A stretch of DNA of 47,983 nucleotides from Colwellia polaris (GTDB taxonomy: Archaea > Nanohalarchaeota > Nanosalinia > Nanosalinales > Nanosalinaceae), in contig JBLGBK010000006.1 of assembly GCA_047617785.1 (NCBI GenBank), forward strand, positions 1 to 47,983, written 5' to 3'. The position numbers were made by a program, and so were the translations under genes. This document shows positions 1-47,983 of the stretch, one piece after another (position 1 is the stretch's first letter; each line of letters opens with the position of its first letter). Below the pieces are notes generated by a model. That model made no database searches. It saw only the letters and a list, made by a program, of their open reading frames with translations, and had not been told where the DNA came from.

Positions 1-1227
1 AGTGAGGGAAGCCACAGTATCTACGTCGAGTTCTATGACCGTGCAGGGAATAAGCAGGTTAGTAATCTTGGAGAATACGTTTTCGATACTGTAAATCCTG
101 AGATCGAGACGTTGACAGTTACTCCGGAGTATACGAATACAGAGCCTAGCGTCACTGTTGAGGCATCTGACTTTGGAAGCGGTGTTGAAGATGCAGAGTA
201 CATGTTCTCTGAGGATGTTGATGACGGTGAAGGTAATACTATCAGCGAAGGATTTGAAGACGGCGATATGAGTTTCCAGCCTAATCTTCGTAATAAGGAG
301 GATGGTGACTATGAATTGTTTGTACGTGTTCAGGATGGATCTGGTAAATGGTCTGATACACGTTCAGTGAACTTTACTCTGGATAGAGGAGCTCTTCCTG
401 ATCCGGAGCTTGAAACAGAAGGAACTCTGCATATTACTTCTGGAAGTTCAACAGGGTTTGAGGTAACTATCAATAATAATGGCAAGGTACCTCTGACAAG
501 TGCCGAGCTGCGTTTCCTTGACGGTATTGAAGGATCTTTGAATAGTGTGGATGTAGAAGGTGAATCTGAGGAAACGGTTTCGGTCATTGCGTCTACCAAT
601 AGAAGTTATGGCCAGATTGAAACTACATTGAAGCTTACTACTGATTCAGTTTCGGAAAATGTTACCGTTCCTGTAAACATAAGGGCTTCTGAAGAACAGA
701 AGCAAGAGGTTAACGAAAGAATTAAGCAGTATGAATCCCGATTACGGTATTTAAAGGCTAATATGACAAAATTAGAGGAAGATGGTGCCGATCAGGAGCT
801 AATTGATCAAATGGATGCCGAGATTGGAGATTTTGAGGAACGTCTGCAACAGATAAACGCAAGTATAGCTGAAGATCGCTACTATGAAATTGCTTCAAGT
901 ATTGATGAAGTTGAATCTCAACGTTCGGAAGCAGTTAATACTACAGAAACTGTAAAAGAACAGCACAGGCAGAACGAGCAGCGTTTTTGGATGATCCTGT
1001 TCACAGTGAGCACCCTCGGAATACTTGGCGGAGGTGCGTTTGTGTGGTACAGAAGCGATTACTACCTAGATACTGATGATCTTCCAGTAGATCTTGAGAA
1101 CATATCTTTCGAGGATATTGAATGGGATGAAACGGTTGAGAAGTTAGAAGATAAACTGGACAACCTGTTAGAAGGAGATGGTGGACAAAAGCCTTCAGAG
1201 GATTCAAGAGATCTTTCTTGGGACTAG
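1..1227 (+). CDS. 5'-truncated cell-surface/secreted protein: Ig-like domains, coiled coil, C-terminal TM anchor and acidic tail
   Basis: Frame is open from base 1 (SEGSHSIYVEFYDRAGNKQ, a bacterial Ig-like DxAGN motif), second repeat DGDYELFVRVQDGSGK, heptad region, TM segment FWMILFTVSTLGILGGGAFVWY. Confidence 0.75.
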   Translation, partial: SEGSHSIYVEFYDRAGNKQVSNLGEYVFDTVNPEIETLTVTPEYTNTEPSVTVEASDFGSGVEDAEYMFSEDVDDGEGNTISEGFEDGDMSFQPNLRNKEDGDYELFVRVQDGSGKWSDTRSVNFTLDRGALPDPELETEGTLHITSGSSTGFEVTINNNGKVPLTSAELRFLDGIEGSLNSVDVEGESEETVSVIASTNRSYGQIETTLKLTTDSVSENVTVPVNIRASEEQKQEVNERIKQYESRLRYLKANMTKLEEDGADQELIDQMDAEIGDFEERLQQINASIAEDRYYEIASSIDEVESQRSEAVNTTETVKEQHRQNEQRFWMILFTVSTLGILGGGAFVWYRSDYYLDTDDLPVDLENISFEDIEWDETVEKLEDKLDNLLEGDGGQKPSEDSRDLSWD

Positions 1228-1568
1228 AGAAGTTTCTCTGTATCTTGGAAGTTTTCCTTTATCAATCCTTTATCTCTGATAGTGTTGATTAACTGATACA
1301 TTTCTGAAGTGTATTTTTCGTCATTAACTGCTTTATCAACTATCTCTTCCAAGAGTATCTGCGTCTGCGGATCTTCCTCAAGTTTCTCAACAATGCGTCC
1401 GTCAGCTCTTGAGTTTGTAAGGTATTGTGAGACTGCAGGCTGTGTGATATCAAGTTTTTCAGCTATCTCTCGTTGCTTGTAACCGTAGTCTTCCGAGAGT
1501 TTGGTGGCAGCTATGCTTCTTACTGCAGGAAGCAGTTCTTCAACAATTACTTCGATCTCGTAATTCAT
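1224..1568 (-). CDS. Predicted HTH transcriptional regulator (COG2522-like)
   Basis: E-x3-EELLPAVRSIAA...YKQREIAEKLDITQPAVSQYL HTH signature. Confidence 0.8.
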   Translation of the reverse strand: MNYEIEVIVEELLPAVRSIAATKLSEDYGYKQREIAEKLDITQPAVSQYLTNSRADGRIVEKLEEDPQTQILLEEIVDKAVNDEKYTSEMYQLINTIRDKGLIKENFQDTEKLL

Positions 1569-1679
1569 AACAGTGTTATACTGTACTGGAATTTTAAATA
1601 GAAATGAATGCGAGAAAAATTATATTCTGCAGGATCAAAAATATAGAGAGTAGAAAAAAGGAAGAGGGTAAGGAGAGGT

Positions 1680-2021
1680 TTAGTAGTCTGCCTGCTGTAC
1701 GTCTCGGCTCAGCTTCTCGATATCCGCTGATAGTGCGTCCAACTTCCGGCTGACTCGTTCCTTCTCCTTGATGATGTTCTCAACTTTCTCGTACTTTCGT
1801 GCAGCTCTATCAAGGTCGTGCTTCTCTACATATGCTGCCTCTGTATCCATCATCTTGTCTATAATTTCCTCTGCAATTTCGCCTAGCAGAAGGTTAAGGC
1901 CGTAGTATACATTACTTCTTACGTATTGGCCCTCGTCGGCTTTTTCTCTTACCATTCTTTTGATCCGTGCGTGTGTGAAAGGAAGTTCAGATACTTCTAC
2001 ATCTTCAGGTACTTCAACCAT
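1680..2021 (-). CDS. Histone-fold protein with C-terminal coiled coil (histone variant)
   Basis: ELPFTHARIKRMVRE (helix 1), YVRSNVYYGLNLLLGEIAEEIIDKM (helix 2), YVEKHDLDRA (L2/helix 3), then a heptad helix. Confidence 0.7.
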   Translation of the reverse strand: MVEVPEDVEVSELPFTHARIKRMVREKADEGQYVRSNVYYGLNLLLGEIAEEIIDKMMDTEAAYVEKHDLDRAARKYEKVENIIKEKERVSRKLDALSADIEKLSRDVQQADY

Positions 2022-2152
2022 TGTTATCAGTAAAAAATTGGTTGCTAGATTCTTTTAAGCCTTTCCAGCCTTCTAAATTCAGTTTGAGAACAAGCATTAG
2101 ATATAAACCAATCAAAACCTGTATAACCCTATGTGAAGAGGTGCACTAACCT

Positions 2153-2419
2153 TTGAATGATTTACTAGATGCTGCTAACGGCAACGATGACTCCGGTGAG
2201 AAAGATAATGATACGCTTGCTGAAGGTGGTGAAGCCTCCGAAGAACGCTTCCGAGAGGTAAAGAAGAAATCTGCTGGATCTGATCAAACACCGGCTGAGA
2301 AACGCTTCGACGAGTTGAAGGAAGAAGCCAAGAAAGAGTTTGTTGAACGTCAGAAACAGCGCGAACAGGAAGAGGATGAGGAAGAGGGAGGAGACGAGCC
2401 AGAGTTTATAACTTATTGA
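2153..2419 (+). CDS. Small acidic hypothetical protein
   Basis: TTG start 9 nt after a GAGGTG SD; acidic composition typical of this genome; internal repeat ERFREVK/KRFDELK. Confidence 0.65.
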   Translation: MNDLLDAANGNDDSGEKDNDTLAEGGEASEERFREVKKKSAGSDQTPAEKRFDELKEEAKKEFVERQKQREQEEDEEEGGDEPEFITY

Positions 2420-2440
2420 TTTAATTATTCTAAACTATTG

Positions 2441-3616
2441 ATGGATCTGGATAGGATACCTGATATAGCAAAGTATCTTTCCCTGGTTTTTCTAGTATCA
2501 TGGATAGGAAGAAGCACTGTCTGGAACTTTCTACCTATATTCCTTGAACGACATATTGCTAGTGTTTTTATCCTCGGTGTAGTGACTTCTTTACCTGCTA
2601 TTATCCCTATTCTGATTGATATACCTGTAGGAAACCTCTCGCAGCGTGCAGGTGAGAAAATAGTGATGTTCATAGGTTTGCTCTCTGCAGTTTTCCCTCC
2701 AATATTATATTATACTGCATCAGCACCGCTACTTATACTTGGAAAAGCTGTTGAAGGGCTAGGCAAGTCAATGATTTGGAACGGAGGCTGGAGCCTGTCG
2801 CTAAAATCTGCAGATGAGGATGTAGAATCAGAGGCAGTATCAGTGTTTCTCCTAGGTGTAAATCTTGCGCTGATTATAGGTCCGGTCGTAGGAGGCTATT
2901 TAATACAGTCGTTCGGTTTCTATATTCCCTTCCGAATATGGGTATTTACATCTCTACTCGGTCTAGCAGTTTTCTATGCATACATAGGTTTAGGTATGAA
3001 GAAAGGTCTGAAAGAGTCTTTAGCTCAGTTGACGCACAAGAGAACGTACTTAGATGACTATCATCATCTTCTAGATAACTGGCAGCAGCTTAAATTTGCG
3101 TACACACTAGTTTTCCTTTACTCAATAATATTCTCTTTCTACTGGTTGGCAATACCTCTGCTGCTTGACCAGGTCGGTGCAGACTTCCAGTTGATGGGGC
3201 TAATATTTGGAATTGCAGCAGTACCTAAAGCCTTCCAGTTTGTATTTGCGGACTTAGCAGATCATATTGGAAAGCTCAAGACACTATTAATACTTTCAAT
3301 TTTGCTTACTCCTGTTCTAATTTCTATGAGCTTTATATCTGACATAATTGCTGTTGGGATTATGGTATTCGTTGCTAGAACGCTTTCTGCAGGGATGTCG
3401 CCAGCAGTGCATGCCGTATTTGATGCAAACGTTCCTGAAGACATAGAGAGCGAGATGACAGGGTTCTTAGAACTCTTTAAGCATGGAGGAACTGCTCTTG
3501 GTCCAATAGTGGCTGGTACAGTAGCTTCTATATGGAGTATCAATGCTTCATTCTTGGCTGCGGCAGGTGTTTCTGTTCTTATCCTTGCCTTTAGTTTTAC
3601 CGGTTTAAAGAATTAA
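2441..3616 (+). CDS. MFS transporter
   Basis: About 12 hydrophobic segments; motif-A-like GNLSQRAGEK and ADLADHIGKLK; GPVVGG. Confidence 0.9.
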   Translation: MDLDRIPDIAKYLSLVFLVSWIGRSTVWNFLPIFLERHIASVFILGVVTSLPAIIPILIDIPVGNLSQRAGEKIVMFIGLLSAVFPPILYYTASAPLLILGKAVEGLGKSMIWNGGWSLSLKSADEDVESEAVSVFLLGVNLALIIGPVVGGYLIQSFGFYIPFRIWVFTSLLGLAVFYAYIGLGMKKGLKESLAQLTHKRTYLDDYHHLLDNWQQLKFAYTLVFLYSIIFSFYWLAIPLLLDQVGADFQLMGLIFGIAAVPKAFQFVFADLADHIGKLKTLLILSILLTPVLISMSFISDIIAVGIMVFVARTLSAGMSPAVHAVFDANVPEDIESEMTGFLELFKHGGTALGPIVAGTVASIWSINASFLAAAGVSVLILAFSFTGLKN

Positions 3617-4353
3617 AATTTGCCTAATATAGGGAATTCAAATGTTCCGGCTTCCCTATCTATCCCTATTGCTTTAAGATTGTCTTTATCGACTTTTTCT
3701 CTCATTATTGGGGAAAGAAGATCTGAAGCAGGGGTTTCATTTACATTTACGCCTTTTGAAATCTGAGAGAATGCCGGCATCACAATTATGCTCTTACCAT
3801 CTTTCATATCGCCATATAAAAAGCAGTCAATCTTCTCTGAAACACCCACTTCATCAGTCAATCGTAAGGCCGGGTGTTCATGACCTATGACGATAGTATG
3901 GTAGCTTTCCTTTACATCAAGTTCTTCTAGGCTGATATGTCCATGAGTATAGAGTATCCCATTATCTACATGGTACTTCAGAAATCTCAGGCCATACTCT
4001 TCAAGAATAGAGCTCAGAAAAGTATCGTGGTTACCCTGTATGAAAACTACGTCTTCAAAAAGATCTGTAACTTTGTTAAGATACTTTTTGATCTCCTGGC
4101 GCTCACTGTAACGACTGGTAGAAAACTCGGTTTTCAAATCACCGTTTACAATAAGCTTTTCTGCCTCTGTTTCTTTCTTAATCTTCTCCATTTCTTCTAG
4201 TGTGTCTTCAAGTTGTTCGGGAGGTATATAGCTTCCTCTCTGAGTCATACTTCCTTCTAGACCTAGATGAAGGTCTGAAATGACTACTGTAGAGGTTTCA
4301 CGGTGGTAAAGTGCCGGTAAACTATCCACAGTACTGAATTCTTTGATCTGCAT
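3613..4353 (-). CDS. Calcineurin-like metallophosphoesterase (COG1407/ICC-like)
   Basis: Motifs SDLHLG, NGD, GNHD, HGH, GHEHP, MPAFS. Confidence 0.9.
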   Translation of the reverse strand: MQIKEFSTVDSLPALYHRETSTVVISDLHLGLEGSMTQRGSYIPPEQLEDTLEEMEKIKKETEAEKLIVNGDLKTEFSTSRYSERQEIKKYLNKVTDLFEDVVFIQGNHDTFLSSILEEYGLRFLKYHVDNGILYTHGHISLEELDVKESYHTIVIGHEHPALRLTDEVGVSEKIDCFLYGDMKDGKSIIVMPAFSQISKGVNVNETPASDLLSPIMREKVDKDNLKAIGIDREAGTFEFPILGKF

Positions 4354-4357
4354 CTGT

Positions 4358-5215
4358 CTACCGGTTAAGTTCTCTCCACACTTTTAGAAAGTTATCAAGT
4401 GGGTCTTCGCCAGTATTTACCTGAATGTATTTAGCTCGATTCTTTGTCGACTCTTCTTTAAGCATACTTATGTGGTCTTCAAGCTTTCTCTGGTACTTCT
4501 GTTTCGTTTTCGGGGTAAGGTATGTTCTTAGCTTGAAGCTCTTCTCAGGGTGTTTGAATAGTGTATCACCCTCCTGGGTTGGTGAGAGTTCTTCGGGTGA
4601 AAGTGTGTTTACAAGTATAGTATTGTGATTTTCCATGGAATGTAGTGCGTCAACTATCTTTTCTCTGTTTACAAGGAAGTCGGATATTACGACTAGGTAG
4701 GACTCATGTTTGATACGGTTGCTGTACTGGTGCAGGCAGGTGTCCAGTCTGCTTTCAGGGGTTTTATCCAGATTGTTTAGGGTTTCAAGCAATCCGTTCA
4801 GCTTTAGACTTCTTCTGCCGTGGTTGACTTCAGTGAGAGTCTCCGAAAAAACGGAGAAACGAAATCTGTCGCTAGTGTTAGTTGTCATGTAAGCTAGAGC
4901 GAGTCCGATCTTTGCAGCGTGATCATACTTGTTCTCCTCGCCGTAATCCATGGAACTACTTCTATCTACTAGAACATGAACTGTTATACTTTTCTCCTCT
5001 TCAAAGCGCTTGATGTAAAGGTCTTTAGTACGTGCGTAAGCTTTCCAGTCGATCTTGCGGATATCATCGCCTGGAGAGTAGCTTTTGTGGTCTGCGAAAA
5101 CAGTTCCATTTCCTTTACCCTTTCCGGACTGCCTACCTTCCTCCATCTCGGAAGAGTGCTTCTTAAGCGCAAGATTCAGGTTTTCAACTTCTCTCAGGAA
5201 ACTGTGGTCTATCAT
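4358..5215 (-). CDS. DUF58 / vWA-domain MoxR partner
   Basis: FADHKSYSPGDDIRKIDWKAYAR; MIDAS DRSSSM; VISDFL; 4-nt overlap with moxR. Confidence 0.9.
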   Translation of the reverse strand: MIDHSFLREVENLNLALKKHSSEMEEGRQSGKGKGNGTVFADHKSYSPGDDIRKIDWKAYARTKDLYIKRFEEEKSITVHVLVDRSSSMDYGEENKYDHAAKIGLALAYMTTNTSDRFRFSVFSETLTEVNHGRRSLKLNGLLETLNNLDKTPESRLDTCLHQYSNRIKHESYLVVISDFLVNREKIVDALHSMENHNTILVNTLSPEELSPTQEGDTLFKHPEKSFKLRTYLTPKTKQKYQRKLEDHISMLKEESTKNRAKYIQVNTGEDPLDNFLKVWRELNR

Positions 5216-6177
5216 GGGCTCTCAATTATTTCCTCGATGACCTCATCTTCGTCTTTACCTTTCTTCTCCGCTTCAAAGCTTAGTCCGATCCGGTGCCGTA
5301 GAACCGGTTTTGCCATCTCTTCGATATCCTTTACTGATACATGGTTCCGACCTTTCATAACTGCATGTCCTTTTGCGGCGATAATTAGGTTGATTGATCC
5401 GCGTGGAGAGGCGCCGTATTTCAGATTATCGTTTTCACGAGTCTCTTTAACTATAGAAATTGCCTCATCTCGGATATCGTTAGCGACAGGAATCTGAAGT
5501 GTAAACTCTTGCAGCTTCTTCAGAGAAGCCTTGGAAAGAATAGTATCAAGATCAGGATTGTAGTCCAGTTCTTTGGTGAAACGGTCTACGATCTCCTGTT
5601 CCTCATCAAACTTTGGATAGTCCAGACTTAATTTCATCATGAAACGGTCTCTCTGAGCTTCTGGCAGCGGATATGTCCCTTCCTGTTCAAGAGGGTTCTG
5701 TGTGGCCATAAGGAAGAACGGCTTATCGAGTTGGTAAGTGTCGTTTCCTACTGTTACCTGTTTCTCCTGCATAGCTTCGAGAAGCGCGGACTGTGTCTTC
5801 GGGGTAGCACGGTTGATTTCATCGGCCAGTACGATGTTTGCGAAGATCGGTCCTTCTTGGAACTTGAACTCTGTACTGTTCTCTCCTTCCTCAATGATGT
5901 GTGTTCCTGTGATGTCAGAAGGCATCAGATCCGGAGTATTCTGTATACGTGCAAAATCAAGACCTAGAACCTCGGAAATCGTCCTTACCATCTTGGTTTT
6001 ACCCATACCGGGGTTAGATTCCAGCAGGACGTTTCCATCACATAGAATACTTATTATTACTTTCTCAATGACGTCTTCTTGTCCTACTATTACTTTCCGG
6101 ATCTCGTTGATTATGTTCTGGGTTTTTTCGCTTGCTTTTTCGTACTTCTCAGCATCACTACTTTTAGCTTTCATCAT
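5212..6177 (-). CDS. moxR: MoxR-family AAA+ ATPase
   Basis: Walker A variant SNPGMGKT, RIQNTPDLMPSDITG, Walker B LADEINRA, ATQNPLEQEGTYPLPEAQRDRF. Confidence 0.95.
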   Translation of the reverse strand: MMKAKSSDAEKYEKASEKTQNIINEIRKVIVGQEDVIEKVIISILCDGNVLLESNPGMGKTKMVRTISEVLGLDFARIQNTPDLMPSDITGTHIIEEGENSTEFKFQEGPIFANIVLADEINRATPKTQSALLEAMQEKQVTVGNDTYQLDKPFFLMATQNPLEQEGTYPLPEAQRDRFMMKLSLDYPKFDEEQEIVDRFTKELDYNPDLDTILSKASLKKLQEFTLQIPVANDIRDEAISIVKETRENDNLKYGASPRGSINLIIAAKGHAVMKGRNHVSVKDIEEMAKPVLRHRIGLSFEAEKKGKDEDEVIEEIIESP

Positions 6178-6382
6178 GTTAAAACAAGATTGTTCTAGAA
6201 ATTTAACTTCTTGGTAAGAAGACCTCTTTCCTCGTGAGTGAAACTAACAAGGTGGTAAGATAAATTGCTTTTTGCCCAAGAAAAAAGTCAAAGCTCGTGT
6301 TGCTAGTTAGATGAGATAAAGTCGGCGTAATTAGCATCCAGCCAGAAGCACAGCTGATCTACAGTTTTCTCACTATTCGTAT

Positions 6383-7135
6383 TCAGTTCTCTACATCTTT
6401 TATCGCCAGACTATAATCACGTGCAATCTGGTAATCTATGCTGTCTCCACCACTTGCCTGAAGCTGGAGATCCTGGCTATATGTTTCGCCAAGAGGTGTG
6501 AATCCTTGTCCGGGTTGAGAACGGTAGCTGAAATCTATTTCACGGTTCTGGTAGTCAAAATCATCTACTTCTCCCTGAACTTCTGAGTTGTCGCCGAACT
6601 CTACTTCTGGCACTGAATTGGTTCCTGTTTGAGAACCATTAGTATCTTCGCCATTGCCTATCAGATCGTCTGTGTCTAGATCGTTAATTGTAGTTACTCC
6701 GCCTACAACAGTGGCGACACTCAGGAAGCTTATGATGATTACTTTGGCGAGTATCTTCTCGTTAGGTATTATACTTTCTGAGCTTATCTTTCGGGCAGTA
6801 TCTGTAACTTCATTAAACAGTTTTTCCGCTGGTAAACTGGTTTCATCAAGATTATCGCGGGCTGTTCTCAGTATTTCGGCTAGCTCAGGATTTTCCTCTT
6901 CGTAGATTTCAATACTGTAGCCTCTTGTCCGGTAAAAAGAATCCCCTATGAAGAAAATCAGGCAGATACCTGCAATAATACTATAGTCGGGGTAAGGAAG
7001 TCCAAGACTATAACCTGAAAGCTTCAATACTAAGTAAGATACCTGAAAAGCTATTATAGAATCCAGAAATCCTTGAAGGACGTTAACCTTCCAGTATTCT
7101 CTCTTCAACTGTTTGAATAATTTTTCTACTCTCAT
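6383..7135 (-). CDS. Membrane hypothetical protein of the archaeal MoxR cluster (about 3 TM)
   Basis: Three hydrophobic segments; E-NPELAEILRTARDN motif; ATG overlaps the upstream TGA (ATGA). Confidence 0.7.
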   Translation of the reverse strand: MRVEKLFKQLKREYWKVNVLQGFLDSIIAFQVSYLVLKLSGYSLGLPYPDYSIIAGICLIFFIGDSFYRTRGYSIEIYEEENPELAEILRTARDNLDETSLPAEKLFNEVTDTARKISSESIIPNEKILAKVIIISFLSVATVVGGVTTINDLDTDDLIGNGEDTNGSQTGTNSVPEVEFGDNSEVQGEVDDFDYQNREIDFSYRSQPGQGFTPLGETYSQDLQLQASGGDSIDYQIARDYSLAIKDVEN

Positions 7136-7566
7136 TGGTATCCGTGCTTGATACACTGGTTTTCAGCTGTTGAAGTTAGATTGCTGCTCCCTGTACAGAT
7201 AGTTTCCATGCTTGTGTTCAGGCTTTTAACTGAGTCCTCCAGCGAACCGATATCATCCTTCAGCAATTGGTTGTCCTGCTCTAAACTATCTAAGTTTTCC
7301 TTCAGCTCTGTATTATTAGATTCAATTTCACTTAATTCAGCTTCCGTGGACTGCAGAGAACTGTTCATTCTGTCAAGCTGCTCGGTTAACTGTGATACCT
7401 GTCTTTCCTCTTCTTCGAGACTGTTCTGAAGTCTCTGGTTTTGACCGCTTATATCACTGAGCTCTGCCTGGTAGACAACGGATACTGCTACAAGTATACA
7501 TAAAACCAGCATCAGTGATGTCAATAGGAAGGGGTTCAGTTTTCTCTTAAGTACAGGTACTGCCAT
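7132..7566 (-). CDS. Membrane-anchored coiled-coil protein
   Basis: N-terminal TM followed by about 90 aa of heptad repeats and a C-terminal Cys pair; start reassigned to ATG 7566. Confidence 0.7.
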   Translation of the reverse strand: MAVPVLKRKLNPFLLTSLMLVLCILVAVSVVYQAELSDISGQNQRLQNSLEEEERQVSQLTEQLDRMNSSLQSTEAELSEIESNNTELKENLDSLEQDNQLLKDDIGSLEDSVKSLNTSMETICTGSSNLTSTAENQCIKHGYQ

Positions 7567-7667
7567 TACTACAAGACAAAGATGCACCTTTCAGCTTTTT
7601 AATCATCTGCTACCTATCTCTTTGTGAAATCCTTAAGTAGAATCAGATACCACTTATAGACAGGTAC

Positions 7668-9293
7668 ATGTCCGAAAACGATACCTGTAAATTCGGCCAC
7701 ACATTCAAAGTGGACGGTGATCCGGAATTCGAGAATGATGACGGAGATAACGTAAACTTAACAAAAGCTCTAGAGGAAGGAGAAATAAACTCTCTAGAAG
7801 ATTTGCAGGATCTAACAGGCACCTATTTCCTGGCGCCAATAATGGGAGATCACTGGAAGAAGATTAAGGTCTCAGGAAGCCAGGGAGACGCTTTCACAAT
7901 GGTTATGCCTGCTGCTGACAAGTTCGACGATGATCTAGGCTATGATGTTGAAAAGACTGAGGAGAAAATATTTGTCTCGCCTCAGAGCTCGATGCATGAT
8001 GAATTCATGAATCGGCGTCAACAGGCCGAACAGAGAGTAAAATCAACTATGCAGGGATTCTCTGAACTTTTGAAGGAGAAACAGGTAATTGAACATGATA
8101 TCAGGAAGCTACGCTCTCGTGTTGAAAACTTCGAATCACGGGATGAAACAGTTCTCAAGGCCGACTTTATCGAACTGGTTGACGGAGCAGGTGGCGGACA
8201 GCAAGGAGGAGACCGTGCATCACTCAAGTTCCTGCGAGACCAGAACATCTATCCGTCGATTGTAGCAGACTTCAATGAAATGGATGGTGTTGAAGACCTG
8301 GAAGAGGGTAATAAACTTGGACATCTTCCTGAGAACATTAAAGCGATTCTGAAGAAGAAGTACACGATGTATGAGAAGTGGAAAGATCTTTATGGTACAG
8401 AAGTTCGCAGGAAATTGAACGAACTTAACTCGCAGCTGAAGGCAACCGAAAGGAAGATTGATGAGACAAAGAATTGGCTGGAGCCATACGTTAAGGATAT
8501 GCAGATGATCCAGCAGAAAGAAACAGGAGATAGGAAGGGAGAGTTCAACAAATACTACACGTTTCAGGGCTATTCTTCCATGGAGAGAAACTTGGAGTTC
8601 ATATGCTCGCAGCCTTTGACTAAGGAGGATGGAAGTCTTGTTGTAAATGAGGGGGATGATGAAGAAACTACTCACTACCGTATAGCATACATTCACGGTG
8701 TGCAGATCAATTTAGCAAACCCGGAACAGCCTCAGTCACCTGCTGGAGGCTCTGCTCCAGGAGTAGTAATGGTCTACCCGGCAATTGTATGTAAACATGT
8801 TTACAACAGGGTTTTCCAAGAAAAAATCGATCGTAGCGCCAGCCAGTTTGATGCAGTGATGTCCGATTATGTAGGTGATATCCAGACTGAAGAAGGAGAC
8901 AAGCTTCGGGAGGCGCGTCAAGCTAAGGATCTCTCTGTCCGCGAACTTAGAGAGAAGATAGAGGAAGAAAAAGGCGAGCAAATACCTCTTGAAGTATCAT
9001 CGGATATTAGACGGGTTGAGGATGGAATAGATGACATAAAAGCTATTGAAGAGTATCTTGATATTATAGAGAGTATACTGGAGATTGAGGATGGATTAAT
9101 AGACGGTGAAGAGGATAGTGAACTACGATACGAAGGATTAAACAAGAAGGCCAGGCTTTTCCTAGGACAGACAGATGAATACTATCTAGGAAGCGAACTG
9201 GGCAACGCCTTCAATGATTTCAAGTTCGCAGAATTGGTTTTCAGCTGGTATATCGACTTCAAAAAGAGCCAAGGACTACATACTATGAAATAA
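7668..9293 (+). CDS. Uncharacterised coiled-coil protein with an embedded XRE-like HTH
   Basis: 541-aa acidic ORF with long helical segments; GDKLREARQAKDLSVRELREKI...SDIRRVEDG resembles an XRE HTH. Confidence 0.7.
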   Translation: MSENDTCKFGHTFKVDGDPEFENDDGDNVNLTKALEEGEINSLEDLQDLTGTYFLAPIMGDHWKKIKVSGSQGDAFTMVMPAADKFDDDLGYDVEKTEEKIFVSPQSSMHDEFMNRRQQAEQRVKSTMQGFSELLKEKQVIEHDIRKLRSRVENFESRDETVLKADFIELVDGAGGGQQGGDRASLKFLRDQNIYPSIVADFNEMDGVEDLEEGNKLGHLPENIKAILKKKYTMYEKWKDLYGTEVRRKLNELNSQLKATERKIDETKNWLEPYVKDMQMIQQKETGDRKGEFNKYYTFQGYSSMERNLEFICSQPLTKEDGSLVVNEGDDEETTHYRIAYIHGVQINLANPEQPQSPAGGSAPGVVMVYPAIVCKHVYNRVFQEKIDRSASQFDAVMSDYVGDIQTEEGDKLREARQAKDLSVRELREKIEEEKGEQIPLEVSSDIRRVEDGIDDIKAIEEYLDIIESILEIEDGLIDGEEDSELRYEGLNKKARLFLGQTDEYYLGSELGNAFNDFKFAELVFSWYIDFKKSQGLHTMK

Positions 9294-9294
9294 A

Positions 9295-11826
9295 ATGGCA
9301 GATATCAACTTCCTGATCGATAGCTTGAAAGAGAAACTCGCGGGGGAAGGGAAAGAAGACCAGAGTGGAGATAAATATCCAGACATGAACTATGTAGTTG
9401 GAAATACCTCGGGGATGGATGTTTCTGCCGACATACCGTCTCCACTGGATCAGAGAATCGGGCGTATGGCGCAAATTGGAGGAGAGATGATGGAGGTCCA
9501 ACTAGCTAATCCGGCCACGTTCAAAATCGACCGTCCGGAACTGATGAATGTTCTCAATCAGTTGGGGCTGGACATAACCCTGCATGCTGATCCGAATATC
9601 GGTTTCACAGGAGCATACGCTACAAGAGGCGCACAGGTGCAGGGATATACGGTGGTGCACAGATACTTCAAACGTTACCTTGAGCAGCTAGCAGGTTTTA
9701 AGAAGGATAAAGAAAGAAGAGAGGAAGAACAGGACGAATTTGGTTTTGATATAGGATATGTGAATATACACGCTTCGACAGAGCCAATACCAGGTCTTGA
9801 AGAACAGATTGCATCTGATGTATCTGTTGATCCGTTTGGAATACCTATTAAGGATGTAAAGGCTGGTGATGATGAAGGAAAGAATATTTACCGTAACAGA
9901 GCCTTTATGAGGAAATTTTTCGACTACTTTCTAGACGAGCTATTTGAAGTGCTTAGAATGTATCCTGTTTTCGGGCAGTACTCTCCTTTATTCAAAAAGA
10001 AATGGAATAATAGAAAGGAAGAAGTTGTTGATCTTATATTTGAGTCTGATACCAATCTTACAGGCGAAATAAATCGTAAAGATAAAATAAGACTTTTACA
10101 GAATGCTTCAAGACACGATAGAGTTGGAAATACTTTCAAAGAAGTGATGATGAATCAAGAAGTAGATATTCATCTGGAAGAGACTATAGAAATTCCTCAA
10201 GAAGATGAAGAAGAGCCTATGGAGCGTAAGTTCGAGCAGGATATAGGAAGTCTAAAACAGCTCTTCGAGTCAGTGGTTCAGAGTCCGCTTAGTTTACAAA
10301 ATCTTGATAGCTTTCTGTTTGAGCTAGATCATGAGCCTTCAGTTACTATAGGAAGACGAGGCGAACAACCTATAGAGAAAGAGTTGTCTAGCAGTCAGAT
10401 TCGTGAAGCAAAGGAGGCGCTAGATGAGGTTATAAGAGTTATATGGAAGAAAGATGAAGACATCGACGGGGTTGAAAGAACTCTATCGCTTGAAGCTAAG
10501 CAGCAGGCAATATTCTCCACTCTGAATGACTTGTCTCAAGAAGAGTTCAGAGAATATGCGGATAATGATGAGGGTATACAGGAAGCAGCGAGATCAACTT
10601 TCTCAGGAGGAGAAGAATATTACGAAGGAACTGATAATACTCATCTAGATCTATTCCAGCATCTAATGGAAAAAGGGAGAATGCCTATAGGTAGAGAACT
10701 TGATAAGGAATCTGTTATGTTCTTCCATGTTCTTCCTGCGTGGATGCAGGTAGCTCATAAAGAATATGAAGGTCATAAAGGCTTTCCTGCGGCTAAATTC
10801 ATATGGGAGCAGGTTGTAGGAAATGGTTATGAAGGATACAGCGACTTCAAGAAGTGGACTGAAGAGGATAGAGGCTTCCGTCTTAACGTGATAGCGGCTG
10901 TAGGGTGCTCATACATCTGGGGTCATTTTACTCAGTATGAAGACCATTTTGAGATATCTGAAGAAAACTATAATACCGAGGATAATTTCTTTGAAGAAGA
11001 TGATGATTATACCTGGATTGAGTGGATGAACAAGTTCGGTCTTACAGTTAACTTTGAGGCAATGTATGGTGATCCGGGAAGTCTTCTACGTGTTTGGCGT
11101 CCAAAGGATATTGCAACAGTTTGTAGAGCTATAAATCGTACTGCGGAAAGATACAGTAGTGAGTGGGAGCAAGAGTACAAAGGAGATATTACTAAATTCA
11201 CAATCGATATGGAGCATACCGCTAGCTTCGGAGTCGACCCATGGCCAGAAATGGAAAAACTTATTGAACAGGAAAGAGCCCTCGGCGAAGAAGGCGGCTA
11301 CGGTGTAGATGAAGACAAACCTCTAGCAGATATAGTGAAGACATACCACCTCACCAAGCCGGGATTTGAATCCTCCCAAAGCCATAGACACGGACCGTTC
11401 GCTCGCGGAGACAAAACTCTCTATAGATGGCTTTACAGAATGGTGGAGAGCGGTTTCACACGTGTAGGAGAAGACTCCGACCCCGCTGTAGTTATGTTCG
11501 AAGTAGGAGGAGAGTACGCAGAAGAGATGTACGTGATAAGAGTAGTATTGGATATGATTAGGCTGGGTATAGAGCCAAATGATGTCGATCCAAGCCGAGT
11601 TCCTATGGATGGTGACTATGAAACAATTGAACAGCAACTAATCGCACGCTTCTACGGTATGGACCAATCACGATTCAACCGTGAATGGGCCAAAATTGAG
11701 GAACACGCCTTCGACCCATTATCAGGACTACTAGAAGCAGAGGAATTCGACTACACATGGAGCGGAAGAGCAGCAATTTCTCGCGAGATGCGTCCACCAG
11801 AATGGAACCAAGAAGAATACAGGTAA
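9295..11826 (+). CDS. Large xylose-isomerase/AP-endonuclease-2-like TIM-barrel metalloprotein with a large insertion
   Basis: Ordered strand-end motifs TLHA, NIHAS, NFEAM, TIDMEH, TYHL, HRH, MFE; about 400-aa insert between NIHAS and NFEAM. Confidence 0.65.
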   Translation: MADINFLIDSLKEKLAGEGKEDQSGDKYPDMNYVVGNTSGMDVSADIPSPLDQRIGRMAQIGGEMMEVQLANPATFKIDRPELMNVLNQLGLDITLHADPNIGFTGAYATRGAQVQGYTVVHRYFKRYLEQLAGFKKDKERREEEQDEFGFDIGYVNIHASTEPIPGLEEQIASDVSVDPFGIPIKDVKAGDDEGKNIYRNRAFMRKFFDYFLDELFEVLRMYPVFGQYSPLFKKKWNNRKEEVVDLIFESDTNLTGEINRKDKIRLLQNASRHDRVGNTFKEVMMNQEVDIHLEETIEIPQEDEEEPMERKFEQDIGSLKQLFESVVQSPLSLQNLDSFLFELDHEPSVTIGRRGEQPIEKELSSSQIREAKEALDEVIRVIWKKDEDIDGVERTLSLEAKQQAIFSTLNDLSQEEFREYADNDEGIQEAARSTFSGGEEYYEGTDNTHLDLFQHLMEKGRMPIGRELDKESVMFFHVLPAWMQVAHKEYEGHKGFPAAKFIWEQVVGNGYEGYSDFKKWTEEDRGFRLNVIAAVGCSYIWGHFTQYEDHFEISEENYNTEDNFFEEDDDYTWIEWMNKFGLTVNFEAMYGDPGSLLRVWRPKDIATVCRAINRTAERYSSEWEQEYKGDITKFTIDMEHTASFGVDPWPEMEKLIEQERALGEEGGYGVDEDKPLADIVKTYHLTKPGFESSQSHRHGPFARGDKTLYRWLYRMVESGFTRVGEDSDPAVVMFEVGGEYAEEMYVIRVVLDMIRLGIEPNDVDPSRVPMDGDYETIEQQLIARFYGMDQSRFNREWAKIEEHAFDPLSGLLEAEEFDYTWSGRAAISREMRPPEWNQEEYR

Positions 11827-11909
11827 GGCAAATTCGCCAGTCTATCTCGGTTTCCAAATTTTAAAAGGTTCCGAAACCCTCTCATAACTATAAGGAAGGT
11901 AACTAAGCC

Positions 11910-13175
11910 ATGGTTTCTAAAGACAAGATGAAGGAGATGAGAGAGAAGTCGCAAGAAAGAAGAATGGAAGCGGCACAAGAATTCTCAGACAAGCTGAACG
12001 AAAAACTAGGCGACAAAGTCAAGGTAGTAGCTGTCTGGGGAAGCGTCTCCAAAGGAGAACACGGCTACGACAGCGATATCGACACTCTCGTAATACTAGA
12101 CGACACCAAACTACAGAAAGATGTACCAGACGATGCAAAAGACAAGATCCGGAAAAAAGTAACCAACCTGGCGAAGGAAACCGACGACCGTATAACAATA
12201 CAATACTTCCCATTCCTAACAGAATTCTGGGACTCACTACGTAAAGGAGAGCCATTAGCAATAGAAGCAGTAAGACATGGCGATCCCGTATACGATACAG
12301 GGCTTTTCATGCCTGCGAAGAGACTTCTACAGAGAGGAAAAATCTCTGGAACACAAGAATCAGTGAAGAAACGACTAAAGACAGCAGCAGCAGGATACAA
12401 GAAAGCAGAAAAAACAGTAAAGTCCTCAACGCCACACAAACTCGAGCAGGCTATGGCAAACGCAGGGCAAGGCCCAATAATGCTGGCAGGAAAGGCTCCG
12501 CCAGGCAAGGAAAAAGTTCCTGACGTACTTGAAGAAATGTTTGTAGAAAAAGGTATGCTTGAACAAGAGTACGTCGATATGGCTCGAGAAATCTATGAAC
12601 TAGGAGATAAAGGAGAGAAGAACCCGGGAGAAGTTACCGGAGAAGAGATTGAAGAAGTACTTAACAAGACAGACGACTTCGTCCGCAGAATGCACAAACT
12701 TGTCTCACAGCTATCCGCAGAGAGAAAAGTCAAAGGCATAGTAGACGATTACAAGAAATTCCTTAAGGCAAATATTGCAGCGCTCCGATCAAAGGGAGTT
12801 GAGCCTCCAAAGGACAAGGAAAATCTCCCTAGCGTGGTAGAAGAGAATCTAGATGTAGATAATAAGCACATCGAGATGTTTGAACGATGGGAGCATGTTA
12901 TCAGCAAGATTAAGGACAAGGAGCTGGATGAAGTCGACGAGAAGGAGATATACGAACTGAAGAATGAATCACAGGACTTCGTCTCCGATGTTGGAAAGGA
13001 TATCCAGAAGATGAAAGAAGATCAGAAGGCCAAGAACATGACTCCTCAAATGGATACGAACTCCATAGCTAAAGCAGCTAACACAGAAGAAGTAGTGCCT
13101 GATCTAGACAAGGAAGCTGAGAGAAAGGCAGAAGAAGACATCGACGATGAGGACGAAGAACCTGAGAAACCGTAA
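11910..13175 (+). CDS. Minimal nucleotidyltransferase (Pol-beta superfamily) fused to a HEPN-like helical domain
   Basis: VWGSVSKGEHGYDSDIDTLVILDD (hGS...DxD); HEPN-like segment LEQAMANAGQGPIMLAGKAPP...MFVEKGMLEQEY. Confidence 0.75.
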   Translation: MVSKDKMKEMREKSQERRMEAAQEFSDKLNEKLGDKVKVVAVWGSVSKGEHGYDSDIDTLVILDDTKLQKDVPDDAKDKIRKKVTNLAKETDDRITIQYFPFLTEFWDSLRKGEPLAIEAVRHGDPVYDTGLFMPAKRLLQRGKISGTQESVKKRLKTAAAGYKKAEKTVKSSTPHKLEQAMANAGQGPIMLAGKAPPGKEKVPDVLEEMFVEKGMLEQEYVDMAREIYELGDKGEKNPGEVTGEEIEEVLNKTDDFVRRMHKLVSQLSAERKVKGIVDDYKKFLKANIAALRSKGVEPPKDKENLPSVVEENLDVDNKHIEMFERWEHVISKIKDKELDEVDEKEIYELKNESQDFVSDVGKDIQKMKEDQKAKNMTPQMDTNSIAKAANTEEVVPDLDKEAERKAEEDIDDEDEEPEKP

Positions 13176-13199
13176 GATCTCTTTATCTTCTATTCTATT

Positions 13200-13634
13200 T
13201 TAATTTTCATCTGGAAAAAGATACTCTCGTATATGTGAATGCTCCAGGGACCAGACCATATCTTCTACTTCTGGCTTCTTCACGAAGTCAGGATCTCCTT
13301 CCCAAGAACCGTTTTTCTCACCTTGAATTACTTCTGCTTCGAAGAACACTGTGAAGCCACAGCTTTCATGCGTACGGATATCAAGAATATTATGTATTTC
13401 AACTTCAAAACCTGTTTCCTCGCTTACTTCTCGGGCAGCAGCTTCTTTAGGATCCTCTCCTGCTTTAATCAAGCCTCCTGGAAGACGGTATTCGCCATCA
13501 AGGTTCAGTACTAGAATGTCGTTGTTTTCTCCATGCGCAAGTACTGCTACAGAAGGTACGGACCAGAATATTCTGCTTAGAATTCGTGCTCCATATTTTT
13601 CCGGGTAATTCTTCACGAATTTTCCAAGGTTCAT
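13200..13634 (-). CDS. NUDIX hydrolase
   Basis: Nudix box GGLIKAGEDPKEAAAREVSEETG; likely ATG start at 13634. Confidence 0.9.
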   Translation of the reverse strand: MNLGKFVKNYPEKYGARILSRIFWSVPSVAVLAHGENNDILVLNLDGEYRLPGGLIKAGEDPKEAAAREVSEETGFEVEIHNILDIRTHESCGFTVFFEAEVIQGEKNGSWEGDPDFVKKPEVEDMVWSLEHSHIREYLFPDEN

Positions 13635-13661
13635 ATAGTTTAATTTAACCAACTTTGGTTT

Positions 13662-14039
13662 ATGAGAGTTCTATTTATTTGTGAAGGAAACCGTTTCAGA
13701 AGCATGATTGCAGAAGCATTCGCAAAAAGAGAAGGAATCGAAGCTGACTCGGCAGGAACTGAAGCCACAGGACCAATCTTCGATGAAGTGAAACAACTCG
13801 TTCAAGAATACGACTTGGAGGACTATGTAGATTACAATCCGGAGCAGGTCAATAAGGATAAAGTTGATTCAGCAGATAGAATTGTCTGTATGACGGAAGA
13901 TCAGGCAGAATTTGTCCAGAAGATCTACAGTGCTAAACATGAAAACGTAGAAGTTTGGAATATAGAGGATGCAGATCCAGAAGATAATCTTGAGCCAGTA
14001 ATGGAGGACTTGTTCCAGAAAGTTTTGAATATGAAATAA
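13662..14039 (+). CDS. Low-molecular-weight protein-tyrosine phosphatase / ArsC-family protein
   Basis: P-loop FICEGNRFRS, ADSAG, WNIED. Confidence 0.85.
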   Translation: MRVLFICEGNRFRSMIAEAFAKREGIEADSAGTEATGPIFDEVKQLVQEYDLEDYVDYNPEQVNKDKVDSADRIVCMTEDQAEFVQKIYSAKHENVEVWNIEDADPEDNLEPVMEDLFQKVLNMK

Positions 14040-14050
14040 AAAGAGAGGGT

Positions 14051-14680
14051 TTAATCCTCTTCAGACATTTCTTTAACCTTCTTCATACGGAAGGTTTCCT
14101 CTCGCTCACTTTCTTCTAGAGATTGGGAAACGTAGTCTAGTGAATCCTTCATTTCTGGAATAACTTTGTGCTCAAGAGCGTTCACACGTCTCTTCGTCTT
14201 CTCGATCTCTTCAAGAAGTCGCAGGATCTTTGTCTGTGTCTCTGCTGCATCAATAATCTTCTCAACAAGTTCTTCATACTTGTCTGCTGTTGAGTCAATT
14301 CTTGATGTTGCTGAAGTGATACCGTATTCCCGTGATAGGATATCGGTTCGAACTTTTTCGGAACTGATTTCTGGAACGACTACCCCCATGATGTTAGTAG
14401 TAGTCGACTCTACAGTAGGCTCTTGGCTGATAGACATGGCGCTTGAACGTACGGCATCTTCTCCGTCGTACACCTTCGCCATCAGAAGCTTTAGACGTGC
14501 TTGGGAGTAGAGCTGAGCTAGTTCCTCATTGACGTCCTGTGCATCGCCGATGACCTGCATGAATTCATGGATGAGACCATCTCGTTTCTTCTCAAGGATT
14601 TCATGTCCGTTCTCTGCTAGATCTATTCTATCCTTTAAACGGAGTTCTTCGCTTCGTGTTGGACTTATGTCCTCAGCCAT
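14051..14680 (-). CDS. atpD: A/V-type ATP synthase subunit D
   Basis: PTRSEELRLK...GHEILEKKRDGL; EIEKTKRRVNALEH. Confidence 0.97.
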   Translation of the reverse strand: MAEDISPTRSEELRLKDRIDLAENGHEILEKKRDGLIHEFMQVIGDAQDVNEELAQLYSQARLKLLMAKVYDGEDAVRSSAMSISQEPTVESTTTNIMGVVVPEISSEKVRTDILSREYGITSATSRIDSTADKYEELVEKIIDAAETQTKILRLLEEIEKTKRRVNALEHKVIPEMKDSLDYVSQSLEESEREETFRMKKVKEMSEED

Positions 14681-14695
14681 GACTCAGGTCACCTC

Positions 14696-16075
14696 TTATT
14701 CCTCTTCTACCTGTGAAAGGTATTTTTCACGGGTTTCAGGATCGATTCTTGTAAGCTCATCTTCAGGCAGAATTGAAAGTAGCTCCCATCCAATCTGAAG
14801 AGAATCTTCAATATCTCTGTTCTCATCGAATCCTTGGTCGACGAACTTCTTCTCGAACTGTCTTGCAAACTCGAGAACCTTCTCGTCTCTATCGGAAAGT
14901 GCGTCCTCCCCAACGATGGATACTAGATCTCGAAGGCTTTCTCCTTCCGCATACATTGCGTAAAGCTGATCCTTCACATCAGGGTGATCGGCTCGGGTGA
15001 AACCTTCGCCAATACCGTTGTCCATCAGCCGGGAAAGGCTTGGAAGGATATCGATCGGAGGTTGATAGCCTTTATTGTCAAGATCTCTGTCGACGACGAT
15101 CTGTCCCTCGGTAATGTATCCTGTGAGGTCAGGAATTGGGTGTGTCTTGTCGTCGTTAGGCATTGTCAGGATTGGGATTTGTGTAACAGAACCATCTCTA
15201 CCCTGGATTAGTCCTGCTCGTTCGTAGAGCTCTGCCAGGTTTGTGTACATGTATCCTGGGTATCCTCTTCGTCCCGGTACTTCTTCTCGGGCTGCGGATA
15301 CTTCTCGCAGTGCGTTACAGTAGTTGGTCATATCTGTCATAATGACAAGTACTTCCATTCCTTGATCGTATGCAAGATACTCTGCTGTGGTCAGTGCGAG
15401 TCGTGGTGTGATCAGTCGTTCTGGTGCTGGATCATCTGCCTTGTTCAGGAACACTACTGAGCGTTCAAGCGCTCCTGTTTCGCGGAATTCTTCCATGAAC
15501 TGCTGGCTTTCCTCTTCTGTAATTCCCATTCCTGCGAATACTACAGCGAAGTCGCTGTCGTTGCCTTTTACCTCTGCCTGCCGGGCAACCTGCATAGCTA
15601 CTTCGTTGTGAGGAAGTCCAGATCCTGAGAAGATTGGAAGCTTCTGACCTCTAACTAGAGTATTGGTGACGTCAATTGTGGAGATGCCGGTCTGGATGAA
15701 GTCTTCAGGTAGTTCTCGGCTTGAAGGATTGATTGCTTCTCCCTGAATGTCTCGTTCTTCATCTGGAATGATTTCTGGACCCTCATCGATTGGGTCGCCT
15801 GTTCCGTCTAGGATTCTTCCTAGAAGATCTTCTGTTACAGGCATCTTTACGTTCTCGCCCATGAAGCGGACGTGTGCATCCTGACCGATTCCCTGTGTTT
15901 CCTCGTATACCTGTACGACTACTACGTCTTTACTGGTTTCAAGGACTTCTCCTTTCTTTGTTTCGCCATCTGGAGTTTCGATTTCTACAATGTCTCCATA
16001 GGCTACGTCGTGGGTTTTCTCTACGTATACGAGAGGTCCGGAAATTTCGTTGATTGTCTTGTATTCTTCTTGCAT
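14696..16075 (-). CDS. atpB: A/V-type ATP synthase subunit B
   Basis: [16 protein letters not shown]; [12 protein letters not shown]; [15 protein letters not shown]. Confidence 0.98.
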
Positions 16076-16088
16076 TTTAGTGACACCT

Positions 16089-17825
16089 CTATTGGTTGAC
16101 TACCTCTTCAAACTCTTCGTCCATCTGTTCACGTATTTCTTCTTCAAGGTCTTCGTATTCTTCAGATGTTGCCATTTCGCTGACTCTGTTCTTGGAAGAG
16201 AGGCTGACGATGTCTTCAACCATCGCTCCTTCTTCGTGTGCTTCATATGCGCTGTCTCCCCAATCGAGAATCAGACTGATTATATTGTATGTCTTCTCTG
16301 GGCTACAGTATTGATCGACATCGTGGAAAGCGTTCTGCTGCAGGAAGAACTGTTTGATCATGGTTGCGATCTCCAGTGTGAGTCTTTCACGTTCTGGTAG
16401 TGCGTCCTTTCCAACTAGCTGTACTGTCTCCTGAAGTTCTCCGTCCTTCTGAAGAAGGTCTCGGGTTCTCTGAATCTTTTCTGTCCAGTCTTCTGCAACG
16501 TTCTCCTTGAAGTAGCCTTCAAGAGTATCCTTGTAACCGGAGTAACTGTCGTCCCAGTTGATTGATGGGAAGTGTCTTTTCTCAGCTAGATCTGCGTCTA
16601 GAGCCCAGAAGTTCTTGACTACTCTAAGTGTGTTCTGGGTTACAGGTTCAGAGAAGTCTCCTCCTGGAGGTGATACTGCTCCGATGATAGAGACAGATCC
16701 TGGATCTTGAGGTCCTAGAGGTATTCCTCTTCCTGCTCGCTCATAGAATTCTGCGAGTCTGGATGCTAGATATGCTGGGTATCCTCTTTCTCCAGGCATC
16801 TCTTCCAGTCGGGCTGATACTTCTCGCATTGCTTCTGCCCATCGAGAGGTGGAGTCCGCCATCAGTGCGACGTCCAGTCCCTGGTCTCTGAAGTATTCTG
16901 CGATTGTTACTCCTGTGTAGATTGATGCTTCTCGTGCTGCTACAGGCATGTTTGAAGTGTTTGCGATCAGTACTGTTCGATTAATGATTTTGTCCCCTGT
17001 CTGAGGGTCTTCTAGCTCTGGGAACTCTTCCAGTACTTCTGTCATCTCGTTTCCACGTTCTCCGCATCCGATGTATACGATGATGTCTGCGTCAGAGAAC
17101 TTTGCAAGTGATTGCTGTGTAACTGTTTTTCCAGATCCGAATGGTCCTGGAATTGCTGCTGTTCCTCCTTTTGCGATTGGGAAGAGTCCGTCAAGTACTC
17201 TCTGTCCTGTGATAAGTGGTACTTCTGGTCTTAGACTTTCTTCAACGTTTCTTGGCTGTCTGATAGGCCATTCCTGCCGCATTGAAATTTCTTCGCCGCT
17301 GTCAAGTTCTACTACTGTTTCTACTACATTGTGTTTTCCATCGTTGACTTCGGTTACTTCTGATTCTTCGATGTCTGGGGGTGTTAGTACTTTGTGTTCT
17401 CCGTACTGTACTTCTACTGTTCCGATTACGTCGCCGCCGCTGACTGTGTCTCCTTCTTCAACTTCTGGGTCGAAGTCGTATTCTTCTTCTAGGTCGATTC
17501 CTGGTGCGGTTTCTCCTCTTTCGATGAAGTCTCCTGTTTGTTCCTGTAGCTTTTCAAGTGGTCTCTGTAGTCCGTCGTAGATTGATCCGAGAAGTCCGGG
17601 ACCGAGTTCTACTGATAGTGGTTGCTCGGTATTCTTTACTGGTTCTCCTGGTTTTACTCCGGTTGTGTCTTCGTAGACCTGGATGTATGCGTGATCTCCT
17701 TCAATTTGGATGACCTCGCCCATCAGGCCTTCTTCTCCGACTTTTACAACGTCGTACATCTGCGGTTCCATTCCTGTCGCGATGACGACAGGTCCGGTTA
17801 CCTTGTAGATTTCTCCTTGTGACAT
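16089..17825 (-). CDS. atpA: A/V-type ATP synthase subunit A (no intein)
   Basis: [26 protein letters not shown]; start reassigned to ATG 17825 ([12 protein letters not shown]) after a GAGGT SD. Confidence 0.98.
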
Positions 17826-17865
17826 TTTTTGTGTTACCTCTGTAGTATAGATTAAATCGTGTTTT

Positions 17866-18168
17866 TTATTGTGTGATATCGGCTCCGATAGCCTTCTTGA
17901 TTTTCTCCTGTAAGTGAACGCTTTCTGCATCCTGGCTTAGACTGACTACTACGGGATCAACGTTGTTCTGAACCTGATTCTGAATTCTCTTCGGTAATTC
18001 CTGTACGTCGTCCTGTTTTGCGATGATTATTCCCAGTTTTTCGCTGTCAAGTAGCTCCTGAACTGTTTCCTGGTAGTTTTCAGGATTGTAGATTTTCTGG
18101 ATACCTGCCAGCTGGAAGCCGGTTGTGAAGTCTTTGTCTCCTATTGCCGCTATTTCTTTCTTTTCCAT
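17866..18168 (-). CDS. atpF: A/V-type ATP synthase subunit F
   Basis: [18 protein letters not shown]; IKKAIGADI. Confidence 0.95.
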
Positions 18169-19169
18169 TATGCGATCACCAAATTGTTCTTGATTGTTTC
18201 CTGATTCTGGATGCCGGTTTCCTTGGCACGGATAAGCATCCGAAGATTTCTGACCTCGATGGTCTTCGCTACGATATAGCCGATGATGGATGTTATTCCA
18301 AGTGGTTCGCGGTGAAGCGTCTTTGTAGCGTTCTCTAGTCTCGCTACCTCTAGCTGGTGCTCGGCTTGTTCAAGGCCATTTTCTTCTTCAAAACGGATAT
18401 CTAGCTCTTCTTCAACTTTTTCAAGAGCCTCTTCTAGGTTCTTGCTGTTGATAACTTCTTCTACAACTCTGCTTTTTCCGTTCTTCAGAAGGTTCTCTCT
18501 GATCTCTTCCTCGTCTACGCCGTATTTCTTCAGTCTTAAAGCTATTTTCAGGTTCTCATACTCCATTTCCTCGCTGATGAACTTCTTCAGATGTTTATTC
18601 CTTATCTTGGATGCTAGAAGGTTCATTTCATCGAAGTATGCTTGATCAAGAGCTTTTTCTATCTCGTGAAGCTCTTCTTTATCTTCTACGTACTTCTGAT
18701 AGTTTATTCCTGAGTTCTCGAACTCTATATTATCTTTTATGTGGTCAAAGCTCTTTGTCGAAAGTTCTTCCAGTTCCTGAAGCGTGTAGCCTGTCACCGG
18801 GGTTAGAAGGCTGAGAACATCTTCCTTACTATCTGTTTTCTTTGCTCTTAGAAGTCTTTTTAGGCTTAGAATATCGTATCTTCTCAGGAACGTGGTCATT
18901 GTCTGTTCAAGTGTTTCAGGTGCGATATCTGATAGATGACTGAACGTGTTTGCAAGATTACGGGCTAATGCTAGTTCTACCAACCTTACGCCGTCGTACT
19001 GTGATCCTAGTTCGTCGATTTCTTTCTTGTACTCTCCTTCCTCCAGATTTCTTGCGATCTCGCTTGGAGACATTTTCACAAGCTTCTCGTAGTCTTTCTC
19101 GTCTAGAAGCTTGGCTTTCTTCGCGCTGACACGCGAGTACATGTAAGGGTAGTCGGTTGAGAGTCTCAT
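18168..19169 (-). CDS. atpC: A/V-type ATP synthase subunit C
   Basis: YPYMYSRVSAKKAKLL; EVRNLRMLIRAK; operon position. Confidence 0.93.
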   Translation of the reverse strand: MRLSTDYPYMYSRVSAKKAKLLDEKDYEKLVKMSPSEIARNLEEGEYKKEIDELGSQYDGVRLVELALARNLANTFSHLSDIAPETLEQTMTTFLRRYDILSLKRLLRAKKTDSKEDVLSLLTPVTGYTLQELEELSTKSFDHIKDNIEFENSGINYQKYVEDKEELHEIEKALDQAYFDEMNLLASKIRNKHLKKFISEEMEYENLKIALRLKKYGVDEEEIRENLLKNGKSRVVEEVINSKNLEEALEKVEEELDIRFEEENGLEQAEHQLEVARLENATKTLHREPLGITSIIGYIVAKTIEVRNLRMLIRAKETGIQNQETIKNNLVIA

Positions 19170-19708
19170 TTGAATAGTTTATCTGCAACCTGTTTTCGAT
19201 GATTTTCCTCGAATTCCTTGAAGATTTTCTCAAAGCTGTAGTCTCTACGTCTTTCGCCGTTCTCTGAAAGAACTACAAATCCGGGTTTATCTCTTTCTTC
19301 GAACTCTATGTCTGCATCATCTACTGCCTCTTGGAACTCGCTGCTACCTACTACTTTTCCTACTTCGAAACTGATTTCGTCAGTAGCGTTTTCCAACATG
19401 TTTTCTGCTTCTTCCTCTGATAGGTCTTTAATTTCTTCTTCGAATTCGTCGAAGACTTTGTTGATTTCGTCTTTTTGTGCTTCCAGCTTCTTTCTCTTAG
19501 CTTTCATGCGTGCATTGGAGATTTCTTTCTGCTCGATATCTTCCTTTTGATCTTCAATCTCCTGCTTCGCTTCTTCCTTGATTCTTTCTACTTCTTCCTT
19601 TGCTTCTTCCAGCTTTTCTTCTCTGTACTGTTCTGCTTCTTCCTTGATTTCTGCAGACTTTTCCTCTGCTTCGTCAAGTATTTCGTCTTTTACTTGTTGT
19701 AGTCCCAT
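19166..19708 (-). CDS. atpE: A/V-type ATP synthase subunit E
   Basis: MGLQQVKDEILDEAEEK; DYSFE; start reassigned to ATG 19708 after a GAGGT SD. Confidence 0.92.
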   Translation of the reverse strand: MGLQQVKDEILDEAEEKSAEIKEEAEQYREEKLEEAKEEVERIKEEAKQEIEDQKEDIEQKEISNARMKAKRKKLEAQKDEINKVFDEFEEEIKDLSEEEAENMLENATDEISFEVGKVVGSSEFQEAVDDADIEFEERDKPGFVVLSENGERRRDYSFEKIFKEFEENHRKQVADKLFK

Positions 19709-19803
19709 AGTATCTTTTTTGACCTCTTTATTCGTGTGTTCTTTGCGTATGTATGAAAAATAATGAGTGTGAACGGGCGTTGCCGCCCGCTTAGGGTTGT
19801 TGT

Positions 19804-20028
19804 TTATGCTCCGATGAATCCGGTAACAACCAGTGCAACTACCAGACCGAAAATTACGATTGTTTCCGGAAGTGCTGTTAGAATTAGCACGTTTCCGAAA
19901 AGACCATCGTCTTCGGCTAGTGCGCCTACTCCAGCGGACCCGATCTTTGCCTGAGCCCAAGCTGTAGCTAGTGCGGAAAGTCCAATTGCTAGTCCTGCAC
20001 CGATTGCTGCCATTCCTTCTACTGCCAT
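19804..20028 (-). CDS. atpK: A/V-type ATP synthase proteolipid subunit K (c), single hairpin
   Basis: GAGLAIGLSALATAWAQAKIG...LPETIVIFG. Confidence 0.97.
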   Translation of the reverse strand: MAVEGMAAIGAGLAIGLSALATAWAQAKIGSAGVGALAEDDGLFGNVLILTALPETIVIFGLVVALVVTGFIGA

Positions 20029-20056
20029 TGTGTGATTTTCACCTCAAATATTGTGT

Positions 20057-21883
20057 TTACGTGTCTCCTCCGAAAGGCATGTATTTTCGTCCGCCTCCGT
20101 GGTAGAATTTGTCAAACATCTCTACGTAATGGAGTCGGATTCCTTGGAGGAAACCTTCTAGGATTTTAATGAAAGTATTGAATATATGACCGAACATCAG
20201 CAGTCCTACGCCTGCTACCAAACCAACTGCTGAACCAGATACCAGTAGTGGGTTCGCCATAGCGTTTACTACCTGTGCTAGACTGACTGCTGCTACCGAT
20301 ACTCCGAATATTCGGAGATAGGATAGGATGTTCGAAAGTAGTGAAGGAATTTCGACTACTCCTTCGACACCTTCGCCTTTCAGTAGCATAGCAAAGGCAA
20401 GTGCCATTACTCCAAGTCCAACGTTCATGCTGGTTGTGAGGGCAAGTAGTGCTCCTACCTGTAGCAGCATCCAGCTTCCTTTCTCAAGTACTGCTGATAC
20501 TACTCCATGGTTGATGAACTCGTTGTAAGCGCCTAGTAGGTAACCTGCATTGACGTGTACTAGACCGATTACTGCTGAAATATAGAACACCTGTGTGAGG
20601 TGCTCGGCTCTATGCCATAGGATTGGTATCTTCTCGAATAGTTGGATACCTGTCGCGGCTGCTAGTTCGCTGTGGCTTCCGAATATTACGAACCCGAATG
20701 CATCTCCGAATGCCAATCCGAATAAGAGCGTGGCGACTGATGCGTACATTAGTGACTTGAATATCTCGGATGCGCCAGGGAACATCTTGTAGCCTCCGTA
20801 AAATACGGCAAGGCTTGTCAGTCCGTATCCGGCGTCTCCAATCATGAATCCGAAGAATAGTGGGAATGTAAGTAACAGTACGAATGAAGGATCTAGTTCG
20901 TTGTATCTTGGCCGGGAAACTAGATCTGTCAGTGATTCGAAAGGCTGTACTGCCTTATTATTTTTGTGCTTTACAGGTGGCTCGTCGTCTTTCTGTTCTT
21001 CTTCTTGAATATGAATTCTGCCGCTTGAGAGTTTGTCAAGTCGGTGGCTGAGGTCACTGTAGTTAGATGTTGGAACCCATCCTTTCACAATGAATGCGTG
21101 ATCTGTTGTTGCAAAGCTTAGAGGCGCTTCAGCTTTCTCCACTTTTTCTGTAAGGTACTCTTCTGTATTCTGAAGCTTGCTGTAATAATTCTCTGAAAGG
21201 TTCTCTATATCCGATTCTATATTCTTCTTCTCTTCCTGAAGTTCTTTGAGTTCGTGCTCAAGATTACTTACAATATTTTCTATGCTGCCGTCTGATTTAA
21301 CTTCTGGTACTGTGTATACCTCGTTGCCGGTTCTTCTTAGGGCAGCCTCTACTTCTTCAGTGTCTCTTCTGTCATAAACAACTACGTTGAGTTTGCCGCC
21401 TTTGTAGAACTCTGTTCGTTCGCCGTTAAGTTCTTGATCGAGTTTGTCTTCTGAAACATCGGTTACAAGCGTTCCAAGCGATTCAGTTCCGTCCAGATCG
21501 CTGTAGTCAAGTTTTATTCCCTGCAGCTTTCGGAAGAATTCAAGAGTATCTTCCGTTTTTCCTTTTTCTGATTTCAGACTTTCTTTTCTCTCTTTCAGTT
21601 CTTCAATTTTCTCTGAAATTTCTGCTACTTTCTCGTCTAGGTCTTCCAGAGGAATTGTAGTTTCGATTTCGGAGTCTTTTTCTGGAAGTTTTGATAGGAT
21701 AGAACGGATATCTACAAGAAGTTCGGAAAGCTCGTCACCTTCCTCAAAAGGGTTGCCGGTTTCCAGTTCGCCGTCATAGTCGTTGATGTCCATTACTCCG
21801 GCGTCGTGAAGTTCTTCAATAGTATTTCTCATGTCTTTCTTCGGTCCGGTGACCGATACCTTCGACATTCTCTCTGGCTTTAT
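20057..21883 (-). CDS. atpI: A/V-type ATP synthase subunit I (a)
   Basis: YNELDP, FFGFMIGDAGYG, LSYLRI, RLHYVEMF; start is either ATG 21868 or ATA 21883 (see findings). Confidence 0.96.
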   Translation of the reverse strand: MKPERMSKVSVTGPKKDMRNTIEELHDAGVMDINDYDGELETGNPFEEGDELSELLVDIRSILSKLPEKDSEIETTIPLEDLDEKVAEISEKIEELKERKESLKSEKGKTEDTLEFFRKLQGIKLDYSDLDGTESLGTLVTDVSEDKLDQELNGERTEFYKGGKLNVVVYDRRDTEEVEAALRRTGNEVYTVPEVKSDGSIENIVSNLEHELKELQEEKKNIESDIENLSENYYSKLQNTEEYLTEKVEKAEAPLSFATTDHAFIVKGWVPTSNYSDLSHRLDKLSSGRIHIQEEEQKDDEPPVKHKNNKAVQPFESLTDLVSRPRYNELDPSFVLLLTFPLFFGFMIGDAGYGLTSLAVFYGGYKMFPGASEIFKSLMYASVATLLFGLAFGDAFGFVIFGSHSELAAATGIQLFEKIPILWHRAEHLTQVFYISAVIGLVHVNAGYLLGAYNEFINHGVVSAVLEKGSWMLLQVGALLALTTSMNVGLGVMALAFAMLLKGEGVEGVVEIPSLLSNILSYLRIFGVSVAAVSLAQVVNAMANPLLVSGSAVGLVAGVGLLMFGHIFNTFIKILEGFLQGIRLHYVEMFDKFYHGGGRKYMPFGGDT

Positions 21884-21891
21884 TTTCCTTG

Positions 21892-21897
21892 CACCTC
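21892..21897 (-). promoter_or_regulatory. Shine-Dalgarno GAGGTG for atpI
   Basis: The same GAGGT(G) motif lies 7-12 nt before atpH, K, E, A, B and D. Confidence 0.75.
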
Positions 21898-22214
21898 TAG
21901 AAGTAGTGTTCTGAGAACTTTTCGTTCAGAAAGCTTTTGGCTTCTTCACGTTTGTCCTCTGCGCTGTCACGTAGTTCTTTAACGTCGTCTTCAGCATCTT
22001 TGATGATGCTATTCGTCTTATCTTCGAGCTTATCTTCGAATTCGTCGAGCTCGTCTTCTTTCATCTCTTCTGCTTCTTCTTTTCCTTCTTCAATTTTCTG
22101 TCTTTTCTCTTCGTCTGCTTTCGCTCGGATTTCTTCGGCTTCTTCCTTTGCGTCTTCAATTATGGCGTCAGCGTCTTTTTCTGCCTTCTGTACTTCTTTT
22201 ACTACGTTTGACAC
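21897..22214 (-). CDS. atpH: A/V-type ATP synthase subunit H (G)
   Basis: Charged coiled coil VKEVQKAEKDADAIIEDAKEEAE; first gene of the operon; GTG start 7 nt after AGGTG. Confidence 0.88.
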   Translation of the reverse strand: MSNVVKEVQKAEKDADAIIEDAKEEAEEIRAKADEEKRQKIEEGKEEAEEMKEDELDEFEDKLEDKTNSIIKDAEDDVKELRDSAEDKREEAKSFLNEKFSEHYF

Positions 22215-22357
22215 GTCAGTGCACCTATGTTCTATCAAGGTGTCTAAAAAGTTTATAAAAGCATTTCAGCGACTATATCCGGACCTCCTTTTAAAGACTT
22301 GTGGTTTTGGGTGCAGACTAGCAGGTAAAAAAGCTGCCATCATACAATACTACTGTA

Positions 22358-23443
22358 ATGGTTGAAGAACGAGGCTTTGAAATTGAAGCAGAAACAGGAG
22401 AAACGAAAGACGCAGAAGTATTCTACAACCCTGCGATGAACATCAATAGAGATGTCTCAGAAGCAGCAGTAAAACAACTGGCAGAAATACTCGACGACTT
22501 CCGAGTCTGTGATGTGATGGCTGCCTCCGGAATAAGAGCGCTACGATACGCAGAATACAGCGACGAACTTCACATCAACGACGCCAATCCCCAAGCAGTA
22601 GAAACAATAAACAATAATATAGAAAAATACGAGATCGAAGCAGCAGTATCTAGAGAAGACGCAAACGTATTCCTCTCAGGAAAAAAGAACTTCTTCAACT
22701 TCATCGACATCGATCCTTTTGGAACATTTCTACCCTACATCGACTCGGCAGCAAGGGCCGCAAACCATGAAAGTGCAGTGGCAGTAACAGGTACCGATAA
22801 TGCAGCACCGGCAGGAAGTTATCCTAAAGTCTGCCAGAGACTCTACGGATCAAAACCATTGAAAAACAGCTTCATGCATGAAACAGGTCTCAGAATATAT
22901 ATTAAAGAAGTCTTCAGAGCCTTCGCGCGATACGATAAGGCCTTCGAACCTGTACTAAGCTTTCATGAACGACACTACAGCCGTACAATCGGAAGAGTAA
23001 CGGAATCAAAGAAGAGAACCAACCGCAACCTAGACAATATCGGATATCTATCCTATTGCTCTGAATGTGGCTGGAGAACACTTGAACGTATCGAAGAATG
23101 CGAGAACTGCGGTGAAGACACTCAGATAGCCGGTCCTCTCTGGACAGGGCGACTTTCTGACAAACGATTCACAGAAAATGTACTTGAGGATATCCCAGAA
23201 GAATGGGAAGAGGCTAGAGAAATTGTGGAAAAAGTTGATTCTGAGGCAGAGATTAATGTTCCTTATTACGATACGCATAACTTATGTTCTATAATAGGAG
23301 TTTCTGCACCGTCGCTAGATAGTGTTATTCAAGAGATCCGTGATCGCGGATACCCTATTTCACGCACACACTTCTCTCCGACCGGCTTCAGAACCTCTAT
23401 GCCGATCGATCAAATTCATAAAGTTCTCAAATCGAAGGCTTAA
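22358..23443 (+). CDS. trm1: tRNA (guanine26-N2,N2)-dimethyltransferase Trm1
   Basis: VFYNPAMNINRD, AASGIRALRY, DIDPFGT, Zn ribbon CSEC..CENC, AGPLWTG, RTHFSPTGFRT. Confidence 0.95.
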   Translation: MVEERGFEIEAETGETKDAEVFYNPAMNINRDVSEAAVKQLAEILDDFRVCDVMAASGIRALRYAEYSDELHINDANPQAVETINNNIEKYEIEAAVSREDANVFLSGKKNFFNFIDIDPFGTFLPYIDSAARAANHESAVAVTGTDNAAPAGSYPKVCQRLYGSKPLKNSFMHETGLRIYIKEVFRAFARYDKAFEPVLSFHERHYSRTIGRVTESKKRTNRNLDNIGYLSYCSECGWRTLERIEECENCGEDTQIAGPLWTGRLSDKRFTENVLEDIPEEWEEAREIVEKVDSEAEINVPYYDTHNLCSIIGVSAPSLDSVIQEIRDRGYPISRTHFSPTGFRTSMPIDQIHKVLKSKA

Positions 23444-23468
23444 AAACCAGAGAAAGATATACTTAACC

Positions 23469-23882
23469 ATGGCACAAGAGATGTGGGCGGAAGTTCTTGA
23501 ATCGATCTACGAGAACGAAGAGTACTGGAAAATGCAGCGCTCACAGCTCGATGAAGTATCTGAAGATCTTGGTATAACTGAAGAGGAAATGGACCAGGTT
23601 TTAGGCGGTCTTGAATCTCAAAGTCTTATCGAAAGAGATATAGAAGATGTTAAACTCACTCAGCGAGGTTTCGAGTTTATTAGTGAAAAGAAGACTCATG
23701 AGGAACAGCTTATAACCCAAAGACTTCTGCTTGTATTTGTTACCGCACTTTCGCTTGCGACACTAGTTGATACGTTCATTAAGATAGGTAATCAAGGTAG
23801 CATGGCTCTAAATGTGGTCTATAGCGTAGTATTTGCGATCGTTTTCATAGTTCTCGGAATGATCGCCAAACAAAACCTGTAA
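23469..23882 (+). CDS. Winged-HTH-like protein with two C-terminal TM helices
   Basis: LDEVSEDLGITEEEMDQVLGGLESQSLIE...VKLTQRG wHTH pattern; two hydrophobic segments; ATG at 23469. Confidence 0.65.
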   Translation: MAQEMWAEVLESIYENEEYWKMQRSQLDEVSEDLGITEEEMDQVLGGLESQSLIERDIEDVKLTQRGFEFISEKKTHEEQLITQRLLLVFVTALSLATLVDTFIKIGNQGSMALNVVYSVVFAIVFIVLGMIAKQNL

Positions 23883-24010
23883 TTCTTTAATCAGTAGAGA
23901 ATCCAGTCTTCTTGCTATCCCAGCGTTCTAGTCCCTTGTTCAAGACTTCAATAAGATTTTGAGTTTTCTCTTCAGAAAATTTAGAAAGGAAAAAAGTAGG
24001 AGGAAGCCCT

Positions 24011-25096
24011 TTAATTGGACTTCTCTTCGAGCTCGTCTTCCAGTCCGAGCTTCTCTGCGAGTTCCTTGTAACGGTTTCTGATTGTTACTTCGGTAACTCC
24101 TACTACGTCTGCAACTTCTCTCTGTGTCCGTTTTTCGCCTTCAAGTACTGCTGCGATGTAGAGTGCTGCTGCAGCGAGCCCTGTAGGTCCTTTTCCTGAA
24201 AGAAGATCTCTTTCTCGTGCTTCCTTCAGGATTTGGCGTGCTCGTGCCTGTACTTCTCCGCTTAGCTGGAGTTTTCCAGCGAATCTTGGTACGTAGTCCT
24301 GTGGCTTTGCCGGTAGGATTCTGAGTCCTAGTTCCCTTGCGACGTATCTGTATGCGCGTCCGATTTCTCTTTTCTCGATTCCGGATGCATCGCTGATTTC
24401 GTCAAGAGTTCTTGGAGTTCCTTGCTTACGGGCTACAATGTAGATGATTGCAGAGATGATTGATTCCATGCTTCTTCCACGGACTAGTCCTTTGTCGACT
24501 GCTTTTTCGTATAGTCGTGCTGTTTCTTCGTGGACTGATTCTGGAAGGTTTAGGTTTGAGATCATGGAGTTTAGCTCGGATAGAGCGAATCCGAGGTTTC
24601 GGTCCTTGGACTTGGTTAGTCGTTTGTGCCATTTACGTAGTCTGTAGTATTGGGCACGTTTGTTTCCGGATACTTTGTATAGTTCTCCGTCTCCTTTTCC
24701 GATTTCTGTGCTAACTCCCATGTCGTGTTTTGTATATGTTAGTGGTTGTCCTGCTCGTGCTTTCTTCTCCTTTTCTTCTGCGTTGAATGCTCTCCACTCT
24801 GCGGATTCGTCGATACGGTTCTCATCGATTACGGTTCCACATTCTGTACAGATGAGCTCTCCTTTTGCCGAGTCTTCTTCGAATCTCTGTGATTCGCATT
24901 CTGGACAAGTTAGAACTGTATCTCCTTCTTCTGCTTCTTCTTGGACGACTTCATATCCCTCATCGCCTTCTTCAAGCTCTTCTTCTGGAGTTTCCTCAAC
25001 TTCTTCTGTGTTTTCGTCTTCCTCTTCTTCCCATTCATCTGGTACGTCGTAACTATCAAACTGACGTCTTGGGACGTGTTCAGAATTTTCTGCCAT
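24011..25096 (-). CDS. tfb: Transcription initiation factor IIB (TFB)
   Basis: Zn ribbon CPEC...CTEC, EWRAF B-reader, cyclin repeats, TQREVADVVGVTEVTIRNRYKEL. Confidence 0.98.
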   Translation of the reverse strand: MAENSEHVPRRQFDSYDVPDEWEEEEDENTEEVEETPEEELEEGDEGYEVVQEEAEEGDTVLTCPECESQRFEEDSAKGELICTECGTVIDENRIDESAEWRAFNAEEKEKKARAGQPLTYTKHDMGVSTEIGKGDGELYKVSGNKRAQYYRLRKWHKRLTKSKDRNLGFALSELNSMISNLNLPESVHEETARLYEKAVDKGLVRGRSMESIISAIIYIVARKQGTPRTLDEISDASGIEKREIGRAYRYVARELGLRILPAKPQDYVPRFAGKLQLSGEVQARARQILKEARERDLLSGKGPTGLAAAALYIAAVLEGEKRTQREVADVVGVTEVTIRNRYKELAEKLGLEDELEEKSN

Positions 25097-25184
25097 TAAT
25101 AAATTTTACACCTCAGATAACAATACATCATCCGCAACTCTTAAATACGTTTCCCATAGTGGGTTTATTGAGTGGTAACAACAC

Positions 25185-25637
25185 CTATACTGGTTTCCTC
25201 TCGACATTCGAAGAACCACAAACGCTGCATTTTTCGCCTGACACATTACTGCCGCAATCAACGCATACAGTCTCCCACTTCATACACTTATCAGCTTCAT
25301 CTCGCATGTAACTCTGGAACTCGATATCTAACCACAGGCACAAGTTCTGTACTCCTTTATCGTCGCTGAGAACTGTTGAATCTCTCTCCAACGCGAGTGC
25401 TACGATACTATTGTCTGGTTTGGATGTAGGCGAGTTTATCTCCTCAGATTTTTTCTGGACTTTCTGTAGTGCGTCTTCGCCGACCGCTTGGATGGTAATA
25501 TCTTTGTTGTTGTATATATTCTGCGAATGTTGGGACTTCAGTTCTTCAGCCACTTCGGGCGTGGTGATGTATTCTCCTCTAGGCAGATTGCCTCTGCCAC
25601 GCATCAAAACATTGGCGTCCAGTACTAGCTCTTTCAC
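25185..25637 (-). CDS. nob1: Nob1 rRNA-processing endonuclease (PIN + Zn ribbon)
   Basis: VLDANV, TPEVAEE, SKPD..IVALA, SDDKGVQN, CVDC..CSVCG. Confidence 0.88.
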   Translation of the reverse strand: MKELVLDANVLMRGRGNLPRGEYITTPEVAEELKSQHSQNIYNNKDITIQAVGEDALQKVQKKSEEINSPTSKPDNSIVALALERDSTVLSDDKGVQNLCLWLDIEFQSYMRDEADKCMKWETVCVDCGSNVSGEKCSVCGSSNVERKPV

Positions 25638-25706
25638 GGGTAGTTACAGTTGGTAAACCAATTATTATTAAAAAGTGGTCAGGTAGTCAATTAATGTGAT
25701 TTAACA

Positions 25707-25904
25707 ATGACACTACCAAACGCACCAGTAGAAAGAATCATTAGAAACGCAGGAGCAGAAAGAGTATCAAAAGAAGCAGTAGAAGAACTAAGAGATGCTG
25801 TAGAAGAAGCAGGATCTGATATTGCAGCTGACGCAGTAGATATGGCGGACCACGCAGGAAGAAACACAGTCACACGTGAAGACGTGGAAATGGCTACAAA
25901 GTGA
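25707..25904 (+). CDS. Archaeal histone (HMf-type)
   Basis: LPNAPVERIIRNAGAERVSKEA...HAGRNTVTREDV. Confidence 0.96.
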   Translation: MTLPNAPVERIIRNAGAERVSKEAVEELRDAVEEAGSDIAADAVDMADHAGRNTVTREDVEMATK

Positions 25905-25910
25905 TCTAAA

Positions 25911-26294
25911 ATGCCGACACAGATGGAAGCATCCAAAGTTAGAGAAGGCTCCTACATCATGATCGATGGCGAGCCATGTATTGTAAGAGGAAAGTCCAAG
26001 TCAAGCCCTGGTAAACACGGAAGTGCCAAAATCAAGATCAAGGCACGAGGAGTATTCGACGACAAAGACCGGCACATCACCAAGCCAGGAGACACCATGC
26101 TGATGAGTCCGGACGTCGACAAGAAGATCGGACAGATTGTATCTAAGGATGGAGACATCGCACAAGTCATGGACATGGACACATATGATACGGAAGAAAT
26201 GAAGCTTCCGGAAGATCTCAACGCTGGAGAAGGCGACGAGATCGAATTCTGGGTAATCGGCGACCGTAAACAGGTCAAAGGACTCAAGAATTAG
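25911..26294 (+). CDS. eif5a: Translation factor aIF5A
   Basis: Hypusine loop SSPGKHGSAK; QVMDMDTYDT. Confidence 0.97.
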   Translation: MPTQMEASKVREGSYIMIDGEPCIVRGKSKSSPGKHGSAKIKIKARGVFDDKDRHITKPGDTMLMSPDVDKKIGQIVSKDGDIAQVMDMDTYDTEEMKLPEDLNAGEGDEIEFWVIGDRKQVKGLKN

Positions 26295-26378
26295 AGCTAT
26301 CTCATATCCTTCTCTCTTATTTTTCTACACTTCTAACACCTAAGATTAACAAGTCTTCTTCGCGTTAACTAAATCATT

Positions 26379-27731
26379 ATGAACTGGGAACGCCTCAGAA
26401 AAAAAGTAATTGAAAGAACATACCCTGACGAAGAAGACTTCCAGGAAATGCAAGAACTCTTCGGTAGAATATCAAGCTACATAGAACACAAACATGGGCT
26501 TGAAGTACACTTCGCAGGCTCCGCCTCAAGAAAAACATGTATGAAGGGTGACAAAGACCTAGACATGTTCTTAATGTTTCCAGAAGACACCTCAAGGAAA
26601 GAACTGGAAGAAAAAGGCATAAGTGTAGGCAAAGACATCTTCAACCAATTTGACAGCGAATACCATGTTGAATACGCGGAACATCCCTACACCAAAGGCC
26701 ATATAGAAGGAACAGAAGTCGAAGTAGTGCCCTGCTATGATATCCCTGCAGATCAGATCAAAAGCAGCGTGGATAGAACACCACACCACAGTAAATGGAG
26801 CCAGAAAAATCTAGGTGAAGAACAAAGAAGAGACGTAGTTGTACTCAAGAAATTTCTCTCAGCAAAAGAACTCTATGGATCATCTCTCAAAGTAAAAGGT
26901 TTCTCAGGATATCTCTGTGAGATACTGATACACGAATACGGAAGCTTCAGAAATCTGATTGAAGAAGCATCAAATTGGCCAGAGCAAAAAATACTTGATC
27001 CCGAAAGCCATCACGAAAACGGGCTGCCTGAAGAGCTTCAGGAAAAGTTCAGCGAGGACAACCTTGTTGTGGTAGATCCTGTAGATCCAGAAAGAAATGT
27101 TTCTGCAGTGTTAAACACAGAAAATTATACACGATTCATCTACGAAGCTGTAAACTTCCTAGATGATATGGGTATGCATCATTTCGAAAAAGAAGAATCT
27201 GAATACACACAGCTCCAGATTAAGAACGAGCTGGATGGAAGAAACCATCTCACAGTCATCGAGTTTAATTCAGTTGATCAGGTTGATGATATAGTATATC
27301 CGCAGATCCGTAAAGCGGTCCGTAGGATCGAGCAGCTGCTTGAAGGAAATGACTTCACGGTATATGCTTCAGGTTTCCACGTGAATGATAAGACTCGAAT
27401 CTACTTCGAGACGGAGGAAAAACTTTCAGAACTACGTGAGCTCAAAGGACCAAAGCTTTTCCACGGAAAAGATCACGTCAGACAGTTTAAACAGAAGTAC
27501 GATAACACTTACGTCAAAAATGATAGGCTCTGCGCGAAGACTGAAAGAGATTATCTAAGACCTAAACAGATTATACAGGATTTGTCAGATGATCCTCAGG
27601 AATTGAAGAAGGACGGCATTCCCGAGGCTGTAGCTCAGAAAATGAGTGCGCGTAACTACGTTGATCCGCTTCTTGATAACCAAAAATGGTTAAACTTTCT
27701 TGGGGAAGAACTACACGTGAACAAGCAATGA
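26379..27731 (+). CDS. cca: CCA-adding enzyme (class I)
   Basis: GSASRKT...DKDLDMF, YAEHPY, SSVDRTPHH, GFSGYLCE, DPVDPERNV. Confidence 0.96.
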   Translation: MNWERLRKKVIERTYPDEEDFQEMQELFGRISSYIEHKHGLEVHFAGSASRKTCMKGDKDLDMFLMFPEDTSRKELEEKGISVGKDIFNQFDSEYHVEYAEHPYTKGHIEGTEVEVVPCYDIPADQIKSSVDRTPHHSKWSQKNLGEEQRRDVVVLKKFLSAKELYGSSLKVKGFSGYLCEILIHEYGSFRNLIEEASNWPEQKILDPESHHENGLPEELQEKFSEDNLVVVDPVDPERNVSAVLNTENYTRFIYEAVNFLDDMGMHHFEKEESEYTQLQIKNELDGRNHLTVIEFNSVDQVDDIVYPQIRKAVRRIEQLLEGNDFTVYASGFHVNDKTRIYFETEEKLSELRELKGPKLFHGKDHVRQFKQKYDNTYVKNDRLCAKTERDYLRPKQIIQDLSDDPQELKKDGIPEAVAQKMSARNYVDPLLDNQKWLNFLGEELHVNKQ

Positions 27732-28294
27732 CAGTCAATATTGTAGTAGGACTTTCAGGAGTAGGAAAGGGAACAGTGCTAGAGGAAGCAATGCTTCTCT
27801 CAGACAAAGAGTACAAAATCATCAACTACGGCGACAAAATGCTGGAAATCGCAAAAGAACGTGATCTAGTCGAAAAAAGAGATGAAATGAAAAACATCGA
27901 TGTTGACACGTACAAAGAAGTCCAGAGAGAAGCCGCAGAACAGATCTTTGAGGAATCCGAGGACGAAGACGTAATCGTAGATACACACGCAGCAATCAAA
28001 TCACCTTTCGGATACATCCCAGGTCTACCAAAATGGAGTATCGAAAACCTCCAGCCAGAAAAAATCATCATTCTTGACGCATCCGCAAAGGAAATCATCA
28101 GTCGAAGAGAAAATGATTCTGACCGCGACAGAGTAATGGAGTCTGAGGAATCAATGGAAGAATACAGAGAAGTAGCTCGAGAGATGGCTTCTACAGGCTC
28201 AGTTCTTACCGGAGCCTATCTGAAGACAATCAAGAATAAGTCGGGTAAGGCGGAAGAAGCGGCCGAGGAACTGGTCAAAACGCTGGCGGCATAA
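27728..28294 (+). CDS. adkA: Archaeal adenylate kinase
   Basis: GLSGVGKGT, NYGD, VDTHA, GYIPGLP; ATG 27728 overlaps the cca stop. Confidence 0.93.
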   Translation: MTVNIVVGLSGVGKGTVLEEAMLLSDKEYKIINYGDKMLEIAKERDLVEKRDEMKNIDVDTYKEVQREAAEQIFEESEDEDVIVDTHAAIKSPFGYIPGLPKWSIENLQPEKIIILDASAKEIISRRENDSDRDRVMESEESMEEYREVAREMASTGSVLTGAYLKTIKNKSGKAEEAAEELVKTLAA

Positions 28295-28411
28295 CTCCTT
28301 CAAAACACTTCTTTCTTTGTTACTTAGAGGAAACAAAAACCCCTCTAATTGTTTCTAAACGTTCATTAATACATCAAAAGGTTAATAAGACTTAGAAACT
28401 GGTCTGTACAT

Positions 28412-28693
28412 ATGGCGAGCCTCTGGGACATAGGAAAGAGTTCAGAAGAGAAGCTCGCTGATGAATGGGAAGATAATGGAGTCCTTGAAGACAAGGTCAG
28501 TCAACACCGACACAAGTTCGAGGACAAGTTCCATGAAAACATGGATGAGGAAGTTCCAACACATCCCTACAAGATCTACAGGGAGATAGTAGAATCTAAC
28601 GAACTAAGCGATGAAGAAAAGATCGCACTAGAACAAATGAAAGACGAATTCGCGGAACAGTGGCAATCACTGAAACAGACACACTCAAACTAA
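28412..28693 (+). CDS. Small acidic hypothetical protein
   Basis: 93-aa ORF with ATG start and genome-typical composition; upstream TTAATAA promoter-like box. Confidence 0.6.
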   Translation: MASLWDIGKSSEEKLADEWEDNGVLEDKVSQHRHKFEDKFHENMDEEVPTHPYKIYREIVESNELSDEEKIALEQMKDEFAEQWQSLKQTHSN

Positions 28694-28867
28694 GAGAAAC
28701 TTAGTTCATTCATCAGCGGCGCTGGGAGGGGAGGCTCAGACCGAGGACGATACTTTTTACAACCCCCTCTTCCCCCTTTTATTTTTGTTTTAAATAACAG
28801 AAAACCCTTCCTTGCCTACGTCCCTATTTCTAACACTTTTTCAATTAATAAAAACCAGAAATATGAT

Positions 28868-30442
28868 CTAATCTAAGTACTTAACCATGTAAGGACCTTC
28901 TCGTTTATACCCAAACTTTCGATAGTACTCGCGAGTACCTACAGCAGAAATTACAACAACTTTCTGTCTACCAACTTCCCGAGCCTTCTCCTCAGCCGCT
29001 TCCATCAAACGCTTACCGTATCCTTTATGTTGAACCTCTCCGGAACTACCAATATCTGTAGCACTACCCATAACTTTCAACTGTCGAACAATCAAAGTGT
29101 CATCATTAATTTCCTCTCTATGACTTTCTGGAGGAGCACGTAAACGAGTGAAACCAAGAATAATGTCGTTATTAACGTCTTCAAAGCTTAGGAAGAACTC
29201 CTTGCCTTCTGAAGCATCATATACTCGTTCAACAAGCTCGGGTTCCTCAGGTTCTAGATTATGTGTCCGCTTAACGTGACCTACTTCTCTGCATCTAATA
29301 CATCGGCAGCGCTCGCCTTCTGAACGTAGTTCCTGCAATGCCATCTGACGCATGTTTGTCAACTGAGGTCCTGCGTCAACCTCTGTACTTGGGATATCGC
29401 GCATAACACGCTTTACTCGTACGTGAGGAGGAATAATGTCTTTCTGAGCCTTCTTTAAACGGTCTTTAGCTTCTTCATCTGTGATTGGTTCGAAGTCACC
29501 TTCTTCGTAGCGTCTGTAAAGTTCGGTGCCTTCGATTACTTCGCAAGGATAGATCTTGATCTCGTCTGGTTGGTAGTCTGAGTTGTTGAAAACTTCTTTG
29601 AACTTCTCAATATCTTTTTCGTAGCCTTCCCCTGGTAGTCCGAGCATTAGGTGGAATGCGACCTTGAAACCTGCGTTCTTCAAACGCTTTGTCGCTTCAA
29701 TTACGGGTTCCATGCCGTGTCCTCTATTAGTTCTCTCGTGAGTTTCATCGAATACGGTTTGAACACCCATTTCTACACGTGTACCACCTAAATCTAGTAT
29801 TCTGTCGATGTGCTCGGTCTCTGCAATGTCGGGTCGTGTCTCGAAGGTTACTCCAACGTTTCTGACTTCTGCTGTCTCGTTCTGAACCTGTGCTTCTTCA
29901 AGAGAGTCTGCTTCCTCGCCGTCGCCGTAAGTATTGAACCCGTCAAATGCTTTCTTCAGAAATGCTTCCTGATAATCTGGGTCCTGGAATGGGAAAGTAC
30001 CGCCCATAATGATTAGTTTAGATTTATCGATGCTGTGGCCGTTTCTCTGATACTGTCCAAGACGATCGTGCACCTGATCGAAGGGGTCGTAGTCGTTTCT
30101 AATTGCTCTACGTGTTGCCGGCTCCTTTCCGGTATAGCTTTGTGGAGCATCTTTCCCTTTTGGACAGTAGATGCATCCGCCCCCACATGCCGCCGGGCGC
30201 GCCATGATTGCTACGTTAGCTATACCCGAGATAGTACGCATAGGCTTGGTCTTCAGTACTTTCTGAGCCTGTTTCTCGTCCTCCTCTGTGAACTGCAGTA
30301 TGTCTGCGTTCTTAGGTAGTCCTTGGAATCCGACTTCTCGACAAAGATTCTTTTTTTCCTTCTCTACGTCATCTTTGTCTTCCAGTTCTCCGGTTTCTAT
30401 ACCTTCAATTATTTCCCGTGAAATATATTCGAGGTCGGACAT
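28868..30442 (-). CDS. elp3: Elp3 tRNA uridine(34) acetyltransferase (radical SAM + GNAT)
   Basis: RTISG, CxxxCxxC (CGGGCIYC), PQSYTG, MGGTF, ETRPD, CRCIRCRE, QHKGYGKRL, ISAVGTREYY. Confidence 0.97.
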   Translation of the reverse strand: MSDLEYISREIIEGIETGELEDKDDVEKEKKNLCREVGFQGLPKNADILQFTEEDEKQAQKVLKTKPMRTISGIANVAIMARPAACGGGCIYCPKGKDAPQSYTGKEPATRRAIRNDYDPFDQVHDRLGQYQRNGHSIDKSKLIIMGGTFPFQDPDYQEAFLKKAFDGFNTYGDGEEADSLEEAQVQNETAEVRNVGVTFETRPDIAETEHIDRILDLGGTRVEMGVQTVFDETHERTNRGHGMEPVIEATKRLKNAGFKVAFHLMLGLPGEGYEKDIEKFKEVFNNSDYQPDEIKIYPCEVIEGTELYRRYEEGDFEPITDEEAKDRLKKAQKDIIPPHVRVKRVMRDIPSTEVDAGPQLTNMRQMALQELRSEGERCRCIRCREVGHVKRTHNLEPEEPELVERVYDASEGKEFFLSFEDVNNDIILGFTRLRAPPESHREEINDDTLIVRQLKVMGSATDIGSSGEVQHKGYGKRLMEAAEEKAREVGRQKVVVISAVGTREYYRKFGYKREGPYMVKYLD

Positions 30443-30511
30443 ATTTTGGCTTCAACAGTTGAATGTTGTTGAAAAGTTAAAAATAGGTTCTAGTTTCATA
30501 ATGATTTTACA

Positions 30512-31390
30512 ATGAAAACAAAGAGTATTGTTGCAGCCTTGCTTGTAATAGTGCTTGTAACATTATTTGCTCTCTCGGGAGTTGCTTTTATTTTCTCCGA
30601 CACGCAGTCTGGAGAAGCAGCAGTTATCAAGTTGAACGGTCCTATACAGCCTACACAGGCTACAGGACTCGGAGCAACATCAGGTATAACGCCTGAAAAG
30701 GTAAGAAATCTGAATAGTCAGGCAGAGAGCCGTGGAGTTGACGCAATTGTATACGAGATCAACTCAGGTGGTGGTGCAGTAGTTGCCTCGAAAGAAGTGA
30801 AACGTTCAATTGAAGACGTGGATGTGCCTACTATCTGCCGTTTCAGAGACACTGCAGCCTCTGGTGCATACCTTTTCTCTCTTGGATGTGATAAGATAGT
30901 AGCTGATTCTGCTTCTTTAACAGGGAGTATCGGCGTACGTGCTTCTTATCTTGAGTTCTCCGATCTTATGCAGGAGTATGGTATCACGTATGTTAACGTG
31001 ACTGCGGGAGCTAACAAAGAGGTAGGTTCTCGGTTCAGCGAGCCTACTGAAGAGGAGAAGAAGCAGCTTAAGCAGAGAGTAGAAATAGTGCATGAAGACT
31101 TCAAAACACAGGTACAGCAGGGAAGAAATCTTACAGATGAAGAAATTGACGAGATAGCAACCGGAGAAGTATTCCTAGGTGAGCAGGCAAAGGAACTAGG
31201 CTTAGTAGATAAGCTAGGTGGAAGAGAAACAGCTTACGAAACTGCTGAAAATGTAACAGGTAAAAATTTGAACTTTGTTTCTGTGGAAAGCAGGCAACAG
31301 TTCAATCCTTTCAGTTTACTGATAAGTTCAATTTTTCCCGACTTTAGCCTATCAAGTCAGGGATCTGTCCTCAGGGCAGAATTCCCTTAA
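30512..31390 (+). CDS. sppA: Signal peptide peptidase SppA (S49)
   Basis: INSGGG, AASGAY, TGSIGV, GEVFLGEQAKELGLVDKLG; N-terminal TM. Confidence 0.93.
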   Translation: MKTKSIVAALLVIVLVTLFALSGVAFIFSDTQSGEAAVIKLNGPIQPTQATGLGATSGITPEKVRNLNSQAESRGVDAIVYEINSGGGAVVASKEVKRSIEDVDVPTICRFRDTAASGAYLFSLGCDKIVADSASLTGSIGVRASYLEFSDLMQEYGITYVNVTAGANKEVGSRFSEPTEEEKKQLKQRVEIVHEDFKTQVQQGRNLTDEEIDEIATGEVFLGEQAKELGLVDKLGGRETAYETAENVTGKNLNFVSVESRQQFNPFSLLISSIFPDFSLSSQGSVLRAEFP

Positions 31391-32247
31391 GGCTTTTCTT
31401 TCTTATCAGGTCCTTCAGGACTTTTTGGTTCTTCTGAGTGATGCCAGAGCATCTCGAACATTGGACTGAGTGTTTCCTCTGCCATGTGAGAGCTCTTGCT
31501 CCAGAATGCTGTGTCCTGAGTTGAATGCACTTGGTCGTGTGTCATTGACATTGTAAGTGCATCGTCGTCGATTATTGAGAAGCGTCCTTCTGGTATGTCG
31601 AACTTCTCAACTTCTTCAGTACTTACGTTTCTAATTTCTGCTACGCTAGATACGTCTTCGAAGGCGTCCTGATTATCCTCTGTGTGAGGAGCCATTATTC
31701 TTACGTTTACGCCTTCTTCTTTTGCTTCCTTCAGAAGGTCGTAATGGTTGTCTCGAATATTGTTTAGTCCTTCTTCAGAAGTCATGATTTTGATGCTGTT
31801 TTCAGCTTCTTGGAACATTGTTCCCATGTGCTGATGGATCTGATGTGAGCCTTTGAGGCTTCCAGACATTTCAGCGGGGTCAACAAGTTCGACTCCTTGG
31901 TCGTAAAGGTTCTCAAGTTCGGCTACTGCTTCGGACTCCTTGAAATCGTCAAGTTTGTCCATCTTGTCTTCAAGATCGCGTTGATGCTGCTTCTTGATGT
32001 TTTCAATAGCCTGTGCGGGAGGGATAGAAACGTACTCCATTGGTTGAGAGGATTTGATCACTGCAAATCCTTTTTCAGCCAGTGACTCTAGAACGTCGTA
32101 TGCTCTGGACCGCGGAACGTTTGTCATCTCAGATAGCTCTCCTGCTGTTGATACACCTCTGCCTAGAAGTGCAGAGTAAATTTTCCTCTCATACATATTC
32201 AATCCGATGTCTTCCAGAGCGTCTAATGTTTCCTGGCTTGCGACCAT
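31387..32247 (-). CDS. TrmB-family transcriptional regulator
   Basis: GLNMYERKIYSALL..STAGELSEMTNVPRSRAYDVLESLAEKGF; PLD-like effector domain; ATG 32247 after AGGTG. Confidence 0.92.
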   Translation of the reverse strand: MVASQETLDALEDIGLNMYERKIYSALLGRGVSTAGELSEMTNVPRSRAYDVLESLAEKGFAVIKSSQPMEYVSIPPAQAIENIKKQHQRDLEDKMDKLDDFKESEAVAELENLYDQGVELVDPAEMSGSLKGSHQIHQHMGTMFQEAENSIKIMTSEEGLNNIRDNHYDLLKEAKEEGVNVRIMAPHTEDNQDAFEDVSSVAEIRNVSTEEVEKFDIPEGRFSIIDDDALTMSMTHDQVHSTQDTAFWSKSSHMAEETLSPMFEMLWHHSEEPKSPEGPDKKEKP

Positions 32248-32392
32248 TTTTGTATTACACCTTTCTAACAAATTGTTCACTAAAGGTAGTTATAAACCTT
32301 TGTCCCGGTAGTTACAGAGCTTGATTACTCTGGAGGGAATAAAAATCAACTACCTTTTTTGTTATTGTATAGTAAGTAATGCTTGTGAAGTC

Positions 32393-33034
32393 TTATAAAA
32401 CCTTTCTAATCTTCTGCTTCAGCCGGGTCAAAATGCTATCAGCCTTTTTTCCATAGATACGTTTCTCCTCTCTGATACCATCCCATTCAACACTATCGAA
32501 CACACTCCCAACTTGGCTACCATATTCATCATACGAGAAAATCTCGTTCATACCAAACTTGGTCTCAATAGGAACAGGATTATTCGTATAACCAAAACTG
32601 ACGATTGCTATCGCCTCTTTACTGCTCGGTGCGTTCAGCATCTCGCCTACATCTTGGCGGTTAAAACCTGAAAGCCAAACGCTGCTTAAATCATGCTCGG
32701 AAGCTACTACGCGCATATTCTGGACGCTGCTAGCAGCCTCTGCATTCGCGGCATGATACGCTTCATCTCCTAGATTTCTCTTCGCCCGGCTCATATCTGC
32801 AAGAACTACAACTGAGGAGGGCGCCTTCTTCACACGTTTATCATCAACAGCTCGAGATAGTGACTCCAGTTTTCCATCATCTTCTACAATAACAAACTCA
32901 AGAAGGTTCACATTTCCCGGAGAAGGAGTCTGACGGGCTGCTTCGAGAACGCGTCCTAATATCTTTCGAGGAATTACTTCGTCACGGCAGTCTCTGAAAC
33001 TGGTGATGCTTTGAACAGCTTCAAGCGAACTCAT
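32393..33034 (-). CDS. Nitroreductase-family protein
   Basis: VLEAARQTPSPGN, VQNMRVVA...LSSVWLSGF, SFGY. Confidence 0.85.
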   Translation of the reverse strand: MSSLEAVQSITSFRDCRDEVIPRKILGRVLEAARQTPSPGNVNLLEFVIVEDDGKLESLSRAVDDKRVKKAPSSVVVLADMSRAKRNLGDEAYHAANAEAASSVQNMRVVASEHDLSSVWLSGFNRQDVGEMLNAPSSKEAIAIVSFGYTNNPVPIETKFGMNEIFSYDEYGSQVGSVFDSVEWDGIREEKRIYGKKADSILTRLKQKIRKVL

Positions 33035-33098
33035 AGTTTATACTGTAGTTTGGTGGCCGTCACCGTTTAAACATTCCCCTGTTCAAATCAACGATGTA

Positions 33099-34769
33099 AT
33101 GCATTACTCTCGGATTGCTGAAGCCTTTGAACAAATGGATTCCACGCAGAAGACGCTTGAGAAGACAGATATACTTGCAGAACTGTACAGTGAATCTGGA
33201 GAAGAGCTGCCCGAGGTTGTACTTCTCACGACTGGCAACCCGTTTCCGTCCTGGAAGAATATGGATTTAGGGGTATCCAGTAAGACGCTGGTTAAAATAA
33301 TATCAAAAGCTACAGGTAGGAAAGAAAGGGAAGTAGAAAAGGAATGGAAAGAACAGGGAGACCTTGGGCTTGCCGCAGAGACAATGGTTGAGAACAAAAC
33401 ACAGCAACGTCTCATGACTCAGGAGCTCACCGTCGAGAAAGTAACTGAAAGGCTGCAGAAAGTCGCAGAGATGGGTGCGGAAGGTCTCAGCCAGTCAGTA
33501 AATCAAGACAAGAAACAGAAAGAACTCGCCGACCTGATCTCGTCAGCAGAACCTAAAGAAGCAAGATACCTGGCGCGCATAATAATAAACAACCTCAGAC
33601 TTGGAATTGGAGAAGGGACAATCCGTGATGCGCTTGCAGAAGCATTCTTCGAGGGAGATTACAAAGAAGAAATACAGCGAGCCTACGACTTCACCAATGA
33701 TTTCGCAGAAGTAGCCAAGGCATCCCAAAAAGGTATAGAAGAAGTCAAAGCTCTTGAGCTAGAGCTCTACCGACCTGTAAAATCCATGCTGGCTAAGAAG
33801 GTAGATACAATACAAGAAGGCTTCGAAGAAGTCGGCAAACCCGCAGCTATCGACTACAAATATGATGGAATGCGTGCACAGATACACGTAAAGGACGGTG
33901 AAGTAAAGTTATACACTCGTAGACTGGAAGACGTTACCGAACAGTTTCCAGACGCTGTAGAAGCTGTAGAAGAGAATATTGAAGCAGAAAACTGCATAAT
34001 TGACACCGAGCTCGTTGGATATGATCCAGAGGATGGCGGGATGATTCCGTTCCAGAAACTTTCCAAACGAATCAAGAGAAAATACGATATACAGAAATTG
34101 CAGGCGGAGATACCTGTCGCAGTTAGACCTTTTGATATAATCTATCTTGACGAACCAATCCTTGAGAAACCGTATAGCGAAAGATGGGAGAAACTGCAGG
34201 AAATAGTCAAGAAAGAAGAACAAGTTATGGAAATTGTTGATCACGTCGAGACGTCAGATGAAGAAAAGGTTGGCGAGATGCAGCAGAAATCTCTTTCGGA
34301 AGGCCACGAAGGTATAATGATGAAATCGGTGGATGCCGAATACAAGCCCGGCAATCGTGTAGGATATATGGTAAAGCTGAAGCCAGTAATGGAAACTCTA
34401 GATTTAGCAATCGTTGGAGCTAAATGGAGTGAAGGACGTAGAAGTGATTGGCTCGGAAGACTATACCTCGGCTGCTACGACGAAGAAAATGATGAATACA
34501 AGGAAGTCGGTAAAATGGCGACAGGACTTACAGATGAACAGTTTCAGGAAATTACTGAAAAACTGAAGCCCTTGATAATTAATGAAGATGGTAGAAAAGT
34601 CGATGTTAGACCGGAAGTAATTGTGGAAGCCGAATACGAGGAAATACAGGAAAGTCCAAACTACAGTTCAGGTTACGCGTTACGATTCCCGCGTATGAAA
34701 CGTTTCCGTGAAGACAAGGAAGAAGCGGATACATTAGAACGTGTTAGGGATATGTACGAATCTCAATAG
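33099..34769 (+). CDS. lig: ATP-dependent DNA ligase
   Basis: Motif I KYDGMR, DTELV, FDIIY, EGIMMK, VKLK, LRFPR. Confidence 0.97.
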   Translation: MHYSRIAEAFEQMDSTQKTLEKTDILAELYSESGEELPEVVLLTTGNPFPSWKNMDLGVSSKTLVKIISKATGRKEREVEKEWKEQGDLGLAAETMVENKTQQRLMTQELTVEKVTERLQKVAEMGAEGLSQSVNQDKKQKELADLISSAEPKEARYLARIIINNLRLGIGEGTIRDALAEAFFEGDYKEEIQRAYDFTNDFAEVAKASQKGIEEVKALELELYRPVKSMLAKKVDTIQEGFEEVGKPAAIDYKYDGMRAQIHVKDGEVKLYTRRLEDVTEQFPDAVEAVEENIEAENCIIDTELVGYDPEDGGMIPFQKLSKRIKRKYDIQKLQAEIPVAVRPFDIIYLDEPILEKPYSERWEKLQEIVKKEEQVMEIVDHVETSDEEKVGEMQQKSLSEGHEGIMMKSVDAEYKPGNRVGYMVKLKPVMETLDLAIVGAKWSEGRRSDWLGRLYLGCYDEENDEYKEVGKMATGLTDEQFQEITEKLKPLIINEDGRKVDVRPEVIVEAEYEEIQESPNYSSGYALRFPRMKRFREDKEEADTLERVRDMYESQ

Positions 34770-34820
34770 GACTGGTTTAATAGATAAATAGAAAAGAAGG
34801 AATAGGTTGTGGAGTTGTTT

Positions 34821-35216
34821 TTAGTGCTTCTGTGCTTGATGGATCTTCATTCCGCGTGAGGTGTCGAACTCTCTTCCACAGTCTGGGCAAGCAAACTTCT
34901 CGCTTTCTGTTTCTGAACTTCCTTCAACAGCTTGCTGAATATCTTCTTGTCCCTGTTCTTCTGTTTCTGAACTTGTTTCGCTCTTGCTTTCGCCAGGTTG
35001 GAACTGCTGCTGGATCTGTTGTCTCTTGCTGTTTTCTGTCTTTCTGAGTTTCCATTCGTCACTTTCCAGCCATACGATGAAAGCACCTACAAGCACTAGT
35101 AGAACTCCGATGCTGCCCTTGATAACTGTTAAGAGTTCAGCACTGAACTCTATTATTGAATAGAATCCAAGTATTACCATAAGGGCGCCGATCAGTATCT
35201 TAAATGCTGGATGCAT
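34821..35216 (-). CDS. Two-TM membrane protein with C-terminal C2H2 zinc finger
   Basis: Two hydrophobic helices; FACPDCGREFDTSRGMKIHQAQKH; ATG 35216. Confidence 0.75.
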   Translation of the reverse strand: MHPAFKILIGALMVILGFYSIIEFSAELLTVIKGSIGVLLVLVGAFIVWLESDEWKLRKTENSKRQQIQQQFQPGESKSETSSETEEQGQEDIQQAVEGSSETESEKFACPDCGREFDTSRGMKIHQAQKH

Positions 35217-35335
35217 GTTTGTATCACACAAGTGTAATAACAAAAAGTTCTTTTATGTGTTTGCCCCGCGTCCGCCTGCTAATTAACAGGGTTTATAATA
35301 ATTTCTGCATGAAAACCGTTACAGGAGAATTTAAA

Positions 35336-35911
35336 ATGAGTTATTACAAGTACGCCAAGGAGCAGTACAATCAGCCAAAGGAAAACCTTGACGAGCTCTG
35401 GCAGCAGAGACTTGTCGAGTGGCGTGAACAAGGAGCAGTAGAAAAAGTAGACAATCCAACACGGCTTCCAAAAGCACGAGAACTAGGATACAAAGCAAAG
35501 AAGGGATTCAACGTAGCACGAATCCGAATTAAGAAAGGAGCATCTAAGCGAGAACGACCAAGCGGAGGAAGAAGACCAAAGCGATACGGTCAGAACCGTT
35601 ACAGCTCCAAGAAGTCCAAGCAACTGATTGCAGAGGAAAGATCAACTAAGAAATTCGAAAATCTAGAAGTTCTTAACAGTTACTGGGTTGCAGAAGACGG
35701 AACCTACAAATGGTACGAGGTACTGCTAGTAGATCCTGAAGAACCTGAAATTCAGGCAGACGACGACATTAACTGGATAGAAGATCAGGAAGACCGAGCA
35801 CTCAGAGGCAAGACTCCACAGGGAAGAAAGTCTCGAGGACTCCGCAACCGCGGAAAAGGAGCAGAGAAGGCTCGACCTTCTGGCAATGCCAACGACGGCA
35901 AGAACAAGTAA
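35336..35911 (+). CDS. rpl15e: 50S ribosomal protein L15e
   Basis: PTRLPKARELGYKAKKG, IAEER, LEVLNSYWVAEDG; start reassigned to ATG 35336. Confidence 0.97.
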   Translation: MSYYKYAKEQYNQPKENLDELWQQRLVEWREQGAVEKVDNPTRLPKARELGYKAKKGFNVARIRIKKGASKRERPSGGRRPKRYGQNRYSSKKSKQLIAEERSTKKFENLEVLNSYWVAEDGTYKWYEVLLVDPEEPEIQADDDINWIEDQEDRALRGKTPQGRKSRGLRNRGKGAEKARPSGNANDGKNK

Positions 35912-35988
35912 ACTACGTTTTCTCTCGCTTTTCCTCCTCTATTTTTCTCCTTTACTAATATTAATTTCATTCCTACAATTATCTTAAC

Positions 35989-36537
35989 ATGTCGTATCAC
36001 GATATAGCTATACAAAATCCAGAACTCAATGAGAAACGAGAAGAGCTTGGGTGGGATTCGAAATACTCTGATGTAGAGAGAGATTTTATTTCTTCTAACG
36101 ACTGGGGGACTGTAAAACGCAAGATCAACTCAAGTAATTCTATTACGCTGCTTGAATCTCCTAGCCCTGATCTATCAGCTAAAGCTGTAAAATTAGATAA
36201 TCTAGATGCAATACTATCTCCAGAGAGCGGAAGAAAGGATCCGGGTATAAATCATGTAATAGCTAAAGCAGCTGAAAAGAATGATACTTCGGTAGTCTTA
36301 GAGTTCAAAAATCTTTTAGGGAGCCGCAAAAACAGAATGCACACTCTATCAAGCTGGCGAACAATAATACAATTGTCAGAAAAATACGGTTTTAGTTTAA
36401 TTCTTTCAACTGGCGCAGAGAAATCCAACCAGCTCAGGAATCCCAAAGATCTTGAATCTCTGCTTAAGACGCTAGAAGTCTATGATTCAAATCCTCTAAG
36501 TTCTAATCCTAAACAAATAATGGCGAGATATGTATGA
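35989..36537 (+). CDS. rnp3: RNase P protein component 3 (Rpp30)
   Basis: GINHVIAKAAEKND, LILSTGA...LRNPKDL; conserved rpl15e-rnp3-rnp2 order. Confidence 0.88.
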   Translation: MSYHDIAIQNPELNEKREELGWDSKYSDVERDFISSNDWGTVKRKINSSNSITLLESPSPDLSAKAVKLDNLDAILSPESGRKDPGINHVIAKAAEKNDTSVVLEFKNLLGSRKNRMHTLSSWRTIIQLSEKYGFSLILSTGAEKSNQLRNPKDLESLLKTLEVYDSNPLSSNPKQIMARYV

Positions 36538-36857
36538 AGCAATTACCTCCTAGTATTCAGACAGATACGCGTTACCTCAAGTTTCGTATACATATAGAGG
36601 ACAATCCTGGTTTCTCAAAGGTGGTTGATGCTGTATGGGATGTACTTCTTGATGAGGTAGGTTCTATAGAATTGAGTAGGGCAGAGCCGTGGATTATAAA
36701 AAATAAGTATGATGGCGATAATCTACAGGGCGTAATAAGGGTTAATAGGGAAATGGAGGATAAAATAAGGTCTGCGTTACTTTTCCTAGATAGTATAGGG
36801 CAAAAAGACGCTTTTATAGAAATAAATAAGACTTCTGGCGCCATAGGCGGCCTTTAA
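36534..36857 (+). CDS. rnp2: RNase P protein component 2 (Pop5/Rpp14)
   Basis: MKQLPPS...RYLKF, GVIRV, TSGAI. Confidence 0.9.
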   Translation: MKQLPPSIQTDTRYLKFRIHIEDNPGFSKVVDAVWDVLLDEVGSIELSRAEPWIIKNKYDGDNLQGVIRVNREMEDKIRSALLFLDSIGQKDAFIEINKTSGAIGGL

Positions 36858-37144
36858 CCAGAGTCTTTCTCTTCGCTTGAAATAGCTGCTAATCCTTCTT
36901 TGAAATCTTCTGATAGCTCAACTAGGCCGTTGTATGCAACTCCAAATATGCCTGGTAATTGAAATCCTCTCTTGATCTCTTTATCTTCAACAGGGTCTTC
37001 TCCTGTAATATTATTCTGATCTTGGTTGTTAAGTGGGCTCTCTGATGCGTAGGTAAGCAGAAACACCAGTACTATGCACAGCATAGCCATCAACCAGGTC
37101 AACAGTATAAACTGTCGCTGCTTGGAGTTCATTCCTCTAAACAT
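36854..37144 (-). CDS. Small membrane hypothetical protein
   Basis: N-terminal TM helix with acidic tail. Confidence 0.55.
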   Translation of the reverse strand: MFRGMNSKQRQFILLTWLMAMLCIVLVFLLTYASESPLNNQDQNNITGEDPVEDKEIKRGFQLPGIFGVAYNGLVELSEDFKEGLAAISSEEKDSG

Positions 37145-37212
37145 CAAATACCGGTGATTGCTTTTAACAGCTCACTTGCCTCAAAAAATAGGAGGGTTAA
37201 TAAAGCATCCCC

Positions 37213-37255
37213 TTTTAAAAGAGTTCCTTTATAAATCAGTTATAAAGTATATAAA
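37213..37255. promoter_or_regulatory. Cluster of four TATA-like boxes upstream of tbp
   Basis: TTTTAAAA 37213, TTTATAAA 37228, TTATAAA 37240, TATATAAA 37248. Confidence 0.55.
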
Positions 37256-37307
37256 CGGTTTATCTGTTTGACCCGGAAAAACAGAACCTCAAGGTGAAAT
37301 ACAAAAA

Positions 37308-37853
37308 ATGGACGAAGATAACATCGACATACAGAACGTAGTTGCCTCCGCAACTTTCGACCGACGACTCCCTCTCGACAGAATCGCAATTTACCTAGAA
37401 AATACAGAATACGAGCCTGAACAGTTCCCTGGACTTGTATACAGATTGAAGGAACCAAAGGCCGCAGCACTGTTATTCGGCTCAGGTAAAATTGTCTGCA
37501 CAGGAACAAAATCTCCTGAACAAGCAAAAGAAGCTACTCACAAGATCATCGACGAACTAAGAGAAGCAGACGTCGAGATCGGAAATAAGCCAGAGATCAC
37601 AGTGCAGAATATCGTAGCATCCAGCCAGCTAGACGGCACACTCAATCTCAACCGTATCGCATTCGAACTAGTTGGAACAGAGTACGAGCCTGAACAGTTC
37701 CCTGGACTTGTATACCGGCTTGACGAACCAGAAGTAGTATTCCTGCTGTTCTCATCCGGAAATCTAGTATGTACAGGCGGAAGAACGTACGAAGATGTCA
37801 AAGAAGGGATACAGAAGCTAGAAGAGAACCTTGAAGAAATAGGAGCGCTTTAA
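37308..37853 (+). CDS. tbp: TATA-box-binding protein
   Basis: Two repeats of QNxVAS...EYEPEQFPGLVYR...LLFxSGxxVCTG. Confidence 0.99.
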   Translation: MDEDNIDIQNVVASATFDRRLPLDRIAIYLENTEYEPEQFPGLVYRLKEPKAAALLFGSGKIVCTGTKSPEQAKEATHKIIDELREADVEIGNKPEITVQNIVASSQLDGTLNLNRIAFELVGTEYEPEQFPGLVYRLDEPEVVFLLFSSGNLVCTGGRTYEDVKEGIQKLEENLEEIGAL

Positions 37854-37908
37854 GCTTCCTCTCTTCACTTCTTTTCTCCTTTATTCTTGGTTATTCTTGT
37901 TTAGTATG

Positions 37909-38193
37909 CTATCTTAGAATTTTCTCGATTTCCTCAGCCATATCCAAATCTTTCTCAGTTATGCCGTTCTCTTCATGACTCCATAAATCAATTTCTACAG
38001 CGCCATATTCTACAACCACCTTTGGATGATGGTTTTCGTTCTCTGCAAGAGAAAACACGTTGTTCGCAAATACAACACATTCGCTATAATCCTGGAACTC
38101 AACTCTGGTCGCCAGTTTACCTTCTTCTAGTCCCCAGATTTTCATTTCATCTAGCTTCTGCTTCAACTGCTGATCGGTTACTTTATCTGCCAT
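37909..38193 (-). CDS. Pterin-4-alpha-carbinolamine dehydratase (PCD/PhhB)
   Basis: AENENHHP...LWSHEENGITEKDLDMA. Confidence 0.9.
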   Translation of the reverse strand: MADKVTDQQLKQKLDEMKIWGLEEGKLATRVEFQDYSECVVFANNVFSLAENENHHPKVVVEYGAVEIDLWSHEENGITEKDLDMAEEIEKILR

Positions 38194-38244
38194 AACTACA
38201 CTCTATGTTAACACTTTTTCACTTTTACCGAACAAACATGATAC

Positions 38245-40239
38245 ATGGAGTACGGGGAGGCAGTAAACGAATTTGAAGAATTGTTCTCTACACAGATGTA
38301 CGAAGAAGTAGCCCGAACTGTACAAGCAGGCGACGACTCAGTAGTTGTCAACTTCAAAGAAATGGATAAATTCAACCCCGAGCTCGCAGAATTCCTCAAA
38401 GAACATCCACAAGATGGTGTAAACGCTGCAGAAGAAGCAGTAGAAGGAGTAGACATCGTATCAGACGAAGAACTTAAAGTCCGGTTCAAAGAGATGCCGG
38501 AAGAAGACTTCGTATACCTGAAGAACCTTAGATCCAAGCACATAGGCAAGTTCGTACCGATCGAAGGAATGATCAAACGAGCAAGCCAGGTCAAACCAGA
38601 AGTTGTATCAGCAATATTTGAATGCAGTCAGTGCGGCGACAGATACGAGAAGGAGCAGGATTCAACAGAACTCAAATCACCATACAAATGCGACTGCGGA
38701 AGCCGAAAGTTCGATGTAGTCGAGAAAAAGATGACAGATACACAGACTATCACTGTAGAAGAAAATCCCGAAAGCCGAGAAGGAAGCGAACAACCATCCT
38801 CCCTATCAGTAAGACTTGAAGGAGACCTCGTAGACCCGGAATTCCAGAAACGAGTAGTGCCGGGAAACGTAGCACATATCACCGGGGTACTCAAAGAATC
38901 GCCAATCAAGAAGAACTCAAAGAAGTTCGACATCTACATGGACGCAAACTACCTCCAACCAGTACAGATGGAGTTCGAACAACTAGAACTTTCAGAAGAC
39001 GAAATAGAAGAAATAGAGTCCTTAGGAGCACAAGACGATATATTTGATCAGATTGTAGACTCGATCGCGCCGTCAATCTTTGGACACAAACAGGTAAAGA
39101 AGGCAATAGCACTACAGTTATTCGGAGGAGTCAAAAAAACGCGTGAAGACGGCGTCAAAAGCCGTGGAGATATACACATACTATTAATCGGAGAACCAGG
39201 AACAGGAAAATCACAACTCCTCAAATTCACAGGAGAACTCGCGCCAAAAGGACGCTACGTAGTAGGAAAGTCCTCATCCGGAGCAGGACTAACAGCCTCA
39301 GTAGTAAAAGAAGAAAGCACAGGAGAGTTCACACTGGAAGCAGGAGCAGTAGTTCTCGCACACAAAGGAATGGCTGCTATCGACGAAATCGACAAGATGG
39401 CGCCGGAAGACCGTTCTAGCCTACACGAAGCCATGGAACAGCAGCAGATCTCCGTATCCAAGGCAAACATCCAGGCAACACTAAACGCACAAACCTCTAT
39501 TCTTGCAGCCGGAAACCCAAAACTTGGACGTTTCGACCCATACGAGCCAATCGGCGAACAGATCAGCATTGGAGACACACTACTATCCCGTTTTGACTTC
39601 ATATTCCCTGTTAAGGACGAACCAGATCAGGATAGAGACCGTAAACTTTCGGGACAGATACTACAGAACCATCAGAGCCCAGAAGAGACAAAAGGGGCTA
39701 TAAGTCAAGAACAACTTAGAAGATACGTCGCATATGCCCAGAGGAACGTAAGACCAGATTTAACACAGGAAGCAGCAGACAGCATACAGGAGTTCTATAT
39801 TAACATGAGAAGTAAAGGCGGGGGAGAAGACGGAGGAAGTGTTCCGATTACCGCAAGACAGCTTGAAGCATTGATTCGTATTGCAGAAGCCTCTGCACGA
39901 GCAGAACTCAGATCCGAAGTAATAGAGAAAGATGCTCAGAGAGCTATAGAAATCCTGACCTACTGTCTAGAACAGGTAGGGGTCGACCCAGAAACAGGAG
40001 AATTCGATGTTGACATGATAGAATCTGGTGTTTCCAGCAGCCAGAGAAACCGTCTTCAGTCCATGAAGCAGATCATCGAGAAACTGGCTGAAGGAGATGA
40101 TGCAGCAGAGATAGAGGAAGTACTTGAAACTGCTGAGGAACAGGGGATCGAGCCGGATAAAGCAGAAGATATAATCGAGAGATTGAAGAGAGAAGGAGAA
40201 CTGTTCGAACCGAAACAGGGTCACATACAAAAAATATAG
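38245..40239 (+). CDS. mcm: MCM replicative helicase (no intein)
   Basis: Zn finger CSQC..CDC, GEPGTGKS, IDEIDKM, SRFD arginine finger, TARQLE, C-terminal wHTH. Confidence 0.98.
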   Translation: MEYGEAVNEFEELFSTQMYEEVARTVQAGDDSVVVNFKEMDKFNPELAEFLKEHPQDGVNAAEEAVEGVDIVSDEELKVRFKEMPEEDFVYLKNLRSKHIGKFVPIEGMIKRASQVKPEVVSAIFECSQCGDRYEKEQDSTELKSPYKCDCGSRKFDVVEKKMTDTQTITVEENPESREGSEQPSSLSVRLEGDLVDPEFQKRVVPGNVAHITGVLKESPIKKNSKKFDIYMDANYLQPVQMEFEQLELSEDEIEEIESLGAQDDIFDQIVDSIAPSIFGHKQVKKAIALQLFGGVKKTREDGVKSRGDIHILLIGEPGTGKSQLLKFTGELAPKGRYVVGKSSSGAGLTASVVKEESTGEFTLEAGAVVLAHKGMAAIDEIDKMAPEDRSSLHEAMEQQQISVSKANIQATLNAQTSILAAGNPKLGRFDPYEPIGEQISIGDTLLSRFDFIFPVKDEPDQDRDRKLSGQILQNHQSPEETKGAISQEQLRRYVAYAQRNVRPDLTQEAADSIQEFYINMRSKGGGEDGGSVPITARQLEALIRIAEASARAELRSEVIEKDAQRAIEILTYCLEQVGVDPETGEFDVDMIESGVSSSQRNRLQSMKQIIEKLAEGDDAAEIEEVLETAEEQGIEPDKAEDIIERLKREGELFEPKQGHIQKI

Positions 40240-40289
40240 TCTAAAAGATTTGATTCAAAAGAATACTTAGAAGAGGTAAAAATTATACT

Positions 40290-41033
40290 ATGCCACAGCA
40301 GAAAAGACAGACAGCGAAGCTGACAACAACAGAAGAAATAAATCAGGGCAAATACTTCCAGAGAGAAGGATTCGAGCCAAACTTCCTTCTAACACCGCAG
40401 GGAAGAAAGCTTTCACGAGCCCGGCTAGTAGCTACTGTCGTAGACATATTCGTAAACGAAGATGAAACCTACGGATCTATAACCGTAGATGACGGAAACG
40501 ATACTACTCAGATCAAGTTCTTCAACGAACTTGAACCAATTGACGAATTCGAAATCGGCGATATAATCGAAGTAGTTGGAAAAGTAAGAGAATATCAAGG
40601 GCAGAAATACCTCAACGGCGAGGTAATGGAAGAAGTAGAGCCAGAAAAAGAACTTCTCCACCAGCTCCGATACCAGAAAGAAATCGTAGAGTGGAGTCAG
40701 ATTAGAGAAACAGTTAAACAACTCGATGAATCCGGCAAAGAGCAGGAAGAAATCGAAGATGAAATGGCCGGCAAACTGGACGAAGGAGAAGTCGATGCAC
40801 TACTGCAGAGCTTTGGAGAAGACTTCGGACAACAAAAAACCGAAGCAGACGAAAGCCTAGAAAGAGACACGCTAGAAGCAATCGAAGAACTAGATGAAGG
40901 CGATGGAGCAGACTATGCAGAAATCGTCGAAAGCGTAGACGCACCAGAAGAACAACTCGAAAGTACGATCAACTCACTCCTCAGCGAAGGAACCTGCTAC
41001 GAACCACAACCAGGAAAGATAAAGAAGCTTTGA
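40290..41033 (+). CDS. RPA32/RPA2-like OB-fold protein with C-terminal wHTH
   Basis: SRARLVATVV, TVDDG, VVGKVREY, LLSEGTCYEPQPG; adjacent to mcm. Confidence 0.8.
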   Translation: MPQQKRQTAKLTTTEEINQGKYFQREGFEPNFLLTPQGRKLSRARLVATVVDIFVNEDETYGSITVDDGNDTTQIKFFNELEPIDEFEIGDIIEVVGKVREYQGQKYLNGEVMEEVEPEKELLHQLRYQKEIVEWSQIRETVKQLDESGKEQEEIEDEMAGKLDEGEVDALLQSFGEDFGQQKTEADESLERDTLEAIEELDEGDGADYAEIVESVDAPEEQLESTINSLLSEGTCYEPQPGKIKKL

Positions 41034-41049
41034 GGTGAACAAATAAACT

Positions 41050-41448
41050 ATGACAGACTACGATGAACTCTTAGGTAAGGCGCAGGATGAAGTTCCTGAA
41101 GAGATGGGTACAGGCGAGCGATTTGAACTGCCTGAACTTGATACGCGTAAAGATGGATCTAAAACAGTTATAGAGGATTTCTCCAAGATTGCTGATAAGC
41201 TTGGGCGTGAGGAAAAACACTTTTCGAAGTATATGCAGAACGAAGTCGGTACAGCAGGTCACATCGATAATGGCGAGCTTATTCTGAACGGCGAGTTCCG
41301 GCGTGGGAAGCTTCAGTCTAAGCTGGAGAGCTATGCTGAGAAGTTTGTCTACTGTCCTGAATGTGGACGTCCTGATACAGAGATTGTCAAGGAAAAGGGA
41401 GTAGAGCTTCTGAAATGTCAGGCATGTGGGGCCAGAAACCCGCTGTAA
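41050..41448 (+). CDS. eif2b: Translation initiation factor 2 subunit beta
   Basis: YDELL, ERFELP, CPECGRPDT, LKCQACGA. Confidence 0.96.
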   Translation: MTDYDELLGKAQDEVPEEMGTGERFELPELDTRKDGSKTVIEDFSKIADKLGREEKHFSKYMQNEVGTAGHIDNGELILNGEFRRGKLQSKLESYAEKFVYCPECGRPDTEIVKEKGVELLKCQACGARNPL

Positions 41449-41515
41449 CATTTATCCCTTCTTATTAAAAGATTACGGAAGCCATTCAGTTCTTACTAAC
41501 GAGGTAATCATTACA

Positions 41516-41737
41516 ATGCCAGAACAACCTAACGACGTTTCTCCACAGCAAGCTATGCAGATGATGCAGCAAAAACTAGGTAACCTAGAACTTACTGTAC
41601 ACGCACTGCTAGCTGTTCTAGAGGAGAAAGACATGGTAGACCAGGACAACATCAACGAGAAAGCACAAGAGATCGTTGATGACATGCAGCAACAGCAAGC
41701 TGAAGGACAGGGCCACGAAGGTCACGACCACGAATAA
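41516..41737 (+). CDS. Small Gln-rich acidic hypothetical protein with His-rich tail
   Basis: ATG 41516 after a GAGGT SD; ends GHEGHDHE. Confidence 0.65.
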   Translation: MPEQPNDVSPQQAMQMMQQKLGNLELTVHALLAVLEEKDMVDQDNINEKAQEIVDDMQQQQAEGQGHEGHDHE

Positions 41738-41745
41738 ACTCTTTT

Positions 41746-41770
41746 GAGGTTGAACACTCAACCTCTCTTT
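41746..41770. terminator. Perfect 8-bp hairpin plus pyrimidine tract between convergent genes
   Basis: GAGGTTGA-ACAC-TCAACCTC followed by TCTTTT. Confidence 0.55.
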
Positions 41771-41795
41771 TCTCATTAATTTATCTATTTTCTAT

Positions 41796-42503
41796 TTAAC
41801 CGAAGACTTCTTCCGCATCACGATTTTTCTGAACAACTTCCTGCCAGTAAATACATCTATCGGCAAGAGGGCCTTCGCCACAAGTAGGGTTACGAGCCTT
41901 ACAGTGCTCACGCCCATGCTTGATCAGTAAACGATGGAACCCATACTTGATATCATCAGGAACTTTCTCATCCAGAATCTTGTGCGCCTTTTTCCGCGAA
42001 GCATTCTTCGGAATTAAACCAAGACGTTTAGAAAGCCTGTGAACGTGTGTATCAACGGGTATTACCGGCTTCTTGAAATGGAAGCATAGAATGATTGCGG
42101 CTGTCTTCGGACCGATACCAGGGATATCTTCCAACCAGTCCTTAGCCTCTTCAACACTCATATGTTCTATGAAGTTAAGATTGTATTCGCCGCCGGTTTC
42201 CTCACGGATGATACGCAGTGAGTTCTGGATCCTGTTAGCTTTGGTAGGTCCGAGCCCGGCGACCCGGATGGTCTCAGTTAAATCTTCAACGTCATCTTTT
42301 TCTACTTCTTCCCATGAATCATACTTTTCCTGAAGGCTCTGGAATGCCTTGTCTCTGTTAATATCGTTAGTATTTTGAGAAAGAATAGTTTCAACAAGAT
42401 ACTCTACGCCTGTTAATTCCGGAGGTTCAGGTGCTTCTCCGTAGAAATCCTTTAGCTCTTGGTAGATATCGCGTATTTTCTGCTCTTCGTCTTTTGAACT
42501 CAT
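41796..42503 (-). CDS. nth: Endonuclease III-family DNA glycosylase (HhH-GPD)
   Basis: ILSQNTND, HhH IPGIGPKTA, PVDTHVHR; ATG 42503. Confidence 0.93.
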   Translation of the reverse strand: MSSKDEEQKIRDIYQELKDFYGEAPEPPELTGVEYLVETILSQNTNDINRDKAFQSLQEKYDSWEEVEKDDVEDLTETIRVAGLGPTKANRIQNSLRIIREETGGEYNLNFIEHMSVEEAKDWLEDIPGIGPKTAAIILCFHFKKPVIPVDTHVHRLSKRLGLIPKNASRKKAHKILDEKVPDDIKYGFHRLLIKHGREHCKARNPTCGEGPLADRCIYWQEVVQKNRDAEEVFG

Positions 42504-42510
42504 TACATCT

Positions 42511-43377
42511 TTATTGACTCGTAAGGAGCTTTTTGAATCTGAACTGGTACAGTGCATTCACTGTTTTCTGATTATCGTCAAAACCGCCGAGATACTCGCC
42601 TCGTTCAATCTCCTTGCAAATTCTTTTCTCACCGACTAGATAAACATTCTCAGGCTCCAGTTCTTCAATCTTCTCTTCAACTAGCTCTCGGAAGCCTTCA
42701 ATTTGCTGCTTGCGTTTCCTCTCAAAACGTCCTTGGCTGAAACCTCCCTTACCATGCTTCTTCTCAATACGATTCTTCAGTTCTTCAATCTGGTTTACAT
42801 CCCCGTTACTCTCGTCGTAGAAATGTGCTTCACCTGCTGAAACAGTAATCCAGGTCTTTTCTTCCTGAATAAAATCTCTCAACTGGCTAAGATCAAATTC
42901 TTCACTACTACCTGCTTCTTCGCTATAGAACGGCCGTGTACGGATCAGATAGTCGAAGAGTCCGTTGTCGGTGAAGAGAATAAAATCGTCATACCGATTT
43001 ACTTCTTCCAGGACTTTTTTGCTTACAAGATTATCTTCAGATACTCCGCCGTGGCTGTAAACGGTTACAAGTTCTTCGCCTTCAATGCTATCTAATTTTT
43101 CTACTAGTTCTTCTGCTTTACTGAACCCTAGTTTTCTGAAACTGGTTTTTTCCTCTTTTTGTTCTTCTGATTGCTCTTTCTCTGATTCGAGTTTGTCTTT
43201 CAAACGGTTGAGCTTTTCTTCTGCTTCCTGTTTCTCTTTGGCTAGTTTTCTTCTTTTTTCATCGCTGCTTTCCAGCTGTTTGCTGAGGCTTTCCTTTTCT
43301 TCCTCTAACTTCTGGATTTTTTCTTCCTTTTGTTCTATCTCTTCTTTCAGTTCCTCCGTCTTGTTGCTGAAGAACAT
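42511..43377 (-). CDS. Archaeal Vms1-like release factor (aVLRF1) with N-terminal coiled coil
   Basis: KKHGKGGFSQGRFERKR catalytic loop; ATG 43377. Confidence 0.85.
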   Translation of the reverse strand: MFFSNKTEELKEEIEQKEEKIQKLEEEKESLSKQLESSDEKRRKLAKEKQEAEEKLNRLKDKLESEKEQSEEQKEEKTSFRKLGFSKAEELVEKLDSIEGEELVTVYSHGGVSEDNLVSKKVLEEVNRYDDFILFTDNGLFDYLIRTRPFYSEEAGSSEEFDLSQLRDFIQEEKTWITVSAGEAHFYDESNGDVNQIEELKNRIEKKHGKGGFSQGRFERKRKQQIEGFRELVEEKIEELEPENVYLVGEKRICKEIERGEYLGGFDDNQKTVNALYQFRFKKLLTSQ

Positions 43378-43478
43378 AGGTCTACATGGTGCTTGGAGTG
43401 TCAAAAAGCCTGCTGTTACCCTGTAAGGAAAACCCTTTTAAATTTGACAAGACTAACGGTAGTTAAGTGGTAAGATCA

Positions 43479-43781
43479 ATGCCAGAACTAACAGTTGAGG
43501 AACTTGACGCCGAATCTGATGATGTCGAAATCACAGGAACAATCAAAAGACTGCCAACACCAAGAGCAGTCTCCACACAGTATGGACAGAAACGAATCAC
43601 CACAGTAGTATTCGAGGACGAAACAGGAACTATCGACCTCACACTATGGGAAGAAGAGATCGACGCAATTGAAGAAGGAGCAGATGTCCAGATCGAAGGA
43701 GCGTATGTCCGCGAATGGGCTGACGACATACAGCTTAACATCGGTAGAGACGGCTCCATCGAAACAGTAGAGGAAGAATAA
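43479..43781 (+). CDS. Single OB-fold ssDNA-binding protein
   Basis: DETGTIDLTLW, IEGAYVREW, LNIGRDG. Confidence 0.9.
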   Translation: MPELTVEELDAESDDVEITGTIKRLPTPRAVSTQYGQKRITTVVFEDETGTIDLTLWEEEIDAIEEGADVQIEGAYVREWADDIQLNIGRDGSIETVEEE

Positions 43782-43886
43782 GCTTTTTTCTTCCAGTAAC
43801 CAATACAACCTATTTCTCTCTTTCACTTTTCCAATAATTCTATAAAAACCCGTTAATTTTTGAAACTCGGTTCCTAAACGCTTGAT

Positions 43887-44663
43887 ATGTCAGAAGAGTC
43901 TGAAAGCGCAGTATTTGGATATGGAAGTCTGATACTACCGACTTCTTTGGTAGGTCGTTTCGTTGATTTAGAAGAGGGAGTAGACTCGATTTATGAAGAA
44001 GGGCTAGGGCTTGAAGACGATGGTCTGATAAGAGAAGAAGCTGAGGAAGCTTGGGACGAATTGAAGAACGATCTAGAGATTTTACCTGTTAAGATATCGG
44101 GATTTCGTAGAAGTTATTCATATGAGTCGCCTCGCGGAGGAGCTATGTTAGGGGCGGAACCACTTCTCAATGAAGATGATTACAATGAACCTATTGATTA
44201 TGAAGATGGAGAATATATTAACGGTTTAGTTGTTCTAGGGTTAGATGAGGATGAGAGAGATGAAATAGCATCAACTGAAGATGGCTACAAGAGAATAGAT
44301 GTCCACAGGGACAATATTGAGCATTATCTTGATGATAAGGCGCTTGAAGAGGTAGGGGCAGAAATACCTGAGCATATCGAAGTGTATGTGGGAGAAGAAA
44401 GTACGGAGAAGTTTGATAAGACAACGTCAAGAACTAGGAATAAGACGTATCATGCGAGAGTGTTAAAAGGTATAGAGATGCTGGGAGATCTTTTTGGAGA
44501 GGATGTAGCTAATGAGTTCTATAAAGATTTTCTAGAAACGACCTATGAGAGAAAAATGCTAACTAATGATGAATGGGGAACAGTCTATGAGAATGATGAA
44601 ATTGATATCGAGGAATCTCTAGAATACCTTTTCGATGAAGTTTTGAACGAGGACTATGACTGA
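43887..44663 (+). CDS. Gamma-glutamylcyclotransferase-like (GGCT/AIG2/ChaC fold) protein
   Basis: N-terminal VFGYGSL, ISGFRRSY, INGLV, E-x-GY. Confidence 0.7.
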   Translation: MSEESESAVFGYGSLILPTSLVGRFVDLEEGVDSIYEEGLGLEDDGLIREEAEEAWDELKNDLEILPVKISGFRRSYSYESPRGGAMLGAEPLLNEDDYNEPIDYEDGEYINGLVVLGLDEDERDEIASTEDGYKRIDVHRDNIEHYLDDKALEEVGAEIPEHIEVYVGEESTEKFDKTTSRTRNKTYHARVLKGIEMLGDLFGEDVANEFYKDFLETTYERKMLTNDEWGTVYENDEIDIEESLEYLFDEVLNEDYD

Positions 44664-44983
44664 ACAAGGCTTTCTTGGATATGGACGTTTGATTTCGCCC
44701 TCAGTAGTAGGTAGTTAAACTAGAAAAAGATCAAATTGAACTCTATGATCAAGTTGAGAAAGACCGTTCAGAGGAATTAACTGTTTTCGCCGAACAGGAA
44801 GGTGCCGACAAGTTCAATGAAGACCTATCCAATCTGGAGAGCAATAAAGTATACAATAAAACTATTCTTGCAGGTATAGATCTTCTTGGAGAATTATACG
44901 GCGAAGAATTTACTGAAGAATTCAGGAGCAACTACTTCCGAACAACCACTTACCAAGGAACACCGCTATCAGAGCTTCGTTAA
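44656..44983 (+). pseudogene. Internally deleted, frameshifted tandem paralog of the GGCT-like gene
   Basis: MTEQGFLGYGRLISPSVVGS* matches the neighbour's N-terminus; from 44714 in another frame KDQIELY...NKVYNKTILAGIDLLGELYGEEFTEEF...TTY matches its C-terminus. Confidence 0.8.
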
Positions 44984-45036
44984 TTGAAGTGTCGAACGGT
45001 TTTAACAAGATTGCCGTAGTATAATCCAACATACAG

Positions 45037-46122
45037 ATGGGAATCGACGACCGTATCCAACAACTGGAAGAGAAACTTGAGAAGACACCGGTCAACAAAG
45101 CCACAGAGAAAGAAAGAGGCCGTTTGAAAAGCCAGATCGCACAGCTTAAGGAAGAGAAACAGCAGAAACAGAAAAGCACCGGCGATACCTCAGGATACGC
45201 AGTAGAAAAGAAAGGAGATGCAACGGTAGCTCTAGTTGGATTCCCCTCAGTAGGAAAATCAACACTTCTCAACAACTTAACAAACGCAGAAGTAGACACA
45301 GGAGCATACGAATTCACAACGCTAGACGTCCACCCTGGAATGCTCAAATACAAAGGAGCGAACATTCAGATAATGGATGTACCAGGGCTGATCGGAGGAG
45401 CAGCAGATGGAAGAGGAGACGGAACCCAGGTCCTCTCAGTTGTACGAAACGCTGACCTCGTACTTTATGTGCTTGATCCTGAAGAGATGCGTGTAGATAC
45501 TATCAAACAGGAGATCTATAACGCAGGAATACGAACAAATACTACGCCACCAGACGTGAAGATTGAGAAAAAGGATCGAGGTGCAATCAACATCTCTAGC
45601 ACAGTTGATCTCTCTGTACAGGATGAAACAATTAAGCAGGTAATGCGAGATAATGGCTACATCAATGCAGAAGTTATTATACGTGAAGATGTAGATATTG
45701 ACGGCTTTATTGACGTTATGAACAGCAATAGAGTTTACATGCCGGCAGTTACTGTGGTAAACAAGGCGGATATGCTGAGCGAACAGGAGAAGCAGGAACT
45801 TGATGCTGACATCGATTTGTTTATCTCGGCTGAAGAGGAGATCAACCTTAACGAATTACGCGAAATGATATTTGACAAGCTGGGTCTTATCCGGATCTAC
45901 ATGAAGGAGAAAGGCGAAGAAGCCGATAAGGATGAGCCTTTGATCCTGCGTGAAGGTGATACTGTGGAGGAGGCTCTAGACACACTTCCCGGCGATATGA
46001 GAGATCGTTTCAAGAAGGCGAAAGTGACGGGAACAAGCTCCAAGTTTCCGAATCAGAAGGTCGGAATGGAGCATCAACTCGAGGACGAAGACATACTCGA
46101 ATTAAATCTAAGACATATCTAA
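45037..46122 (+). CDS. drg: DRG/OBG-family GTPase with TGS domain
   Basis: NKATE, GFPSVGKS, YEFTTL, DVPG, NKAD, QKVGMEHQLEDEDI. Confidence 0.95.
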   Translation: MGIDDRIQQLEEKLEKTPVNKATEKERGRLKSQIAQLKEEKQQKQKSTGDTSGYAVEKKGDATVALVGFPSVGKSTLLNNLTNAEVDTGAYEFTTLDVHPGMLKYKGANIQIMDVPGLIGGAADGRGDGTQVLSVVRNADLVLYVLDPEEMRVDTIKQEIYNAGIRTNTTPPDVKIEKKDRGAINISSTVDLSVQDETIKQVMRDNGYINAEVIIREDVDIDGFIDVMNSNRVYMPAVTVVNKADMLSEQEKQELDADIDLFISAEEEINLNELREMIFDKLGLIRIYMKEKGEEADKDEPLILREGDTVEEALDTLPGDMRDRFKKAKVTGTSSKFPNQKVGMEHQLEDEDILELNLRHI

Positions 46123-46419
46123 TCCGATTTCAAGACCCAAGTCATTGAGTTAAGATTCTCATATCCATTTTTCTCTACAATTATCATATCTTCTATTCTC
46201 ACTCTCTTGATCTACTTTTGCCTCTTTCTATGCTCTTGATAGCTCCAAGGGCGGCACCATAATTATGCTTTCTTCATCTCTCCTCAAGTACGTGTAAGGA
46301 TCTGATGCTTCGAAACCTGTTAAGTAGTACATATTAGAATTCGCGGAGGTATATTTAATCAAAAATTCGTCAAAGTCTTTTGACTGCAGAAAGTTATCTA
46401 GAAAAGATTCGCGTGGCAT
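46119..46419 (-). pseudogene. Internally deleted Xaa-Pro aminopeptidase (M24) pseudogene
   Basis: N-domain NSNMYYLTGF..DPY...ELSRA* (premature TAG, then KEAKVD); in another frame the M24 C-terminal motif VRIEDMIIVEKNGYENLN; catalytic core missing. Confidence 0.8.
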
Positions 46420-46548
46420 AAAAACCTACTATAACTAGGACTAAAAAATTCTGGTCAATTGCCTGTAAAGCCTTGAGATATATGCATATGCAATTCTAAA
46501 CGATTAGAACGGTTTAAAAGGTCAACCCTTTATAAGATTACAGGACAA

Positions 46549-46717
46549 CTTGTTCCTTGATGGCAACCGACTTCTCGGATGATACCGGTCATCAGATTCC
46601 GGTGGATTTCGAACAAGGGAGGCTACCAGGACGCATTTTCAGTTACTTCAGAAACCTGGTAAGGGGCTAGAAAAAATCTAAACCAAATTACATTGTTCGT
46701 AATACGGCCCATCACCA
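46549..46717 (+). ncRNA. Unassigned structured ncRNA candidate
   Basis: Multiple helices (TGATGG/CCATCA, CCGA/TCGG, ACCGG/CCGGT, TACCAGG/CCTGGTA, ATTAC/GTAAT, CTTGTTC/GAACAAG); upstream TATA-like boxes; downstream T-tract; strand not certain. Confidence 0.5.
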
Positions 46718-46827
46718 ATCTATTTTCTTTTATTAATCTGAGAAACTGCGTATTGATGACTTATATCTATTCTATGTAGATAAATTGGTTATAGAAAAAA
46801 TTGATGAGAAAAAGGTTTGTAGAATCG

Positions 46828-47202
46828 TTATTCTACAGGCTTGGCGTTGATAACTCCGTCTTGACCGGGTCGGGAAGTAATCTTTGCCTTTCCTTCAGAA
46901 GTCTCTATAACTGTACCTTTAGTTAGTAGGCTTCTTCGAACGAAGTTCGGATTAGCTGGATTCTCTAAAACTGACTTGATCTCTACTTCCTTGACTTCTC
47001 CATCTTCAGCCAAGTTAGCTGTCTCTGCTTTCCGGACAACACTCTTCTGGTTGCCGCCTCTAGTATCTTTAGAAACTACTTTCTTTTCGCCCAGTTCAGG
47101 TTCTGAGAACTCTGAACCTAGATCATATTTTCTGCTTTTCCTGTAACTGCGGGTTTTACCTCCGCTCTTCTTGGTCTCAGATCTTTTCTGCCAAACTGCC
47201 AT
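46828..47202 (-). CDS. rps8e: 30S ribosomal protein S8e
   Basis: TRGGN, ENPANPNFVRRSLLTKG, TSRPGQDGVINA. Confidence 0.97.
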   Translation of the reverse strand: MAVWQKRSETKKSGGKTRSYRKSRKYDLGSEFSEPELGEKKVVSKDTRGGNQKSVVRKAETANLAEDGEVKEVEIKSVLENPANPNFVRRSLLTKGTVIETSEGKAKITSRPGQDGVINAKPVE

Positions 47203-47381
47203 AATAACTCTTATTTAACACGTGAAATCTTATAAAGCCAAAATCTTGTAGTTTGGTGAGTCGCTAGTATGTATGATGTGGTGCAGTATATTTTGATCTA
47301 AAAACCGTTTTAACCAGTCAATCTGGAAAGTGTTTAAATAACTTGTAGGTTCATTCCATTCTACAGGTGTAACTACCACAA

Positions 47382-47621
47382 ATGGCAAATAACAGTAAAA
47401 GACCGTTCGACGTACTAGATCAGTCAAAAGGAGAAAATGTACTAATTGATTTGAAGAAATTCGGAGATGAAGAAGCAACAGTTTCAGGAGAACTACAAGC
47501 ATTCGATAAACACCTGAATGTATGGCTAGAAAACGCTTCAGTAAAAACAGAAGACGGTACAACACAGTACGGGAAGCTCTTCGTACGAGGAGACAACGTA
47601 CTATTCGTAAGCCCAGAGTGA
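47382..47621 (+). CDS. Sm-like archaeal protein (Lsm/SmAP1)
   Basis: RPFDVL, Sm1 GELQAFDKHLNVWL, Sm2 VRGDNV; conserved linkage to rpl37e. Confidence 0.95.
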   Translation: MANNSKRPFDVLDQSKGENVLIDLKKFGDEEATVSGELQAFDKHLNVWLENASVKTEDGTTQYGKLFVRGDNVLFVSPE

Positions 47622-47629
47622 TTTAATCA

Positions 47630-47791
47630 ATGGGAATGAACAAAGGTAAACGAAACAAGAAAAAGCACGGCAAATGCAGAAGATGCGGCAAAGCATCTTT
47701 CAACCTTCAGAAAGGTCAATGCGCACACTGCGGATTCGGAAAGACTGCAAAGCGCAACGACTTCGACAAAGACAAGCCTAGAAAAGACTGA
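47630..47791 (+). CDS. rpl37e: 50S ribosomal protein L37e (absent from the ORF track)
   Basis: Manual translation [42 protein letters not shown]...; HxxCRRCG...CxxCGF zinc motif. Confidence 0.93.
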
Positions 47792-47816
47792 AACCGGCTT
47801 AAAAACCATATTTCAT

Positions 47817-47962
47817 GGGCTCGTAGCTCAGTCTGGCAGAGCACCGGGCTTTTAACAACACGCTAGTTAAAAGCACTGAGCCACGCACTCCGTGGCGATG
47901 ACGAATCGTTTTAACTACTGGAAGAAACCCGGTAGTCGCGGGTTCAAATCCCGTCGAGCCCA
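47817..47962 (+). tRNA. tRNA-Lys(UUU) with a 72-nt intron at position 37/38 (47855-47926); CCA not encoded
   Basis: Acceptor GGGCTCG/CGAGCCC, D stem GCTC/GAGC, anticodon stem CCGGG/CCCGG, anticodon TTT 47851-53, T arm GCGGG-TTCAAAT-CCCGT; BHB helix CUUU/GAAG with UA|A and AA|A bulges. Confidence 0.95.
47855..47926 (+). ncRNA. tRNA intron with box D'/C' motif; putative 2'-O-methylation guide for U34
   Basis: Antisense GTTAAAAGC (47866-74), CTGA (47876-79), hairpin GCCACG/CGTGGC, GCGATGA (47895-901). Confidence 0.65.
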
Positions 47963-47983
47963 CTCAAAACTCCTTAAAAAATT

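Follow-up and report, generated by a model that had tools for sequence, protein, structure and literature searches.

A conserved three-gene module of Nanohaloarchaeota and Aenigmatarchaeota with a predicted AP endonuclease 2-type barrel protein and an MNT-HEPN nucleotidyltransferase

The locus and its distribution

What do three large, neighboring genes of uncharacterized function do among the core genes of a nanohaloarchaeal genome? In the window (the whole stretch of 47,983 nucleotides that was analyzed) these genes, here called P1, P2 and P3, lie on the forward strand at positions 7668-9293 (P1, 541 amino acids), 9295-11826 (P2, 843 amino acids) and 11910-13175 (P3, 421 amino acids, an MNT-HEPN fusion nucleotidyltransferase). 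A preliminary description of this DNA had reported three co-oriented genes, and its coordinates and gaps of 1 nt (between P1 and P2) and 83 nt (between P2 and P3) agree exactly with the list of open reading frames. As each of the three has many homologs, they stand far above chance open reading frames. Their GC content (0.39-0.45, compared with 0.38-0.48 in the window) is host-like, and so is their acidity, as had been noted before: the isoelectric points are 4.65 for P1, 4.59 for P2 and 5.08 for P3, beside 4.2-4.9 for most neighbors. This comparison did not mark out any of the three as nucleic-acid binders.

Pfam assigned the upstream neighbors to DUF58, MoxR AAA_3, DUF7502 and a coiled-coil membrane protein, and the downstream neighbors to NUDIX, LMW phosphatase and the D, B and A proteins of A-type ATP synthase. 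To judge from these assignments, the surrounding genes are housekeeping genes, and no mobility gene adjoins P1-P2-P3 in the gene neighborhood of the window, in keeping with the core-gene setting described initially. The spacer between P2 and P3 (11827..11909, forward strand, 83 nt) contains an AT-rich TTTTAAAA box, which on a reading of the sequence is a possible separate, putative promoter for P3; a scan for bacterial promoters and terminators gave matches at chance level.

The three genes are widespread in two DPANN phyla. Among 41 nanohaloarchaeal genomes, P1 was found in 39, P2 in 37 and P3 in 38, and all three occurred in 21 of the 21 high-quality relatives. In Aenigmatarchaeota the same 60 of 61 sampled genomes hold P1, P2 and P3, and the remaining one has none of them. 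Order and orientation are kept in all fetched nanohaloarchaeal loci of sufficient length (16/16), and in two more loci that were ended by a contig boundary two of the genes lie side by side. The order in Aenigmatarchaeota is mostly P1-P2-P3 as well; read from tables, P3 directly follows P2 in 44/60 genomes and P1 precedes P2 in 53/60, and where P3 does not adjoin P2 it was found elsewhere in the genome (5/5 cases). P3 is often a tandem pair (P3a and P3b) in this phylum, and a family of small proteins (S) co-distributes with the three genes. The earlier proposal that these genes occur together in other DPANN archaea in a housekeeping context is thus borne out, with Aenigmatarchaeota as the second phylum. 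It is nearly certain that P1-P2-P3 is an operon with a housekeeping role and belongs to the core genes of Nanohaloarchaeota and of Aenigmatarchaeota.

DPANN genomes are tiny and have shed most dispensable genes; therefore, a set of five to six genes that is near-universal in two phyla is very likely important. Across genera, P3 proteins share 69-79% identity, compared with 74-86% for ATP synthase A and B and 35-55% for P1 and P2. The identity of P3, which comes near the ATP synthase level, fits a very conserved macromolecular substrate.

Fold and predicted metal site of P2

The P2 of the window gave no Pfam match at E<=1, no NCBIfam family and no PDB sequence match, and its profile found nothing significant in PDB. 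With the A3 profile, the top three PDB rows belonged to the endonuclease IV family at E values of 0.06-0.25, which are below significance; the first of them was the ASFV AP endonuclease (E 0.06, not significant). Among 23 distant P2 homologs, 11 matched PF01261 at E<=0.01 and three exceeded its cut-off of 31.1 bits, the matches falling into an N-terminal and a C-terminal part.

An AF2 model of P2 had a pLDDT of 82.4. Its best 47 VIA rows all have the AP_endonuc_2/xylose isomerase fold (Z 18.1-14.2, 233-310 residues aligned, covering model residues ~30-760). The Art22 isomerase and E. coli endonuclease IV lead these rows (Z 18.1-17.9, 261 residues aligned), with a Z of 17.9 and an rmsd of 3.5 for endonuclease IV, and the sugar isomerases and epimerases (Z 18.1-17.2) are tied with it. 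MbnB of the MbnABC complex scored below endonuclease IV (Z 14.5, 238 aligned). Foldseek against PDB returned no row at E<=0.001, its best rows being psicose 3-epimerases (E 7e-3), and neighboring Atlas clusters are automatically named sugar phosphate isomerase/epimerase (score 0.89-0.90), names that serve as a lead only.

In this model the N-terminal half of the barrel (9382..9876, forward strand, residues ~30-194) comprises strands 1-4 with the invariant H97 and H159, and the C-terminal half (11020..11574, forward strand, residues ~576-760) comprises strands 5-8 with E588, D638, E640, H641, H685, H699 and E736. Between them, after strand 4, model and alignment place an insert of ~380 residues (9877..11019, forward strand, residues ~195-575), which is mostly helical with beta hairpins. 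The insert differs in length and sequence among lineages, and matches to distant relatives are split into N-terminal and C-terminal parts. P2 almost certainly belongs to the AP_endonuc_2 superfamily as a (beta/alpha)8 barrel whose strands 4 and 5 are separated by the long helical insert, and the AP-endonuclease-2/xylose-isomerase fold first suggested for it now has behind it the VIA rows, the PF01261 matches of distant homologs and conserved metal ligands.

Endonuclease IV has a set of nine metal ligands, H-H-E-D-H-H-D-H-E. When conservation was counted in 55 P2 sequences, H97, H159, E588, D638 and E736 were each present in 55/55, H685 and H699 each in 54/55 and H641 in 51/55, and all conserved ligand positions are located at strand ends of the model. 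P2 thereby keeps 8/9 of the endonuclease IV ligand positions, five of which were aligned to nfo by hhalign; at the ninth (the D229 position) P2 has a variable loop without a clear equivalent. In hhalign comparisons with canonical nfo, the N-terminal half of aenigmatarchaeal P2 matched at E 1.7e-5 with both histidines aligned, and the C-terminal half of P2 matched at E 3.7e-3 with D..H and H aligned. The nanohaloarchaeal P2 profile, whole or in halves, gave no significant alignment with canonical nfo, nor did this profile with the CbiR-like protein of its own genome. P2 very probably retains a multinuclear metal site of the endonuclease IV type.

Those trinuclear AP_endonuc_2 enzymes to which NCBIfam gives a name, deoxyribonuclease IV and CbiR, are phosphodiesterases, and both resemble P2 in part. 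P2 shares with endonuclease IV (Nfo/Apn1; TIGR00587, within PF01261) the TIM barrel, eight conserved ligand positions, in part aligned by profile comparison, and the location of the ligands at C-terminal strand ends. However, it differs in its insert, a conserved C-terminal tail of 50 residues, an obligatory partner gene and the unclear ninth ligand; it also has no significant sequence match to endonuclease IV and stays below the TIGR00587 cut-off. P2 is not an nfo replacement, as 35 of 41 relatives carry both it and a canonical nfo elsewhere in the genome. CbiR, a cobamide-remodeling phosphodiesterase of the same superfamily, indicates that this fold also cleaves phosphodiesters other than those of DNA. 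CbiR-like proteins, one of which is encoded in this genome, are ~250 amino acids long, unsplit and partnerless, whereas P2 is none of these and has no match to the CbiR model.

P3, P1 and the tail of P2

P3 consists of three parts. A minimal nucleotidyltransferase domain (11919..12311, forward strand, residues 4-134), delimited by alignment A5 and by fold, is followed by a HEPN domain (12351..12710, forward strand, residues 148-267) recognized by fold match, and then by a C-terminal part (12717..13172, forward strand) in which model and alignment distinguish a helical extension (residues 270-376) and an acidic tail (residues 377-421). P3 scored 35.2 bits against PF01909 (NTP_transf_2; cut-off 21). 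In the AF2 model (pLDDT 82.2), the first domain matched a Sulfolobus minimal nucleotidyltransferase (Z 10.8, 108 aligned, rmsd 3.2) and the second matched the HEPN protein AF_0298 (Z 17.1, 119 aligned, rmsd 2.2), the next rows for the latter domain (Z 15.1-12.7) being likewise HEPN. The Pfam match and the two fold matches bear out the MNT-HEPN-like fusion that had been suspected.

Across 29 sequences of the two phyla (A5), the residues G44 S45 ... S55 D56 x D58 ... D64 D65 show no variation, and judged by this motif the nucleotidyltransferase of P3 is almost certainly catalytically intact. The Rx4-6H motif of the HEPN domain is gone from the P3 of the window (DKGE-K), and other Nanohaloarchaeota have D/N-K-G/A-E-K at this site; most aenigmatarchaeal P3b proteins retain the motif as RKKIEHK. 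With its RNase motif lost, the nanohaloarchaeal HEPN domain probably only binds. The tail of P3 is lysine-rich in four non-halophilic relatives (L054, L057, L058 and L060).

Type VII MNT-HEPN pairs and fusions of the KNTase/ANT type have the same two domains as P3, whose nucleotidyltransferase motif is intact and whose domain order is that of KNTase-like enzymes. Unlike the type VII systems, which have separate toxin and antitoxin genes of patchy, mobile occurrence, P3 is one fused, universally conserved housekeeping gene that has lost Rx4-6H and gained a helical extension. It scored 19 bits against the MntA model (cut-off 60), and 32.9 and 15.9 bits against those of the aminoglycoside nucleotidyltransferases ANT(4')-I and ANT(9) (cut-offs 350 and 340). 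The best Foldseek match of P3 was the Hailong oligodeoxyadenylate synthase HalB (E 1.5e-4), an MNT-type enzyme that polymerizes nucleotides without a template; P3 differs from it in reaching 14.3 bits with the HalB model, whose cut-off is 190, in its low TM-scores (0.26/0.45) and in the absence of a defense context. Taken together, the structural neighbors of P3 are transferases acting on small molecules or protein tyrosines and also makers of oligonucleotides. P3 was rejected as the CCA-adding enzyme, since the canonical one is encoded at 26379-27731 of the window.

P1 could not be placed in any Pfam or NCBIfam family; a PDB sequence search with it gave no significant match and an Atlas search no usable one. 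It shows coiled-coil-like stretches, with weak matches of the coiled-coil type only. The helix-turn-helix first attributed to it could not be recovered: Pfam found none, and the aMBF1 model, whose cut-off is 110 bits, reached 10. P1 has 183 homologs. In an alignment from the two phyla (A6) a conserved core extends over residues ~62-410, and H143, D144, R146, F167, D172, D201, F202, K231 and W238 are invariant. Three non-halophilic relatives (L054, L057 and L058) have a CxxC..CxxC insert in P1. We are nearly certain that P1 is a family-less partner that is translationally coupled to P2.

A further link between the two proteins may be provided by the C-terminal tail of P2 (11665..11823, forward strand, residues 791-843), which is conserved in the two phyla with the common pattern EHAxDPLxGLL ... 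EW..EEY and is poorly modeled in the monomer (pLDDT 38-51). In complex prediction the tail scored 0.35 with P1 and P3, against 0.00 for the best of three controls, with runs agreeing in at least 45% of contacts and a partner pLDDT of at least 47. Replacement of P1 alone, with P3 still present, brought the score down to 0.00, and the score did not depend on P3. It should be noted that the mark used for such scores is passed by 116/157 solved complexes and 2/215 mismatches, but that passes at scores <=0.60 comprise only 18 of the 157 solved complexes and both of the passing mismatches. The tail is thus weakly predicted to be a docking peptide held by P1. For P3, it is the gene order alone that points to a physical association with P1 or P2.

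Proposed role and alternative explanations

We tentatively favor a scaffolded pair of enzymes that would cut a phosphodiester and add nucleotides at the 3' ends of nucleic acids, probably RNA. All three proteins would work on a single substrate, for which the 3' end of a nucleic acid, such as a conserved RNA, is the likeliest candidate. There, P2 would cleave a phosphodiester or a 3'-blocking phosphate, P3 would then add nucleotides to the freed 3'-OH, and P1 and the insert of P2 would form the scaffold. Additional subunits may come from the family of small S proteins. In a more specific form, which we consider rather unlikely, P1, P2, P3 and the small S proteins would be one new essential machine of cluster-2 DPANN, in which a coiled-coil-scaffolded phosphodiesterase of the endonuclease IV type and a template-independent nucleotidyltransferase trim and re-extend a conserved RNA 3' end (of tRNA, rRNA or another RNA). 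If true, RNA ends would be maintained here by a housekeeping system of a new kind, without counterpart in other archaea. The idea that the module stands in for RtcB, the exosome or RNase P p30 was rejected, as all of these were found in this genome. Both enzyme classes can now be tested, a phosphodiesterase with a predicted endonuclease IV-type metal site and an intact nucleotidyltransferase, and the non-halophilic homologs of Aenigmatarchaeota are tractable material.

The main alternative, in line with the writer/eraser pair of the preliminary description, is reversible nucleotidylylation. P3 would put AMP or another NMP on a hydroxyl group of either a protein or a small molecule, the phosphodiesterase P2 would remove it and P1 would present the target. 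The structural neighbors of P3 include the AMPylators DrrA and GlnE, the MntA antitoxins, which AMPylate HEPN toxins, and aminoglycoside adenylyltransferases; a center of the endonuclease IV type could conceivably cut a Tyr/Ser-O-NMP diester, and the P2 tail together with P1 weakly suggests a logic of protein-protein docking (0.35 versus 0.00). Type VII systems modify the tyrosine of an RX4HXY site. However, this tyrosine is missing in P3, P3a and P3b, and to our knowledge no eraser with an AP_endonuc_2-type fold has been described. The probability of this explanation is low.

It is more doubtful still that there is no joint mechanism, P2 being an enzyme similar to sugar or sugar-phosphate isomerases and epimerases and P3 an unrelated nucleotidyltransferase in a shared transcription unit. 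Such a P2 would be consistent with Art22 (Z 18.1) and the tagatose and psicose epimerases (Z 17.9-17.2), which are tied at the top of the VIA rows, with the Foldseek psicose 3-epimerases (E 7e-3) and with the Atlas cluster names (0.89-0.90, a lead only). Epimerases with this fold rely on the set E-D-H-E, whereas in P2 the two histidines of the N-terminal half and H641/H699 are also conserved and align with endonuclease IV ligands; the top three PDB profile rows, with their non-significant E values of 0.06-0.25, are of the endonuclease IV family as well. The occurrence of P1, P2 and P3 in the same 60/61 genomes and their adjacency across two phyla argue for a shared function rather than unrelated enzymes.

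A different joint activity would follow if P2 were a multinuclear iron oxidase similar to MbnB/DUF692, with P1 as an obligatory partner in the way that MbnB needs MbnC, and a peptide or protein as the jointly modified target. MbnB-type enzymes are iron-dependent, require a partner protein and have an endonuclease IV-like ligand set, and both the structural match (Z 14.5, 238 aligned) and the coupling of P1 to P2 would suit such a reading. Against it, no precursor-peptide gene was seen, endonuclease IV outscores MbnB in the comparison with P2, and two phyla, which include sediment and hot-spring lineages assumed to be anaerobic, carry the module universally as housekeeping genes. We consider it improbable.

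Finally, it is highly improbable that P1-P2-P3 is a HEPN-MNT system of toxin-antitoxin or anti-virus type that has become domesticated. In favor of this reading, type VII toxin-antitoxin pairs are made up of an MNT and a HEPN half, and the nucleotidyltransferase domain of P3 matches candidate defense models (PDC-S09 at 1.7e-10) and, weakly, HalB. Against it, a core set in two phyla with an extremely conserved P3 is the opposite of a defense island, P1 and P2 match no PADLOC model, and Nanohaloarchaeota have lost the RNase motif of the HEPN domain.

Our literature search found a single article bearing on the module (Makarova, Wolf & Koonin 2019, PMC6393860). It describes the DPANN cluster cls.004259 (NEQ050) as 'MNT fused to HEPN ... 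typically in house-keeping context' and ranks this fusion as a top-priority unknown; it grades the cluster as 'most probably' toxin-antitoxin, yet itself remarks on its unusual conservation and housekeeping context, which speak against a defense role. Compared by description, P3 fits this cluster in its architecture, its lineage and its housekeeping setting. Neither 'TIM barrel' nor 'endonuclease IV' occurs in the main text of PMC6393860, and its passages on the fusion do not link it to a TIM-barrel enzyme. Tying the MNT-HEPN fusion to a scaffold and a partner enzyme makes this open question accessible to biochemistry. Another cluster of the same article, cls.004340 (NEQ484), an 'alpha helical protein', might equal P1, to which we liken it by its description (PMC6393860).

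A linked gene triplet in two archaeal phyla

Three neighboring ORFs of the window, P1 (7668-9293, +, 541 aa), P2 (9295-11826, +, 843 aa) and P3 (11910-13175, +, 421 aa), are co-oriented and have exactly the coordinates given in the preliminary description, with spacers of 1 nt (P1/P2) and 83 nt (P2/P3). Their acidity, described there as host-like, was indeed in line with the rest of the window (pI 4.65, 4.59 and 5.08, respectively), as was their GC content. The window corresponds to contig C6 of genome G000 (787 kb, completeness 96.6%), and its placement in Nanohaloarchaeota follows from the source names of P1, P2 and P3 homologs. The upstream neighbors by Pfam, DUF58, MoxR AAA_3, DUF7502 and a coiled-coil membrane protein, form a block (4358-7587, -) divergent from P1, which recurs beside P1 in 4/18 related loci (L013, L015, L018 and L019). 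Downstream, Pfam detected a NUDIX hydrolase (13200-13652, -) convergent to P3, an adjoining low-molecular-weight phosphatase gene (13662-14039, +) and A-type ATP synthase subunits D, B and A. NUDIX homologs were close to P3 in 4/18 related loci (L016, L018, L019 and L030) and ~2.7 kb off in a fifth (L020).

Among 41 Nanohaloarchaeota genomes, P1 was detected in 39, P2 in 37 and P3 in 38, and each was present in all 21 genomes with a completeness of 90% or more. We fetched 18 loci covering five families within the order; the gene order P1-P2-P3 was found in 16/16 that were long enough, the other two being cut by contig ends. GTDB genomes were pattern-scanned using A3, an alignment of distant P2 sequences, which yielded 34 loci with Aenigmatarchaeota or archaeon titles and one exception, Nanoanaerosalina. 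In these loci, tblastn and ORF maps placed either one P3 or a tandem pair (P3a, 275-340 aa; P3b, 360-410 aa) after P1-P2. Across 61 evenly sampled Aenigmatarchaeota genomes (completeness at least 80%), P1, P2 and P3 each occurred in the same 60, and G049 lacked all three. By our reading of the tables, 53 of the 60 genomes have P1 immediately before P2; P3 immediately follows P2 in 44, is no more than 4 kb away from it in a further 4, and is located elsewhere or on a different contig in the remaining 12. Five genomes with P3 not beside P2 all had the P3a/P3b pair elsewhere in the genome.

Small proteins (S) co-distribute with the triplet. Two tandem S paralogs of ~165-195 aa, which belong to no Pfam family, were located divergently upstream of P1 in 20 of the 34 loci, and a third S was downstream of P2 in three. 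The S family was found in the same 60/61 Aenigmatarchaeota genomes as P1-P3 (beside P1 in 45/60, by reading of the tables), and, with a query alignment that included G000 rows, in 38/41 Nanohaloarchaeota and 21/21 high-quality genomes, where it usually forms a tandem array of three genes. An HMM built from the Aenigmatarchaeota S proteins alone detected two adjacent ORFs in G000 (C14:10711-11157, E 1.7e-16, and C14:11154-11786, E 3e-9). These homologs of Aenigmatarchaeota S proteins are the first two of three tandem ORFs (148, 210 and 211 aa, without a Pfam family) located outside the window (C14:10711-12428; L091:1212-2929).

P2, a predicted TIM barrel related to endonuclease IV

No Pfam or NCBIfam model and no PDB sequence matched P2 of the window, and a profile of 23 Nanohaloarchaeota homologs (A1) retrieved 133 proteins among 1.84 billion representatives. 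When 23 of the more distant homologs (500-860 aa) were scanned, PF01261 (AP_endonuc_2) was matched at E<=0.01 in 11 and above the cut-off in 3, each match covering ~90 positions at the start of the model or ~140 at its end. The AF2 model (pLDDT 82.4, pTM 0.79) contains four strands in residues 33-159 and four in 585-735, with a mostly helical insert between them. Foldseek alone reached only E 7e-3; VIA-align against 48,161 chains matched Art22 isomerase (Z 18.1), E. coli endonuclease IV (Z 17.9, rmsd 3.5, 261 aligned, model 32-762) and tagatose and psicose epimerases (Z 17.9-17.2). On this predicted model, the ranking of these folds is a tie.

In an alignment of 55 P2 sequences from both phyla (A2), H97, H159, E588, D638 and E736 were invariant, whereas H685 and H699 were present in 54, H544 and E640 in 53, and H641 in 51; in the model, all of them map to the ends of strands. 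We also compared Aenigmatarchaeota P2 by hhalign with canonical endonuclease IV (nfo) genes of 12 relatives (A4). The N-half aligned at E 1.7e-5 with both histidines paired, and the C-half at E 3.7e-3 with D..H and the next H paired. The best three PDB matches of the A3 profile were endonuclease-IV family chains, though at non-significant values (E 0.06-0.25). The position of endonuclease IV D229 maps to a variable loop in P2.

A diverged nfo was ruled out because canonical nfo is above the cut-off in 35 of 41 relatives; thus, P2 is a separate enzyme. Canonical nfo (TIGR00587 over cut-off) was found neither in G000 (96.6% complete), whose AP_endonuc_2 genes are a CbiR-like one and one other, nor in its congener G001 (74% complete), but G002, also of this genus, does carry it.

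P3, a nucleotidyltransferase-HEPN fusion

P3 matched PF01909 with 35.2 bits (cut-off 21). In its AF2 model (pLDDT 82.2), residues 4-134 matched minimal nucleotidyltransferases (Z 10.8) and residues 148-267 a HEPN domain (Z 17.1, rmsd 2.2, 119 aligned to AF_0298). The best Foldseek matches were Hailong HalB (E 1.5e-4), ANT(9)/ANT(4'), DrrA, GlnE and MntA. Since the GS..D.D..DD residues (G44, S45, S55, D56, D58, D64 and D65) are invariant in 29 P3 sequences from two phyla, the transferase site is intact. The HEPN Rx4-6H site reads RKKIEHK in most Aenigmatarchaeota P3b, WKDIDHK in P3a and DKGE-K in Nanohaloarchaeota P3; judged by sequence, RNase activity is not what is conserved in this domain.

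P3 identity across Nanohaloarchaeota genera is 69-79%, compared with 74-86% for ATP synthase A and B and 35-55% for P1 and P2, a level which suggests a conserved macromolecular substrate. Several non-halophilic P3 proteins terminate in lysine-rich tails. P3 fits the description of cls.004259, an MNT-HEPN cluster of DPANN in a house-keeping context (Makarova, Wolf & Koonin 2019, PMC6393860), description being the basis of this comparison. Neither "TIM barrel" nor "endonuclease IV" is mentioned in the main text of that paper, and our literature search found nothing else on the module. A CCA-adding enzyme was excluded as the identity of P3; the canonical archaeal one is encoded at 26379-27731 (+; PF09249 1.6e-36, and PF01909). 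Three Nanohaloarchaeota genomes of other families have a second, Aenigmatarchaeota-like P3b and P3a pair (G030:C76:22856-24748, G031:C4:45540-47426 and G035:C14:1332-3224), apparently joined in a single open frame (636-699 aa).

P1, the P2 tail and candidate functions

P1 belongs to no family in Pfam, NCBIfam or Atlas. Two NCBI records label its homologs "multiprotein-bridging factor 1 family", but the aMBF1 model gave only 10 bits (cut-off 110). The remaining weak matches were coiled-coil families, and P1 may be helical or coiled-coil in character. The core common to the two phyla spans residues ~62-410, with H143-D144-x-R146 invariant. A zinc-ribbon-like insert (CPKC...CPKCGS / CGKCGS) is present in P1 of three Aenigmatarchaeota loci (L054, L057 and L058) and absent in other P1 sequences.

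The last ~50 residues of P2, for which the monomer model gives pLDDT 38-51, are kept from Nanohaloarchaeota to Aenigmatarchaeota. We predicted P2 residues 770-843 in complex with P1 and P3(1-376) in one job with 3 controls. The score was 0.35 (best control 0.00), runs agreed in at least 45% of contacts and partner pLDDT was at least 47. The mark is reached by 116/157 solved complexes and 2/215 mismatches, and at scores <=0.60 by only 18/157 solved complexes and both passing mismatches. The prediction thus gives weak support for docking of the P2 tail onto P1, which, if real, would be the partner because replacing P1 while keeping P3 reduced the score to 0.00.

We take as established the two enzyme classes and the close genomic linkage, together with a P1-P2 contact that has weak support. 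Like endonuclease IV and CbiR, P2 would most likely use a multinuclear metal site to hydrolyze a phosphodiester or phosphomonoester, and P3 would transfer nucleotides onto a hydroxyl group. It is possible that together they cut and extend nucleic-acid 3' ends, a reading which we tentatively rank first because of the precedent set by endonuclease IV, the resemblance of P3 to HalB-type enzymes, its ATP-synthase-level conservation, and its lysine-rich tails together with the zinc-ribbon-like P1 insert. A nucleotidylation writer/eraser pair, also raised in the preliminary description, fits the same chemistry but is less likely. That P2 and P3 have unlinked functions is improbable, an MbnB-like oxidase still more so, and a toxin-antitoxin or defense role hardly credible.

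Regarding known systems, P1, P2 and S had no PADLOC match and P3 matched only generic NTase models, and a known defense system was rejected. The module was also considered as a substitute for RtcB, the exosome or RNase P p30 and rejected, since G000 encodes all of them. The RtcB match in G000 (C1:93712-96417, -) consists of two pieces in one 971-aa open frame, as if separated by an intein-like insert.

Follow-up and report, generated by a model that had tools for sequence, protein, structure and literature searches.

The intron of the tRNA-Lys(UUU) precursor is best read as a minimal box C/D-type methylation guide that has a single kink-turn and acts on its own precursor, and we put the probability of this reading at roughly 0.68. 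The support is comparative only and there are no RNA or 2'-O-methyl data for this locus; within that limit it favors the original prediction, in which the intron was a guide for the tRNA's own U34. In the window, i.e. the whole stretch of 47,983 nucleotides that was analysed, Rfam RF00005 matches positions 47817-47962 with 58.1 bits against a gathering score of 29. ARAGORN identified tRNA-Lys(ttt) with an intron of 72 nt when introns were allowed, and called no tRNA for this stretch in its default run. Sequence reading and ARAGORN agree with the intron limits proposed earlier, 47855-47926. The 3' end of the intron, GGAAGAA, obeys the bulge-helix-bulge rule, as do the corresponding ends in relatives. 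In window coordinates, C27-G31 are 47844-48, and C32, U33, U34, and A37 are 47849, 47850, 47851, and 47854, respectively. The features are collected in Table 1.

Table 1. Features of the tRNA-Lys(UUU) precursor and its intron, and the ELP3 gene, in window coordinates.
Feature	Coordinates	Strand	Basis
tRNA-Lys(UUU) precursor with intron, 146 nt	47817..47962	+	Rfam RF00005 and ARAGORN (introns allowed)
5' exon, positions 1-37; anticodon U34 U35 U36 = 47851-47853	47817..47854	+	sequence and ARAGORN intron position
Target strand G31 C32 U33 U34 U35 U36 A37 plus intron bases 1-2 (A, C)	47848..47856	+	exact complement of 47866-47874
Intron, 72 nt, canonical 37/38 site	47855..47926	+	sequence and ARAGORN
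Guide (antisense) element GUUAAAAGC	47866..47874	+	exact reverse complement of 47848-47856
Box D' CUGA, non-bulged strand of kink-turn	47876..47879	+	CUGA in 16/18, AUGA in 2/18 Lys modules
Kink-turn C-stem, 6-bp hairpin G47880-C47896, loop CACUC	47880..47896	+	folds
Bulge L1-L3 and sheared pairs; box C' AUGACGA at 47898-47904	47897..47904	+	conservation in relatives
UUUUAAC, intron-internal copy of anticodon-loop sequence	47909..47915	+	fold of intron alone
GGAAG, pairs with C32-U35(36), central helix of splicing motif	47920..47924	+	constrained fold
3' exon, positions 38-73	47927..47962	+	sequence, Rfam, ARAGORN
ELP3 gene, wobble-uridine C5 modification	28874..30415	-	TIGR01211, 636.6 bits against a cut-off of 350

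In an archaeal box C/D guide, about 10 nt of antisense sequence immediately precede box D or D', and modification falls on the base that pairs with the fifth guide nucleotide counted upstream from that box. The guide GUUAAAAGC forms nine base pairs with G31 through intron base 2 without a mismatch, and a single base, A47875, separates it from box D'. The fifth base upstream of CUGA is A47871, whose partner is U34 (47851). Nine base pairs and the fifth-position pairing with U34 fulfill the antisense criterion for a box C/D guide, and U34 is the predicted site because the rule modifies the base paired to the fifth guide position. Both the perfect complementarity to G31-A37 plus AC (47866-74 against 47848-56) and the location of CUGA one nucleotide past the antisense, with A47871 opposite U34, had been claimed previously; the match is confirmed and the register is correct by coordinates. 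A perfect 9-mer in a fixed register has a chance of about 4^-9 by arithmetic estimate.

Of 61 related genomes, 47 yielded a complete tRNA-Lys(UUU) gene, and 18 of these 47 genes carry the module in the same register, with all five families of the order represented. The module is found in two of 29 genes of its own family f1 (own genus only), 1/1 of f2, 6/6 of f3, 8/8 of f4, and 1/1 of f5, and in neither of two outgroup genes. Hence 27 of the 29 genes recovered from f1 have no module, and in these relatives the U34 mark is dispensable or otherwise made. A pattern scan for a trans-acting replacement guide in relatives with C31 and no module gave 23 matches against 18 in the reversed control, and no kink-turn was seen among the 21 matches listed and inspected. 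Two of the checks proposed with the original prediction concern orthologous introns, and both were passed by all 18 module-bearing introns: the antisense, the one-base spacer, CUGA or AUGA, and the GA of box C' are retained, and the N+5 register is identical. Outside the module, the introns have diverged beyond alignment. None of the refutation checks run in silico (boxes, register, and core proteins) overturned the guide reading within the order.

The 18 Lys modules were compared position by position. Guide positions 3, 4, 5, and 8 are invariant, and at positions 2, 6, and 7 all 13 changed cells preserve pairing. The changes are always A/G opposite U or C/U opposite G, and positions 2-8 are paired in 18/18. 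Positions 1, 11, and 12 are free to vary, so conservation stops where complementarity stops. The target side varies as well. Intron base 1 and guide position 9 form an A:U pair in 16 Nanohaloarchaeota and a C:G pair in two, and U:A and G:C occur in Aenigmatarchaeota; the pair between position 31 and guide position 2 is mostly G:C (or G:U), and is C:G in L164 and L168. That the guide pairs with the precursor follows from these changes, which are compensated on the guide side at both intron base 1 and position 31. Intron base 2 likewise covaries with the guide in relatives, and the involvement of intron bases 1 and 2 makes the precursor the substrate, whether in cis or in trans. The loops joining target and guide in relatives include GCAA, GCGA, and GCCA, as well as UUCG in L184 and 3-nt loops in L118 and L103.

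The guide is followed immediately on its 3' side by one kink-turn, composed of CUGA, the hairpin C-stem, the GAU bulge, and GA. A box C/D kink-turn combines box C (RUGAUGA) and box D (CUGA) through tandem sheared G.A pairs; it is flanked by a canonical stem, and its bulge is 3 nt long with U as L3. In the predicted kink-turn, the bulge L1-L3 is G47897 A47898 U47899, the sheared pairs are G47900.A47879 and A47901.G47878, and C47902 G47903 stand opposite U47877 C47876. The kink-turn criterion is met at the sequence level only, with no structure or binding data. The GC hairpin had been recognized correctly in the original prediction, but the box C' assigned there, GCGAUGA, is shifted by two bases from the correct frame. 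That register has no room for a bulge, as the hairpin 47880-47896 begins directly after CUGA, and relatives with AAUGA or UGUGA break the first GA and keep the second; box C' is accordingly AUGACGA and the bulge is GAU. The GA of box D' is invariant in the 18 Lys modules, and the U at L3 and the next GA are unchanged in 18/18 Lys and 24/24 Met modules (see below). Bulge positions L1 and L2 vary (AAUGA in L011 and L052, UGUGA in L054). The first pair of the C-stem is G:C in all 18 Lys modules, and the second one covaries, being C:G, G:C, U:A, A:U, or U:G.

A usual archaeal guide is near-symmetric, with a second motif C'/D', a second guide, and about 12 nt between the boxes. The tRNA-Lys intron does not fulfill this two-part criterion. 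The earlier description of a single D'/C' motif without a terminal C/D pair was borne out: there is one kink-turn, and sequence reading found no second GA-GA motif in the 72-nt intron. The CUGG near the 3' end, previously taken for a degenerate box D, had to be discarded, as it is not conserved in relatives, overlaps GGAAG, and belongs to the splicing helix. Antisense to position 39 was not found in the intron apart from the same guide helix, and the Rfam guide families gave no match to the intron module.

The same design occurs in the tRNA-Met(CAU) intron of this genome (contig C3:41215-41380), in which UUAUGAGCG is followed by AUGA, a hairpin, and GAUGA. The fifth guide base is opposite C34, as it is in all 24 Met modules found among the 30 related loci fetched. 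The guides begin 2-9 nt past the splice site in 22 of the 24. The tRNA-Met intron is an independent replicate of the Lys design, with C34 as its predicted target. In haloarchaea, elongator tRNA-Met is known to receive Cm34 in a guide-dependent manner (PMC4033218). A loose half-module scan of the genome, a weak test, returned 42 matches, and only the Lys and Met introns were both compact and within a tRNA. No canonical two-kink-turn guide RNA was found in the genome by an equally weak test, a loose pattern with ten coding-like matches. Neither ARAGORN nor Rfam found tRNA-Trp in the genome, and relaxed ARAGORN mostly gave false calls.

The module is also present in a second phylum, Aenigmatarchaeota, where we found 24 related introns. 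The guide helix is kept in all of them, and the boxes are more degenerate (GAUGG, CUUA, and UGCA). Ten introns keep the position-34 register, and in the other 14 the guide and box D' are separated by two additional bases, so that the register points to C32. The distance from the C32-pairing guide base to the last A of box D' is either 6 or 8 and takes no other value: 6 in 18/18 Lys and 24/24 Met modules of the order and in ten Aenigmatarchaeota introns, and 8 in 14 Aenigmatarchaeota introns. On the predicted pairing, distance 6 maps to position 34 and distance 8 to position 32. These are both of the Trm7 sites of eukaryotes (PMC4033218).

The core proteins were the remaining check. The genome encodes fibrillarin (236 bits), a Nop domain protein (163 bits), and L7Ae (92 bits), all over the Pfam cut-offs, as well as a splicing endonuclease (89 bits). 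Fibrillarin, Nop5, and L7Ae are thus all encoded, with the reservation that Nop5 lacks the N-terminal fibrillarin-binding domain. This domain is the part of Nop5 that holds fibrillarin in the complexes studied. We consider it missing because the 254-aa Nop5 of the genome aligned only to residues 121-374 of S. solfataricus Nop5 and because the Nop5 frames of f1 (n = 35, G000 included) are short, 247-284 aa except for the 384 aa of G028. The frames in f3 and f4 have 299-362 aa, one 676-aa frame apart. Pfam NOP5NT gave no match in the genome, which is uninformative because archaeal control genomes fail the cut-off too. Fibrillarin remains in an operon with nop5. A conserved 137-aa upstream protein has no Pfam family and no solved relative. 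No FtsJ/Trm7-type methyltransferase in the genome exceeded the cut-off.

The C32-U35 segment can pair with either the guide or GGAAG (47920-24), which gives two alternative folds. In the constrained fold, the bulges of the splicing motif are 47853-55 and 47925-27; the ending GGAAG or GAAAG also occurs in the listed intron-bearing relatives. The predicted guide-target helix and bulge-helix-bulge helix are shown by sequence and comparison to be mutually exclusive, since both use the same anticodon-loop bases. The predicted minimum-energy fold of the precursor is the cis guide conformer (-62.0 kcal/mol), which has -56.9 kcal/mol with the boxes held free, and the splicing-competent fold is predicted at -50.9 kcal/mol. 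In the fold of the intron alone, UUUUAAC (47909-15) is able to pair with the guide. Intron-internal pairing was rejected as the cause of guide conservation, for the UUUUAAC partner is missing from most relatives (e.g. L006, L008, L009, and L033).

We propose that L7Ae would bind the kink-turn and Nop5-fibrillarin would dock there, whereupon the ribose of U34 would be 2'-O-methylated by the fifth-position rule. The precursor would afterwards refold to the splicing motif, and the splicing endonuclease would excise the intron. All of these steps are inferred. Guide and target would most likely pair in cis, within the same molecule, because only 3-4-nt loops join them in many relatives. Given the presence of an ELP3 gene, U34 may end up as a 2'-O-methyluridine that is also modified at C5. 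The fifth-base rule may fail to hold strictly for a one-kink-turn design, because a single-site 'hemi-complex' was active in vitro with its site specificity lost (Hardin and Batey 2006, PMC1635284).

Three other explanations were weighed against this mechanism. The comparative data already contradict a chance match or a relic of intron origin, e.g. a duplicated anticodon loop, that has no present function, and we regard it as scarcely tenable. The second copy of the loop sequence at 47909-15 would suit such an origin, and so would the folding of the intron alone, which is no better than that of shuffled sequence (z = -1.24). The module is nevertheless retained in register in 18 genomes of five families, within introns that are otherwise unalignable, and again in a second phylum; no change disrupts pairing, and one helix position is occupied by four different Watson-Crick pairs. 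Conservation in relatives, as compared here, thus removes chance as an explanation. The same guide might alternatively act in trans, with the excised intron, linear or circular, forming a particle that methylates other tRNA-Lys precursors. We hold this possible but doubtful. The 3-4-nt loops in many relatives, GNRA-type and UUCG included, look selected for intramolecular pairing, in 22/24 Met modules the guide begins 2-9 nt beyond the splice site, and the covariation takes in intron bases 1 and 2, so that genes with a base other than A at intron position 1 give a mature tRNA that matches the guide less well. In favor of a trans-acting intron, reviews report such action for the tRNA-Trp intron (Singh 2004, as cited in PMC11408192 and PMC7994747) and stable circles are possible for archaeal tRNA introns (PMC7994747); several relatives have 24-143 nt from splice site to guide, and in the free intron the pairing of the guide with internal UUUUAAC may be a storage form.

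Covariation proves the helix and not the chemistry, which leaves room for the module being a structural or regulatory switch. Its antisense hairpin would hide the anticodon loop and the 5' splice site without methyl transfer, and L7Ae binding or release at the kink-turn would time the refolding to the splicing motif, or protect the loop. We consider a pure switch of this kind unlikely, although it is consistent with the exclusivity of the guide and splicing helices, with a guide fold predicted to be 6-11 kcal/mol more stable, with the Aenigmatarchaeota helix kept in 24/24 introns while boxes are degenerate and spacing differs, and with an own-family Nop5 that has no fibrillarin-binding domain. 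The spacing, however, is not free, being just 6 or 8 and leading to positions 34 and 32, of which position 34 is a known archaeal guide target (PMC4033218). Guide RNAs have the same box letters as those retained here (CUGA, U at L3, and GA), the Met copy aims at C34, where a guide-made Cm34 is known, and fibrillarin still shares the operon with nop5. Methylation guidance on the own precursor remains our preferred reading.

Known systems share parts of this design. The 37/38 intron of euryarchaeal pre-tRNA-Trp (Haloferax volcanii; Pyrococcus sR50) is a box C/D guide for Cm34 and Um39 (PMC11408192, PMC7994747, PMC4033218, PMC4090602). Going by these reviews, the Trp and Lys introns are alike in having the guide in a canonical intron and aimed at the own wobble base, in the competition of the guide helix with the splicing motif, and in the dependence on L7Ae, Nop5, and fibrillarin, which is inferred for Lys. 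The Lys intron thereby fulfills the tRNA-Trp-type criteria of a 37/38 site and fold competition but not that of a complete two-target RNA (C34, U39): the Trp intron is a full C/D plus C'/D' RNA with two guides, whereas the Lys intron has one kink-turn, one guide, and no terminal C/D. The Lys case also differs in its uridine target, its DPANN lineage, and a target-guide loop that is often of 3-4 nt. In Nanoarchaeum equitans, the intron of elongator tRNA-Met, 66 nt long, gives rise to a stable RNA that was described as a possible C/D guide (Randau 2012, PMC3491384). That intron likewise is from DPANN and combines a GC hairpin with a single box D and a single box C-like motif. Its verbal description fits the Lys intron, without sequence alignment, and also the tRNA-Met intron of our genome and the 24 related loci. 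The host of the N. equitans RNA is tRNA-Met and not tRNA-Lys, and the accessible part of PMC3491384 names no target or guide register; it states that functional C/D RNA had until then been known solely from tRNA-Trp introns.

Trans guides at wobble positions comprise haloarchaeal sR-tMet (Cm34 of pre-tRNA-Met) and the Pyrococcus guides for position 34 of Leu(CAA), Leu(UAA), Met, and Trp (PMC4033218, PMC7994747). They resemble the Lys module in methylating the ribose of position 34, the wobble uridine of Leu(UAA) included, and sR-tMet also acts on an intron-containing precursor; they differ in being separate genes of the usual two-motif build. An RNA with a single kink-turn and a single guide is able to form a catalytically active complex with the core proteins (PMC1635284; half-mer RNAs, PMC6239191). 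Those RNAs are laboratory constructs, whereas the Lys module occurs in nature, is conserved, and shares one RNA molecule with its target. Our literature searches, which did not cover supplements, found no paper on an intronic guide in tRNA-Lys, and reviews up to 2024 give tRNA-Trp as the sole example of a tRNA intron guiding its own modification.

If real, the tRNA-Lys(UUU) and tRNA-Met cases would amount to a general hard-wiring of wobble modification in very small genomes. On the guide reading, the wobble uridine of tRNA-Lys, the decoder of AAA and AAG, should carry a ribose methylation that has not been reported, and a guide role would give a reason for intron retention in tRNA-Lys genes. 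With the precursor as substrate, it becomes possible to test whether modification or splicing comes first. The one-kink-turn hairpin is also a natural test of whether box C/D specificity requires the two-part build. A wider and tentative proposal, for which we would offer rather less than even odds, is that DPANN (Nanohaloarchaeota and Aenigmatarchaeota) have a family of minimal intron-built guides (Lys and Met), in which a single kink-turn and guide share one RNA with the target. These would form a natural asymmetric C/D particle and methylate position 34, or position 32 in the second spacing class, of their own precursor before splicing, in one family with a Nop5 lacking the fibrillarin-binding domain. 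Such a family, if true, would contradict the need for two kink-turns in site-specific methylation.

A further variable element of the module is the fourth kink-turn pair. Its covariation is suggestive only and we make no claim from it: the pair is A with U in 22 Met and two Lys modules, C with C in ten Lys and two Met modules, and C with G, A, or U in six Lys modules.

The tRNA-Lys(UUU) gene sits at the 3' end of the window, within its final 170 bases (see table). ARAGORN reported nothing at this locus with default settings; with introns allowed, it returned tRNA-Lys(ttt) with an intron of 72 nt. Rfam matched the tRNA family only, and no guide family. The stretch complementary to the guide runs from G31 to A37 and includes intron bases 1 and 2. 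The fifth base upstream of CUGA, A47871, has U34 as its partner. The original prediction took the intron for a C/D-type guide for the wobble U34, and both its coordinates and its register are borne out by the sequence, the register following the fifth-base (N+5) rule that the nucleotide paired to the fifth guide position upstream of box D or D' becomes 2'-O-methylated.

Features of the tRNA-Lys(UUU) locus in window coordinates
Feature	Position	Remark
tRNA	47817-47962	Rfam 58.1 bits, gathering score 29
Anticodon stem	47844-48 / 47928-32	read from sequence
C32 to A37	47849-54	U34 = 47851
Intron	47855-47926	canonical 37/38 site
Guide GUUAAAAGC	47866-74	exact reverse complement of 47848-56
Spacer A	47875	single base between guide and CUGA
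CUGA	47876-79	after spacer A47875
GC-rich hairpin, 6 bp	47880-96	3' of CUGA
GAUGA	47897-901	3' of hairpin 47880-96

The box C' first proposed, GCGAUGA, had to be shifted. The hairpin adjoins CUGA, so reading GAUGA as box C positions 3-7 leaves no bulge and therefore no kink-turn. An alternative register gives a textbook kink-turn with a three-base bulge (G47897, A47898, and U47899), the sheared pairs G47900.A47879 and A47901.G47878, C47902/G47903 opposite U47877/C47876, and a canonical stem whose first pair is G80:C96. Box C' then reads AUGACGA and fits the box C consensus, RUGAUGA, at six of seven positions. We chose this register because relatives keep the last GA and the U before it while varying the first two bases. 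Specifically, these three bases are invariant in the 18 tRNA-Lys(UUU) and 24 tRNA-Met(CAU) introns sharing the design (Lys and Met modules), and GAUGA is replaced by AAUGA in loci L011, L052, L075, and L077 and by UGUGA in L054. The stem beside CUGA covaries, its second pair being C:G, G:C, U:A, A:U, or U:G among the Lys modules.

The genome under study (787 kb, 22 contigs, the window being contig C6; 96.5% complete) and 60 related genomes were searched with the precursor, and the matches were fetched. Of the 61 genomes, 47 gave a complete tRNA-Lys(UUU) gene; the remaining 14 gave tRNA-Lys(CUU) only, a gene truncated at the end of a contig (G051), or nothing. Defined as guide, one spacer base, CUGA or AUGA, stem, three-base bulge, and GA, the module is present in 18 of these 47 genes. 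Every gene recovered from families f2 (1/1), f3 (6/6), f4 (8/8), and f5 (1/1) of the order carries it, as do 2 of the 29 from the genome's own family f1, both of its own genus (G000, the genome under study, and G002), and neither of two outgroup genes does. The other 27 own-family genes comprise 12 without an intron and 15 with a module-free intron. The simplest reading is that the module is ancestral and was lost by most of the own family. Position 31 is G in all 18 module-bearing genes and C in 25 of the 29 genes without the module. The proposed comparison of orthologous introns came out as expected, with the guide, one-base spacer, CUGA/AUGA, and GA of box C' kept in 18/18 modules.

Within these 18 modules, guide positions 3, 4, 5, and 8 are constant, position 2 opposite G31 is C in 15 and U in 3, positions 6 and 7 opposite U35 and U36 are A or G, and positions 1, 11, and 12 each show three or four different letters. 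Judged from this pattern, selection acts on the guide to keep it paired. The introns are 46-214 nt long and unalignable outside the module; most relatives lack an intron-internal partner for the guide, which leaves the anticodon loop as the only common one. Two introns, those of G044 and G052, begin with C where the rest have A; the same two, and no others, carry G rather than U at guide position 9.

We also ran a global pattern scan over one genome per prokaryotic species. Of the 21 stretches found, 12 are tRNA-Lys(UUU) introns (ten of Nanohaloarchaeota type and two from a second phylum, Aenigmatarchaeota), and the other nine are bacterial and without any tRNA context. Around one Aenigmatarchaeota match, 27 of 41 genomes also matched. 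Thirty loci from this phylum (L156-L185, relatives of L118) gave 24 tRNA-Lys(UUU) precursors, all with an antisense element of 8-9 bp to the anticodon loop of the same tRNA. At intron base 1, A, U, or G occurs, matched by U, A, or C, respectively, at guide position 9; intron base 2 = G goes with C at guide position 10, and L164 and L168 combine C at position 31 with G at guide position 2. Four Watson-Crick pair types at one helix position, counting both phyla together, show a helix between the intron and the anticodon loop plus exon-intron junction. By this covariation, the guide's partner is the precursor; where intron base 1 is not A, the mature tRNA would match less well. Very short loops between target and guide are frequent (GCAA, GCGA, and GCCA; UUCG in L184; three bases in L118 and L103), which points to pairing inside one molecule. 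The predicted U34 register, kept in all 18 Lys modules of the order, holds in only part of Aenigmatarchaeota: 10 of the 24 introns (eight by script, L160 and L180 by eye) have U34 opposite the fifth base upstream, and the other 14 have C32 there, box D' in these being two bases more distant from the guide and some of the boxes degenerate. As only two spacings occur, we infer a pair of target sites and not unconstrained drift.

The same build is found in elongator-type tRNA-Met(CAU). The gene of the genome under study, outside the window (contig C3:41215-41380), has a 91-nt intron that opens with an antisense to C30-A38, directly followed by AUGA, a stem, and GAUGA; counted upstream from AUGA, the fifth base is the partner of C34. 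The precursor was matched in 46/61 genomes. Among 30 fetched loci (L070-L099), 24 have the module, always with G facing C34, and box D' is AUGA in 22 and CUGA in 2; for the other six, no complete gene was picked up by the exon pattern. In haloarchaea, elongator tRNA-Met is known to receive Cm34 by way of a guide (PMC4033218). Without the guide rule, it is difficult to account for two tRNAs that share this build and are both aimed at position 34.

The 3' end of the tRNA-Lys intron provides a competing partner, as GGAAG (47920-24) pairs with C32-U35 and thereby creates three-base bulges at both splice sites, the splicing motif. The guide fold and the splicing fold are mutually exclusive because they use the same anticodon-loop bases. 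In silico, the guide fold is the minimum-energy fold at -62.0 kcal/mol (-56.9 kcal/mol with the boxes held single-stranded), and the splicing-competent fold has -50.9 kcal/mol.

The core C/D proteins whose presence was to be checked are all encoded in the genome, namely fibrillarin (236 bits), Nop5 (Nop domain, 163 bits), and L7Ae (92 bits), and so is the splicing endonuclease. Neither an FtsJ/Trm7-type methyltransferase nor a PF01171 PP-loop protein exceeded the cut-off there. An important caveat is that Nop5 (254 aa; C3:5732-6493, locus L002:1387-2148) aligns to only residues 121-374 of S. solfataricus Nop5, and hence lacks the N-terminal fibrillarin-binding domain. Among 35 own-family genomes, this one included, its reading frame measures 247-284 aa in 34 and 384 aa in the remaining one, G028; those of f3/f4 have 299-362 aa, aside from one of 676 aa, and the two f3/f4 proteins examined start with an N-terminal domain. 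Directly upstream of nop5-fibrillarin, where the missing domain would be encoded, lies a gene for an acidic protein of ~137 aa (C3:5326-5736, L002:981-1391), conserved at that place in 24/24 own-family genomes searched; no Pfam family and no solved relative were found for it. The window also holds a full-length ELP3 gene (28874-30415, minus strand, 636.6 bits), so U34 of tRNA-Lys(UUU) may also carry a C5 side chain.

The observation behind the original prediction is confirmed, and its interpretation as a guide, with the corrected box C' register, is supported by sequence comparison. We hold it probable, at roughly two in three and with no chemical evidence, that the module guides the 2'-O-methylation of its precursor at U34 or a neighbouring base. 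Against a U34 guide stand the C32-pointing spacing in 14 Aenigmatarchaeota introns and the absence of the Lys module from most of the own family, for whose module-free members the pattern scan found no replacement guide. A guide with one kink-turn is further questioned by a laboratory single-site complex that was active but not site-specific (PMC1635284). In the available portions of reviews of 2014, 2021, and 2024, the tRNA-Trp intron is the sole intronic guide named; that of a report on the Nanoarchaeum equitans tRNA-Met intron RNA names no target (PMC3491384). Trans-acting guides for wobble positions are known or predicted, one such position being a wobble U, in Leu(UAA). Our literature search found no intronic guide in tRNA-Lys. 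Within the known class of guides carried by tRNA introns, we judge this one a new form: a natural one-kink-turn guide, joined to its target, in tRNA-Lys(UUU), the predicted site being the wobble uridine.

Rfam and ARAGORN each list only 32 tRNA genes in the genome under study, with tRNA-Trp not among them. The gene at C1:15615-15741 that ARAGORN named 'Thr(agt)' is by eye Asn(GUU), its intron 53 nt long. A near-identical palindromic hairpin with the core AACUGCCGCGGCAGUU occurs in Lys introns L007, L009, L022, and L025 and Met intron L099, before the guide in some and inside the kink-turn stem in others, and resembles a short insert that is either mobile or recurrent. Another hairpin, GAGAAG...CUUCG, recurs within the kink-turn stem insert of long Lys (L006-L008, L015, L021, L033, L057) and Met (L081, L086, L088, L097) introns. 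It is also found in module-free Lys introns of the own family (L026, L030, L031, L036, L040, L042), as if own-family Lys introns without guide and boxes were a remnant of this insert. In L054 (genome G040, about 224-400), tRNA-Lys(UUU) has a second, non-canonical T-arm intron aside from its 46-nt module-bearing one. Among the Aenigmatarchaeota loci, one tRNA-Lys(CUU) intron, L175, has an element similar to the antisense one of the tRNA-Lys(UUU) introns, beside CAGA ... UGAUGA. In L103, an Aenigmatarchaeota chromosome record, about 2370-2480 holds the anticodon arm with the module and the 3' half, but the upstream sequence is unlike a normal tRNA 5' half, which may reflect a further intron, or a split or permuted gene.
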